A stretch of 64,000 bases of DNA from Mizuhopecten yessoensis (taxonomy: Eukaryota), in assembly GCF_002113885.1 (NCBI RefSeq), contig NW_018408705.1:334000-397999 (forward strand). The letters run 5' to 3'. Below are positions 1-64,000 of this stretch, in pieces. The notes under the pieces are model-generated. The model had not been told where the DNA came from. It was given only the letters and a program-made list of their open reading frames with translations, and did not search any database. Position 1 is the first letter of the stretch. Each line of letters begins with the position of its first letter. Both the position numbers and the translations under genes were made by a program.

Positions 1-370
1 GTATTGTTTTGTCCTATATCTCTATAGATATTCTGTGTCATTCACAGTATTGTTTTGTCCTATATCTCTATAGATATTCTGTGACAGTCACAATATTGTT
101 TTGTCCTATATCTCTATAGATATTTTGAGTCATTCACGGTATTGTTTGGTCCTATATCTCTACAGATATTCTGTGACAGTCACAATATTGTTTTGTCCTA
201 TATCCCTATAGATATTCTGTGTCATTCACGGTATTGTTTGGTCCTATATCTCTACAGATATTCTGTGACAGTCACAATATTGTGTTGTCCTATATCTCTA
301 TAGATATTCTGTGTCAGTCACGGTATTGTTTGGTCCTATATATTTGTATATAATCTGTGACAGTCACTGT
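1..370. repeat. 46-bp tandem repeat, about 8 copies (starts at the window edge)
   Basis: Unit gtattgttttgtcctatatctctatagatattctgtgtcattcaca. Confidence 0.95.
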
Positions 371-384
371 ATTTTTTTTAAAAC

Positions 385-790
385 GATACAGAAAACCCCG
401 GTATGATCACAAAATATTTGACAAACACTGTCAGAGCCCGTTTTGTTGATCAAATAATTTTGTATACAGACAAATCCCATATGATAACAAGAAAGTGAAA
501 AACAATGTGAAAGCCCGTATGTTCATCAAAACGCTAGCATACAGAAAAAAAACGTATGATCAAAAGATAATGACAAACAACGAAGCCTGTATGTTCAACA
601 AAACGCTTCGTGTACAGAAAAACACGTATGATCACGAGAAAGTGACAACCACTGTCAAAGTCCGTATGTTCATCAAAACGCTACATAAGTATACATGTCG
701 AAAACCTCATATGAAACACTGTCAGAGCCTCGTATGATCACCAGAAAATGACAAACAATGCAGATCAATTACGATCATCAAAGCGCGACT
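385..790. repeat. Degenerate tandem repeat
   Basis: Recurrent gtatgatca..aaa.tgacaaacactgtcaaagcccgtatgttcatcaaaacgct. Confidence 0.7.
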
Positions 791-1315
791 TATATAGAAA
801 GTCTGTATACTCGCTAGAAAGTAGCATATACAGTAAAATCTGATGTGATCTCCAAAACGTTTTACGTATACAATGAGAAGCCACATGATCAGCAAGAAGT
901 TTTACAGACACAGTTAAACCCCGTATGATCACCAGAAAGCCCAGTACACATGTACCACCACAGGATTATATACACCTGTTAGATCACCAGTTACGTATAC
1001 AATAAAAACCCCTTACAGTCTTTAATCCGTTACATATCGACTCCATTGGACATGGCTAATGGGACTTGTCTTCTAATTCCCAAACCCATATCTTCTCACT
1101 CGTAAAATCAATAAAAAACGTGTTGATTTATTCCATTAGCGGACATTCATCTCGCCTTCACAGTCACCCTTTCGACGCGTCAAATGGCTGCGCACATACC
1201 ACTCTGCGCCTTCGAGATATTTCTTTTGTAAATATCTTCTTATATTTTTCTATAAAGAAGAAAATTACTCCGTCGTAATATTTTCTGCTTCTCCTTTCCT
1301 TGTTTCTCCCTCCGC

Positions 1316-1333
1316 TGCCACCAGATGGCGCTG
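1316..1333 (+). promoter_or_regulatory. CTCF-like motif upstream of the nAChR start
   Basis: TGCCACCAGATGGCGCTG closely matches the CTCF core CCASYAGRKGGCRS. Confidence 0.5.
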
Positions 1334-1614
1334 ATCAATACATACAGAGCCATGCGTAGAGCGGTGAACTCTTGCATACTTTCGTAAATGGAGTATACAT
1401 ATTATCGGACTGTTGATTGTAACAGCCGGTAGCACGCGCGAGAGAGAGCGAGAGCCGCACAGCATACTTAGAAGCCTATCGCACAACAGAAGAAATCAAT
1501 CTAATATGAATAGACAGGATACCTAATGTTCATCGAAACTTCTGACAAATGGCAACTTCTTGATTTGACTGGAAAGTGTATGTGAGCGAGATTGAACTAT
1601 TAAGAGGGAGCAGT

Positions 1615-1809
1615 ATGGTGTGGCTATACGTATCGGGGTGCTGTCTGTTGGCCTTTTTCGTGCCTACCTGGTGTAGTGACGATGCCAAAAGGCTATACCA
1701 CGATCTACTGGTGGAAAGACACTATAACAAACTCATCAGACCGGTCAGTAACAGTTCGGACAAACTTGTGGTCAAGATGGGCATACGACTCTCCCAGCTG
1801 ATAGACGTG
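1615..1809 (+). CDS. nAChR alpha coding exon 1 (signal peptide plus N-terminal helix, ending LSQLIDV)
   Basis: ATG at 1615 gives MVWLYVSGCCLLAFFVPTWCSDDAKRLYHDLL...YNKLIRPV...LSQLIDV. Donor GTG|GTAAGT at 1810, phase 0. Confidence 0.95.
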
Positions 1810-4530
1810 GTAAGTATATCAGTATATGTGGGACGTGTGTAAGTAAGGGGTGCTGTTACATCACCCTCATGTGTTTACATTGGCGCTCAGGTGGGCTCCC
1901 ACACGTGGTACTGATACTTGTTAACGATATCCATGTCTCAGCATGAGGCTTTAACTACACGTGTATTACACGTCTGTACAAACAAATAAAACCTATACTA
2001 GTTGGCTTTGTACACACTTGTAGGTGGAATTTAAATGTGTACATACCTACATGTGTGTTTCGCCACTTCTGTCAAAATAAAACACACACTTCATTATCAC
2101 TATCGTAGTACTCCTGTACTGATGTCAACATTACTTGTAACGAGATGGCGCCACTGACAATAAACACTTACTACTTAGTTTGGTAATAGTTTATCCCACT
2201 TTCAATTTACCTATATAATATACAACGTAATACTAAATGCTTTCTCCAAACAGAAATTTCGTTGGGGCAAATACAAAATCGCATTTTCTGCTTAAACTGA
2301 TTTTGGTTTGTCCTACTGGCAGTGGTTTTGTTTGTGTGTTTTAGTGTTGCTATATTGTATGTGGAGCTAGGCCAGTATCGAAGACCGAATCAGAAGGCGA
2401 GTGCACATGTTTATCGACTTACAGAGAGCTACATATACAAACCATGTGTTACTCATTTAAAAGTCAATTTGGCACTTAAACATAATAACCTAAATTACAC
2501 AATGTTTTTTGTTTGTTTCAACAAGATATAATTACAAGTAAAACATGCCCTTCCAGTGACCTCTACTGGTGACTCCAAGTGTAGTTCCCGAAACAAATAC
2601 TCCTAATTCCTTTCATCCTCAAACCCAATCATCTAATAGTATTATCCCTGGTCCAAGTGTTTCGAATGCCCTTAAGGACTCACACAACTAAATCGTTTAC
2701 TCTATGTTATTACCAAACATTTGAGCTAATAACATTAATATTTGAAGTTCAAAACTAGTGCCAGCTGTCTAGATTCATAAATACATACCTTGCAAAGGCT
2801 ACAAAATGACTGTTTTGGTAGGTTTAGTGGCATATGGGAGTGTCACAGCGCCAAGAAGTTGACAACCGGAAGTTTACAAGCAAAACATGTGACCCAAAAC
2901 AGAAACGCCCCCAGGCATTTTGCCCCGGTGCAAATCCGCACACAGACATGGAAATATATCCAAAGTATATATTTTTCAAAAGTTAAATACCTGAACATTT
3001 CATTTATCTAAAGATCTGTCATCAGTTCCTTATTAAACCCCTTCAGTGGCCCAGTAATTAGCCGGAACTTTTTTCAGAGAGGAACTACAAGCACTTGGTG
3101 ATTGGCTGATTTTACCTCAGTCACTTCAGTTTTTCCATAGAGAAGTGATATTTTGGTAAAGGCAATATATATGTAAGTTCAAGAAATTCGCTTATCTTAT
3201 GAAAAAAACTAAGGTGAAGACGTTCGTGAAAATAAGGCTTGATCTACATAGAATTTTACTGAAAATATTAAACTTTACGTTTCACTACTTTTTTTGTATT
3301 GCTTTAATTATTTTAAATTCCGGTTGTTATTTTTTTTTAAACATTTTCAACATATTAAGATTTGAAGATTGTAGTGTTTAGATTAAAATGTCGACCATTA
3401 TCAACACAGCACTAAATATTAATTATGAAATTGCTGTTCGGATTGTTCAGGGTTTTTTTCATCAATACTATATTATCTCTTTTGATTTTTGCATATGATA
3501 ACATGTAAAAATATAAGTGAAAGAACTATATACATCCAACTTCCTTTTGTATTAGATTTTACAATTTGTTTTTTTTTTTATTTTCTTTAAATGTTTAAGG
3601 TCAATATAACTTGTAATTTAAACAAAGTGTTCGTTGGCATTTACATATTTGGTAGAATTATTATAAATAAACAATGATCTTCATGTGACTTTGACCATGC
3701 CTTTGACCTTTGCAAACATTTGATTTGACTAGCTATTGCCTGGTCGAATACCCGAAGTTCTTGTTGTTAAATGGTTGTTGGTATGAACATATGCAAACGT
3801 AAATACCAAAAAAACACCAATATTGAAGAAAAAATTTACACTCAAAATGTTTCTTATCAGATAATTCTTATTCCAGCTTTTTGTTATCTGAATTGAACAC
3901 AACGGAAATTGAAACTATCATTACCAAGGTCGACAGATATGGTATATTGCATATTCATTTGAATTCACTTAGCTTACAACACACGAAAGTCAGTCATGAA
4001 CACTTTTTGAACCTAGAACAAAAACTAAAGATAAAATTCTTTGAATGGATTTTCAACTTCAAAACAACAAATATAGGAATGAATTTTTCCGGGGCATCAT
4101 TTAAAAAAATCATTATCTTAAAGGAAAAGGAATTTCAAGCATCACTTTGTTGAAAAATTCATTTACTTTCATTTTATCAAATCTTTATCGGAATTGCCTC
4201 TAAGCCTTGCTGTAGCTTTGTGGTATCTGTTAAGAATTTACCAATTATGTGATCGTCATGTAAAAACAATGGTTTCCAAGGCAACGCCATAGCGTCGGGT
4301 ATCGTGCCAGCCGATGATAAAGATATCAGGTTTGAACACTGTTTCTGATTCGAATTCAATAATACGCTGGCATGGATACGACCGAATTAGGGCGATGATA
4401 AATCCAATACTTGTATCTAGTCCACCGTAAGAGATTGCGAATTCTTGAGGATACAATACTTCCGCAGTGGAGATTTTGAATTTTGTGTATCGTACAAGTA
4501 CGGATACAGCCGTGCCAATATCTATATAGT

Positions 4531-5775
4531 TGGATTGGTTTGGTTTGGTTTAGTATTGTATAACGTCCTATCAACAGCTATGGTCATTTAAGGACGGCCT
4601 CTCCTGTGTGCAAGATGCACGCGTGTAGTGTATGCGTGTGTGTTTTGGGAGGCTGCGACAAGTTCGTGTTTGTCTCTTTGTGATAGCGCGGAACTAATGC
4701 CGACTTTATAGTGCTACCTCACTGAAACATACTGCCGAAGACTCCAACAGGCATCCCATCCGGTCACATTATACTGACAACGGGTGAACCAGTCGTTCCA
4801 CTTCTAAATGGCTGAGCGTTAAGGATGTACTCTTCTGAGGTTTCAATCACGTTCAAGTCTCGTTTTGATCTGGTGTAATGGGATTTTGTAATATTTAACA
4901 AATTATGATCAAGTTTATTAGCAAACGCGCATCTGAAAAGTATGTCAAAAAACTAGATGCCTGTTGTTTGTAGAACTTATTTTAGAGGAATTTTTAAAAA
5001 AATACCATTTTGGCGGCCATTTTGAAAATGTGTATTTATGTGTATTTCTTGCGCTTCAAAAAAGGCCAAAATTTCACCTTTTTTGACACTAGATTGATCA
5101 CTTAAATTGTCATTGTGTCGCCATTTTTAATTATAGCTGGTTCAATTTTGCTGTAGAACTTTATAATGTTCAATATGATAAAAATGATATGCAACAAACT
5201 GGAAAATTATACATTATTGGTGGTTTTTTTTATTTATTTAGTGTAACTGAAGCACTTTTGATTTTTGACTCCGAAAAAGGTAAAAAATAACACATGATAA
5301 TGGGACAAAAAAGAAGCACACTGACCCCCCATTTTTGTAGATGTTTTAGCAAGAGAAGCACATTTTCATTTAATTCAGTTAATATTAAATAAAGTTTAAT
5401 ACCAGAACTTTTTATATCAAGCGTTTAATCTGCAAAAAAATGGATTTTCTACTATGCCATTAACTCCTTTTTCCAAATATCCATATAAGAAAAAAGGTTT
5501 AATACAGGACATTTTTGACTTCTCAGAGGTGTACATCCTTAAGCAGGAGAAGAATATACCATTTTTACAGACACTGGTATGTCTCGGCCAGGGGACAAAT
5601 TCCAAAGCTTTCCTCAGAGGGGCGAACGCTCAATTTAAGGCCAAAAGTGAGGCTTTGTCAAGGGAGATATTAGGAAGAAGAAAGTTGTTAAGAAAGAAAA
5701 GAAAAGATAGGATCCCAAATTTATTCGCCTCTTACGATCATGCAATGGGGGCAGCAGGAACAATTCTTACGCCCT
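4531..5775 (-). mobile_element. tRNA-derived mollusc SINE (Meta-domain-like body), interrupted by a TTAA MITE
   Basis: (TTGGT)n tail at 4531-4550. Central agtgctacctcactgaaac...ggtcacattatactgac block. Degenerate A/B-box-like head about 5590-5655. Colinear with the copy at 8180-8240 plus 13995-14315. Confidence 0.7.
4823..5538. mobile_element. Non-autonomous DNA transposon with TTAA TSD and GG...CC termini (Kolobok-like MITE)
   Basis: TTAA at 4819-4822 and 5539-5542. TIR GGATGTACTCTTCTGAG / CTCAGAGGTGTACATCC (15/17). The host SINE resumes on the other side. Confidence 0.8.
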
Positions 5776-6503
5776 ATATATAGTGTAGTCTTGGTTTTTG
5801 GTGCATAGCAGTTATGTTTGACGAGTGAAGTGAATATTTTAATGTTGAACCAACTAGTTAAATACTTCTATTTATCAAGAGACCAAGGATATTTTATAAC
5901 GTTTCTCCACTCTAACGTTAACATGTTGAACAAAGAAATGCTGTCAGAGATATTGTGACGTCACAATGGATTATGTTCATTTGATGCTGTCCATGATAAA
6001 AGTGTGAAAATAACAAAAGTGTTCATAAAATTGTTGAAGAGACAAATACATGTACAAGGATAGCATCTTTAATTTTATCTTAAAACTAATATCATATCAG
6101 TAAAATTGTTATCAATTACTTTCAACACTTATACTGTGATGTATATTTTTATGGTCATATGTGAAAATCACCAATACAACGGTATGTACCTCAAAAGACA
6201 AGGTTGGGTTGACAGGCAATCTATAATTTTCATTTTTTAAATAAAGAGTACAAATAGGTTATTATGTATACAACATATGTGTACACATTGAGGCCTTAAT
6301 AACATGCATCATGCAAAGGTTGTTGATGTGAAAAGGGGATTGTATTGTTGAATAGCCCATCGACAGTTCAGTTCAGTCCATTAGTATAGGCAAATAAGTG
6401 TCAATAGTAAACTCATTAACAAAGGCGACCATGAGTAATGTACCTGTACTAGTTTCAAAATAGCTTTTGTTCACCGTGGAATTAACGAGCAAGTCTTCTT
6501 TTT

Positions 6504-7275
6504 TTATTATCCCACGCTTTCACCGAAACGGGGGATATTAATTTAGGTTTGTCCGTCTGTCTGTCTGTTTGTCTGTCACGCTTCGTTTCCTTGCAATAAC
6601 ACAAATGTTAACCGATTTTTCTTCAGACCTGGTCACAGGGTCAAATGCCTTAAGGGGCTCGGCCACGTTCGATGACCACTTTCAGCGGACCCCATTTGGC
6701 AGAGTTATGGCCCCTTGAATAACGAAAAACTTCATTATCTGCCGCATTTCGTTTCCGTGCAATTACTACAACAAACGTTAACCGATTTTCTTCAAACTTG
6801 GTCACAGGGTTAAATGCTTTAAGGGCTCGGCCAAGTTCGATGACCACTTTTAGCGGACCCTATTTGGCAGAGTTATGGCCCCTTGATTAACGAAAAACGT
6901 CATTTCATTTGTATCTGCAGTTTCTGCTTACCGGTAATAACTCAAGCAAATAAAATTCCTCCAAACTTGATAACAATATTTATGTTCATCTGTCTTTACA
7001 ACCATCTCGGGCACTCTTTGGTTTTCGTGTGATAATTACTGTAGATATTGTTCATATGTTTCAACCAAATTCCGTATGCACATCCGACTCATGCTAAGTT
7101 TGCCAACTGATATTTACGATATTCAATGAGGTACAGGGCTTTTATTTCTTCGAATTTCAAGCTATACATCATGTCTTAACAGCACGATACTCACATGTTT
7201 AAACCTAACCTCAATACTGTTAACCTGCAATATGTCCTGCAAGCGGGGGATAAAAACTCCAAGAATTTGCTTGTT
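6504..7275 (+). mobile_element. Helentron/DINE-1 (HINE)-like non-autonomous element
   Basis: 5' sub-terminal box with hairpin (tatcccacg...cgggggata), (GTCT)n microsatellite, two core repeats of about 170 bp, matching 3' box gcgggggata, T-rich insertion site. Confidence 0.7.
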
Positions 7276-8351
7276 TTACCATAGTCAGGCCGGAATTTAT
7301 TTCGAAAGAGATACACTAAATATTCTTTATTTGGAAGTGTATGCAATATATTAGCAGAATGTATTTACAGTATTCATCTAACTTTCCTTAAGAACATTAA
7401 TCAAATAAATTATTTCACGGATAAAAATACATGGAAATGAGTATTTGTACAGATTACATAATGGTTTGTAAAATTCCAATTATGTTGAACCAGGGAAAAT
7501 ACGTGTACATGTATATATACAAATTACATGTAGATGTAGTTTTTTCTGACTAATGCGTTTTGCCTTTATTTAGCCCTTTTTACAGATAAGTTTGACAACA
7601 CTGGCACAGAAATGGCTGTCAACACTAACTACACGACCATAACAGGACGCGTTATCTCGGTTTTAAATTTTAAACGTTATACCAAGAACTGGTCCAGAGT
7701 TATATAGGTAATGTCGGTACATTTCCTCTACTGTATAGTACAGAGATCTTCAGACAGTGAATAGATTCCCTGTAACGACAGTGTATAGCCAATCATACAA
7801 AAATATATAACCCAGAGAAATGGGTATATTCCTACACGATATTTCAAAACAGAACTTCAAAACGCTATTGAACGACAAATCGACATCCATAAAATAATTG
7901 GATGTCGATTTTGTCGTTCCATAGCGTTTTGAAGAGAAAAAAAAAGAACATTTCAAATAAAATTGCATGTTTTTGAAGTGCTTGGTTTGTCTTGGTTTAA
8001 TTGGTTAAGCATCTTATAAATAGCTGAGGTCATTTTAAGGCGTGTCTTTATTAATGTTAAAGTATAAAGTTTCATGAGGTTTTTAAAAAAAACTCGACTT
8101 TTTTATCGGTAGTAAGTACGAATATTACAAAGCATAAATGATTGAACGTATACTAATATAATTACTGTTCCATAATGATGGTTTGGGTTGGTTTTATTTT
8201 GTTTAACGTCCTAATAACAGCTATAGTCATCCAAGAACATGCATCCATGTCTGTTGTGTATGCGTGCATGTGTGTTGTGTATGCGTGCATGTGTGTTGTG
8301 TAGGCGTGCATGTGTTTTATGGATGCGTGTATGTGTGTTGCTAACTGACAC

Positions 8352-8373
8352 GGACTTCCGGTGTGCATGGCGG
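8352..8373 (+). promoter_or_regulatory. Putative internal promoter at the LINE 5' end (Ets-like GACTTCCGG plus YY1-like CATGGCGG)
   Basis: GGACTTCCGGTGTGCATGGCGG lies just inside the left TSD. YY1-type ATGGCG motifs mark L1-type 5' ends. Confidence 0.45.
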
Positions 8374-8782
8374 TCGTGTTGATTATGTCTCCGACGGATT
8401 TTGAGTGATAACATTATTCTCTGGATTGGTGCACATATACAAGTAAGGTATTTACATTGCAAGATGACCATGTGGCCCTAGTATTCTCATTTTGTGGCAT
8501 TTGCGTTGTTCTGATTGCATTTTGAGCGATTTTACCCTCGTCTGCCTTATTCGCCAGTAATACGTATATTATATATATACCCCATATCTACCTGGGTAGT
8601 GAGTAGGACAGCACCGAGTGACCATAGCCAAACTTTCGTCACGCTCTATTGACCAATGTTACCTTACCTGGAGATGTGCACGTGCCCGCTTGTGTCGGTG
8701 CTATTTTTAGCTCCGTGTACGACTTTGTGTTTATGTGTCGGGTGTCTACAGTAGGTGACAGCGGTCCGCTCTGTTCTACACC

Positions 8783-9853
8783 ATGGCCCCCAAAAAAACT
8801 GTCCCCACCAAGCATCAATCTACATCTAGCATTGTTAGTGAGGCACATAAAGTAATATATGAAGGTGTTTCAGAGGATTCCACGGCTGTTATGAAGCACA
8901 TGACTGAACTTTTTAATAGACTAGATACACGTCTTACCCACATTGAAAACCAAGTCATAAAGATTGATCAAGTCCAGAAGGATGTGACCTCGTTGACCTC
9001 TAAAGTCCATCAGTTAGATCATGAGGTGAAGAATATTGACGTTAAGTACAGGGAAATTCGCAATTCTGTGTCCAATGTTATCAGGCAGTCCAATGAAATG
9101 GAAAAGGGTGCCCAGGCCCTGAGTGATATGTATGACGATGTGAAGTCTTGTCTGGATCGAAACAACATTACTCTGGCCAATCTCAAAGCTGCTGATGACA
9201 AGAATGTAGTTGACACCACAAAAGTCATAGAAGAATTAACAGAGCTCCGTTCCGAGAGAACTAAGCTGAAGGATCTTGTCATAGACCTGCAATACAGGTC
9301 CATGAAGAACAACCTCATATTCCATGGACTACAAGGGGAAAATCCAGGGGAGGACACTGAGGCCAAACTGCGTGATTTCCTTTATTACGAGCTCGGGATT
9401 GACTCACACATAGATTTTGGGAATGTACATCGTTTTGGCAAGTTTGTGAACGGCAAGCATCGACCCATAGTGGCTAGATTTATTCACCACAAGGACCTAG
9501 AACTTGTTCGAGACAGTTCTTCGAAACTGAAGGGTTCTGGATTTTGGATCAACGAACAATTTCCAGCGGAAATCGAGGACAGACGTCGCAAGTTGTACCC
9601 TGTGCTTAAGCACTACAGAAGTGAAGGCTGTAGGGTTAAGTTGGTACGTGATCGGCTCTACGTTAATGGTAAGCTCTACCATGACGCCTCCTCGGAGGGC
9701 GTTACAGAGACAGTAGCTACATCTCGATCCACACAGAGAGAAGCTACCCAGCAGTCCTACCGTGATGCTTTGGACCGGACGCCGACTTCTGGTCAACGCC
9801 ATTCCAAGCGTCAACGTCGATTCACAGCTACGCCTACGCACTCGCCTACATAG
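8783..9853 (+). CDS. LINE ORF1p (coiled coil plus L1-ORF1/Transposase_22-like RRM and CTD), 356 aa
   Basis: Heptad-rich N-terminal half. Motifs DLQYRSMKNNLIFHGL, HRFG, RPIVARF, INEQFP..IEDRRRKL and DRLYVNG are typical of L1-type ORF1. Confidence 0.9.
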   Translation: MAPKKTVPTKHQSTSSIVSEAHKVIYEGVSEDSTAVMKHMTELFNRLDTRLTHIENQVIKIDQVQKDVTSLTSKVHQLDHEVKNIDVKYREIRNSVSNVIRQSNEMEKGAQALSDMYDDVKSCLDRNNITLANLKAADDKNVVDTTKVIEELTELRSERTKLKDLVIDLQYRSMKNNLIFHGLQGENPGEDTEAKLRDFLYYELGIDSHIDFGNVHRFGKFVNGKHRPIVARFIHHKDLELVRDSSSKLKGSGFWINEQFPAEIEDRRRKLYPVLKHYRSEGCRVKLVRDRLYVNGKLYHDASSEGVTETVATSRSTQREATQQSYRDALDRTPTSGQRHSKRQRRFTATPTHSPT

Positions 9854-9907
9854 GGGTGTCGGGGGGCAACAATCAACGACAGTACCAAGTGTGACCGGGC
9901 GAAACAT

Positions 9908-10767
9908 GTGTCTGATACCGATATCAGAATTATTTCCTGGAACGTAAATGGTGGAATAGAAAAAAAACTTAAAGTTACTGAATTCCGCAATGTTATACTT
10001 AACTATGATATTATTTTTTTATCCGAGTGCTGGATTCCAAAAGACTTTGAGGTAGACCTTGAGGACTTTCACGCAGTTGTTGTACCAAGGAAATTAACAC
10101 GCTGTACACAAGGTGGTGGATTGGTGTTACTAATACGTAATACTATTTTTAAATTTGTAAATGTAGGTAATGTTTTGTTTGATACAATTATACCGGTTAC
10201 TCTTGACCAGGATTTGACCAGTTGTACTGACAACCTAATACTGTTATTTACATATATTCCACCTAGTTCATCTCGTTTTTATGAACAATATGATTGTGAT
10301 ATTTTTTCAATTCTAGAAAACGTTATAAGTGAATATTCTGAATCCAGAAATGTAATGGTTATAGGTGATTTAAACAGTCGTACCCGTAATACAGATGATT
10401 TTATTTCATTCGACAATTTATATGGCGGTATACAGTCTCATATTGAATCCATTTTTAACTACTTAAGTGACACTGATGAAGAAAGGCTTCTGCCGATCAG
10501 AACAAACCCTGATCCAGGAGTCAACGAATTTGGTACAAGATTATTAAACCTATGTAAATCCTCGGGTCTAAGAATTTTAAATGGTAGAGACCTAGCCAAT
10601 CTATCTAGTGATTTTACTTTCTGTGGTGCAAATGGAATGAGTGTTATTGATTATGTATTAATGCCATTTAGTATGTTTTCTGTTGTTAAAAAATTCATGG
10701 TTTGCGAATTTGTTGAATTTTCCGACCATGCTCCATTGCACATTGAAATACACTGTAATTTAGGAGG

Positions 10768-10809
<42 letters not shown>

Positions 10810-13384
10810 GTATGATGATGACAATTCTAATGATAGACCTGTGTATAAATGGAAGGAGGAGTACCAACATCAATTTATCGAATCTGTAAGAGTTAATTTA
10901 GACTTAATAAAGAAATCAGTTTTAATCAATGATGAATTAAATCAATATTCTATTGATACCTGTGTAAGTAATTTTACTGATGTTTTACTAGGGACTATGA
11001 AACCATTTTTTCTAAGAAAACCGCCCAAAAATAACACTGATAAGCCCCCTGTTAAAGTTGACACCCACACCTTTTCTAGTTCCGAAGATAAGCCCTGGTT
11101 TAATGATCGTGTTAGAGCTCTACGTAAACAATATTTAGTTGCTTTAAAGAATTTCAACATTAACAAATGTTACTGGACACACACTCTTCTTATCCGTAAG
11201 AAAAAAGAGTACAAAATCCTGGAAAGTAAGTTTAAGAGGCAATATTTGAGCGCAGAAGGTGATATGTTGGAGTATATGAGAAAACATAACCCCGGGTCTT
11301 TTTATAAGAAATTTGGTAAGAAGAAAGCTAAAACACCAATGTGTAATGGTAATCAACTGTTCAATCATTTCAAAAACCTGTCTTCTGTACAACAAAATAA
11401 TGATCCAGTCCATCATGACGATTTTATTCTTACTGATTATGACACTGTTTTTGAGGAATTAGATGCTCCTATTTCGTTACAAGAAGTAAAAAATGCTATT
11501 CGGAAATTGAAATGTGGTAAATCACATGGACCTGATGGTTTGTTAAATGAATGTTTAAAAGCTGGCGTGGAATTACTTCTTCCAACTTTATCTACGTTGT
11601 TTAATTCTATACTAGAATCTGGTTATTTTCCTTCTAATTGGTCGTCAGCCATAATTATTCCTGTCCATAAGAAAGGTGTTTTAAATGACCCTAATAACTT
11701 TAGAGGTATCAGTTTAATTAGTTGTCTTTGTAAACTTTTTACCTCTGTACTAAATAAACGTATTTTAGATGTGTGTACAAAATATGACCTTATTACTGAT
11801 GCGCAATTCGGATTTCGTCCAGAACTTAGTACGATTGATGCAATTTTCGCATTACATTCTATTATAACGAAAACTTTATCTTCAAAGAAACGTTTGTACT
11901 GTTGCTTTGTGGACTTTCGCAAAGCGTTTGATTTTGTTGATAGATTAAGCTTATGGCGTAAGCTGACTAAGCTTGGTATTCGTGGGAAAATGTTATCCGT
12001 CATTAAATCATTTTACAAATCAGTTAAATCTTGTGTATCAACTAACGGTAAATGTTCTAATTATTTTGAGTGCAGTGTTGGATTAATGCAAGGGGAAATA
12101 TTATCGCCTTTATTGTTCTCAGTTTTTGTTAATGATTTTGAAACCTCATTTATTGAAAATGGTGCAACGGACTATGACTTTGGTGAATTAAGTTTGTTTT
12201 TGTTAATGTATGCAGATGACTTAGTATTGTTTTCCGAAACTATTGAAGGTTTACAGAGTCTTTTAGATAATCTGAATGTGTATTCTACTAAATGGAAATT
12301 AACAGTTAACACTGAGAAAACCAAAGTAGTTGTATTTAGAAACGGTGGTAGTATACGAGATAGAGAAAGATGGATGTATAATGGTTTGGAGGTGGAAGTT
12401 GTAGATGTTTTCAGCTACCTAGGAGTAAAACTGAAATTCAATAATAAATTTAATCATATACAGAAACAGTTATCTGACCAAGGAAGAAAGGCCATGTATG
12501 CTCTTTTTTCAAGCTCTTCTAACTTGAGCCTAAACTGTACAACGTTATTGCATTTATTTGATACGTATGTTTGTAGTATATTGCATTACGCATGTGAAGT
12601 ATGGGGATCTACAAAAGGTACGGATATTGAGAGGTTACACCTACACTTTTGTAAGAAGATTTTAAAAGTTAAGAAGTCGACTTGCAACGCAATGGTTTAT
12701 TTTGAATTAGGTCGACATCCTTTGGAAAATATAAGAAAATTCAGAATGATAAAATATTGGTTAAAACTAATGGATTCGAAAAATTGTATTTTGCAAACTG
12801 CGTATTCCTTTTTAAGTAGTAGCAATACAGGCAATTGCTTTAACTGGGTTAAGTATGTCAAACATTGTCTTTTTTCTCTCGGATTCGCAGATGTATGGAC
12901 AAATTATTATTCATATAACCATAAAAGTATTTTGTACATGATAAAGCAAAGAATATTTGATCAAAGTCAACAATATCTGAGAGGGCTATTAGAAACCTCA
13001 CCTAAATGTATTTTATATAAGCACTTAGCAAATCACCATACTCTTCAATACTATTTGACAAAGTATATTCCAATGAAATACCGGATCTGTTTATCTAAAC
13101 TTCGTCTTTCTGCACATAATTTAGCTATTGAGACTGGTAGATACAATAACATAACGAGAGAACAAAGACACTGTATGAGCTGCATTTCAGATATTGAAGA
13201 CGAATATCATTTTATTTTAATATGTAACAATTTTCATATTCTGAGAGTAAAATACATAAAACCATATTACTGGCGAAATCCTTCAATGTTTAAACTTGTA
13301 CAGTTACTAAGTGCTGATAATATCAGCGTTATTCGTAAACTTGCTAGATACATTTTTGAGGCAAATAAGGCACGAGTGACGTAA
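9908..13384 (+). CDS. LINE ORF2p: APE endonuclease, reverse transcriptase and C-terminal CCHC-type motif; no ATG at its start
   Basis: APE motifs SWNVNG, LSECW, GDLNSR, IDY, SDH. RT motifs NFRGISL, QFGFR, FVDFRKAFD, GLMQGEILSPLLF, YADD, YLG. Uninterrupted 1158 codons. Confidence 0.95.
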
Positions 13385-13483
13385 ACATGCACATCAATAT
13401 AATTTATATAAATGTCTATTTATGTATTATTGACATTTGTATCGTTACGGATTACATGTTGTTGTAGTTAATGTCAGATGTTA

Positions 13484-13490
13484 ATGATGC

Positions 13491-13521
<31 letters not shown>

Positions 13522-13529
13522 GAGGATGG

Positions 13530-13564
<35 letters not shown>

Positions 13565-13702
13565 TGAGAGCGTTAATGATTGTTGAATGCACAATAATGA
13601 TGTGGGAGTGATAATGAGTGTTGATTGCACAATACATATACGTAATTTGTAATTTATTGTAAAGTATAGTTATCCAATAAGTTGTCAAATAAAAGTTGAA
13701 TT

Positions 13703-13753
<51 letters not shown>

Positions 13754-13760
13754 TGTGTAT
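13484..13760. repeat. (GAT)n and (GT)n microsatellites in the LINE 3' UTR
   Basis: Read directly from the sequence. Confidence 0.95.
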
Positions 13761-14670
13761 CATATTGTATGTTGTCTCTGTATTGTTTTGTATATATGTT
13801 ATGACTGATAAGTCAACCGACTTAAAGTAATAAAGAACTTGAAGTGTAGGCGTGCATGTGTGTTTTGTATGCGTGCATGTGTGTTTTGTATGCGTACATG
13901 TGTGTTGTGTATGCGTGCATGTGTGTTGTGTATGCGTGCATGTATGTTGTGTATATATGCGTGCATGAGTGTTGTGTATGCGTGCATGTGTGTTTCGAAG
14001 CAGTGAATTTATATAGTTACATCCTTGCGATTACGCGAACCTGATGCCCAATTTAGAGGGTTACCTCACTGAAATAACATGCCGAAGGCACAAGGTATAG
14101 CATCCCACCTGGTCAAATTATACTGACAACGGTAAAATCAGTTGTTGGGATTATCCGTTATGCTGAACGTTTAGCAATTAACAGGGAATAACAACTACCA
14201 TGTTAAGGACTTTGATAGGTCCCGGCCTGGGGACAGAGTACACTGCCTTCCTCACTTGCCCACCTGTTCAATACTGAGGCCAGAAATGAGATATTGTCAA
14301 GGGAGGATCAAGGAACTAAATATATTTTAAAAAGGAAGTGTTTTTTTTTTTAATTTCACAAATGTTGCAATGGGTACAGGTTTATTTTGAAAGCACATCT
14401 TATATTCTACTGGGGGTTCCCATAACAGTGCATCTTACAACATGTAAGTGGTAAATGTAGTATAAGGTAAACAGGATTAACTTTGGGGAGATATTTTTTC
14501 GGAGGTAATGCTATCGCATTACTCTGAATTACTGTCAATTGACGTACGTGTATTGCAACTTCAATATCCCTTGGTGACGGTATGTTTATAAAACTTTATC
14601 CCTTACTTGTAGCATACAGTGATGATAGTTAATCAGATGCCATCTCCTTACAGTAGTGCATTATTCTAAA

Positions 14671-15173
14671 CAATTATTGACCTTTGCGACGGTGAATATG
14701 ATGTCATATCAGGTGCATATCACATCTTAACCATGCTTGAAAGCATATATGGAAACTCCCCGGAACCTGTCGTAGCGCATGCGCAGTTAGAACGGAACGC
14801 GATCTGTCAGACGACAAAAGAGGATGGCCGCTGCTTCGCCTCTGTTGCATCTAAAAATTCCAAAAACTACTTGCAGAACAAGATGTTTTTTAACACAAAA
14901 AGGCCATCGAACACGCAGTGTGTGTCCTCCATGCTTAGCTTAAGAAAAAGAACCTTGGCGATGTCTTCGAAAGCTACGATACCGAACTGTTGGATTTAAC
15001 CCTGGCTAAATTCTACACAAAGGCTCGTTCCAGCAAAGGTTAACTATACAATGTGTTTATTGTTGAAGCAAATAATAAAACAGTTATGGGATTTTCTGCT
15101 GGTACATATGATGTGATATGATCTTTTCAGTTTCATATCACATCATATTCACCAGCACAAAAGTCCATAATTG
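14671..15173 (+). mobile_element. Crypton-like non-autonomous element with a decayed coding relic
   Basis: Inverted repeats of about 40 bp at 14671, 15081 and 15132-15173. Frameshifted relic ...CFASVAS/FQKLLAEQD/KAIEHAVCVLHA*LKKKNL...LLDLTLAKFYTKARSSKG*LY resembles the N-terminus of Crypton/DUF3504-family proteins. Confidence 0.65.
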
Positions 15174-16423
15174 TGTAATAACAACAAGTCCACCAATCGT
15201 TTTATTATATGCGTCGACAATAAATTGGAAAAAAAAGAAACACGAGCTTCTAAATTAGATGGTTACTGTCATGTTGTATTGCAGGCTTCATTGTACTGTT
15301 TGTTTAAACAATACAATGAAGCTGGCAAACACACAATATTTTAGATTTCAATATTTTCCAATATTTTTTTCAGTGTAGGGAATGCTCCAATCTGAATAAG
15401 TACAACTGTTCATTATCACGTACCGTTAATAGCCGTAGGTATTTTTATTAACATCTCATTTTAATGAGATTGGGAATGCTCATATTTAGAGTCAACATTT
15501 ACAGGAAAATCGATTTACATGAGGTTTTGATAACTGGTCACGTGTTTCGAATCTGCTCCCTTTGGTGGAAGATTCCCCTTACACATCCCCTAGGGTATGA
15601 ACGAATCCATTAATCCTCATCAACAATTTAACCTGATCGAAACTTCTCTGTCCGCGTTTTGACAAGCTACACGTACATGCACTGCTATAGTTGCTGTCGT
15701 AATTTCATGAAAACAATCTATATGACGTCACGTCAGCAAGTAATGCGACGTCACCAAAAGCAGACCCTGGGAGTAAAGTCGTAGCATTTGGTGGATCAAA
15801 TCCTGTATTTCAGGTTAGAGAAAATATGCATTTACCATCAACAGACAAAAACATAGCAACTCTGGGGGTAAAATTCCTGAATGTTTAGGCTGAGGCGTGT
15901 AACCATGGGTTCGACATTTAAGATTTTGCCCTGAGGTTGAGGTCTGTCTATCTTACCCCAAAAGTAAAGAAGGGTTTTATGGGATTACTGGACAGTTACT
16001 GGCTTTATATTGCCATCACGGCTATAAAACAGAGCCAGATGCCTTAGAGTCCGACAGAATTAACCACATTTACTTGAATTTGATGTTGGTTATCTGTGAT
16101 ATGGTATTTCAAAAGGGAAGTCCTAATTAAAGTCAAATGATTGTACATGCATTTGGAAGCGTTGGCTATTTATTATGTTTTGATTACATTGATTTGGTAA
16201 TTGAGGTGCTGATACTGTCATTTCAATTAAACGGTAAGAGGTCAGGCTTTCCCCGCCAGTAAACAAAGCAAATAAAAGTCAGCTTTAAATTCATTCGCTT
16301 AGTGCATTATATATGGGGAAAGGTCTGTCATAAGTCATCAGACATAAATTATGGAGAAGTAAACAAACAAATGTAATAAATTTCCTCAGTTAACTTTGAT
16401 TTTTACCGCAGTTGATGAATGTG

Positions 16424-17330
16424 TTTTTAAGCTCACGAGGTCCACAGGACGGTAAACATAGGTCGTTGCGCTGCGATCGTTCAATTTAAAACGCTACTAG
16501 TCTTGAACGGCTCAGTGGACTTCGACTTAAATCCTTCCCCTCTTTCTATACGAATTAAGGGATGTAACCAAATTTTGTGCACAGCATCCTTGGGGAAAGG
16601 GGACTTAGTTTGTATAACGGTTGGTTGGTTCCCCTTTTGAAGCAGAGGGACGTAGTCCAATAAGGGAATCCAGAAGTACAGGTAAATCTTTCAAAATCCT
16701 CCTTCCCCTGTAGTGATTGAGTGAATTTAAACCAGATTAGATCATCCTTGGACGAATGGGACTAAATGTTTTATAAACGTAGAATGTGTCCAATCCCTCA
16801 TCCCTCCAACCCTACCCACACACTGAAGGCAGAGAGGCGGGGGCAAATAGGGGAAACATAATAAAATCTTTTAATCCTTCTCCTTCCATAAAAATGAAGG
16901 TTTTNNNNNNNNNNNNNNNNNNNNNNNNNNNNNNNNNNNNNNNNNNNNNNNNNNNNNNNNNNNNNNNNNNNNNNNNNNNNNNNNNNNNNNNNNNNNNNNN
17001 NNNNNNNNNNNNNNNNNNNNNNNNNNNNNNNNNNNNNNNNNNNNNNNNNNNNNNNNNNNNNNNNNNNNNNNNNNNNNNNNNNNNNNNNNNNNNNNNNNNN
17101 NNNNNNNNNNNNNNNNNNNNNNNNNNNNNNNNNNNNNNNNNNNNNNNNNNNNNNNNNNNNNNNNNNNNNNNNNNNNNNNNNNNNNNCCCCCCACCCCCCC
17201 GAGGGGTCCGCTAGGAAAAGTATGTCATGACTTGGAAACATTTGAGATCTCCACCTACCAACATACATACTGATTACAATTGCTAGGCATGAAGACACGA
17301 ATACATGCTATTAAGATTGGCACTGGGTTT
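16424..17330 (+). mobile_element. Degenerate HINE-like element spanning the assembly gap
   Basis: 5' box ttttaagctcac, followed by imperfect internal repeats (aaatccttc.cct...; catccttgg). Confidence 0.4.
16905..17186. other. Assembly gap (282 N)
   Basis: Run of N. Confidence 1.
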
Positions 17331-18234
17331 TGCCCCTCTATTTGGTTTATACCCCTCGGTTAAGACATGGAAAAGGCTCAAGTCAAAGTTTTTTTCCAAA
17401 TCTAACGAGACCCTTATATGCTTCCGTACACCTGTGTTCCGATTTTCAGAATAGTGTACTCGCGAGCAATGTCATGCTATCGTGTCTAGGTTATGACATT
17501 TCGGTGAGGTAGCACTTTGTAGTGGTCATTGCTTGTCAAATAATCTGTAGACATCGTCTTCCGATGCAAAACCATGAACAAGCAACGAAAACAATACGAT
17601 GACAAGAGCTTGCTTCCATTAATGCAATCAAATACACGTAGAAGATGCACGCTCACAACGTAACATCGAGTACGTATTGCAAGCGGTGGTGTTACATTGT
17701 ATGTACCTCACCGATGTATGATATTAATTTTGTCGATTTATTTCGGTTATATATTCTGACATGATAATACTTTTTGAACAATTGACACGAACCTGATATA
17801 TAAATTATTGATCATCCACACCACGTACAGTCAATCAATACGTCTATATATATACTAGTATAGTTGTGACTTCTGAACGGAGTTCTTGCACTTACCGATA
17901 AACTCATCCCCCTCTGCAAATTAAATATATGAAAACTTACCTGCTTATTGGTTTGGTTTTGTATTATTTGTTGTTTTTCAAAGAAACAACACCAAAACAA
18001 GTTTGTTAAAAAGGAAACTCCATTTGCAACTTGTACCCAATAATGACCAAACTAGATGAATGCATGTATTTTAACGGATTGTGCAGGAAATACAATTCCA
18101 AAGTTGTCTTCCTCGTGCACTATGTCAACGCAAGGCTCATCTTATAGTTTCAACATTCTCAATTTGTGTAACGATATTCATATCTACCTACACATTTATC
18201 AAATCAGTAATTGAATTATGAATACATACATACA

Positions 18235-18945
18235 TACGTACTTGCAAGGTCACATGCGTCAAATATGTAAAAACATTTAAACAAGTATGAACAATCAAAA
18301 GTTATTAATGTGGCCATTCGGTACAACATGCCCTCAAATTAATGACATTGACCTTCGTTTAAGGTCACAGGGATCAAATATGTAAAAACTTTGAAAAACA
18401 TCTCAAGAATAATTTAGAGGCCCTAGGTAATGGTACAAAGCGAGCAGAATACTGCTTTAAGAGCCTTGCAATAGATGACCTTGGAGTACATGGCCTACTC
18501 CTTGACATATTTTAACGTCATAAGGGTCAAATAAATTAAATACATTATACTTTTAAAGAACCTCTTAATATCTTAGATCTCAGGTTAACGATATTAATCA
18601 TTGGGCTTTACCTAAAATGAAATGCTAAATAAATAACCTTGACCTGCTTTCAAGGTCATACTGGTTTAATATGTGTGTGTGTGTGTGTGTGTGTGGGGGG
18701 GGGGGGGGTCTGGTAATCCATTTTTGACCAGTAGCATGTTTGGGTGGAGTGCCTTAAAGAATCAAAAAATGAATGACTTTGACCTTCTTTCAAGGTTACA
18801 AGGTTCAAATGTGTTTAAAAAGTATAAATTCTTCTGAATAACAAAAAGGCTAGGGGTAATGAAGTTGAGCCAGTATGTGGTTTGCAGTAATGCTCTTAAT
18901 GAGAAAATATCGAGGTGATCGATACAGGCCCTCTTAGCCTCTTGC
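18235..18945 (+). mobile_element. Degenerate 3' part of a HINE of the same family as 29706-31504
   Basis: Repeated gaccttgacc..ttcaaggtcac..gg.tcaaatatg cores. 3' box gaggtgatcgatacaggccctcttagcctcttg. Confidence 0.7.
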
Positions 18946-19205
18946 TTTTAAATGGAGTGCAGTGCTGATACCGCGGGATGACAGTCATGTATCAGGTAAC
19001 TTTACTAAACCTATACTCCTCATTAAATCATTGATCAAAATATTAAGGTCTAGAAATTATCTAGCAGTCATTTTTAAAATTGTTCAACGTTTAAACTGAT
19101 GTGCATTTTTGAAACATGAAATTAGATCGAATTTGCCACAAAAAGTATAAAAAAAAAAGAGTGTAAAACGGGACCTGTTGATGTATAGTCTAGTGTCACA
19201 CATTG

Positions 19206-19278
19206 CACCCTCGGAATTCCAGGGATTACGCTTACTTCGAGAACGTAAGTGAGCGTAACTCCGGGATTACCGAGGGTT
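19206..19278. mobile_element. 73-bp palindromic micro-MITE with 9-10 bp TSD
   Basis: Inverted arms accctcgg..ttacgcttactt / aagtgagcgtaa..ccgagggt, flanked by direct repeat (t)cacacattg at 19196-19205 and 19278-19287. Confidence 0.7.
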
Positions 19279-22200
19279 CACACATTGGTGATTGTTACCT
19301 CACTGGAGTAGAGTCCCAACAGACTCCTAGTCGCCATTTCAGGTAAATAAATTGGGGTTCTAACGGACTTCCCGTCGCCCTTGAAATGTCACAGTTTTTA
19401 CTGTTGTTTTACTCCCGTTAACAGAACACTATCGTACACAGGGTTACTCTGTCTAGTGTTTCCTCTTTCTGTAGTAGAATTTGGGCTCCATAGCATAGTC
19501 TAGATCATGAATGTGTTTTATCATATACGTTAGATAATTGGTAAACAAGCGTCTCGACGAGTTGAACATAAACAGTCGGTATCGCCTGGTAATCTAATTA
19601 GTTCGCCATAAAGACCTATTGGATCAACGCTACACTGTCAGATACAGACTTATGCATCGTTTTTACTTCAAAATCATATTTTATTAATTTAATAGAATGG
19701 ATATCAGTTTCGTTGATCTTAATATCGCTCTCTAAACAGTACAGTTTGCATTGTAGCTGTGGTTTTATTTGGCTCCCAGTTTTAAATATCGCCTTTCCTA
19801 ATCAATAACACGGGGTGGTAGATGATGCCTTTTGTGTGATATACTTGTAATTTGGAATTCATTTGATTTTTTTCTACTCTGTATCTAAACAAAAAAAATC
19901 CCATCGAAAGTATTTGCTGATGTTTTTTTTTAATACAGTCACTTTTTGCTATCAAGCAAAATGTATGTAATATTTTTTTCACTAAAATATATTGGTTTAT
20001 GTATTGTTCTGAAATATTGGAACTATGTTTTCTTTCGAATCCATATCCGTACTTTTAATTTTATTTTAAATCGCACGCATTATATTCCATTGCTCCTCGT
20101 GACCTTAGTCTAGCAGATACAATGTATTACGTACCACCATAGCACACTGATCTAGCAATTAACTACCGCAGAGATAGATTTACTCATAACAAATACTTTA
20201 TCTTAATTTTACTTTTCGCAAAAACTTTTATTTCCCCTGGCATTTCACGAATTTCTTTTTGTTTTTCTCGCCCACACTTCGATTTGTGCTACATGTAAGG
20301 GGACGTAATCAAGAATTGCTCCGTACGCGAGGAGGCAATCAACATATCGAAGCGTGTATTCCTTAATTACATTCCCCAACATTTAATGTCTATAAAATGT
20401 CATTCTTTATAAAAATAAATCGCCAAAACACGGATTTACCTGTCAGTCAGGAAATGAGGGTTTTCTTTGTATTCGAATAAATAACCAAGAAAGTGCTGCT
20501 AGAACCGATTTCTACAGTAATTATTTAATTTACTAACAAAATTGGACATATGCTATGTACGTAGAACGTGTTATTTTTGTTTTGAAACCAAATAAATGTA
20601 TTCCGTGTTTATATAAAAAGAAAAAACTCTGCGATGCATTTACAATGTATCTAGACTGGCTTCCAATGTCAAAGTTGTCAAACAAATTACGAATCCCATT
20701 ATTGAAGAGTATAATTTACCATGTACATGTTTTCATGTTTTACGATAAACAAACGCGGTTGCACCTTGTAATCATTTTTGTAGCTTGTCTGAATTGTGTA
20801 TATGGATACCGCCGGCCAACATACATGGTTCAATTAGCTTGTAATTCTCTCGGAATCTCATTCGATTTGGCGCTTATTGTCAATGCGAAGCGACTACGCG
20901 ACCGTTACAGTTGTAAATGGCGTAAAATTGTCCACGATGCCTCCAGAGATATTGCCGCAATAACGAGCGGAACGACGCGCCCATAAACATGTCGGTTCGC
21001 GCGTCCAACTACACGCAAAGCACGTGTATGCGCATGGTAACGCTCCAGTTTATTATAACTGGGTGTTATTTGTTTCTTCAGATTGTAAACGAATTGAAGC
21101 CAGAGTTTACGGTGCTGATCAGCTTCGAATTCACCGCGAGGGGAGCTGCACGCCGAGCGGTTGTCTCGTTATTAAGTCTACCGATTCAGGGCCATGCAAT
21201 TAATGCGACAAGACTCTGTAGCCGGAATGCACTACTTGTTACTGTATTTAATCAGTTGTACTTAATTTGAGTATAAAACAGGTTTAAATACCTGCTGTGT
21301 TTCCTCAGCATAAGTTTCTTTATAAGTACCCTGTCTACCGTAATTTTTATTTGTAATTAGAACAGAAACTATCCTCGCCGATTTTTTTAAATGCCCGTTT
21401 CCCTGATTTTAATTTTAATTTATCCTAGCCTCAAGGAAGAAACTAACTTACAAATTGGAGACATTACATTTTCCAAAAAAATACATAGAATTCAACTGTA
21501 AGCAAACTTGTAATTCCAATACGCCCAACCAATGTGGAAGAACAAATTGAGATGGGGGCTTCAAATGGGGTCAAGTAGAATTTTAGATAAGATGTATATA
21601 CAAAGAGGAAATAAAGTAAACATGTTTATCGAAATATACGAGGAGGGGGAGTCTTGATGTCTTCATGAATTCGGTAGTCATGAAATAGTGGGTCTATTTT
21701 GGTGTGATTGATCAAAGACACAACCCAAGTATTTTTCTAGAAAGCCCTGACTACGTGGTATATTTGAGAGAAAGCTAATATTAGACATGTATCCTTGAAA
21801 TAAAAAGAAAAGAAAATCCGTGTAAGGCATCACTGTTTGATTTCTCGGTGACATTTTGTGATAAATTGTATTACTGTCAAATCAATATTGTAGACTCTTA
21901 ATTTGAAGCCAAACGACGACCGCCTCGGAACGCATTCAGCAGGCTGTACTGTTACTATCACATGATGTAATGGTGGATATATCACATATGTTAATAAAAC
22001 AGTATCTATTACCTATCTAGCTGTTGATTACACGTACGAGCTATAAATCACACGCGTAGGAATTCACACAGAATGCAGGACGTCTTCATTGAAACCGTTG
22101 AAACAATCAACGGATAGTGTCATCAAGCAGCACCCAAATTGAATTCATGATCTGATTATTGGCCAGCGGTGTCAAACAGACGCTTGTAATGAAGTAGGCA

Positions 22201-25200
22201 GGGGAGAATATCGGAGAAGCATTGATCACAAATAATTGTTTGATGAACGAGACCATAAACATGTCTATAAGATCATCGTTACCAGGCGTATATGTGTGAT
22301 CCAGGACATCCCCGCTAACCAACCAGGGGCCAACAATTGGTCAACATTCATCAACCATTGACCATCATACTCCAAACATTTTACACGATTGATAATGATT
22401 GACCAAAACCGTAGACTCGTGCTGGTCAGTGACCTTGATGAGTAATAAACCGACATGGTAACCTGGAACTAATACCACCGGTGTACGATGTCAAGGCGTT
22501 ACACACGAGACCCGTATATTACCCAGAATGCAATGCGAATAACTGATGCATGCTATGGAATCGGTCGACTGATATAGTTATTGATGTGTAATATGTGTAT
22601 ATAATCAGGGTATAAAATCATTGAGTAACATGAATGAAATACGAATTACGAAAACATCATCTTTTACCCCGTAGCTGTATGTAAACAGTAACGGCATGGG
22701 TGTTTTTTTAAAAGAAAGAAACGTTAGGTTTGGAGACTAATGGTACTAGGGCAGCGATCATGGGTTATTCTTCATGCGCGCTCACACGCATGTGCAACAA
22801 GACAATGCCACACACTCTTGGTCATTACCATGACGTCAAAGTCATCGAAGATAGATTTACAGAATACTTATTTTGCTTTTTAACCAATTGATTTATTGTA
22901 ATCACGTGATTTAATTTTTTGAAAAACATTATTGATGATAAAAGGAAATGGTCCATTAGTTTTTCTGCTGCATGCATGTCCATGTACGTCTGCTGTAGGG
23001 AAATAGGTTTCATGCCAGTAAATGTGATTCGTTTTAAGAGCTCCATTTCTCCTTTCGTCAATTTAACAGCATCTTATTACCCACTATGCATGAAAGATTT
23101 AATATTGTTACTTGTGAATATAAATATTCCTACCCAGGTTTATTTTATCATGGTCAGAATCATTTTGTCAGAAATTTCAGTTGTCACAATGTAGGCAATA
23201 CTTACAAAAGGGGCCATCTTAATGTAGTTTATTTCCATCTCTTAACGCTGTTATTTGTAACAATGTTAATTTTTTATTCATTTTGAAAATGTAACGTTTC
23301 CGTAAATTACATTTCGACGATAAATTGTAAAAACAACCATTTTGATAACATATATGATTATAAACTAGTGGGTTTAAAGAAACTGTGTTTACGTGTTCAA
23401 AATACGGGAGAAGATGTATGAAAGCGATATAGCCGATAAATAATTTTGGTCGCTGTCTAAGTGGAGGCCATTTGTCGCATCCATTTGTTTCCCTCGCTTT
23501 AACTGAGATGAATAGTTGCACGTGCCTTTGGTAACGTCTTTTCACAACACGTGGTCCTGTTCTCCAGGCGGATGTCCTGTACCCATGCGAACTTCCCGGT
23601 AATTGTACGTCTGGATAGGCGATGATGACGTCACAGACACATATAATTAGCCATAAGGTTAATAAAAAAAATGTAACAAGTCGCGGAAGCGAGACTAGAG
23701 CACCGTTTACGTTGGTATTTGATAGGATAACACGTGCTGTACGATCTGGATGACACGGAGGGTGTGAAATCTCGGGTGGATAAGGGACCAACTATTGCAT
23801 CTCCATTGGTTAGATGGACGACTTGTCTCATAGAATTTTAAGGCACATGGACAACGTTTACCGAGTCAGCACTATTTGACATTTCGAATCGAATGATCTA
23901 GTTAACTGTCAGACATAAGAAAACGATCGGTGATAATATGCGATCGGGTACGTCATTCGTTCCCCCAAAAATGGCCTTTGTAGATCGCAGACCGCATACG
24001 TAAAATCCGATTGTCTCGCCACACCACGCCAAACGTTACATTATGTATACGTTCAAAGGAACTCTTTTGAGTTTTCCATAGTACAGTAACTTAATAGGAC
24101 GCCCGTTGTCTTGGTGACGTCATTTTGGTATTTTGAGGCATACTTTAAGGCGCCGATCTAGCGATGTACAGGTGAAAATTCATTATTTAGAAGAAAATTT
24201 CGGGAAAATAAAAGGAATCCTTGATAATTATTTATTCATATTTTGTTTGAATTAAGTAGCCTTGGATCTCCAGTGTTGGATATACATGTTCGTACGGAAT
24301 ATATATAGAAAAGGCGTCCTTATTTGTTCTGTCAGTGTAAAAACTACCTTCAAATCGTCTCGTTACGGACGTCCGGCACGGTCCCGCCACGATATGACGG
24401 CGGTATAGCAATCAATCTGTAAAGCGTCTAGCGGGCATTGATTGGGAAAAACATATATCTGACTTCAACTAGCATCACCTAAATCAGTGCCGGTCCGGGG
24501 TATGGTCATGGCGCAGTCGTATCGACTGGGCAGACCCCGGGGGTTAATGAACAGCAACCTGTGTCTGCCGGTCTACTCTTATCGGAGGGAACAGACAGTT
24601 AAACATGTATAGTATCAAGTTACAATATTTCCCATTGGCCATGTTAAAACGGAACGATTTCGGTCCTTATAGCCGCTTACATGTACCTGTCACATTTTGC
24701 CGCATTTATAAATCCATATCATTTAGGCGCTTGATTTAAGTAGTTGTGCTTTGACAATACGTAAGTCATGCGCACATCTTGATTTGAGGTTCCACTGAGC
24801 TTGATTTAATTGTGTCGGACATTTGCGTCCGAGCAATGATTGGATACTTTGTATGATATAGCTACATCGTTAGAGCGGAGGACGATTGGTTCACATATGG
24901 TCGACCAAACTTACGCTGCTTGCACAGGAAGAGAAAACTGATGTAAACAACGTAATTACTACCAAGCAAGGACAGAGCAAACGAACCTTCCCCAAGGTCG
25001 TTCCTCCGATCCAGGGCGGAAGTTTTCCCTGCGATGCCAAGAGACTGGGATTTAGGCAGATATATACTCAGCTGGTAGAGACCTACGTTTGTAGATACGC
25101 GAATATAATTTAGAAACTTTAAGAAGCTTTATTGTCGAATTCTTATTCAATCCTGTGGCTTTACTGTTTCCAATTGTATTATGGTAAACGTCAGGGTCAC

Positions 25201-26120
25201 GGTCAAAACGTTACGGAGTTTTTGGATATGGTTGGCGGCCGGGCTCATTGCCACTCGTGTCGCTGACATTTGGTCTATCATCCTAACCGGAATTGCTTTG
25301 ATCAAATTTCCATAAAAACGACCATGATTGTGCTTTTCCTTCATGTAAACATGGACGGGATCAGTAAGGAACTAGTTTCATTAGTCCTGGGTCGCAGTTC
25401 GAGTGTTTTATAACAATATCATATGCCTTTGTATGGTCGGCAAGTCTTCTCATTTGGAAGCAAGGGTCTGCTTAAGTGTGCTGTATACACGGGTTGATGT
25501 TGGCTATAGACGGACGGGCAATATCCAAGCTGTATTACACTCTCCTTGATTGCGACTGTTAGAATTAATGATTTCGATCTTTGGAAATCCCGGGAATGAG
25601 TTTTACTGACTCATTCCATGATCCAAGGAAAGGTTCATTGGTTGGGTCTCAGACTTTGAATTCCGAATAGGATCGTGTTGCTCATTACCGGATTTGGTGC
25701 CGGTCATTACATTGATGTTGTCTGTCCCTTAGTGTCTTGTGTAGGTGCTGGATACGACGGTCACTCCCGCCCAAATACACCCGACCCGTCGCTGGTCACC
25801 ATCACCATCATCATTAAAAATCAAGGTCACTTAATGATCACTTCAAGGTTTCACGGTCAAACTACATTTAAGGAACAAAGTCACACAAGGATTGTGTCTC
25901 ATAGAATTAATTCAAAACTACAGAAAGGTACTGCTTACTCTCACAGAACCAATTTGTAGTTACAAGGATATTAATTGGTACAATGTAATGTCTGAGCGCT
26001 TCAATTGGTAGTCACAAACTATTTATTAGTAGTCTTGCAGCTACAGAATATTTATTCGTCGTATTAATTGTTAGTTACCGAGCAATGCTTGGAAGTGTTG
26101 GGATATTTATTTGTGGTAAC

Positions 26121-27155
26121 ATTATAATAATACGTATTATCTCGGAGCACCAGCTTGTAGCTACAGGATATTAATTTGTGGTATCATTATAGTAATACGT
26201 ATTATCTCGGAGCACCAGTTTGTAGCTACAGGATTTTAATTTGTGGTAACATTATAGTAATACGAATTATCTCGTAGCACCAGTTTGTAGCTACAGGATA
26301 TTAATGTGGGGTAACAGTATAGTAATACGAATTATCTCGGAGCACCAGTTTGTAGCTACAGGATATTAATATGGGGTAACATTATAGCAATACAAATTAT
26401 CTCGGAGCACCAGTTTGTAGCTACAGGATATTAATTTGTGGTAACATTATCGTAATACGTATTATCTCGGAGCACCTGTTTGTAGCTACAGGATATTAAT
26501 TTGTGGTAACATTATGGTAATACGTATTATCTCGGAGCACCAGTTTGTAGCTACAGGACATTAATTTGTGGTAACATTATAATAATACGTATTATCTCGG
26601 AGCACCAGTTTGTAGCTACAGGACATTAATTTGTGGTAACATTATAATAATACGTATTATCTCGGAGCACAAGTTTGTAGCTACAGGATATTAATTTGTG
26701 GTAACATTATAGTAATACGAATTATCTCGGAGCACCAGTTTGTAGCTACAGGACATTAATTTGTGGTAACATTATAATAATACGTATTATCTCGGAGCAC
26801 CAGTTTGTAGCTACAGGATATTATTTTGTGGTAACATTATGGTAATACGTATTATCTCGGAGCACCAGTTTGTAGCTACAGGATATTAATTTGTGGTAAC
26901 ATTATGGTAATACGTATTATCTGGGAGCACCAGTTTGTAGCTACAGGACATTAATTTGTGGTAACATTATAGTAATACGTATTATCTCGGAGCACAAATT
27001 TGTAGCTACAGGATATTAATTTGTGGTATCATTATAGTAATACGTATTATCTCGGAGCACCAGTTTGTAGCTACAGGATATTAATTTGTGGTAACATTAT
27101 AGTAATACGTATTATCTCGGAGCACAAGTTTGTAGCTACAGGATATTAATTTGTA
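26121..27155. repeat. 65-bp minisatellite, about 16 near-identical copies
   Basis: Unit attatagtaatacgtattatctcggagcaccagtttgtagctacaggatattaatttgtggtaac. Confidence 0.97.
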
Positions 27156-27984
27156 GTATGTACTTCCATTTGGAGCATCATTTTGAAATCACAGAACATG
27201 TGTGTGCACTCTATTTTATTACGTCATACTGTTGCTCAGAGAGGAAATCTCAGATTAGTACATGTACGTTTTAGTCTCTGAATCAAATATTATTTTTGTA
27301 TTATATTTTATTTTATTTTTTTGCAAATTCGAGATGAAGAATTGTTGATTTTAAGCTCGGGGCTTTGCCGAATGCTTTAATCTGCAATTAATCACCGGGA
27401 TCGGGAAATTTATTATACCACGGTGCCAAAAAAGATTACATGCTTCTTACATAAGACAAAAGCAGATGATTGCTGAGACCTTATAACCACAAGTCATTGT
27501 AAACAGCGTTTGATGAATTTGGCGCGAAAACGTGGTTCTTGCTTCCAAAATTACCTTGCAGGATTATTACGTCACAGATTGCGAGGTCAATATCTGAATA
27601 AGTTTGAATAAAGGAATATTTACTCCTGCTTGAAAGTTGCAAAGTGATATAGAAGGTTTAGAGTGACGCCTCAACCGATTCCGACACCATGCGTCATTTT
27701 CAAGAGATAATTGTTTTGGTGAAGGTCGTTCAAATTAGAATTTTGTATATTAACAAATAAAAAAAATATATATATAAACTATAATACAATATAATACTCA
27801 TCTAAAAAACAAATGTAGGTGTGTGATAAAATATCCCACATATTTTTCATCAGACGTCATTGGCAGGACTACTTTATTACACGGACTAAAATATATTAGC
27901 AAGACTACATGTTCGCGTAGTATTCGTGGATATATTGAAATATTATGTTCAACATGTTATAATAGTGTTTTTATTGTTTTGCAG

Positions 27985-28029
27985 GACGAGAAAAACCAAA
28001 TTATGACTACAAACGTCTGGCTTCGTCAG
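27985..28029 (+). CDS. nAChR alpha coding exon 2 (45 nt, loop D: DEKNQIMTTNVWLRQ)
   Basis: Acceptor ttttattgttttgcag| and donor CAG|GTAAGG. This is the canonical 45-nt nAChR exon. Confidence 0.96.
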
Positions 28030-29705
28030 GTAAGGCATCACATCACAAGAGTGATTTTCTCTTGAAATCAATCTTCAAATAAGGAGGACGAAATGTTATC
28101 GTTCATAATAACTGCATTCAATACGAAGCACGAGAACTTGCGCTTTTTTGTATATATGTTAGAATAATTGACATTATGAACAGAAAAGGCTATAACTGTC
28201 GGTTGTAACTACACACTATTTCAAACATTTAGATGAGTTATTGAGATAACACGTAGTAGATTCAACACGATAACGTTTGATTTAAAACACACATTCACCA
28301 AGACCTATCGAGTTTGTGTGTTGCCTGGCCTATACGTTTGCCCATCGCTCGGAGTAGGGAATCCGTTGCCATTCGAGAGACGGGAGCCTCACAACGTTAG
28401 CGCATCTGATGGAGGTAGTGTTCCCTATCGGCACTATTTTATTCGTAATATAAGTCATAAATGCTTTATATCGTCGATAGGATCAGCAGACATGTGTTAA
28501 ATCACATTTAAAGTACAGAATCGCCTGGTTTACGGACGCCGTTATAACGATACCCTGGTCAATGATAGATGATTCGCTCTCTAATTCAGATTGATTTATT
28601 TTTGCTCAGTTTGACCAAAGCAATTGTACTAAGCCCGGATTCCCCGTCGCCGTATCTCTAACTATACACTCACTAGATGGATTCCGCTACAGCAGTGAGG
28701 ATGAGTATGAGAGAGAGCAGCTGGCTATCGATGTTTGTACCGATCAGTCGAACGTTTGTAGCCGACCTGTCATCAACACTGGCTAAACAAAATACGGCGT
28801 TTGAGTAAACGTTCATGGTAAACTATTCGATCTTTGACGTTTTACAAGGTCGGTCTGTAAATGAAATGGAACTAAGGACAAACCAATTTCTCGTTCGGAC
28901 ACGAAACTGAAAACATTATGACTTTTGGACGTAAATAACGAATGACATAATTGTCAACCATGCTGAAACCTCCATAAATAGTTATGTGCCTGTACATCAT
29001 GTATGTAAAGCCAAGTCGTTCCATTCATTTACTGATATGAATGATAGATACTCTCGGAAGTTGTCACTTTTAATAAAACGCCCATGTGGAGATGGGTCTA
29101 CGATACATGCCGAACGTCTCTGAATGTGATGTCGGAGCTTGGCAGATGTACATTTGTAGCCGTGTGTCATTGCTGCTGTGTGTTATTGTAACCGCTTTTT
29201 AGTTAGAAGTATTGATGTGTATCTGCCTCGCTAAAATACATATTTTTCAAGCTTAATTAGTTCATTCCGTATTTGAAAACGTTCCGTTTGAAATCTAAAT
29301 GACGGTATCGTGTAACCGCGCGTTACACGGACTTTATGTAAGAGGAGAACGTGGCACAGGATCGGAGGGCTCATCATTATTGTTCTGTACTGAAACATGT
29401 AATCAGGATCCTCAAGTCTTCTTACCGCCGAATTATTAACGGTGGGTGACATATGCCGGGATATGTAACCAACACGCGATGTACGACCTCACTGCACGTG
29501 CATTTTGAGCTATAATAACGCAACAGCACGCGATTTGTCGGTTTGAGAAAAGCTAACGTACGGCGTATAATAACCAAGTGCAAGAAACACTTTTATTGAT
29601 TCCCAAACAAATTGTTTCAGACATATTTTTTCAACATATGATGTAATATTGAAGAAAGCGATATTTCAACGAACTTTGTATCTGACAAAGTATTCCGGAT
29701 AACCG

Positions 29706-31504
29706 TTTTTTAGCTCACCTTGCACAAAGTGCCAAGTGAGATTATGCCGTTGTGCGTCGTCCGTCGTCCGTCCGTCCATCCGGCGTCAATATTTTACTTT
29801 AAACGACTTCTTCTTAATAACTGAAAGGCCTAGGGTGATGATATTTGGCCAGAAGCAAAGTGGGATGAAGGGCTACCAAGTTTGTTCAAATAAATGACCT
29901 TTACCTATGTTCAAGGTCACAGAGGTCAAATAGGTTAAAAACTTTAAACAACTTCTTCTGAATAACTTAGAGGCCTATGATAATGATATTTGGCCAGTAA
30001 CATGCTATGATAAAGGACTACTAAGTTTTTTTAAAAATGAATGACCTTTACCTATATTCAAGGTCTTAAGGGTCAAATATGTTTAAAGCCTTTTAAACAA
30101 CTTTTTCTCAATAATGAAAAGGTTTAGGATGATGCTATTTGACCAGTAGCATGCTGTAACAGAGGGCTACAAAGTTTGTTCAAATGAATTACCTTGACCT
30201 ATATTCAAGGTCACAGAGGTCAAATATGTTTAAAACCTTTAAACAACTTCTTCTGAATAACCAAGAAGCCTAGGATAATGATATTTGACCAGTAACATGC
30301 TGCGATAAAGGGCTACCAAGTTTGTTCAAACAAATGACCTTTACTTATATTCAATGTCACAGGGGTCAAATATGTTTAAAACCTTTAACAACTTCTTCGG
30401 AATAACCAAGAGGCCTTGGATAATGATATTTGGTCAGTAATTTGCTGGGATGAAGGGCTACCAAGTTTGTTCAAATGAATGACCTTGATAAACTTTCAAG
30501 GTCACAGGGGTGAAGTGTGTTAAACATCTTCAAACAACTTCTTCTCAATAACCAAAAGGCAAAGGGTACTGCTATTGGGCCTGTAGCATGCTGGGCTGAA
30601 GGGCTAGCAAGTTTGTTCCAATGAATGACCTTGACCTGCTTTGAAGGTCACAGGGGTCAAATGTGTTAAAATATTCAAACGACTTCTTCTCAGTAACCAA
30701 AATGCCCAAAATACTGATATTGGGCCTGCAGTATGCATGGATGAAGGGCTACCATGTTTGTTCAAATCAATGACCTTGTCCTTTTTTTTCAAGATCACAG
30801 GGGTTTTATATATGTAAGATCTTTAAACAACTCCTCTTCTGAATACCTAAGAGGCATAGGATAATGCTATTTTGCCAATAACATGCTGGGATGAAGGGCT
30901 ACCAAGTTTGTTCAAATGAATGACCTTCATCTATGTTCTAGGCCACAGGGGTCAAATATGTAAACATCTTTTAAAAACTTCTTCTCAATAACCAAAAGGC
31001 CTTGGATGATGATATTTTGCCAGTAACATGCTGGGATGAAGGGCTACCAAGTTTGACCAAACAAATGACCTTCATCTATTTTCAAGGCCACAGGGGTCAA
31101 ATATGTTTAAAATCTTTGCACAACTTCTCCTGAATACCCAAGAGGCCTAGAACAATGATATTTGACTAGTATCATGCTCAGATGAAGGGCTACCAAGTTT
31201 GTTCAAACAAACGACCTTCGCCCATTTTCAATGTCACAGGGGTCAAATATGTGTAAATCTAAGAGGCAAAGGCTAATGATATTTGGCCAGTAACATGCTG
31301 GGATGAAGGGCTACAAAGTTTGTTCAAATGAATTACCTTCATCTATGTTCAAGGTCACAGGGGTCAAATATGTTTAAAACCTTTAATAGATTCAAATGGA
31401 TCGAACACAGATGTTTTGCCTGTAGCTGTATATTAGTCCACTTTTAAGATTATAAGTGTGAGATTAATACCAGCTGAGCGATTCAGGCCCATAGGGCCTC
31501 TTGT
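29706..31504 (+). mobile_element. Helentron-associated (HINE-like) element with about 11 internal tandem repeats of about 146 bp
   Basis: 5' ttttttagctcacct box with hairpin, (GTCC)n microsatellite, unit starts aaacaacttcttc at about 29801, 29947, 30095, 30241, 30387 and onward, 3' box agctgagcga plus aggccc-ata-gggcct hairpin. Confidence 0.85.
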
Positions 31505-33061
31505 CCTTATTAGACACGTTTCTTCACATCCGAAGGGAACTTTCGGACTTTCTTTACAGTTCTGTCTTTATTCGATTATTAACACCTTTTTTCGGGATTT
31601 TATGTAAAGTAATAATTGGAATAACTTTTAAATAGTTATGGCAATATTGGCATTGTTTTAAAGCCGAAAATCCTGGAACAGTTTCAGAAGTTAATATCTA
31701 ATTATCTAATTTCATTAGAATTGCTTTTTGTTTTGTTCTTTTTCATTTATATTCGTCTAATCTGTATTTCAACAACTCGATTATACATGTAAATGTATCC
31801 CAAAAATATAGTCATACGTTTTTTAAAGTGCGTCAGTTGCTGTTTAGCAGTGGTACATGTATCAGAAGGTCAACAGTAGTATGTTCCGAGAGTTGCCCAC
31901 CCGTTCGGAAAAAGGAAAACGTTTGATAAAGAAAAAACAATTTATTTTCAGGAAGACTGTTTGAATCTGCGATAAAGGACAATGGTTTCATTACCGCGTC
32001 AAATCTTGTAGAAAGTAATATTTATATAAAAATGCAATTAATATTGACTTTTTAATTCAAACTTAACATGCCTATTTTTTTAAACATGTCTTAGTGTAAA
32101 AAAAATGATTGTTTAAACAAACACAAATATACCTAAAAGCCATTGGTATCAATAAGAAGTCTGATGTAAATTTTGTTAAACGTATGTCACTTCGTAACCA
32201 GACATTTACAGTAGTGTAACTTATAGTGGAATCCAAGTCAAATATACAGAAACAGATCAGACTAAAACACCTGTCCAGACTTATAATAAAACGGAAGTAG
32301 AATTAAACGATGGACAATTCTGTTCTCGTATATCGAGCTGAAATACCGCACGTGTTGGAGAGATGCCATATTAAGTGCACGTGTACATAATATATTGGAT
32401 GGCTGGCCTGCTGGATATATGGCCGTGTAAGAACGCAAATTGTACACTTTAACCGTGTTTTGTGGGGAATTATACGGGTTAATTACGTGTACATGTGTAG
32501 GTCTGTGAGACCGGTTACATAAACATATGGTTTATTATCTGTGCATGTTGGTGTGTGGTGATATTGTAGCGAGCGTGCCATTTAATGACTCCTAGGGCGG
32601 TGTCATTGGACGCTGGTTACCTGCCTGTGGTATACATTTTATTTTGTAAGGGGCTGTATCTAGTTATTAAGGTTATAATGGATGTGGCTGGTTATTTACT
32701 AAGAGTGTAAACTTAATTCATTGGGGCCATATCAAATTCATAATGACTATTTCTAGTGTAATTTATTTCGACTGAATCTGGTTGCTTACAAAGATTGTAT
32801 ATTTAATTCATACATGTATATCTAAAATACATATATAATGACAGTATCTAGTGTATATTTAATCTATAGTGACTGTACCTGGTTACCTACAAACGTACCT
32901 AACATGTTTATTAATTTATAGCGACACTCATATCTGGTTAGTTGCTAAAAGTATATATTTATTTTATCGTGACAATATCTGGATACTTGCTAATGTATGG
33001 TTACATTTAGTTAGAATACATGGGTTCTTACAGGAATGTTAAATTTAATTTACAGGGACTA

Positions 33062-33237
33062 ATCCGTCTTTGCGTATTTCAGAGATATCTTCTCTTGTTA
33101 GCAGGTATTGATTGTTACGTCGTTTGTTTGTGAGAGTAACGTCATCATTTTTTGATAATTTTCTCAAACAAACCAATGACGTAACAATCAATACCTTTTC
33201 ACAAGAGAAGATAACTCTGCAATACGCAAAGACGGAA
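33062..33237. mobile_element. Palindromic MITE, copy 1 (TIRs of about 60 bp)
   Basis: tccgtctttgcgtatt.cagag...gtattgattgttacgtc is mirrored by gacgtaacaatcaatac...ctctgcaatacgcaaagacgga. Confidence 0.85.
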
Positions 33238-33362
33238 CATATATCTTATTAGTTACTGTAAGTGTATATTTGTTTTATAGGGACTATATTCAATTTATAG
33301 GGACTGTATCTAGTTGCTTATTAGAAGTGTATATTTAATCTAGAAAAACCTATGTATACATA

Positions 33363-33548
33363 TTCCGTCTTTGCGTATTGCAGAGTTACCTACTCTTGAG
33401 AGCAGGTATTGATTGTTATGTCATTGGTTCGTGTGAGACAATTACGTCGTTTTCTCAAAAATTGATGACGTTACTCTCACAAACAAATGACGTAACAATC
33501 AATACCTGCTCTCAAGAGAAGATATCTCTGCAATACGCAAAGACGGAA
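33363..33548. mobile_element. Palindromic MITE, copy 2 (TA-flanked, Tc1/mariner-like), inverted relative to copy 1
   Basis: TA|ttccgtctttgcg...cgcaaagacggaa|TA. Internal tgatgacgttactctcacaaac is the reverse complement of the copy 1 interior. Confidence 0.85.
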
Positions 33549-34862
33549 TAACGCACGTAACAACTCTTGCAAATTAAAGCTTCTAGCAGTCTTCGCTTGG
33601 GAGAAAACAGAGACATGTTTATTATAACAGACTTGTTTGAAATCATTGGTATCGAGGAGTTGTCACTATACACAGGTTGTCAGAACCGCCACTGAATGTG
33701 GAAATTTCTATATCTAGCTGCCTAATAAGTAATTGCCATATATATATAGTATATGCACACAGTGCTTAACGTTGAACATATATTCTTGCAAAAGATATAT
33801 AATATAATGTATTATTAAATATATAGTGGGACCTTGTTATACTGCCAGAGTTTATCTAGCGAAATGTTGACGTCATAAAGAAGCAAAATTGAAATAGTAG
33901 TAAAAACTAACTATTTGAAAAGGAAAAGAGGACCATGAAATGTGTTGACAGTAAGCGAGGTGTTAAATCGATTGAGGGGCGAAACATCGAGGTTTTACTG
34001 TATATATAAGTGTATGCACATATACCCTCGTTTTCGAGCTGACCGTTAGAATAAGATATCGCACGTGGGCAAGCCATACAATACAAACTATTCTAACTTA
34101 CAGGTTTTGGCTATACAATGTATTGCTTTACTGCTTTGGTGTGACGTCACTTTGTCCGGCCCTTATTGTTGTTTACCACACATCTCTTGATTTGGCAGTT
34201 TTCCTACCAATTCCCAGGCCATTCATGCTTAGTTTACAATGGCGACTTTTCACCCAAGACGACCATCATTCCGTACAAAAGTGTGTTCATGTCCAAAAGT
34301 TCGCTTTGATATAAAGATCACTGCGATTTAAAATCAATAATTGTTTTTGCTTCTGATCAGGACACAGCCAATCCACATAGTTCGACTAATGAGGAATTTT
34401 ACTTGAAAAACATTAAACCACGTACGTGCTACCGGTGTGTCGGTGGTACTCGATGACGTCACATTATGACGAAAGGCGATGAAGGGGGTAAACAATTTCG
34501 GATTTGTTCTTTCTTTATGTACAGGAGTGAACTGAATTTGTCCCGTCGACAGAATCTTGATGAAATGTGGTCATTGTGATATTGGAACAGACCTCTTTAT
34601 TAAGACAAATATCGCTCTTTACACACACTTATTTATGCAAATTGTATTATCCATAAGAAGAAAGTCAGGTGTTCTAATCCAAAAATAAAAGTTTCTGCAA
34701 AACGATGTCCATTCTAAAGAGGTTATACTGTAGCCTGCAAGGTGATGGGTAACTTAATTCCTAAAACGATCCCGTGTTTCTGCCTTTCTGTGTGGGGGAC
34801 AGACACAATGACGTCACGGCTTACCTAACCCGCTTTGTCCTCTCTCTCACCCTACTAACCAG

Positions 34863-34972
34863 GAATGGTATGACTACAAATTGAGCTGGCAGAAGGCAGA
34901 GTATGGAGGGGTGGACCGACTCTACGTCCCCTCAAAACAAATATGGCTACCGGACATCGTACTTTACAATAA
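34863..34972 (+). CDS. nAChR alpha exon 3a (110 nt; [36 protein letters not shown]), alternative
   Basis: Pyrimidine tract plus ccag| acceptor and AA|GTAGGT donor, phase 0 to 2, loop A motif WLPDIVLYN. Not in the ORF track. Confidence 0.95.
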
Positions 34973-35771
34973 GTAGGTAGAGGTTGGTACTGGTCAATGT
35001 AGTGGTCAGCATGCTAGTTCTCCAATATGTCGCACGGACACATTATCGTGATCAGACTAAATACGCCTTTACATGACAAACTCTTTCTGTTCTGCAAATG
35101 TACAAAGTAAATCCGTTAAACATGTGTATGTTTTCAAGCAAAACAATGCAATATGACCATGCTGTAATGGAACAAAATCTGTAAAGCATGTCAGTCGCCA
35201 AACCACAATAATAGTCCGCGGGTATTGGAGGATATATATGTCGTGGGTACTGACGACATCGGGACCATCCAGGAGTCAGGTAATGAAGAAAATCCAAAGA
35301 GGACATAACTAACGATTTTCCTTTTTTTATTCTACGTATTTTTGTATGTAAATTTCAATTTAGATTGAACATTCATGACATTTTGAAAATACAAACAGTA
35401 GCGTGATGTCGATCCTTTTGAACTGTGCCAGGCCATGGCTTGGTCCGGTGCCTGTTGAGTCGTTAGCCCTGTTATAAAGGTAAGACACCAAGGGTAAACC
35501 ATCACTCATAACATATCCCGTCAACGCTTTGTTTTTTGTGTGGGCCTTTGGTTTCTGTTATCTAAGAATAATAAACTAACATAGAACGGTACGGAACGGA
35601 AGCAGCGAGGCCAGGTTACCGTACGTATTCTACTGCGCACTCTGTCCTCTCCTGGTCTTCTCACTTCCTGCATTAGACGAGCATGCGCATGGGGCGTGGA
35701 ACAGGTCTGTACTAACACTGGGAAGCTCGTGTTTTACAAACTGACTTGGTTTAATTATTTGTTTCTGAAAG

Positions 35772-35881
35772 TGGTGGTTTGACGCCAGCTTGGTTTGGAA
35801 CCCGGCCGAATATGCCAACATCACCAAACTGGAGGTACCTTCCCCCAAAATATGGACGCCCGACATTGTCCTCTTTAACAA
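35772..35881 (+). CDS. nAChR alpha exon 3b (110 nt; WWFDASLVWNPAEYANITKLEVPSPKIWTPDIVLFN), alternative paralogue of 3a
   Basis: Acceptor tttgtttctgaaag| and donor AA|GTAAGT. Same length and phase as 3a, open frame, and colinear with 3a without gaps. Confidence 0.9.
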
Positions 35882-37096
35882 GTAAGTACGCATGTACTGG
35901 AAGTTTGGACTTTTTCTTTCTTATTTATGTCCGTTCGTTAATGTACTGTATGATCATTTTATTTACTTTTCATCAGCTCGTGTCATTGATTATAATGAAA
36001 AAGAAATGTAAATGTTAATAATGTGTTACATATATCGAAGAGATCTAAAAAGTGATGATTTTGATTGTCATAACCTTATAACATTATATATAAATCATCA
36101 GCATCCATTTTTCGAGTGTAATATTTTGGCATGGTTGTTCAAAAGGTGATTAGTTAAGTAGATAGTGTAATTTTTGTTTTTCTTGTATCTTTAAAAAAAA
36201 AAAGCATCACTTGATTTTAAATTTTACAGACAGTTAAGATATTACCAATGTAAGTTATATCCAAAATTACAAGTTTTACAAGTTCATAGACGGATTTATT
36301 AGATGTTGAAAATGTCGTTAAACAATTATTAAGCTAATCACCTAAAAAAACCAGCTGGATCATGGTTTCTCCAATTGACAGAAAAATATCGTATCCGTGT
36401 TATTAATGGAATCTAAAGCCGTTATGGAGAATACTCGTTATACAATGATAATGGTCAACACTGACCATCTCTGGACCTACTGTGAATGTGCGTGCATTTA
36501 TAAAGTACATGTGTTTATATGACGTACTTACATGTATATAATGTGTTTAATATTTCTTTATTTTCCTTTACATGTTTAAGCAATGTCATGTCATATATTT
36601 CACCATGAACACACTTTTCATGATTTCACATCGAGTGCTTGTTTTAGCTATTTGATACAGAGACATACTAGATTCACGGTTAATGTTTATATAATGACTT
36701 ATATTGGCAATGAATTTACTACAGATTTTTTGATCGAATGATTACATGGAATTTTATTTTGTTTCAATTGTTTCACGTATAGTATGTGAAGTGCACATGA
36801 CATTTCATTGTAGCATTTTTCTTTTGAAGGATTGCAGTGACTGTCACGTTTAACAACACTTAAAGCACGTGACGCCCCGTGCGTTGAATAAATGTCGGAC
36901 TTGCTTTTCAGACAAACTATTCCTAAGCGAGGGATAGTCGAGAGCATATTGGAATACACAAAGCAATTACTCTCCAAAATGTCTTTTTTCTTCCCACGCC
37001 AAAATTTAATTTGGATTGATACACATCCTGTTTTATTAGAAAGTGAGTAGTATATACAGTACATAGGGTACGTCACCAATGATCCATCCTTGTTTA

Positions 37097-37173
37097 GAAG
37101 TATGTCACCGATTATCTCCCTTAGCTAGGAAGTATGTCACCGATTATCTCCCTTAGCTAGGAGGTATGTCACC
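37097..37173. repeat. 32-bp direct repeat, about 2.4 copies
   Basis: gaagtatgtcaccgattatctcccttagctag at 37097 and 37129, partial at 37161. Confidence 0.9.
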
Positions 37174-38199
37174 AGATGTCGGTTCACGTCTCTCACCCTT
37201 TGTTGCATGGTAACCAAACACGCAGAATTCTTTATTTTCACAAATCGAAACTAATCAAACTTAAAGATTTTAACAAATTACTTCCATGTCGAAAACATCG
37301 ATATCTTTATTTGTACAGAAGAGTGGGTCGACATTACAACGAATTGGGAGGACATTTTTATTGTAGGGGAACTTAGGTTTAGGGTTGTTTAGTCACTGTT
37401 TTAAACCCAAAGGATTCGTTTAGGCGCGGTTCCACGGTTACCCCCTCCCCGGGACATCTCTTTTACTGTGCCTCCATCCTCCCCCGGGACAATACGCGTT
37501 ATCAATCTAATCAATACCAATGCATGTCGCTCTGTACACTTTATTGAGTATCGTAATGAAAAGCTGTTCGAATAAATCTTTGTCACCAGTGGTTACATAA
37601 TTGGCCTCTCCGAAAAGCCGGGACATATTGCATCTCGGCAGAGCTGACGTATAGGAATATTGACAGCCCTAATGTAGCCAAACACATAAAAACCAATATC
37701 TGCTCCTCGCGCTCCAAAGGCTGCCAAACTTGGTCCTTGTTTCCCCTACGGAGGAACAACACCCTGTAAAAATCGAAACAGAAGCAGGAATTGTTGCCTG
37801 CTAGCCTACGGTGTGTTGATTTGGGGATTTGTCACGTATCGGCGGGAAATCTCAATTTCCTTATGCCAATTATATTGACAAGATACATTTGAATCTTCAT
37901 CTTGAGTTCATGCCCAATATGACACGATATTGTTTACGGTTCGGTTCTAGGCGAGTACGGTAGGATGATCGAATAAATTGAGTATGGGCCAGTATGCTAC
38001 TGAAAAAGACTAATAACTTATATTATACAGATTCTACACCATACGTGTATAAATAAAAATAGATTGAATAGTATAAAAGCCTTCACATGTACTATCTATG
38101 TATCATACAGGTCCGTAAAATGTACGATAAAAATAACATATCGGCCGTCAACCTATAGCGAATAAAAATCTTAGACCTTCAACTTATACCGTCTAAATT

Positions 38200-39770
38200 T
38201 CTTAAATATCTTAGAGGCCCTCAACCTGTACATGTACCATCTAAATACCTCACAGGCCCTCAACCTGTACATGTACCATCTAAATATCTTACAGACCCTC
38301 AACCTGTACATGTACCATCTAAATGTCTTGCAAACCCTCAACCTGTACATGTACCATCTAAATATCTTAGACGCCCTCAACCTGTACATGTACCATCTAA
38401 ATATCTTAGAGGCCCTCAACATGTACATGTACCATCTAAATACCTCACAGGCCCTCAACCTGAACATGTACCATTTAAATATCTAAGAGGCCCTCAACCT
38501 GTACATGGACCATCTAAATATCTTAGCGGCCCTCAACCTGTACATGTACCATCTAAATACCTCACAGGCCCTCAACCTGTACATGTACCATCTAAATACC
38601 TTACAGACCCTCAACCTGTACATGTACCATCTAAATACCTCACAGACCCTCAACCTGTACATGTACCATCTAAATACCTCACAGGCCCTCAACCTGTACA
38701 TGTACCATCTAAATACCTTACAGACCCTCAACCTGTACATGTACCATCTAAATACCTCACAGGCCTACAACCTGTACATGTACCATCTAAATATCTTACA
38801 GACCCTGTACATGTACCATCTAAATATCTTACAGACCCTGTACATGTACCATCTAAATACCTTACATGCCCTCAACCTGGTCATGTACCATCTAAATATC
38901 TTACAGGCCCTCAACCTGTACATGTACCATCTAAATACCTTACAGGCCCTCAACCTGGTCATGTACCATCTAAATATCTTACAGGCCCTCAACCTGTACA
39001 TGTACCATCTAAATATCTTACAGACCCTGTACATGTACCATCTAAATATCTTACAGGCCCTGTACATGTACCATCTAAATACCTTACAGGCCCTCAACCT
39101 GGTCATGTACCATCTAAATATCTTACAGGCCCTTAACCTGTATATGTACCATCTAAATACCTTACAGGCCCTCAACCTGGTCATGTACCATCTAAATATC
39201 TTGCAGGCCCTCAACCTGTACATGTACCATCTAAATATATTAGAGGCCCTCAACTTGTACATGTACCATCTTAATATCTTACAGACCCTCAACCTGTACA
39301 TGTACATGTACCATCTAAATATCTTACCGACCCTCATCCTGTACATGTACCATCTAAATATCTTAGAGGCCCTCAACTTATACATGCACCATCTAAATAC
39401 CTCAAAGGCCCTCAACCTGTACGTGTAAATGTACCATCTAATATATGACAGACCCTCATCCTGTACATGTACCATCTTAATATCTTACAGACCCTCAAGA
39501 TGTACTTCTAAATATCTTACAGACCCTCAACCTGTACATGTACCATCTCAATATCTTACAGGTCATCAACCTGTACATGTTCCATCTCAATATCTTACAG
39601 GCCCTCAACCTGTACATGTACCATCTAAATATGTTAGAGGCCCTCAACTTGTACATGTACCATCTAAATACCTCACAGACCCTCAACCTGTACATGTACC
39701 ATCTAAATATCTTACAGGCCATCAACCTGTACATGTTCCATCTAAATATCTTACAGACCCTTAACCTATA
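38200..39770. repeat. 39-bp minisatellite (about 40 copies, with some 33-bp deletion variants) in intron 3
   Basis: Unit aggccctcaacctgtacatgtaccatctaaatatcttac. Confidence 0.97.
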
Positions 39771-40579
39771 TTGCCTGATTATCATACAAAACTTTAGCCT
39801 AAATGTATACTATTTAAATACCAATCTTAAACTTTCATTCATATAACCAATTTTAATCATATGAATTGAAGACCCGTTTCTGAAACAAACACTATTTACA
39901 TACAACATACATGGTTTCACATTGGTATGCATGGTCCGCAAAAACTATATACATTGTACAACAACTTAAAACGCAAATAAATAGATTACCATTACCTTAG
40001 TAAATAAAATGCTTTATACTTTAACGAATATACCCAGCTTCACACCTGAATAAATTTCTCAAAGTATTGTTCTGTCCAAAATACCTGTACAGAGTGGCAT
40101 CACATAAAGTCCAAAAAATTAGACGGCGATGCCCTATCCATCTTCCGCCCAATATCTGTCGACTTGTTGTAAATCAATTTGTAACAACCTGGCTACCATC
40201 AGTCGTAAATGATCTAACAGAAGTATCTAAATATATCTGTTTAGCATTCAAATAAATAAAACATTGGTTTGAAATTACAATTTATAGATCGGAGATTCTT
40301 ACCGGGTTGATTGGGATCGTTTATATCAATTACATCTAATACAATTAATGGGAATTATATTTGGCACGATAAGCTTAGAGAAAGTGTACACGAATCTAGA
40401 ATTATGCCAAAAGCATGTCAATTTATTTACAGAAACACAGTATATACCTATACATTGTATTGTGATCTCACCCTGTCCCGCCCAATACCTCCAAAGCTTC
40501 CAGTGCTTAAATATAACTCAACAGCAAGACTGCTTTCGTTTTGAGTCTGGTCTTTTTAAAGATGAGCTTGACCTTTCAG

Positions 40580-41579
40580 TGCTGACGGCCACTACGAAGT
40601 GACCTTGATGACAAAGGCCACATTACACCCAAACGGTAAAGTTGTTTGGGAGCCTCCTGCAATCTACAAGTCGTCGTGTCAGATAGACGTGGAGTTCTTC
40701 CCCTTTGATATCCAGCAGTGCAGCATGAAGTTCGGGTCGTGGACGTACGACGGCGATCAGGTCGACATCATCCACATGTGCTCAGACGAAGCCATGGACC
40801 GGAAGTTGATTGCAGAGGGTATTGACCTGCGAGATTTCTACCCGAGCGTAGAATGGGACATCCTTGAAGGGACCGCCCGGAAGAACGTCCGCCATTATCC
40901 CTGCTGTCCCGAGCCGTATCCAGATATCACATTTAACATCACAATGAGGCGGAAGACTCTGTTCCACACAGTCAACCTTATCATCCCATGTGTCTCAATC
41001 TCATTCCTAACTGTCCTAGTGTTCTATTTACCCTCAGACAGCGGAGAGAAAATTACTCTGTGTATCTCCATTTTGCTCTCGCTTACTGTATTTTTCCTGC
41101 TGTTGGCGGAGATAATTCCGCCTACCTCCATAGTGGTGCCCCTGATCGGCAAATACCTCCTCTTCACCATGATCCTGGTTACCTTGTCCATCCTTGTCAC
41201 CGTCATAGTCCTCAACGTTCACTTCCGGTCTCCCTCCACACACACCATGTCGCCATGGGTGCGAAGGGTGTTCCTCAACATACTTCCACGACTGTTGATC
41301 ATGCGTAGACCTACCACTGACCGGGAGGGAACGCAGTCACGTGTTACTGTAAGAACTTGGAACGGGGTGGAAATACGAAATTCCTACCCAGATCATATAT
41401 GTAACACGATAGACGGGGAGGACATACGGTTCATCCGCCATGGACTAGAGGAACTAGTTGCTGCAGCGGAGACAGATTCCTGCCATAGGAGAAAACCGGT
41501 CCCGTTGGAGATACAAAACGCTGTGGATAGCGTTTTCTTCATTGCTGAGCATTTAAAGTCAGAGGACCAGGAAAATTCA
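40580..41579 (+). CDS. nAChR alpha coding exon 4 (1000 nt; loop E, Cys-loop, loops B/F/C, M1-M3, cytoplasmic loop, MA helix)
   Basis: Acceptor acctttcag|T completes the AA-T Asn codon and continues [13 protein letters not shown]...[12 protein letters not shown]. Donor TCA|GTAAGT at 41580. Confidence 0.96.
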
Positions 41580-44080
41580 GTAAGTACATTCCAATTAGCC
41601 TGCTTGAAAAACGGGTTATTCCCAATTTACTTCGACAAGGAAAAGTATTTAACCGAATATAAACGAATTTCGCGCACGAATTTCCTCAATAAAACGATAC
41701 TCAAAGAAAATATCTAAGATTTCTCTATATGTTTTCTTGAGGTTATATTAAACCTGTATCACGTGCAGAATGTGTAAATTATCAAAAAAACGTCCGTTTG
41801 ATTACAGCCAAGTACATATAAAAACACAGAAATATGTTAATGATGTACATAACGCATTCCAGTATAACATGCGCCTGGCTCACGGTATACGCGTGATTTA
41901 CGTCTATCTATATTATGATCGAATAAAAACTTAACGCAGTTCAAGTGCTATACATCTGTTTACTAATGGTGTGATATATCACATTAAAGAGATTGCAGAA
42001 GTATATAAGTACACTTTGTAAAATGAACGGATCTAGCATGGTCACCCGCACTCTTGTGTGTTAATGTGATGTTAAGCGTTCGTGTGCTGCGGTTTTGTGA
42101 CAGTGCTGTGTGTAATTGGCGCGCGTGACATCGCACATTGTCTAGCAATTCTATTTCCCTTTCTTCAACTTCTAATCGATTTCTTAAAATTGAAGAGGAA
42201 AACGACTTTGAGGATAAATATCCCTTTTCAATCGGACTCCCGTCCAAGTCAGTCGATCCACGTTTTATTTATATTCATCCTGCATCCCGCCAATTGTCAG
42301 CTAATGGAGCATTTCATTTTTTGCATTTGTTTTTTTTTCTATCGTTGAACCATTGAAATTGAACAAAAATTGATTTAGTGCAAGTCCGTTGGGTTAAAGT
42401 ACTCGGTTAATCTATTTGTAGGACAAATACAATTTCTCAAGCAGGTACATTGTACGCATGCGCGGTATTTAGATATCCGGTGTAGGTTCAGAATCTGTTG
42501 AATAATTCAAAGAAAAAGGCCACTCCACATAACAAATATTTCTTTTAGAGCTTTATGCATGGTTTCTGTTATTGTAGTTCTATGATAAAACTATTACCGG
42601 CTATGTTTTATACGACATTTATCGGTATAGGGTTCAGTAACGACATGGTAGAGCAATAAGTATAACGCTTAGCAATATTCACATCGCCATTGGTTTCAAC
42701 GTCTTTCTAAATCATGTCCAACTCAATTGTCTTTGTAAGTCCGGATGTGGGCAGGCTAAATATAACTAACCACCGAGCATTACACAAACGACATATTCTG
42801 AAATTTGATGTTTTACAAACAAATATAAATCATCTTTATTTAAACAAATTTATGGACGTTTTGAAATAAACAACATTGCAGTTCTTATCTGAAGCGTTTA
42901 ATCTACGAATGTTTAGAATGATTGCATGGCAGCCATACTGGAGTAAAGAGTGGATGTATAGTGGACGTACTTTAGAACTGGTTAACCAAATATGGCTTGG
43001 TACTTTAATACAACAGCTAGGTGAGGGGCGTGTATTTAACAGATTCGGTTTTAAAGCATGTTGAGCGCGTGTTTCGTGCTGAATTGTTAAACCACCAAAT
43101 CAATGCTTTCCCACTTTTTGTCTTATCTTTAAATGTTTAATGCATGTATATTCCCTACGAGGTATATCGGATCACTCAAGAATCCATACTTGCAGTAATT
43201 TCTTCCACTCCCTAATAATCTGTAGCGTATATAAGTTTGTTTTATTTCATAATCCATATTAGGTCTTTATTTAAATATTTTTGGTCGGGTGATTCATCAC
43301 TGAAAAAATCTCAAAAGGATTGGTACATCTAAAAAGCAAACATGTACAAATGTGCATGCGTATTTGTGATGAACGTCGCGATAAATTCAAATGACGGCAT
43401 GAGCGCGAGGCCAACTTGATGACTGTTCTAAGATACGTCGATCAGTTTCCTGGATTATAACAGAGATACATCATTTTGTTGGATTAGACGCGCCCCTTAA
43501 CCTAGTCAGCTCCAATATAGCATGTAACAATTTGTTTTCGTGTTTTCGTCTGTGGAAAATGTTTGGAAATATTGAAGAAATTAGTTCGTCAAATTTACAT
43601 ACAGTCAATTTAAGTAAGCCGTCAAGTAAACAAGTTACAAAATCACGCCTTTCTTTTATGAATGCTATTAACTGATTATTGTCGTCATTTTTATTATGAC
43701 GTCATAATTGTAACGTTGGATACCACTGTCCCTCTCTGGATAGATGGCAGTATTGCTCATTGAACAAGCGTATAAGAGTAATTCGATTAATTTTAACAAA
43801 ATACTAAAAAATATTACGAGTGACTGATTTTCTATGAGATAAACAGATTCCGGAAATTTTAAATCTAAACATTTACATTTTCTAGCACGCTTCATTGAAT
43901 TTGCTTTTATCCAGTTTGCATTTATATAGCCTATGAATGCTAACTGAAAGCAGTTCAATACTTTAAAAATACACAAAAATACTCGTACTGCTCTACACAA
44001 CTTTAAAAATCATTATAAAATTTACTTATTTACTTAATATCCTTATCTAATATGTGTCGCTCCTATTGTCCATTAAACAG

Positions 44081-44248
44081 ATAAAAGAGGACTGGAAGTA
44101 CGTTGCTATGGTGCTGGACCGCTTGTTCCTGTGGATCTTCACCACCGCCTGTGTAGTGGGAACTTTCGGGATCATTCTACAGGCGCCCACAATTTACGAC
44201 GCCAGAATGCCTCTGACGCCCCAAGACACGTGCTTCCTGCCGTCTTAG
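44081..44248 (+). CDS. nAChR alpha terminal coding exon ([20 protein letters not shown]..., M4, stop)
   Basis: Acceptor cattaaacag|, conserved [11 protein letters not shown] motif, TAG at 44246-44248. Confidence 0.96.
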
Positions 44249-46209
44249 TGATGACGTCATGTCTTGTGATTGCGTCATCGTGTGACGGTTCCATATCTGT
44301 GATAGTGACGTTGATATGATTGTGGACATGTGTGGACGTGTGTGTCCTACTAGGGTTATGCAAGGCCGTATAGTGACTGTTGGGACATGTTCGTGGTGAA
44401 AACGTGACAGATTGTATGTACACCGATTGCCCTAGAGATAGTATAAATGTTGCAGATGTTACGAGTTTAGTGTTTATTTATTAGCTTTCATAGTTTATTT
44501 CTGTAATATCGTAGTAAACTATTTGTAAACAAGAGTCAACCAAATTGTGGTTTAATGGCTTGAAATACTTTTAAGACAAAAAAAAATTGTTCCATTTATG
44601 CATAATGACCACAAGATGGACAATGTGTATAAACGCCTACGTGGTATCGTTTTAAGTATTTATAATATCCTTTTAGCAGTTAGTTAAATATTATTTAATA
44701 AATAGAGACAAAATTCTTAAAAAGTCAATTATTACGTCTTAGGTAAATACATATCATTTATCGCCACTTGATTTATTGGTAGGACAAATAAATCTGACTC
44801 ATCATGCCGCCGGAATTATGAGTCCGGATCGTGTTACGTTTCATAGTCTCCCTGATTAGGTAGCTGTTTCCGCAAACGAGACATTTTTGTTTTATTATTA
44901 AAAAAGAATCTGGGAGATTGTGAAGTAATTCTAATATATAAATCTCATCTATACTTTTTGCTTAATTTTGAAATGTGCTGCGCAAGTAAATATTTTATAT
45001 CACATAAAAAGTGCCCTATAACATTTTCCTGTCCGTTTAATATTTTGAATAGACACTTAGGGCGGTGTGACATTTGTTGATTAATAAAACTTTGATGTAA
45101 AAATTTCAAACATTTCTAAAAATACATTTTAAACAATCCCAGACAGTTAATAAGAACTTTATTACGATGTGAGTCGGGACATTTTGTAGTCTACACAAAG
45201 GCCATAGTCTTGTGAACATTTACAGGAAGAGGTACTTTACAGCCATTGACGATGAGGAACAGTAATATGTCTGGTTTAGAATTCAGGAACTGGTACATGT
45301 TCTTTACAATATCTGGTTTAGCCTACAGAAACTGGTACTTTACAGCCTTGACAGGAACAGTGTACGTGTCGTTTAGTTTATGTTTCATATCTCTTATTGT
45401 TGTTGTTGTTGTTGTTAATTTGTTCTTATTTACATTGGAAATCTAAATAGTTAACAAACACTCAAGTTTCTTTGAGTTATTTTTGGTCGTCATCCATAAG
45501 ATAAACATCGATTTGTTTTACACAGACAAGATTTGAATACGACTTATATTTTGACCCAAAGACTACAAAGAAAAAATCCAGAATGCTTTGGCACTGCTTT
45601 GATGTCAAGGTGGACTTCAAATCGCATTTGTTTCCTGCCAAAGGGGAGTAACCATATGTAGAATGTGTTCGTGTTGTGCCGTAGACTACAGCACTATACA
45701 TACAGCTAGTTAATGTCGAACAATGTCGAGTTCAAGGTCACGTTAAACCTTTCTCAAAGTTCAAGGTCACATACACATCATTTTGCCCTCCCTGTAAGAC
45801 TCTGGAGGACTTCAGAAGCCGAAGGAAACATTTAAATAAACCATCACATTGACAGACGTGTTACAGATGTTATTTTCAAAATATGATCCTTGATCTTTTT
45901 TAAACCACAAATTCCTTTCTTGTGTTTTATTTATTAAAATTATATATTTTACAAAACTGACAAAGGAATGCTAAACTGTGTTTGCCGTAAACTTAATGGT
46001 CAACTGTATTGTTATATAGGCATTTAGTATTTGACAACAGCGACATATGAAAGAATATACTGGGAATTATTTTACTTTTTGTATGTGCACTTAGGACGTT
46101 AACAGATTTTGTATTTGCAATTCTCGCCTAAAAGTCCTTACAAAAACAAATGTAATTAAATTAAAACTGCATAAGAATATCTGATAAATCAAGTTTATTA
46201 TAAATGGTT

Positions 46210-46797
46210 TATTATGTCCCCCCTTCGAATGAAGGGAGACATATTGTATTAGTTCTGGTTCTTCTTCTGGTTGTTCTAATCGCAACTTGTCCGGGCCATA
46301 ACTTTTAAGCCGTTAAAGATATCTTGATGACCCACAGAAGGTATGCAGTGCACTGAATTTAGGTCACTGTGACCTTCATCTCAAGGTGAAAGGTCAAATG
46401 AGTGCAACATTTTCAGTAAATTCTTGTCCGGCCCGTACATTTTAAACCGTTAAAGATATTTTGATTAAACTTGAGGTATGCATGCATTACCAACAGAAGG
46501 GCCGCAGTGCACTGGAACTAGGTATCATGCCCCACTATATACAGAGTTATGGCCCTTTTAATTTTTAAATACCAAAGTTTGGCCGTAGCATAAGTTCCAT
46601 GTTATTTCACCTATGTTGACCAAACTTACTATACTTTTAATGTATCTTGGAAAGTAGGAGTGTTGCATTCTAAATTCGGGTCTCGTGTCCCACTATATAA
46701 AGAGATATGGCCGTTTGTTAATATTTTATACCGAAATTTGTCTATTGGTGAATAAGGGGAGACATATGTTTTTGTTCACAAAAAGAAAATTCTAGTT
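46210..46797 (+). mobile_element. HINE/DINE-1-like non-autonomous element
   Basis: 5' hairpin atgtccccccttc/gaagggagacat, short (TTC)n, internal repeats, 3' box aggggagacata, tttttgt-tc-acaaaaa hairpin and ctagtt end. Confidence 0.7.
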
Positions 46798-48644
46798 GAT
46801 GTTTAATTGCGCTTGTTCCTGTCTTCTCTTAAGAACGATTTACATACATTCAGGGTCATATTTTCCACACTGTATATTCATATTTACGTACAATAACTTT
46901 CGCAGTCTTACCATTCTATACTTATTCGAGAGAAATTAATTTCTTGTTTCATTGGACGTGTATGCCTTACTCTATCTATAAATAATGGCTCCAGTAACAC
47001 TTGAATGCACGATCGATACTTCACGCGAATTTACGCAAAAAATATTTCGCTATAAATAATCAACAGTCAACCAAGTAATGGTGTGTATTTCAGTTATATA
47101 GTCTGTATTATACTTTTAGTGCAACCCAGATGTAGTATGTACTGTGTTCATGAACTAACTAAGCTTATTGTCTTTTTAAAACCACGTTTTCGAAGACTGA
47201 CCACTGTGCAGCAAGGAAATTGAGTATAATATAGTTTCAGTTGAAACTACTAGCTGTAATAAAATAAAATAAACAATGTTTCTTGCATTTGTATTGGTTG
47301 GATAACGATCACGTGAAGATTGGTAATTTGTGATATTGACTAGGTATACAGTGGATCTGTTGTTCGAAGAAGAAGGTCAGTATTCACTTTATGACGTCAT
47401 TTCAATTGTAACGTCACAATATTAATGCCATTTGACAAATGGAGTACATTCCTCCGTACAATATCAGTGAATGTGTGGTTATATGGACCTGAGATAGTGA
47501 TACATGTATTGACCTGGACCTCGTTTCGGTAAATATCAAGTTCATATAACCACATTTTAACCACATCATTAGTCTATAAGTGATCACTATTTCATACTTA
47601 AACTGACCCCATTTTGCGAGACATTTGACTTGGTTTTTTCCTTCCACTTTTCCCTACGATGACACACTTCATAAAACATTATCCGCTATCTGCACAATCG
47701 CTTTTTGTAATTAATAAGATATTTGAGTACATACCTCGCAGTTATAAAGGGTCCGCAGGAAACTGTTTGAAATTGTAATACACGTATGTGATACTGATTC
47801 TTAACTATTAAACGTCACACGTAGAATATATGACTAAAACACATCAGCGGTATCGGGAGCTTTCAATTGAAATTTACCCTTTCCGCACAATAAAAAAACT
47901 TTCAAACGGTGGGGGGTTTTCATGTGTGTATTTCTTTTGTATTTTACATACTTTAAAAAGCGACATTTAAATGTTTTATCTTGTCAAAGTACATGAATGA
48001 GGAATGTGAGCCCCACCCTTTTTATTAGTATTTGGACCCGTGCCTTAAATTCAAAAAACACATCTTCCTTGACACCACTTAAAAATACTTAGTTAAACGA
48101 AATAGGGCAAAGCAATATAATTGGAAACACTTTTTTCAAGTTGGCTTATATTGATCGCATGCAGCTTCATAAAGCACAACCAGTGAAATGGCAACTGCTC
48201 TCTCTAACACTTAACACTTTAGAGTTATGCCCAGTTTTGTGATACTACCAACGTGATGAACGTAGGAGAAGTTATCTGGATATGCCGCAGACGGTCAGTT
48301 CTGAATCGAGATGAGGGGGGGGGGTCATAGTCTCTCGCACATCTATGACAAGTTATTAAACAGAGGGTAGCCGAATCGATTTGATCGTCATTTCGTACTT
48401 TTGTAACAATCAGTGACTTACTATTATAGCTTAGCCAAATCAATTTTGTGTCAATTTCATATATATTTTACGAATCCGACGAAGATGACCCATCGTCCAA
48501 ATCATCGAAACGTCACTCTTAAACATTTCACTGATTGTGCTACATTAACCTATAAACAAAGAATAAGACAAATAAGAAACCGGTACCACAGAGCTACCAA
48601 GCAAACTCAAAGTCGGATATCACATACCATAAGTCTATAACAGA

Positions 48645-48960
48645 AACTAAGGAGACACCAAAAAGGGGAACTGATGAGACAACTAAACAATCTGAAAATA
48701 CACCAAAACACCGGGACTGATGAGACACCAAAACAACCGGAACTCGGGAGACTCCAAAACATGCGGGAACGATGAGACACCAACATAGTAAACACCAAAA
48801 CAACATGAACATGGTAAACACCAAAACAACATGAACTTGGGAGACATCAAAACAACAGGAACTTCGGAGACACCAAAACAATAGGAACTGGAGAGACACC
48901 AAAACAACAGGAACTGGGGAGACACCTAAACAACAGGAACTTAGGAGACACCAAAACAAA
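48645..48960. repeat. Degenerate tandem repeat of about 26 bp
   Basis: Recurrent gagacaccaaaacaacaggaact. Confidence 0.85.
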
Positions 48961-51900
48961 AGTAAAGACAGCATAAGCATAACAAAATCCTAGGAAGTGA
49001 TCTCCGGGAAAGGAAATGTCACTATATTTTTTTAGTGCCCCTTTTAATCAAACTTGATTTCCAGATATCCTGACAGCCAACCTTCTTGACGTCGCGACAC
49101 TATCGCAGACATCACGACCAGTCTAACACACCTTGGTAGATGTGTGCTGTGAACACTCCAAAACTCCCCAGATAAGATCCGTAGTGTGTGTGTGTGTGTG
49201 TGTGACATGTGGTACCCCGTTCTGTTAGTAAGAACAATGTACATGTTAACCTACTTCCTAACATTTAGTAAGAGGAATATTTAAAACAAATAATGGTCAA
49301 ATTTCTATATGTGTTTTCCTTGTGTCCTTAGGACAATATATCTATATAAAATGTCGATAATTCAGATAATTGCACCTCTCTTCAAATTATTATAAGTCTA
49401 TGTTCAATATTTAAGATACTGCTATAATCTTCTCAAAAAGATTTGATTCGAAAACTGTGTGAACTAACAAAAGGTTTCTAGGAGAACACTTAATTCAAAA
49501 TTAAAGATGAAGCAAAGCGTTTTATGTGTTTTTTCATTTCCTTCTTTTTACACATATTTTTTCATTGTGATCATGATTATATTATTTTTTTATTCAAGTA
49601 TATAGTGTAACTTTCGTGTACAAAAGAAAAAGAGAGGAGAGGGGACTTAAGAGAGACAACTCCTGGTGATCAAAATAAAATTCCGGTTAATAATAGAGAT
49701 CGTTGAAGTATGTTGTACGCCTGCACAAATATACGAAATGCATTATGTGTTCGCATAAAAAACAATTGTGCTGTGATGTTTAGATTTCAATCAAGATAAA
49801 TCCAAATTTCATAAAGTACATTTAAGATGTGTTGCATAAGATTATACAATAAATTCATGATAACCTAGATCTGGGTACCCTTAGAATATGCTCTTTACAC
49901 AAAACTCATATCATGCATTTTCCTTGTAATAAAATATCAATTCGGGTCACGAAAATAAGATAAACATTTACATATACTCTAAAGTACGCTACCATCGCGT
50001 TTCTATGGCAACCTCGATGGGGGAACGTTTTTAATTAATACCCAAAATATATCTTAATGTTACATTTGAGATTCCACAGTGTCTGAAAGGAATCCTTTGC
50101 ACCGTGGTTTCTGGGCGTACTCGGGCGGGAGACAGACCTATTTACTTGAATAGGTCGGACACCGGCGACATATGAAAGATATTTTTATTCAAAACTGATT
50201 CGTGTGTGGCTTAAAAATCCATAAAAGTTATTGATATTCATATAGAAACTCAGTATGCCTGTGAATGCATTACCGGTACAGACTTGAACACGAACGGTAC
50301 ATGTATGTAATATTTAATAGTTTACCGAGTATGTATAATGTACATCTCAATTCTATGGTGAAGTAGGTTATCAAAATGGCTCGATAAGAAATTCATTGTG
50401 ACGACAGTTGTAAACACGTCATGTTCGCATTCTGAATAGCAGTATATCTATTAAAATCAAATTCAGTTTATCTGCTGCGAAGCTCGCTTAACGCCTACAT
50501 TCATTACGAAGCAGAGTGTTACCCGAGCCAAGTATGCCCTCGCCGCCATAAGCCTCCTCGTAATTACAGGGGCACCGACATCTAATCACCACGCTTTTTT
50601 TATTAGGAAAGTGGTTCGCGGTAAATAATGACAAGTGGCAGTTAATTACGCCAGGAAATGATGCATCAGTGTAGGTATATTTGCTTTGATACGGACACCT
50701 TCCCGGTGGCCATATCCTATCCCCCTCTCACCATACAAGGCATGGTTCGTCACACGCATCTTCATTTAAATGTCGACCACGATCATATCATGTGTAGTAT
50801 TTATATAGGTATAAAAGACGATATTCTTACATTATTTACTTACTAGAATATGATTAAGGCTTTCAATATAGACAGTATACCTAGAGTTTGCTCTGTCAAT
50901 ATTGAACAAGTAAAGCCGGATACAATAGACCGTCCGGGTCCTTTGTTGAGTATTTACACATAACCTAACATTTCCCCCATTGCTGAGGCTACGAGTAATA
51001 AAAAGTGACAGATCATTTATGTATTACGGTGTTCTTATAGGAGCGAGAGAGGTAGAGTGCATATCATTGGAACTCCCCCTGTAACGAGATAGTCCCTCAA
51101 TCTTTGTTCATAAAAAGGTATTCAGAACTGATAAAAAAAATATCGCAAGTACTTCTGGCAAGGAGAACACCAACTCGTTGAGCACATTTAACATTTCTCT
51201 AGTGCCTACACAGACATCCATCCGAATACCTCGCCATTTCTCATAGAAACACGACAGAAGATAGGTATATATCAGATTTGAATCGGCCTTACAGAAACAT
51301 TGAATATATATTACATTAATAATAGCACACATCAGCAGATAATGTACCGACAGACAATGGGCTTGTGCCTGATGAGACTCCCGAGGTCGCCGCCAAGGCC
51401 TAACTACTTGTACACACAGGTTTCACTTAGATCCGGATAAACAGTTACGGGGAAGGTGACCCTCCAGGGCGGGCGTGTCATACATGGCACTGATTGCACA
51501 ATTTCTTTCAATGGACAGATTGGATACCGAGCATGCAGAAAGTGCAATGTGTATTGTTGGGGGTCAATGGATTCCCACGGTTTTTCATCGTTAATGTAAT
51601 CTAACTAATGATATAAATGCAAAAACTCTATAGCAAGCACAGACACACACATGCCTAGATGTCAAATAAATATGGCATTTGTAGAAATAAGTCCAAAGAA
51701 AAAGTAGACCTGTTGAATGTTACACAAAATAAGCACGGCATAAGTTACCATAAAGTCCATCGGGATGATATTCTAGGAGAATCAGAGCTAATCATGTTTG
51801 CAATCATCGTAATTTTATACGTATGTTCTAAATTAGTTACCTCCAATTTTTAAACATTAATGTCGTGAGTCTGTTAATGCTATGCATTAAAAACGATAGA

Positions 51901-52819
51901 ATAACGTACAAACAATACACAAAAATGACGTAATTCCATTGCGTTTTGATTTGCTTCGCAATTCCATCTCGAGGGACTTTAAGCAAACATGCGCTATGTA
52001 TTTTTTTGTGTGGAATGAAGGGGATCTCGGGAATGACATGGCCTCGAAGAGTAGAGCCAATACATAAGTACATGGCCGTAGTTACATTTATTTCCTTTAC
52101 CACTAGTTAAAAAAATATCTCTAAAAGTCATTGCGAGAATTTAAAAAAATGGACTTTGACTGGGCCCGTGATAAGTAGCTATCATATCGCAATACAACCA
52201 CTGTTGGAAAAAATACTTCAGAAAACTATCGAGAGCCCATCCTTTAAATGATATCAACTTGACGAGTGTTTAATTTGTTTGGCGTCACAAGTTTTAAGAA
52301 TATTAACTCTCATTCATCTGATAATTACAGGCAGCCAATGTCTTAGATGTTCACTCATTATAATCAGGGTACGAAACCAAAATAATTATTGTACTAGGTT
52401 GTAGAATTGATGTATCACTCAAATGATGGTGTGCATTACCCGCTGTCGATTTACGGAATTAGAGACGGTATTATAGAGACAAACTGTTTCAGTAACACAA
52501 CACAACTACCCAAATCAACTCCACTCCATAGAATGGTACACATACTGTTTGTGTAATAAATCGAGACATTCAAAATTTTGTTACTATTTGGCCGAAATTG
52601 GTGGGCTGATTTTTTGTCTCATGTTTGAGCGTTTCCCTTTATGCCATACGTCAGCTGTTTACATTTCATATGTATATGTATATTGGTCACAAACGTACAG
52701 TTGTAGCTATCAAGTTAGATATGATTTACTTTTCAGTATTATATTTGTTCATGAAGAGAGAAGCTATGGAAAACAAAGCATGCCTGTCTCTCTGCCCTTG
52801 GGTACTACATAAACATGAA

Positions 52820-53600
52820 AGTGTGACGTGGGCTGATGTCACATGTGGTCGTGTCACGTGGCACGCTAGTGTCAACGATTAGTCGTGTGTGCTGATGTAA
52901 GATGTGCTGGTATAACGTGCGATCGTGCCACTTGTACAAGTGTGCTATATGGCACATGCGTTGTTATCACGTATGGTCTTGTCAAATGCGCAAGTGTCGC
53001 GTGTGACAGTGTCATGTGTGCTGGTGTAGCGTGTGCTGGTATCACGTGTGATTATTTCACGTGTGCTAGCGTAATATGTTGGTGTCACGTCTGCAATTGT
53101 CATTTGTTATTATCACGCGTGTTGTGTCACATGTGCTGTTGTCAAGTGAAGTCGTGTCACGTAAACTGGTGTGAAATATATTGGTGTCACAAGTGCAGGT
53201 ATCTCTGGAGGTCGTTCCACGTGCGTTTGTGTCACATTTGGTGTTTCGCATGTGTAAGTGTCGCGTGTGTTGTGTCACACGTGCTTCTCTCACGTGTGCT
53301 AGCGTCGTGCGTTAGAATCAATTGTGCTGGTGTTGCCAGTTTTGATGGTGTCACGTTCGGTCGTGTCGCATGTGCTGGAATCACGTGCGTTAGTTTTACA
53401 CGTGCTGGTGTCCAACAAGTGTATGTACCACGTAGAGTCATGCTGTATGCAGTGATGTCACGTGTATTAATGTCGCTTGCTCTCGTGCCTCGTGTCACAT
53501 TCGTTGGTGTCCCATGTAATGTGACACTTACGATTGTTGCACGTGTACCACGTCACGCCTGCTTGTGGTTCATGTGCCATGTGGGGTCATATCACGTGTG
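52820..53600. repeat. Low-complexity GTGTCACGTGTGCTG-type degenerate repeat
   Basis: Dense gtcac/cacgtg/gtgctggt motifs. Confidence 0.8.
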
Positions 53601-54967
53601 TTGGTAGTTTACTCCGGAACTTTAAAACGGAATAACCTATGCATTGTGTCAGACAAATTATTATCAAATATTAGTCATATTTATGCAACCACACCATTTG
53701 GCATCAAAACTATATATCAGAAAAAAAGTTTTGTAATCAAAGAAAATGTCATCTTTATACGCCATAACAATTTGAGCCTAGATAATGGAATGGAGGAGAC
53801 AACGTTTTCTTCAAAATTATTACCTGTAACAACAAAATAAACACACATATACAGTAGAACTGTTTCAGTTCTAGCAGTAGTTTCTAGAGCGTATCTCGAC
53901 TACGTGTCCTGAAGTAACATTGTACTAATTACCTCTGTTCTGTCCTGTACAAAACAACCTCACTACAACTCAAACCTAATTGTAAACATGTATTGAAAAG
54001 CACCTGTGGATATCATCGCATCAGGAAGTCCGTTCCAGGGGACGAATCAGTGTGCATATTTACAGACAGTGGTTATCGGTTCAGATCAATAACTCGAGCA
54101 ACGCTGCTCGGAGAAAGGGGGACAAATCTGCCGGAAGGGGTGTGATTTAGAGCCTGTTTATTAAGACGGATAGCTTCTCTAGTTGAGTATGGCACTAGGG
54201 GGCAAGCCTAGGCGGGTACTCCCCCTTCTAAATGTCACATAGACAGCATATACTGTCCCGTAAAAGATAGAGAGTCCAACCACTTTTCCACTTTATATAA
54301 AAATAGAAAATATTTATCTTCATATTAAAATCATACCATGACCGGTAAAGGTTGCAGACCATTTAAAAACAGATTTGCTCTTTATTGAAGATAACACTAC
54401 ATAGAGCTTTGTCTTTCCACCTCAAAAGTTACAAAGTACTTTCGCCTACTACACTTCACTACAATGCAATGAACTTCCCCTTTTCATTGTTAAGTAAACA
54501 TTAGGCAATGCCCCCTTTTTACTTTTTATTCTATATCAAGCACCGTCCCATTCAGTATTACCCCCATCCTATCTTAATATCAACATTGGCCCTTAATGAT
54601 TTCAAATATCGACTGACCGTAATACAGTATAAAAAACAAATCGATATCATCTAAACACTATACTGCGCCCTTCTCAACATTATTTACACGTTAATAGTCC
54701 CCTCTAAACATTAATTACACGTTAATTGTACCTTCTAAACATTAATTAAAGGCCAGACACTGCTCCTTGTAAATGTTAATTAAATTGTAAATTATGTAGC
54801 TCTCTAAACGTTAAAAGTCTGCGATCGTCTAAACTGATCTTCAAAACCAGGTACATGTGCGTATCCACATCTATACGGTAATTCACCATATATTTTACCA
54901 GTGGTCGATGATATTTCAACAAGTAAACTTATGGATCCCCGTACCACAGCCAAAAAAACGGAAGCTG

Positions 54968-55064
54968 TTGACTCATTCACCCCTGAAGTTTCATAAATTA
55001 ATGAACTATTCCAACCTGTGAATTTTGAAAGTTCAAATGTGTCTTCAATGATTGAATGAGTTCA
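54968..55064. mobile_element. Short MITE-like element
   Basis: Terminal inverted actcattca...tgaatgagt with degenerate TTAA-like flanks. Confidence 0.45.
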
Positions 55065-56079
55065 GGGGGGATGACTGTGTGTAAGATCAACTACAGGTGG
55101 AATTGTCTAGAGTTTTGTCCGCATTGTCACAAGGATCCTTAAAGGCAATTCAACACCAATAACAGGTACTTCTTCCTTTTATACTATGAATTGTCTCATT
55201 TCAAACGATTACTCAATCATTCCGTATTGCTCCATTCTAGTCAGTAATTAAACATCAGGCACCCCTTGCATGATACAAGTACATGCAATTCAACATCAGG
55301 TACTGTCATTCTATCACGGTAATTAAATATCAATTAACCCCCTCTCCATCCCCCACCCCACCCCAACCCCACCAACGCTCTATACGTTATTTTGAGGAAG
55401 CGATCTCGCTTCTTGATTATGTTAAACAAGTCATCACAACGCACGAGCGCAAGTAAAGGTACAATGGTTGTCTAACTTGGATGTTACTAATTAGAGTTAC
55501 TCGGAGTTTCGTGTTTAGCGATTTATCTGTGCTTGACGTTGGTTCTGTATTTCTCTTGGCGACCAGAGTTACTTTTACCTGTGAACTATAAAGCACGCTG
55601 TAGGTATGCATTTACAGGACGGATCCCGTGTTGTATGCTCTGTATTTCTGTTACAAAGCTAAGCTGTCACTTGTAATAACAAGAAACATGTTGCTGTAAC
55701 ATATACGCCGACTGCACCTTCAATTGCGGATACCACTGCCTCGACATGGCGTCTTTATCACAGGTCGGCCGACTTATATATTGTATGGGTGGGCCCGCAC
55801 TAAAAATCTCAATTTAATTTTAAACCCTTAATCCGTGTGATTTTCTCCGGCGCTACACGTGATTATGTGTATCTGTCTAGTTATACGACAGCCATGCCAA
55901 CTGATCCGAACAGTACAAAGCACGTGGAAACGTGGTTAAGGTGTAACGCAGCTGGCAACGTGTTTATGTCACATACAATTAGTCTTTACGTCCGTAACAC
56001 AGTGATCCAGACCGAGGGCACGTGTGTAACGTGTAACATGTAGCTCCTCTTCCCATTTTCAGACAAAGAGCACCATCAT

Positions 56080-56160
56080 CTAAAGCGCTTTAGAGTGGCT
56101 TATGTTAGCTAGATAGATAGGGCGCTATATCAAATGTTGTATATCTATTTATTTATTTTA
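56080..56160 (+). mobile_element. L2-type LINE/SINE 3' tail fragment
   Basis: aaagcgctttagag...gggcgctatatcaaatg followed by a (TATT)n tail. Confidence 0.45.
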
Positions 56161-59061
56161 TCATCAGACCCAGGTAAAAATCGCAATTCCGTTAAAATCA
56201 AAGCTTATTTCACCTGGGATCGAGGATGAAGGAACACATGCAACACATGTTAGCAAATGGCCAAAAGCATATGTAGCTTATAGACAAGTACATTTACAGT
56301 GTCGTTTGCATATGTAATACACATTGTCGAGGACTAGGACCATGTCATAATTAACACTATATATTTATTAATATTATATCTTAAACACTAGCATTTTGGT
56401 ACTGACCAATATTTCTGAAGGTTGATTCGTGCTGAGATTTCCCAATACATTGCGTATACTTTAACGAATAAACCATCTAGTATACTCTGATGTACAAATG
56501 AGTAGCAACATGTTTTGGAGAAATCCTGTCAACAACCGGCGTTCTTGTAAGTTGTGAATGGTACTCAGCTTGATAATAGTAACAGACTGTTTTGTTTACT
56601 AAGTTCGAATGGACTCTTTCCTCAGCAGGTATAAAATACAGGTGAGAGACAGAGGAACACATCTGCTAGCTGCTTCCAGATTTATGATTCGGTTTAACAC
56701 AAAGGTTGAACGCGGCATTGTTATTCTTCCCTCTTAGTCAGCTGTCACTGATATTGCTTCACAAGCCGTTCTCAAATTCCCATAGGACTGCTTTCGGAAT
56801 TACAAATGCTATCATTGTTTTACAAAACACAGAACAAATCTATTTCGAGATAGGGCAAGACGAGCCTTTGTTTTGTTTCTTAACACACACTGCTTTATTT
56901 CCATTGCTCTCTTTACTGCCATCAGAGGAGAGTGTATGTCATTCCACTAATTACACTTGTAAACAGCAGCTGTAGGCTGAATACATTTCCCGGTCATTCC
57001 GGAAACCAAGGTTCTGGTAATTTACACAGATTTACCGCACGCTGTATAACGCCATCCTAATTCCATCACACACCAATGCGCGTGGAAGTCTATAAATAAT
57101 TGTCGTGTATTCCCTCGGATTGGTTACATGCACGATTGACTCCATTTTTTTATCGCCGTGGAAAGTGGATAGGAAAATGATGAGATATCCATCAAAGTCA
57201 CTTGTCTAGCGACGATTGTGTGTAATAGATATGAGATAAAATGCCCAATCAGGCAGAAAACAGAGTAATCTGTATCATTTACTAAGAGAAATCCCGGAAC
57301 TATTTGATGCTTGATATACCCGAGACAATTAGCGTTCCCCTCTGATTGTGACTAGGACAAACCTCCTGATCCGGACGTTGCCCAGTCACAGCCATCCGGA
57401 TCGATAGATCCGTCATTGGTCCACGCTCGTTTTCATAAGTGGATATGTATATCAGTTTCCGGTCTGTCGGTCCCATGACGGAATTACAAATGGCGCGTTG
57501 CATACTGCTAAACGTGCTTGACACGCGAATCTGTTTGAGATTTACCTTTATTAGTTATACCAGTCTTAAAATTGTACCATGGTTTTGCCCTTTATAACTA
57601 TATTAGTAAGATATGTCCATATGGTAAGATTAGTTGCATCTGATTTTGTTGGAAACCAACTAAAGCAACATCATATCTGCAATAGGACATTTAAAACTTC
57701 ATCATTTAAATGTTCTTATGATTCTACTGATAACGTAATGGAATGACATCATTACAAGAAGCAAAATATGTCACTTTCTTTTCCACAAATTTTAGGACCG
57801 AACACATTTTCCTTTTCTGTTTCTGATTTGCAGCTGCTCAGATTTGGACAAAGTCTAATTTTCTAGAAGTGCGCACGTTGTAATGTGAGATACGTGTACT
57901 ACAGACATTTTGTCAATAACACTACAATGTATCAGATATATTGGACATATAGATTCAGGAAATATATTCCAAGTGATGCAAAATTCAGTCCGCGGCGGTG
58001 GAGACGGTATTTGCAGGTTTGTGGTAGGATGACCTTGATGTTTTGACCTTTCTCTGACCAACTTGATCCGATCCAATGGTAAACACAAAATAGGAAGCAA
58101 TCTTGTATCATCTTTCTTGTTACATAATACGGACGGCTTAGATTACTCTTTTGATTATCGGAATATAGTGTTGGTGATCCGTTATCCTAGAGTACGCCTC
58201 ATCTTTTCCCGCCCGACGCGGCAATGATGACACATCCGTCGTCACGAGATTGACAGCCTCTATCAGTCACGCGCGGAAATATGGCGGGGACCCACCAGTG
58301 GGATGATGGATAAATAGTCCCCCGATACGGACGCCGTGATGGCTACCGCCCGTTGACCGTTATGATGTAGACGTCCTTATGAAGTAATATGAAGTAATTT
58401 GGTCACTATGACGACAGCAGGATCCACGGTTAGATGATGATGTTGACTTTTCCTATGCGCTTGGCAAGACAATTGTCGTCTGGTTATTTTAATTTGAACC
58501 CACACTTGTAAGAGTGCAGACGGGCACGCGGCAGTCATAGGCAAACACTTATATCCTCAGAACTCTGCGAAACCAAAAAAACGCAAATTAAATTTCCCAT
58601 GTTTGATATCAAATACCTTGTTCTTTAAGGTTTTAACTATATTAGTTCATCGTATTTCAAACATGACCAAGTACTTGTACACGTGTCCTTGTCTTTGTAC
58701 GTCACTTCGGCGCGCAACTCTTTGACTTATTTATCGCTCGAGGTACATTTGTGTCATACATGTAGATATTCAAATATATATTCAAATGTATTGATGGATA
58801 ACTGGATAACAGTTAGAGTATTCTCTTCTGCATCTCTCATTTTTTTGCTTTCTGTTCATCTTACCTAAACGAATGCCTATAGACAAGACATATATTTATA
58901 TATTAATAATATAAAAGGCGTTCGAAGAGGGGCGTTACCCAGAAATACTAATTAAAGCTCATCAATTTTGATTGGCTGATGGCAAGTGGACAGTTGGTAT
59001 ACATGTATCATTTTACTTCGATGAATATCGCCCCTTTTCTAATTCAATTTTAGAATCAGTT

Positions 59062-59094
59062 TGCATTGTTTTCATTTTCCACTAGAGGGCGCAG
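59062..59094 (+). promoter_or_regulatory. CTCF-like motif with upstream module
   Basis: CCACTAGAGGGCGCAG core at 59079, with TGCATTGT 17 nt upstream. Confidence 0.5.
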
Positions 59095-59799
59095 TTGTCT
59101 GATATCGATCGCTTCGTTAGGGCTAAGAACTAATTCGGTCGAGCGTGAACAACCTTCTTCCCTGTCGACACGTCGGATCACTTAGACCCCGGTAAACCAG
59201 CACGTGTGTGACAGGGGCGGAAGCAGACATCAAATCACCGTCACTACACGACGCCTGGGAGCGAGTAAAACCTCCAGCCAAACAGACATGCTGACATATG
59301 GTAGTTTAATGTTCGGGTTTCTCGAGGGTTTACCAGCCTTCCATTAAGAACGCCTTCATCAGGAACGTTTATGTATTACATGCATGTGACTGGTGCTTTA
59401 TTGGTGGCCAAGACCATCCAGTTCTCTTCAAAAACTTCCGTTTGAGAAAAGTGTCCTTAAGCCAGAAGACAGCATAAATTTTTCTCGACACCAATGCAGT
59501 CGGAAGATACATTAAAGTAACGGTACATATCGTATGTAATACATGTGTAGTGGTTTAAACACCACCCGGAACACGCAATCAGGAACCATTGTAAATGGTG
59601 AGAAGGAGATACAACCAATCAAAAGTAAAATACATGTTATTCTAGTTCTGTTATTATCATCTTTATTACAGAGGGAAAAACATCGATCTGTACGCGTTAT
59701 ACCATAAACGGAAAATAAACACATAGAGTGAAATAAGCTTAGGTTCTTAGTTCCTTAGGCATTATATCAAAAAGTAACCAGGAATACGGAGTAAGGAAG

Positions 59800-59990
59800 C
59801 TTTGCTTTATTTGTGTTTTACGTCCTATTAACAGCTATGGTAATTTAAGGATTGTCATGTTTTGGTGGTGGAGGAAAGCCGGAGTTTCCGGAGAAAACAC
59901 CCACCGACCTACGGCCAGTACCTGGCGACTGCCCCACGTAGTTCTCGAACCCGTGACCCAGCGGCGGAGGGCTAGTGGTATCAGAATGTT
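59800..59990 (-). mobile_element. SINE with V-domain-like core, sharing its tail with the 4531 SINE family
   Basis: Tail block tttacgtcctattaacagctatggtaatttaagga, core ggaggaaagccggagtttccggagaaaac, and a B-box-like (ctcgaacc) head. A + strand V-like fragment is at about 63301-63345. Confidence 0.65.
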
Positions 59991-62900
59991 CACCAGTAAG
60001 GAAGCACATATTCAAAGATTTGGTTTGTTGATGGAGCAAGTCATACAAAGTAAAACATTACTGTACCATACGGCCATTTCGTCGATATACAAGTAGTTCT
60101 CATCAGGAACAGACAAAGGATGTATGTTCTATTAAATGATCGTCAAGACGATGATAAGTACAAACATTGCACTTCATTTTCCTTGTTAGTTAAATCCTGC
60201 ATGTCAGCGATTGCGATTGTTAGAAAATGACAAGTGTCCTCCATTTGTTGTAAACCGTGATAAGATCTCACGTTCGTGTACAAATCTATGTGTTTGTCAA
60301 TCCTTCCCGGAAAAGTACGGTTGTACGTTGATAACGACCATACTTAAGATGAAAACACATGAATGTACTTTTAAAATGAAATTTAAGTAGAAAATGGCAA
60401 AATGGGTTCAGGCTACAGATTGCCTTTCTGTTGCACGTTTTGTTATGTCGCACTGATAATGTGGCTATATCACACACAGGAGGTATTGAGGAGAGCTTAC
60501 AGGTGATTACAAGTAACAAGAACGTGCCTTCGGATTGATTGACCTCCAGCAACTGTTTTTAACGACATGTCCATACTATATGTTATTTACAATGTTAATC
60601 AATTAAAATCTGCATTCAATTTTCAGCCAACTTAATTAAAGCTGCTGACCCCTAAGTTTTGCGATGTATCTGTAGTTGGGGTTATGGTTATTTTTTAAGT
60701 ATCAAAAAAGTTAAATACGAATTCCAGTATCATTATTTTTGTTTTAATTTTCATTTATTGAATTTTGTACTTAACGTGAGTCCGTCGTAAGTAACGTCTA
60801 AATAGCGAATTTATGTAATACATTTTACCTGATGTTATAGTACGAGGTGAACGCGGCTCACTCAATGGACTAAAATATATACATGTATAATACAATTATT
60901 TACTACCTTTTTAAAATTCTCTTCCCGTATCCAAACAAAGAAATCGCATGGCCCTGACACAGCTTATAGCCTATCGAGAAAGGATTTTGAACTGGATCGA
61001 CTCCTATCGAGATAACCTTTGTATCGCAATATTTGTTTGTTTTCAATAATTGTTAAGTCATAACAGGAAAACAACGCTAAGAAAACTGAAAATCAGTGCA
61101 GGCCCACTCATATGTAAGGTTTAAAGGTAATGCTTTATGTATTAGACAGAACAAATAACACATTATCGGTCAAATCGCAAATACTGCAAGGATACATTTA
61201 AACAAATGATTGTGTTTTTCAACAAAAATTGATAAGCATTTTATATCAAAATTAATTTATCCACCTAATATCAATATTATATGTTACTTTTATAATTAAC
61301 GGCTCAAGTAGTTCGCTTCACACGTTTTATATACTGTGCCCGGATAAACACAATTATTCAAATATTGCTGATTTTGTTAATTCATAAACACAAGCTACAG
61401 GTAGAGCAGCATCTTAATAGTTAATTTGTAACTTATCAATAGTACATGTGCATCAACCATTCATTGTAGAAGACCCTGTATTTATATCTTTGAATTATTT
61501 CTCACGACCGTAGGGTGATAAATAGGTATAGAGGTGTCATAGGCGACAACAAAAACATTGAACCATGGGACCTTTTCACTTTTTATATTGCAATTATTCA
61601 AGATTTCTTGTCATTCTTGATGACACAAGACAAGCTGGATGATAATCATTACATCTGGCAGTTTTAAAAAGCATTTAACATGTCAATCAACTGAACCGAA
61701 GGACAACACAGCATTTATAGTGTATGTATGTTTATGATATAGGTCAAGTTGAAGATTATTTAAGAGGTGTGTTGCTGACCTCGTTCATGCCTGAATGCCA
61801 TTTTTATGTGAGAAACCACATTGTATGTTGAGCACGCGCATCCTGCGCGAGGTTCCACTAATTACCCAATTTACAGATTTATAATCCCCCACTGTGGGCC
61901 GGGAGTGGACGGCGTGTTCATCAAAGCTACGCGCTATGGAGTCTTCTAATTAACTAGCAATAAATATGATTAAAACAATTGGCATGGAAATTGGGTTGTG
62001 AGTTAGGAAGCCTGGGTTGGATCATTCGTTCGATTGTGTTGAGAGAGCTGTTATGAAGCCGTATCGTTTACTCTGCTGTCAAAGCTCTAGTCCCGTAAGC
62101 TCATCTCTGCTGAGGAATCTCCGACTGTTGTCAAATTTACAGCGAAAATATGCATCAGATTTGCTTTAATCTTAAATGATTTTCGACTCTACGGGCGTTT
62201 CAATTCGGCGTATTGAATAAGCACATGGTTTTATTTATAATTGATGGGAGATTTGCATGGAAAATTGGACAAGAAAGCCGACATTACCAAATATTAAATC
62301 ACCACATACATTCTTTTCTTGCACTTGTATAATCTGAGCAAATATTAAAGATAAACTGACGAAGCTTTTTTTTTCTGGCTGATTCTGAAAATTGCCTAAA
62401 ATTGATCTTATCCTGAAGATTTTCCAATTGGTTATGGCAAATTTTCCGGGGCTTGGTGCCAACTTTGTAGCCTAATACTGGTAATCTGTTCGTGTATGTA
62501 GCTCTGGTTTACCAATACTTGATATGAAGGGAGTTTCCTCTCAGCTAAATATAAATATATGATCCACTAGCTATTTTGATACTTTTGAGATCTAACACGT
62601 ACACGTGTACCTATATGTCTATTTTGTCATAGAGACGCTTGCCTCTCCATGTACGTTTGTCTTTCCGTTCTCACGAACACCTGCTTCGTCATCCAAACGT
62701 TTGTCACTGTCTATGTTCGTGTTCACCAACGACGTCATATGGACGCTTGTCTATCCGTTCTTGCGTACACCTACATTGTCGTGGGAACATTTGTCACTCT
62801 ACGTGAGGAGTAAAACAACAACGTTATAGGGATGCTTGTCTATTCATGGACGTGCACACCTAATACATGAACGACGTCACAGAGACGCTTGTCCATCATT

Positions 62901-64000
62901 ACACATGCATACATTGGCCGTCATTTAGATTTTGGTAACAGTCTTGTGAAGATGATGAAATGCTGACGACATAGTGCTAAAGATTAAAAAAAAGCAAAAC
63001 AATGATGTCGCGTAAACATTATTGGTCTCTGATCTACTTAATAGTATCAAAGGAAGAGATTTTCCATTCGACAAAAAATAAACGTGTAAAAGTTCTTCAT
63101 ATTTTCATTGGTAGATTTGTGAACCTGTCAAACTGAAATTTAAATATTTGCATATGAATTATACGTTTAAAACCATTAAACCACAGGAAAAACAAACGAA
63201 CACCCGAACATAAGCACAGGAGAAATTCGAATGTTAAATCACAGTGGAAAGCACACTCGCCAAAGCGACTGGAGATCGAGGATGAGAAAAGCCCGACCAC
63301 ATGGGTTTCCAGGGGTACTCCGGTTTTCTTCCTACATTTATACCTCCCGCGTGCTAACATCCGGACAAACAAGAGTGATCAATATAAGTTGGGAAAACAT
63401 ATTCCATAATTCAATGAATATTTAAGTATATATATATTGGATTTCTTGGGGACTGAGGGGACACCAAAACAAAAGGAAAGACAACGTGAATCCAAAAAAA
63501 ATGACTATACAGCAACTATTCTTACGGATTCGCCGTGGATTTATCACATTGTGTCCGTGACTGATAATAATATATTATCGTGTGTCCTTATCAATAGCTC
63601 GTCTACAAGTACATCAGATACATGAATTACCATGGGAACCATTGACCACGCGATCATTCCCGATCAAGCATCAGATATTGAGACTTTCTATCTTAGGAAT
63701 GGATATCTGTCACATGCATTACCATCAAATTCGTTCACCCCCTTTGTACTTCCCTATCATGCAAAGTATTAGTAATCGTCACTGATTGATAGACTATGTA
63801 AGAAACATTGGGTCTTCATTTAGAAAGATACTAACCGCTCCCAACCGACTTGGCTAAGAAGAATTTTTCTCTTTAGCTCATTCGGTAAAGCGTCAGACTA
63901 GTAAGCAAGATTTTCTGATTTCGAACCTTAGCGGAGGCGTTTTGATTTATATTTTTGTATACAAAGACGACTTTTTGTTTGTTTATTTTTTAACATAAAA

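Follow-up and report, generated by a model that had tools for sequence, protein, structure and literature searches.

The window analysed here, a stretch of 64,000 nt on the forward strand of contig NW_018408705.1, comes from the Yesso scallop, Mizuhopecten yessoensis, as shown by exact comparison: every exon peptide in the window is identical to the RefSeq proteins of this species, and the peptide of exon 1 equals residues 1-65 of both XP_021371672 and XP_021371673. The window carries a nicotinic acetylcholine receptor (nAChR) alpha gene, the parts of which are given below with their positions in the window.

1615..1809, + strand: exon 1, with the start codon, the signal peptide and the start of the ligand-binding domain (LBD); 65 codons, ending in phase 0; matches Pfam Neur_chan_LBD
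27985..28029, + strand: exon 2, the 45-nt loop-D exon of 15 codons; counterpart of insect alpha6 exon 3
34863..34972, + strand: exon 3a, the 110-nt exon of ancestral type; residues 81-116 of RefSeq isoform X2
34973..35771, + strand: intron between 3a and 3b, 799 nt
35772..35881, + strand: exon 3b, the 110-nt exon of derived type; residues 81-116 of RefSeq isoform X1
40580..41579, + strand: exon 4, the remaining LBD (Cys loop and YPCC loop C), TM1-TM3 and the greater part of the cytoplasmic loop
44081..44248, + strand: exon 5, with TM4, the C-terminus and the stop codon; matches the RefSeq proteins

When spliced with one 110-nt exon, the model consists of 505 codons and a stop, whichever of 3a and 3b is chosen. 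The encoded protein has the domain order of an nAChR alpha subunit, Neur_chan_LBD followed by Neur_chan_memb; exons 1, 3a and 3b match PF02931, and exon 4 matches both PF02931 (E 2.9e-36) and PF02932 (E 6.8e-61). Furthermore, exon 4 encodes the Cys loop, with its two cysteines 13 residues apart, and the vicinal Cys-Cys of alpha-type subunits within YPCCPEPY. Scallop proteins were the first matches when exon 4 was used as the query of a protein search, and the subunit belongs to the alpha-like 1 / beta-like 2 group. The window contains two copies of the 110-nt exon and one of the 45-nt exon, the same numbers as at every locus examined; neither a third 110-nt copy nor a second 45-nt exon was found in the window or in the six other loci searched.

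Several repeats and one gap were also observed in the window. Intron 1 contains a run of 282 N (16905-17186) and a LINE-type retrotransposon (8759-13381, + strand) that lies in the sense of the gene and consists of a 364-codon open reading frame followed by an intact one of 1,176 codons, the latter encoding Exo_endo_phos endonuclease and RVT_1 reverse transcriptase domains; this element appears young or perhaps active. The intron between 3b and exon 4 contains a 39-nt minisatellite (38203-39767; 40.6 copies, 86% match), which gives rise to spurious long open reading frames on both strands. A 26-nt tandem repeat of 6.5 copies (48792-48959) is found downstream of the gene, and a 245-codon open reading frame at 52870-53604 (+ strand), rich in Cys, Val and Ala, resembles a low-complexity repeat.

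Either 110-nt exon alone keeps the reading frame open

An earlier note, made from the letters of the window alone, had described two open 110-nt exons, 799 nt apart and both running from phase 0 to phase 2 between AG and GT sites, and all of these features were confirmed. Exon 3a is bordered by the consensus acceptor cag|GAATGG and the donor AA|gtaggt, and exon 3b by the acceptor aag|TGGTGG and the consensus donor AA|gtaagt. The two copies align without gaps and are strongly diverged, as the note had also said, with 19 of 36 residues and 62 of 110 nucleotides (56% of the DNA) identical. Each peptide alone matches the Pfam Neur_chan_LBD profile, 3a at profile positions 56-91 (E 7.8e-13) and 3b at positions 57-91 (E 6.7e-11); because both match the same stretch of the profile, their likeness is far beyond chance. 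The exons are therefore neighbouring homologues of equal length and phase, each with its own splice sites, as in a mutually exclusive pair.

The consequences for the frame that the note had listed were borne out by a codon walk across the exons. Inclusion of both exons leads to a TGA at 40600-40602, and skipping of both leads directly to TGC TGA, with the stop at 40583-40585; with either exon alone, the frame stays open through exon 4 and reaches 505 codons. Since the exon length of 110 nt is not divisible by 3, inclusion of both exons or of neither shifts the frame and brings an early stop in exon 4, and both of these stops are upstream of the last exon junction, 41579/44081.

Both isoforms are annotated, and exon 3b is used in transcripts

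It had been expected that automated annotation would probably miss the switch. This proved wrong for RefSeq, in which XP_021371672 (X1) contains 3b and XP_021371673 (X2) contains 3a, so that the pair is not an unannotated feature; however, the expectation held in part for two other annotations. The model of the genome authors, OWF41618, contains 3a only, and in KAJ8305004 of Tegillarca granosa (137 aa) a block of each type is present, with a spurious linker of 20 residues between them. The locus can thus be flagged as error-prone for some annotation pipelines, which yield one isoform only or both exons fused.

Equal-length pairs of RefSeq proteins that differ only in the 36-residue block of the 110-nt exon were found in Pecten maximus, Argopecten irradians, Ostrea edulis, three Haliotis species, Patella vulgata, Pomacea canaliculata, Biomphalaria glabrata, two Octopus species and the nemertean Lineus longissimus. 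The Octopus pairs, seen as proteins, have clear a and b blocks and differ in the block only. The RefSeq sets of Ylistrum, Saccostrea, Mytilus and Mya contain the b form alone. In Aplysia, the cDNA-derived proteins AAL78648 and AAL78649, named "alpha 1" and "alpha 2" and also present as RefSeq NP_ records, show 18 differences within the block and 4 outside it; these two proteins are splice forms of a single gene, a relationship that is explained by the switch.

Transcripts were also found among assembled RNA-seq contigs. A Logan contig of 2,094 nt (SRR19746227) has an unbroken 505-codon frame identical to Argopecten isoform X1 and reproduces exons 1, 2 and 3b of the Argopecten genome without a mismatch, with junctions at 449/450 and 559/560 (exon 2|3b|exon 4); no 20-mer of 3a is shared with this contig. 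Because the contig splices exon 2 to 3b exactly, it validates the non-consensus AAG acceptor of 3b. An oyster mRNA contig of 1,758 nt encodes a full-length b-type protein. One exon per transcript was found in the Argopecten contig (3b only), the oyster contig (b only), the Aplysia proteins and all RefSeq pairs. These data show that 3b is used in real transcripts; for Mizuhopecten, its use rests on the RefSeq model and the Argopecten transcript. Taken together, we consider it highly likely, with a probability of about 0.85, that this Yesso scallop nAChR alpha gene carries its 110-nt loop-A exon as the tandem copies 3a and 3b and that exactly one of them enters each mRNA.

The two exons encode different versions of the agonist site

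The 36-residue block aligns to residues 59-94 of the Torpedo alpha subunit, a segment that we take, from the structure of muscle alpha1, to comprise the end of beta2, the loop equivalent to the MIR (residues 67-76), beta3 and loop A. Position 35 of the block corresponds to Torpedo alpha Tyr93 and is Tyr in 15 of 15 a exons and Phe in 14 of 18 b exons; the four b exons that retain Tyr are those of Patella, Mytilus, Arion and Bradybaena, and for this reason the change of Tyr to Phe is not the sole point of the switch. At position 21, in beta3, the a form has Tyr and the b forms have Glu, Leu or Gln (Glu in scallop 3b), and position 29, next to Trp86, is also changed in the b form. Furthermore, scallop 3b, but not 3a, contains an N-I-T glycosylation sequon (35817-35825). 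A sequon is found at nearly the same place in the b exons of Mytilus (N-L-S) and Dreissena (N-I-S), and none is found in those of gastropods and octopus.

Five aromatic residues make up the core of the agonist site, and alphaY93 is among them (PMC4621750); in the mouse muscle receptor, its mutation to Phe (alphaY93F) reduces the equilibrium constant of diliganded gating from 45 to 0.7 (PMC2525745, Table II). Because exon 3b alters the loop-A Tyr, the beta3 Tyr and the surface loop, and adds a sequon in scallops, the two isoforms probably differ in their response to agonist, and perhaps in assembly; the expected effect of the Tyr-to-Phe change is extrapolated from the vertebrate muscle receptor.

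Frame incompatibility would probably enforce the use of one exon

Transcripts that include both exons or neither would probably be removed by nonsense-mediated decay, since each of their stops precedes the last exon junction by about 1 kb, a position at which this pathway classically acts. Exclusivity would then probably be enforced by the incompatibility of the frames rather than by steric hindrance or RNA pairing, and steric hindrance is disfavoured because the intron between 3a and 3b is 799 nt long. The choice between the exons is probably regulated at the acceptor of 3b. This proposal is made because an asymmetry of the acceptors is conserved across six mollusc loci (Mizuhopecten, Pecten, Argopecten, Ostrea, Haliotis and Pomacea): the acceptor of exon b is AAG with a shorter pyrimidine run in all six, and that of exon a is CAG or TAG. 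The weak acceptor of 3b suggests that 3a is the default exon; however, the b-only RefSeq sets of several bivalves point otherwise.

Among the three scallops, 28% of the alignment columns of the intron between 3a and 3b are invariant, a few conserved islands aside. The following two elements, next to 3b, are conserved in these species.

35663..35721, + strand: conserved island upstream of 3b, with GCATGCGCATG and the branch-site consensus TACTAAC about 55 nt before the acceptor
35882..35905, + strand: conserved element immediately downstream of the 3b donor; GCATG occupies intron positions +9 to +13

Exon choice in scallops could instead depend on Rbfox-type (U)GCAUG elements, or on pairing of the conserved islands around 3b. 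The presence of GCATGCGCATG some 90 nt before exon 3b and of GCATG at +9 downstream, both invariant within a mostly variable intron, is in keeping with such control, as is the clustering of GCATG, for which the probability of two or more occurrences in 90 nt is 0.0036 at a background of 0.97 per kb. However, the GCATG motifs do not occur at the corresponding positions of Ostrea, Haliotis and Pomacea, so that they leave the ancient switch unexplained; in addition, these putative Rbfox sites do not have the 5' U that marks the best site. No consistent complementarity between the conserved islands was found in the three scallops either, the duplex energies ranging from z = -2.2 to +1.7 against shuffled sequences and disagreeing among the species. 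We therefore consider control of this kind unlikely, even within scallops. As a general mechanism, GCATG was rejected because its conservation is limited to scallops, where it would be a lineage-specific feature at most. Regulation at the 3b acceptor, combined with probable loss of the out-of-frame products, remains the preferred model.

A perfect branch-site consensus, TACTAAC, was also observed beside exon 3a (within 34852-34862), ending 4 nt before the acceptor AG; Pecten retains it, and Argopecten differs from it by one change. This motif is not a working branch point, because it is too close to the acceptor, and a conserved CCTAAC about 32 nt upstream is more likely to be the branch site of 3a.

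The exon pair probably predates the split of the mollusc classes

In all six mollusc loci named above, exon a precedes exon b, each is 110 nt long and bordered by AG and GT, and the gap between them is 629-1,363 nt. A tree was built from 49 blocks over 36 columns. All 18 b blocks from molluscs group together as a single clade with a long stem (support 91/95), and the a blocks fall among blocks from annelids, brachiopods, nemerteans and arthropods that are present in one copy; the a form is of the ancestral type and the b form is derived. Because the b exons form one clade, the tree argues for a single duplication before the classes separated, and the switch is probably older than the divergence of bivalves, gastropods and cephalopods, which took place over 500 million years ago.

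Alternatively, the exon could have been duplicated independently in bivalves, gastropods and cephalopods, with the b exons alike through fast evolution or convergent selection. Mean identity between b exons (21.0/36) is barely greater than that between a and b exons (20.2/36), and long-branch attraction or convergent selection among the b exons may shape a tree of 36 columns. Furthermore, constraints that made a and b sisters in a single lineage were not rejected (AU p-values of about 0.22), in a test of low power on 36 columns. However, independent duplication in the three classes, constrained jointly, was rejected (delta lnL 35.2, p-AU 0.0024), and the well-supported b clade with its long stem also speaks against it. 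The b exons moreover have derived states in common at block positions 6, 17, 21, 29 and 35, and all mollusc loci agree in the order and spacing of the exons and in the AAG acceptor. Independent duplication is thus improbable, and a single event before the class split is preferred.

A tandem pair of 110-nt exons was also observed at the same position of the gene in the nemertean Lineus longissimus (42301-42410 and 42873-42982 of the Lineus locus, 462 nt apart). Its copies share 28 of 36 residues and 73 of 110 bases, and both acceptors are YAG. This pair is far less diverged than that of molluscs and possibly arose separately, which would lend some weight to repeated duplication of the exon; by its sequence, it may have originated either in a duplication of its own or in the ancient event that gave rise to the mollusc pair.

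Outside molluscs, the b signature was absent from the hemichordate, nematomorph and priapulid matches of a region search (11 candidates), and the clusters of arthropod, tardigrade and annelid relatives each contain one a-like block and no second block. A profile search for b-type exons outside molluscs returned mostly exon-sized fragments. A Logan contig of 1,066 nt (194 aa) was also observed to contain two near-identical blocks resembling insect beta1 (...YQLQWDEADYGGI...), 20 codons apart in one frame; these paired blocks could represent another tandem duplication of the 110-nt exon or an assembly artefact.

Both exons are under strong purifying selection

The orthologous loci of Pecten and Argopecten were compared with that of Mizuhopecten. 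The dN/dS values, a check that the earlier note had proposed, were 0.02-0.03 for 3a and 0.009-0.025 for 3b in these three scallops, and 0.005-0.018 for exon 4. Each pair of scallops differs in 3a by 7-9 synonymous changes and 1 nonsynonymous change, and in 3b by 10-14 synonymous and 1-2 nonsynonymous changes. Neither copy is disrupted, both are spliced canonically, and strong purifying selection acts on each as it does on constitutive exons; maintenance by selection is seen both in the low dN/dS of the two copies and in their conservation in six mollusc loci. It was also observed that dS among the scallops is lower in 3a (0.40-0.59, from small counts of 7-9) than in 3b (0.67-1.30) and exon 4 (0.87-1.42). 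This low value hints that 3a may be under an extra constraint at the RNA level, for example from splicing enhancers.

Exon 3b could be read as a dead or decaying duplicate, a pseudo-exon without use, given its non-consensus AAG acceptor, a pyrimidine tract poorer than that of 3a and its omission from OWF41618. However, its dN/dS and the 10-14 synonymous changes per scallop pair are not those of a decaying sequence, and the absent or disrupted 3b orthologue that the note had set out as grounds for refutation was not encountered, the frame being open and the splice sites kept in all six mollusc loci. The exact splicing of 3b in the Argopecten contig, the b-only RefSeq models and b-type mRNA contigs of several species, and the b form in an Aplysia cDNA likewise testify to its use. 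On the strength of the dN/dS values, the conservation in six loci and the Argopecten splicing, this reading was ruled out as very improbable. A misassembly or recent segmental duplication, for which the assembly gap elsewhere in the gene (in intron 1) could be cited, is less probable still and was dismissed, because the copies are only 56% identical in DNA with saturated synonymous sites and because the same ordered pair recurs in seven independent assemblies from seven genera.

Altogether, the shared pair, the b clade, the low dN/dS and the transcripts support the proposal of the earlier note that the pair acts as an ancient splice switch of the ligand-binding domain, kept by selection.

Discussion

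The tandem copies of the loop-A exon in the scallop gene may be the result of one duplication in the molluscan stem, or an earlier one if the nemertean pair goes back to the same event. Under this broader proposal, the pair would have been kept since before the class split and would toggle loop A between Tyr and Phe, and beta3 between Tyr and Glu, to give two pharmacologically distinct subunits throughout the phylum. We regard the proposal in this full form as tentative, at a little short of even odds. If it is true, the switch would be the loop-A counterpart of the loop-D switch of insects, and one gene would provide two subunits across the phylum.

The sequences themselves are already public as RefSeq isoforms, and what appears to be undescribed is the nature of the pair, its age and the loop-A toggle between Tyr and Phe. 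In the full text of the open-access papers and preprints searched, no account was found of exon switching at loop A in a nicotinic receptor of any kind, or of the mollusc switch. The "mutually exclusive" exons mentioned in the Lymnaea genome paper were set aside, as they concern FMRFamide and not an nAChR gene. Mollusc nicotinic receptor families are very large, and surveys of these families count genes and overlook isoforms; a 2019 survey of lophotrochozoan receptors, for instance, never mentions isoforms. The present data indicate that a conserved, intron-bearing "core" subunit also diversifies, through an ancient exon switch at the agonist site. The difference between Tyr and Phe in loop A, moreover, offers a clean natural experiment in a receptor from a non-model animal.

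Insects reach a similar outcome through different exons. The earlier note had mentioned that insect alpha4 and alpha6 subunits use mutually exclusive exons other than this 110-nt exon, and the literature agrees, placing those exons at loop D and the Cys loop (PMC5111602, PMC2045683, PMC8505678). In insect alpha6, exons 3a and 3b are versions of the 45-bp loop-D exon (PMC5111602), and exons 8a-c cover TM2 (PMC8505678); in insect alpha4, exons 4 and 4' are at the Cys loop (PMC2045683; PMC8505678).

The scallop pair resembles exons 3a and 3b of insect alpha6 in being formed by tandem homologous LBD exons of a nicotinic receptor gene, one of which is used per transcript, and the copies are a comparable distance apart, namely 899 bp in alpha6 of Tuta absoluta (PMC5111602) and 799 nt in the scallop. 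However, the duplicated exon of insects is the 45-bp loop-D exon, whereas in the scallop the counterpart of that exon, exon 2, is present in a single copy and the next exon, of 110 nt, is duplicated. The 45-bp exon of alpha6 is also frame-neutral, so that transcripts with both copies or neither stay in frame, and such transcripts have been observed (PMC2045683, PMC5111602); in the scallop, both of these outcomes lead to a stop. Furthermore, insect alpha6 belongs to the alpha7-like clade (PMC8505678), in contrast to the scallop gene with its alpha-like 1 / beta-like 2 grouping.

The RefSeq isoforms X1 and X2 and the Aplysia entries AAL78648 and AAL78649 represent the same feature as the scallop pair, and these entries carry no interpretation; the names of the Aplysia entries suggest two separate subunits. 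Exons 4 and 4' of insect alpha4 are similar to the scallop exons in that they form an ancient alternative pair in the extracellular domain of a subunit that is not of the alpha7 type, and the alpha4 pair has been reported to affect the efficiency of assembly (PMC2045683). The insect pair, however, is near the Cys loop, whereas the Cys loop of the scallop subunit is encoded by the single-copy exon 4 and the scallop pair covers the segment from beta2 to loop A.

Follow-up and report, generated by a model that had tools for sequence, protein, structure and literature searches.

The nicotinic receptor gene described here, from the scallop Mizuhopecten yessoensis, carries two tandem versions of its third exon, and the downstream version, exon 3b, is almost certainly a real, expressed and ancient alternative exon. 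Chance is excluded because the proteins predicted with either exon are identical to RefSeq scallop isoforms at 505 of 505 positions (the 3a form to X2, the 3b form to X1) and because 3b is spliced in four of four sequencing runs. RefSeq identity, spliced contigs and mollusc-wide isoform pairs likewise rule out a pseudo-exon, and two separate genes or an assembly duplicate are ruled out by the exons being 56% alike and flanked by single-copy exons 2 and 4. On balance, the choice between the two exons would probably retune both interfaces of the subunit, through Tyr93 of the principal binding face and position 79 of the complementary face.

Gene structure and identity

The window, which is the whole stretch of DNA analysed, comprises 64,000 nucleotides of the M. 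yessoensis assembly GCF_002113885.1 (contig NW_018408705.1, positions 334,000-397,999, forward strand), and the coordinates given below are those of the window. It contains one nicotinic receptor gene, on the + strand, with a six-part model (exons 1, 2, 3a, 3b, 4 and 5):

1615-1809, + strand: exon 1, encoding the signal peptide, helix alpha1 and strands beta1; ATG start, GT donor and in-frame join, with a RefSeq-identical protein
27985-28029, + strand: exon 2, 45 nt, loop D; AG/GT ends, the 3' end being the loose end upstream of 3b in the contigs of four of four runs
34863-34972, + strand: alternative exon 3a, 110 nt, residues 59-94, with Lys64, Tyr79 and Tyr93; matches RefSeq isoform X2; spliced contig in none of four runs
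35772-35881, + strand: alternative exon 3b, 110 nt, residues 59-94, with Trp59, Ser64, the Asn74 sequon, Glu79 and Phe93; RefSeq isoform X1; spliced in four of four runs
40580-41579, + strand: exon 4, 1000 nt, encoding loop E, the Cys-loop, loops B, F and C with the vicinal cysteines, M1-M3 and the intracellular loop
44081-44248, + strand: coding part of exon 5, with M4 and the stop codon

Exons 3a and 3b are both 110 nt long and of phase 0/2, and each has an AG acceptor and a GT donor (cAG..GTaggt for 3a, aAG..GTaagt for 3b). They are identical at 62 of 110 nucleotides and 19 of 36 residues, with 17 residues changed. The 36-residue receptor segment encoded by 3b starts WWFD, contains YANIT and ends PDIVLFN, the corresponding stretches of 3a being EWYD, YGGVD and PDIVLYN; translation of both exons returned the residues (EWYD/WWFD, YGGVD/YANIT, LYN/LFN) just as an earlier note on this DNA had read them. 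Inclusion of 3a alone or 3b alone gives a protein of 505 aa, inclusion of both leads to a stop at codon 161 and omission of both to a stop at codon 82. With respect to the frame the two exons are thus mutually exclusive alternatives, in line with the switch by splicing that the same note had proposed.

Residues are numbered as in the muscle alpha chain, from an ungapped alignment in which residues 2-36 of the 3b query correspond to residues 60-94 of the chain. By that alignment the Phe of 3b is residue 93, Asn-Ile-Thr begins at 74 and Glu is residue 79, and the absence of gaps against muscle alpha chains upholds the identification of the swapped Tyr as alpha-Tyr93. Positions in AChBP were mapped by ungapped alignment with an offset that we take to be correct.

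Both isoforms exceed the curated cut-offs of PF02931 and PF02932, the exon 4 product matches a protein of Pecten maximus at 97% identity, and the 3a form shares 71% identity with Lymnaea subunit type E (LnAChR-E). A tree of the part that follows exon 3 unites the bivalve genes with those of gastropods in a single clade (SH-aLRT 92) and separates this from type C (100); the cephalopod genes sit at the base without resolution. By these comparisons of sequence, the gene is a molluscan type-E nicotinic alpha subunit, corresponding to type E of Lymnaea and Aplysia. Alignment of exon 4 to human alpha4 and alpha3 shows that both isoforms retain the vicinal cysteines, the Trp of loop B and the two tyrosines of loop C; the splice choice leaves loops B and C untouched. 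The principal aromatic box (Tyr93, Trp149, Tyr190, Tyr198) is complete in the 3a form, and consists of Phe93 and the other three residues in the 3b form. Non-alpha subunits are recognised by the absence of vicinal cysteines, which the 3b form keeps, as it does the loop B Trp and loop C tyrosines. The suggestion in the earlier note that 3b could be a structural form is a weak reading. A His stands in place of the usual Tyr just before M1 (at about 40965, in exon 4); it is common to most bivalve and gastropod type-E subunits and is not found in those of limpet or octopus.

The contig holds four nicotinic genes on the same strand, labelled by motifs and similarity as alpha7-like, beta-type, type E and type-C-like alpha, and the neighbouring genes are likely to be partner subunits. 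According to the earlier note, Phe at the Tyr93 position is typical of invertebrate non-alpha subunits, such as insect beta1 and C. elegans UNC-29; the one non-alpha gene examined on this point, the neighbouring beta-type gene of the same contig, has Phe93 and lacks vicinal cysteines. A region search with exon 3b gave one match among two candidates, to a Lottia beta-type protein only. Capture of 3b from the neighbouring beta-type gene is not supported, as 3b and the beta-type exon do not cluster together on the exon tree.

Elsewhere in the gene, two long open reading frames in intron 1 (8759-13381, + strand) resemble ORF1 and the endonuclease-led ORF2 of a LINE retroelement, and the same intron contains a 282-base run of N (16905-17186). 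A tandem array of a 145-bp unit in 10 copies occupies 29797-31378 in intron 2, and one of a 39-bp unit in about 41 copies occupies 38203-39767, between exons 3b and 4. Short pieces at 36134-36340 represent a dispersed repeat common to unrelated contigs in all four runs.

Age of the exon pair and the residues that it changes

Isoform pairs were collected from 16 molluscs, namely three scallops, one oyster, two mussels, three abalones, a limpet, Gigantopelta, Aplysia, Biomphalaria, Pomacea and two octopuses; this count excludes Tubulanus, where two different genes are concerned, and also the nemertean Lineus, which is not a mollusc and was considered separately. The differences are confined to exon 3 in 15 of the 16 pairs, and the Aplysia pair has four further positions. 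One further gene call contains both exon types, the a-type lying ahead of the b-type as in the scallop, and the same exon is present in octopus, freshwater snails and land snails. A tree of 82 exon peptides, built on 36 columns only and with unpaired exons classed by eye, gathers all 32 b-type exons into one clade (support 100/96) that also takes in one exon of the brachiopod Lingula, and places the a-type exons among non-mollusc outgroups. Monophyly of the b-type exons is not rejected (p-AU 0.431), which is no proof of monophyly. Because the b-type exons form one clade, the duplication of exon 3 is likely to be older than the split of bivalves, gastropods and cephalopods. Mean identity is 0.60 among b-type and 0.75 among a-type exons; the lower value also fits relaxed selection. 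Among four scallop genera, only one or two of the 36 residues of 3b differ. Two versions of this exon also occur in the nemertean Lineus, eight residues apart, both with Tyr93 and one with Gly94; neither lies in the b clade, and the Lineus pair would be either an independent or an older event.

The most constant difference between the paired exons is at position 79, which would lie on the complementary face; it had escaped the earlier note, as had the apparent commonness of 3b. Residue 79 differs in 16 of 16 pairs, with Glu in 13 of the b-forms and mostly as Tyr to Glu. Taking all exons, the a-type has Tyr in 21 and His in one, and the b-type has Glu in 26, Leu in four and Gln in two. No single residue is invariant in b-type exons, given that position 79 is Leu or Gln in 6 of 32. 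Lys occupies position 64 in 19 of 22 a-type exons and in none of the 32 b-type exons. At position 93, Tyr is exchanged for Phe in 13 of 16 pairs, and both exons have Tyr in the two Mytilus and in Patella. All 22 a-type exons have Tyr93; among b-type exons there is Phe in 26 of 32, Tyr in five and Asp in one, the last being the unionid Potamilus. Retention of Phe in most 3b orthologues, which the earlier reading needed, was accordingly found (13 of 16 paired genes; 26 of 32 b-type exons and none of 22 a-type exons). In some pulmonates, too, 3b has Tyr93 and the exon pair is nonetheless retained. Trp59 is confined to scallops. In the alpha subunits of chelicerates (scorpion, spider, horseshoe crab), Phe93 together with vicinal cysteines is the only form on record.

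The N-glycan site fared less well as a conserved part of the switch. The sequon at 74 occurs in 5 of 16 pairs (scallops and mussels), in 6 of 32 b-type exons and in none of the 22 a-type exons. In a background of 162 exon-3-like stretches from 150 representatives, it was found 48 times, 40 of these beside Tyr93, and human alpha2 and alpha4 have it at the same site, next to Tyr93. In that background Glu79 occurs in five stretches, four of them with Phe93. A glycan as conserved switch is ruled out by the 6 of 32 b-type exons and the 48 of 162 background stretches. Asn74 of Aplysia AChBP is glycosylated, according to the available part of PMC11050823. Because background stretches, human alpha2 and alpha4 and Aplysia AChBP have it, the scallop sequon is probably used but ordinary.

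Loop C has decayed repeatedly among the orthologues of type E, in clams, in a Gigantopelta paralogue, in Mytilus and in Bradybaena, and these cases amount to alpha-to-non-alpha conversions. The vicinal cysteines are missing from heterodont clams and from one Gigantopelta paralogue, and both loop C tyrosines are missing from Mytilus. The Gigantopelta paralogue and Mytilus retain both exons, those of Mytilus both having Tyr93 yet differing at 64 and 79; only b-type exons were recovered from the heterodont clams. Since the exon pair is kept despite lost loop C features, these genes suggest that it may be retained for something beyond the principal face.

Transcript use and candidate splice control

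Exons 2, 3b and 4 are joined in contigs of four of four runs from four studies; the contig covers exactly exon 3b, and the 5' end of exon 4 is the loose end downstream of it. These are 4 of the 23 listed runs; no listed run is on record as RNA, the RNA status of the four was guessed, and their contigs span long introns. Spliced 3a was absent from the contigs of the four runs, which is no proof of absence as contigs drop rare forms; in one run a depth-3 contig extends from 3a into the intron. Of 69 Logan-assembled mollusc orthologues (many rows being near-copies and non-independent), 23 extend as far as position 79, and every one of these is b-type. The evidence for use of 3a consists of RefSeq models and records from Aplysia and Lymnaea: the records named type E in both genera and Aplysia 'alpha 1' are a-type, and Aplysia 'alpha 2' is b-type. 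The type-E clones of Lymnaea and Aplysia presumably derive from nervous tissue. We infer that bulk tissue mainly uses 3b and that use of 3a is restricted. An intron 2 stretch at 28590-28817, which ends at a GT donor and whose 5' end was guessed from an AG, is joined to 3b in one run's contig (depth 6); with its in-frame stops it would be a cryptic or poison exon.

Several short motifs near the two exons are candidates for control of the choice:

34853-34859, + strand: TACTAAC abutting the 3a acceptor, with ACTAAC at -9; candidate STAR/Quaking-type silencer
35308, 35575 and 35711, + strand: three more ACTAAC; candidate sites
35681-35716, + strand: two GCATG and one TACTAAC upstream of 3b; putative RBFOX-type sites and branch point

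We take ACTAAC to be linked to Quaking/How and GCATG to RBFOX proteins. In the interval that spans both exons with 150 nt on either side, ACTAAC occurs four times against 0.18 expected from the gene's introns and GCATG five times against 1.2, counts for which motifs and window were picked after looking and in which ACTAAC is also the branch-point consensus. Neither motif lies within 150 nt of the gene's three remaining internal or last exons. At 9 nt upstream of 3a, one ACTAAC is too near the AG for a usual branch point, and it makes the best candidate for a silencer. Steric exclusion is not supported, the 799-nt intron between 3a and 3b and the 44-nt AG-free zone before 3b arguing against it. 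Nor was there a convincing docking-site hairpin among 52 inverted pairs, the best perfect pair, scored with no shuffle control, being one of 15 nt (34277-34291 with 36604-36618) that brackets both exons. The frameshift that results from both exons or neither would fit exclusion by decay.

Functional interpretation of the exon choice

Data from other receptors and from AChBP bear on positions 93 and 79. In mouse muscle receptors, Y93F cuts theta, which we read as the diliganded gating constant, from 45 to 0.7 (Table II of PMC2525745), although the same substitution is reported to be without effect on ACh binding energy (PMC11655062). In the available text of these sources Y93F is not a clean loss of affinity, which limits the claim of the earlier note that it lowers agonist potency. 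The mouse mutant has the same substitution at the same position as 3b, but is an engineered single change in a vertebrate receptor, whereas 17 residues differ in the natural exon. One review regards the hydroxyl of Tyr93 as crucial in ACh recognition (available part of PMC4006026). Pinnatoxins contact both Tyr93, of the principal face, and Arg79, of the complementary face, in Aplysia AChBP, and spirolide and gymnodimine contact Tyr93 (excerpted text of PMC7723979); for Arg79, hydrogen bonding with Glu153 and Glu193 has been analysed (in the accessible portion of PMC3923797). The loop C tips of type E and type C have a Glu near the cysteines, so that Glu79 of a 3b subunit would face an acidic neighbour. 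The beta1-type (J) non-alpha subunits and Alvinella Alpo4 resemble 3b in having Phe at the loop A aromatic position; they lack vicinal cysteines, unlike scallop 3b, which keeps the cysteines, the loop B Trp and the loop C tyrosines. Alpo4 is described as unresponsive to ACh in the available section of PMC10338036.

The proposed retuning of both faces would work as follows. Two tandem 110-nt exons are readable one at a time, and 3b would be the version spliced into most bulk transcripts. The change of Tyr93 to Phe would weaken the principal binding face, and that of Tyr79 to Glu would alter the complementary face offered to the neighbouring subunit. Exon 3a may have stayed ancestral-like and strongly conserved, as the likely neuron- or stage-restricted form, 3b having diverged and become common in bulk tissue. 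A STAR/Quaking-type protein on the acceptor ACTAAC perhaps silences 3a elsewhere, transcripts with both exons or neither would be removed by nonsense-mediated decay, and the glycan would be a lineage-specific extra and not the switch.

A narrower explanation, that of the earlier note, has loss of the Tyr93 hydroxyl and a new glycan making a low-potency or structural subunit, with the other differences as passengers. It draws on the distribution of Phe93 (26 of 32 b-type exons, no a-type exon), on the occurrence of Phe93 in the neighbouring beta-type gene and in Alpo4, on the lower gating of Y93F and on the recovery of b-type exons only from heterodont clams, in which loop C is lost. It is nevertheless rather unlikely, in view of the Tyr93 in 3b of Mytilus, Patella and some pulmonates that still keep the pair, the rarity of the sequon in b-type exons and its frequency beside Tyr93 elsewhere, the indifference of loops B and C to the exon choice, and the constitutive Phe93 of chelicerate alphas. 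Another reading is a switch mainly of assembly or trafficking, in which the apical loop and strand beta3 encoded by the exon would set the partners (type C alpha, beta J) and per-site pharmacology would be little changed. Such a role has a precedent in exon 4/4' of insect alpha4, described as influencing assembly (available text of PMC2064938), and accords with the constantly changed positions 64 and 79 being remote from the aromatic box and with persistence of the pair in genes that have no working loop C; but the Phe93 kept across bivalves, gastropods and cephalopods is left unexplained by an assembly-only role, which is judged improbable.

It is very unlikely that the exons are near-equivalent, each tied to the splicing programme of another tissue, with 3b drifting under relaxed selection. 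The greater variability of 3b, including Asp93 in one unionid, and the candidate regulatory motifs beside both exons speak for this reading, but the differences at 64, 79 and 93 are directional and long kept in three classes, and scallop 3b has hardly changed among genera. Selection of 3b as a form tolerant of dinoflagellate cyclic imines or conotoxins is suggested by the toxin contacts with Aplysia AChBP described above and by the accumulation of cyclic-imine toxins in bivalves, and is considered highly improbable: the contact with Tyr93 is one of ring stacking and would survive with Phe (PMC11050823, in its available part), the same exon is found in octopus and in freshwater and land snails, and mollusc AChBP binds the toxins tightly, so that contact does not imply selection.

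Exon duplication is a familiar mechanism in nicotinic genes, and exon 3 of insect alpha6 covers loop D. Insect alpha4 exons 4/4' and alpha6 exons 3a/3b and 8a/8b/8c are likewise tandem, mutually exclusive and conserved across species, and change functional regions, the alpha4 pair altering loop E and the Cys-loop region and alpha6 exon 8 altering M2 (PMC2064938, in the text available). The scallop pair, at residues 59-94 and loop A, differs from these in gene lineage and exon, in changing an aromatic-box residue and in spanning three molluscan classes. The Lymnaea LnAChR-E (ABA60384.1), Aplysia type E/'alpha 1' (AAL78648.1) and Aplysia 'alpha 2' (AAL78649.1) records are orthologues of the scallop gene in the same clade, and on alignment 'alpha 1' and 'alpha 2' are the a- and b-forms, respectively, of a single gene. 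They carry separate subunit names, and no text calling them splice forms was found; Aplysia 3b differs from scallop 3b in having Leu79 and no sequon. For many molluscs, RefSeq annotation already includes the two isoforms. A description of the 3a/3b choice was not found in the literature searched, and the original Lymnaea and Aplysia cloning papers could mention it; the main text of Jiao 2019 (PMC6896357), as available, nowhere uses 'isoform' and contains 'splic' a single time, among its references, and the available portions of PMC3874043, PMC8414863 and PMC7419297 have nothing on the choice.

It is tentatively suggested, as a possibility that is more doubtful than the retuning itself, that a splice switch in place since before the bivalve, snail and cephalopod split sets a neuronal full-alpha form against one used throughout the body, in which the principal site is detuned and the complementary face acidic, that the cloned type-E subunit is the minority form, and that the switch may have enabled the repeated loss of loop C. 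If true, an aromatic-box residue would here be exchanged naturally and under the control of splicing. The natural 3a/3b pair is suited to testing the roles of loop A Tyr93 and position 79, and it recasts the Aplysia 'alpha 1' and 'alpha 2' records as one gene. Molluscan nicotinic pharmacology, at Aplysia and Lymnaea synapses, in shellfish exposed to neonicotinoids and algal toxins and in cone-snail prey, is read from cloned subunits; if a core subunit has two binding-site forms and the cloned one is the less common, expression and knockdown work may have used, or measured, the wrong isoform.
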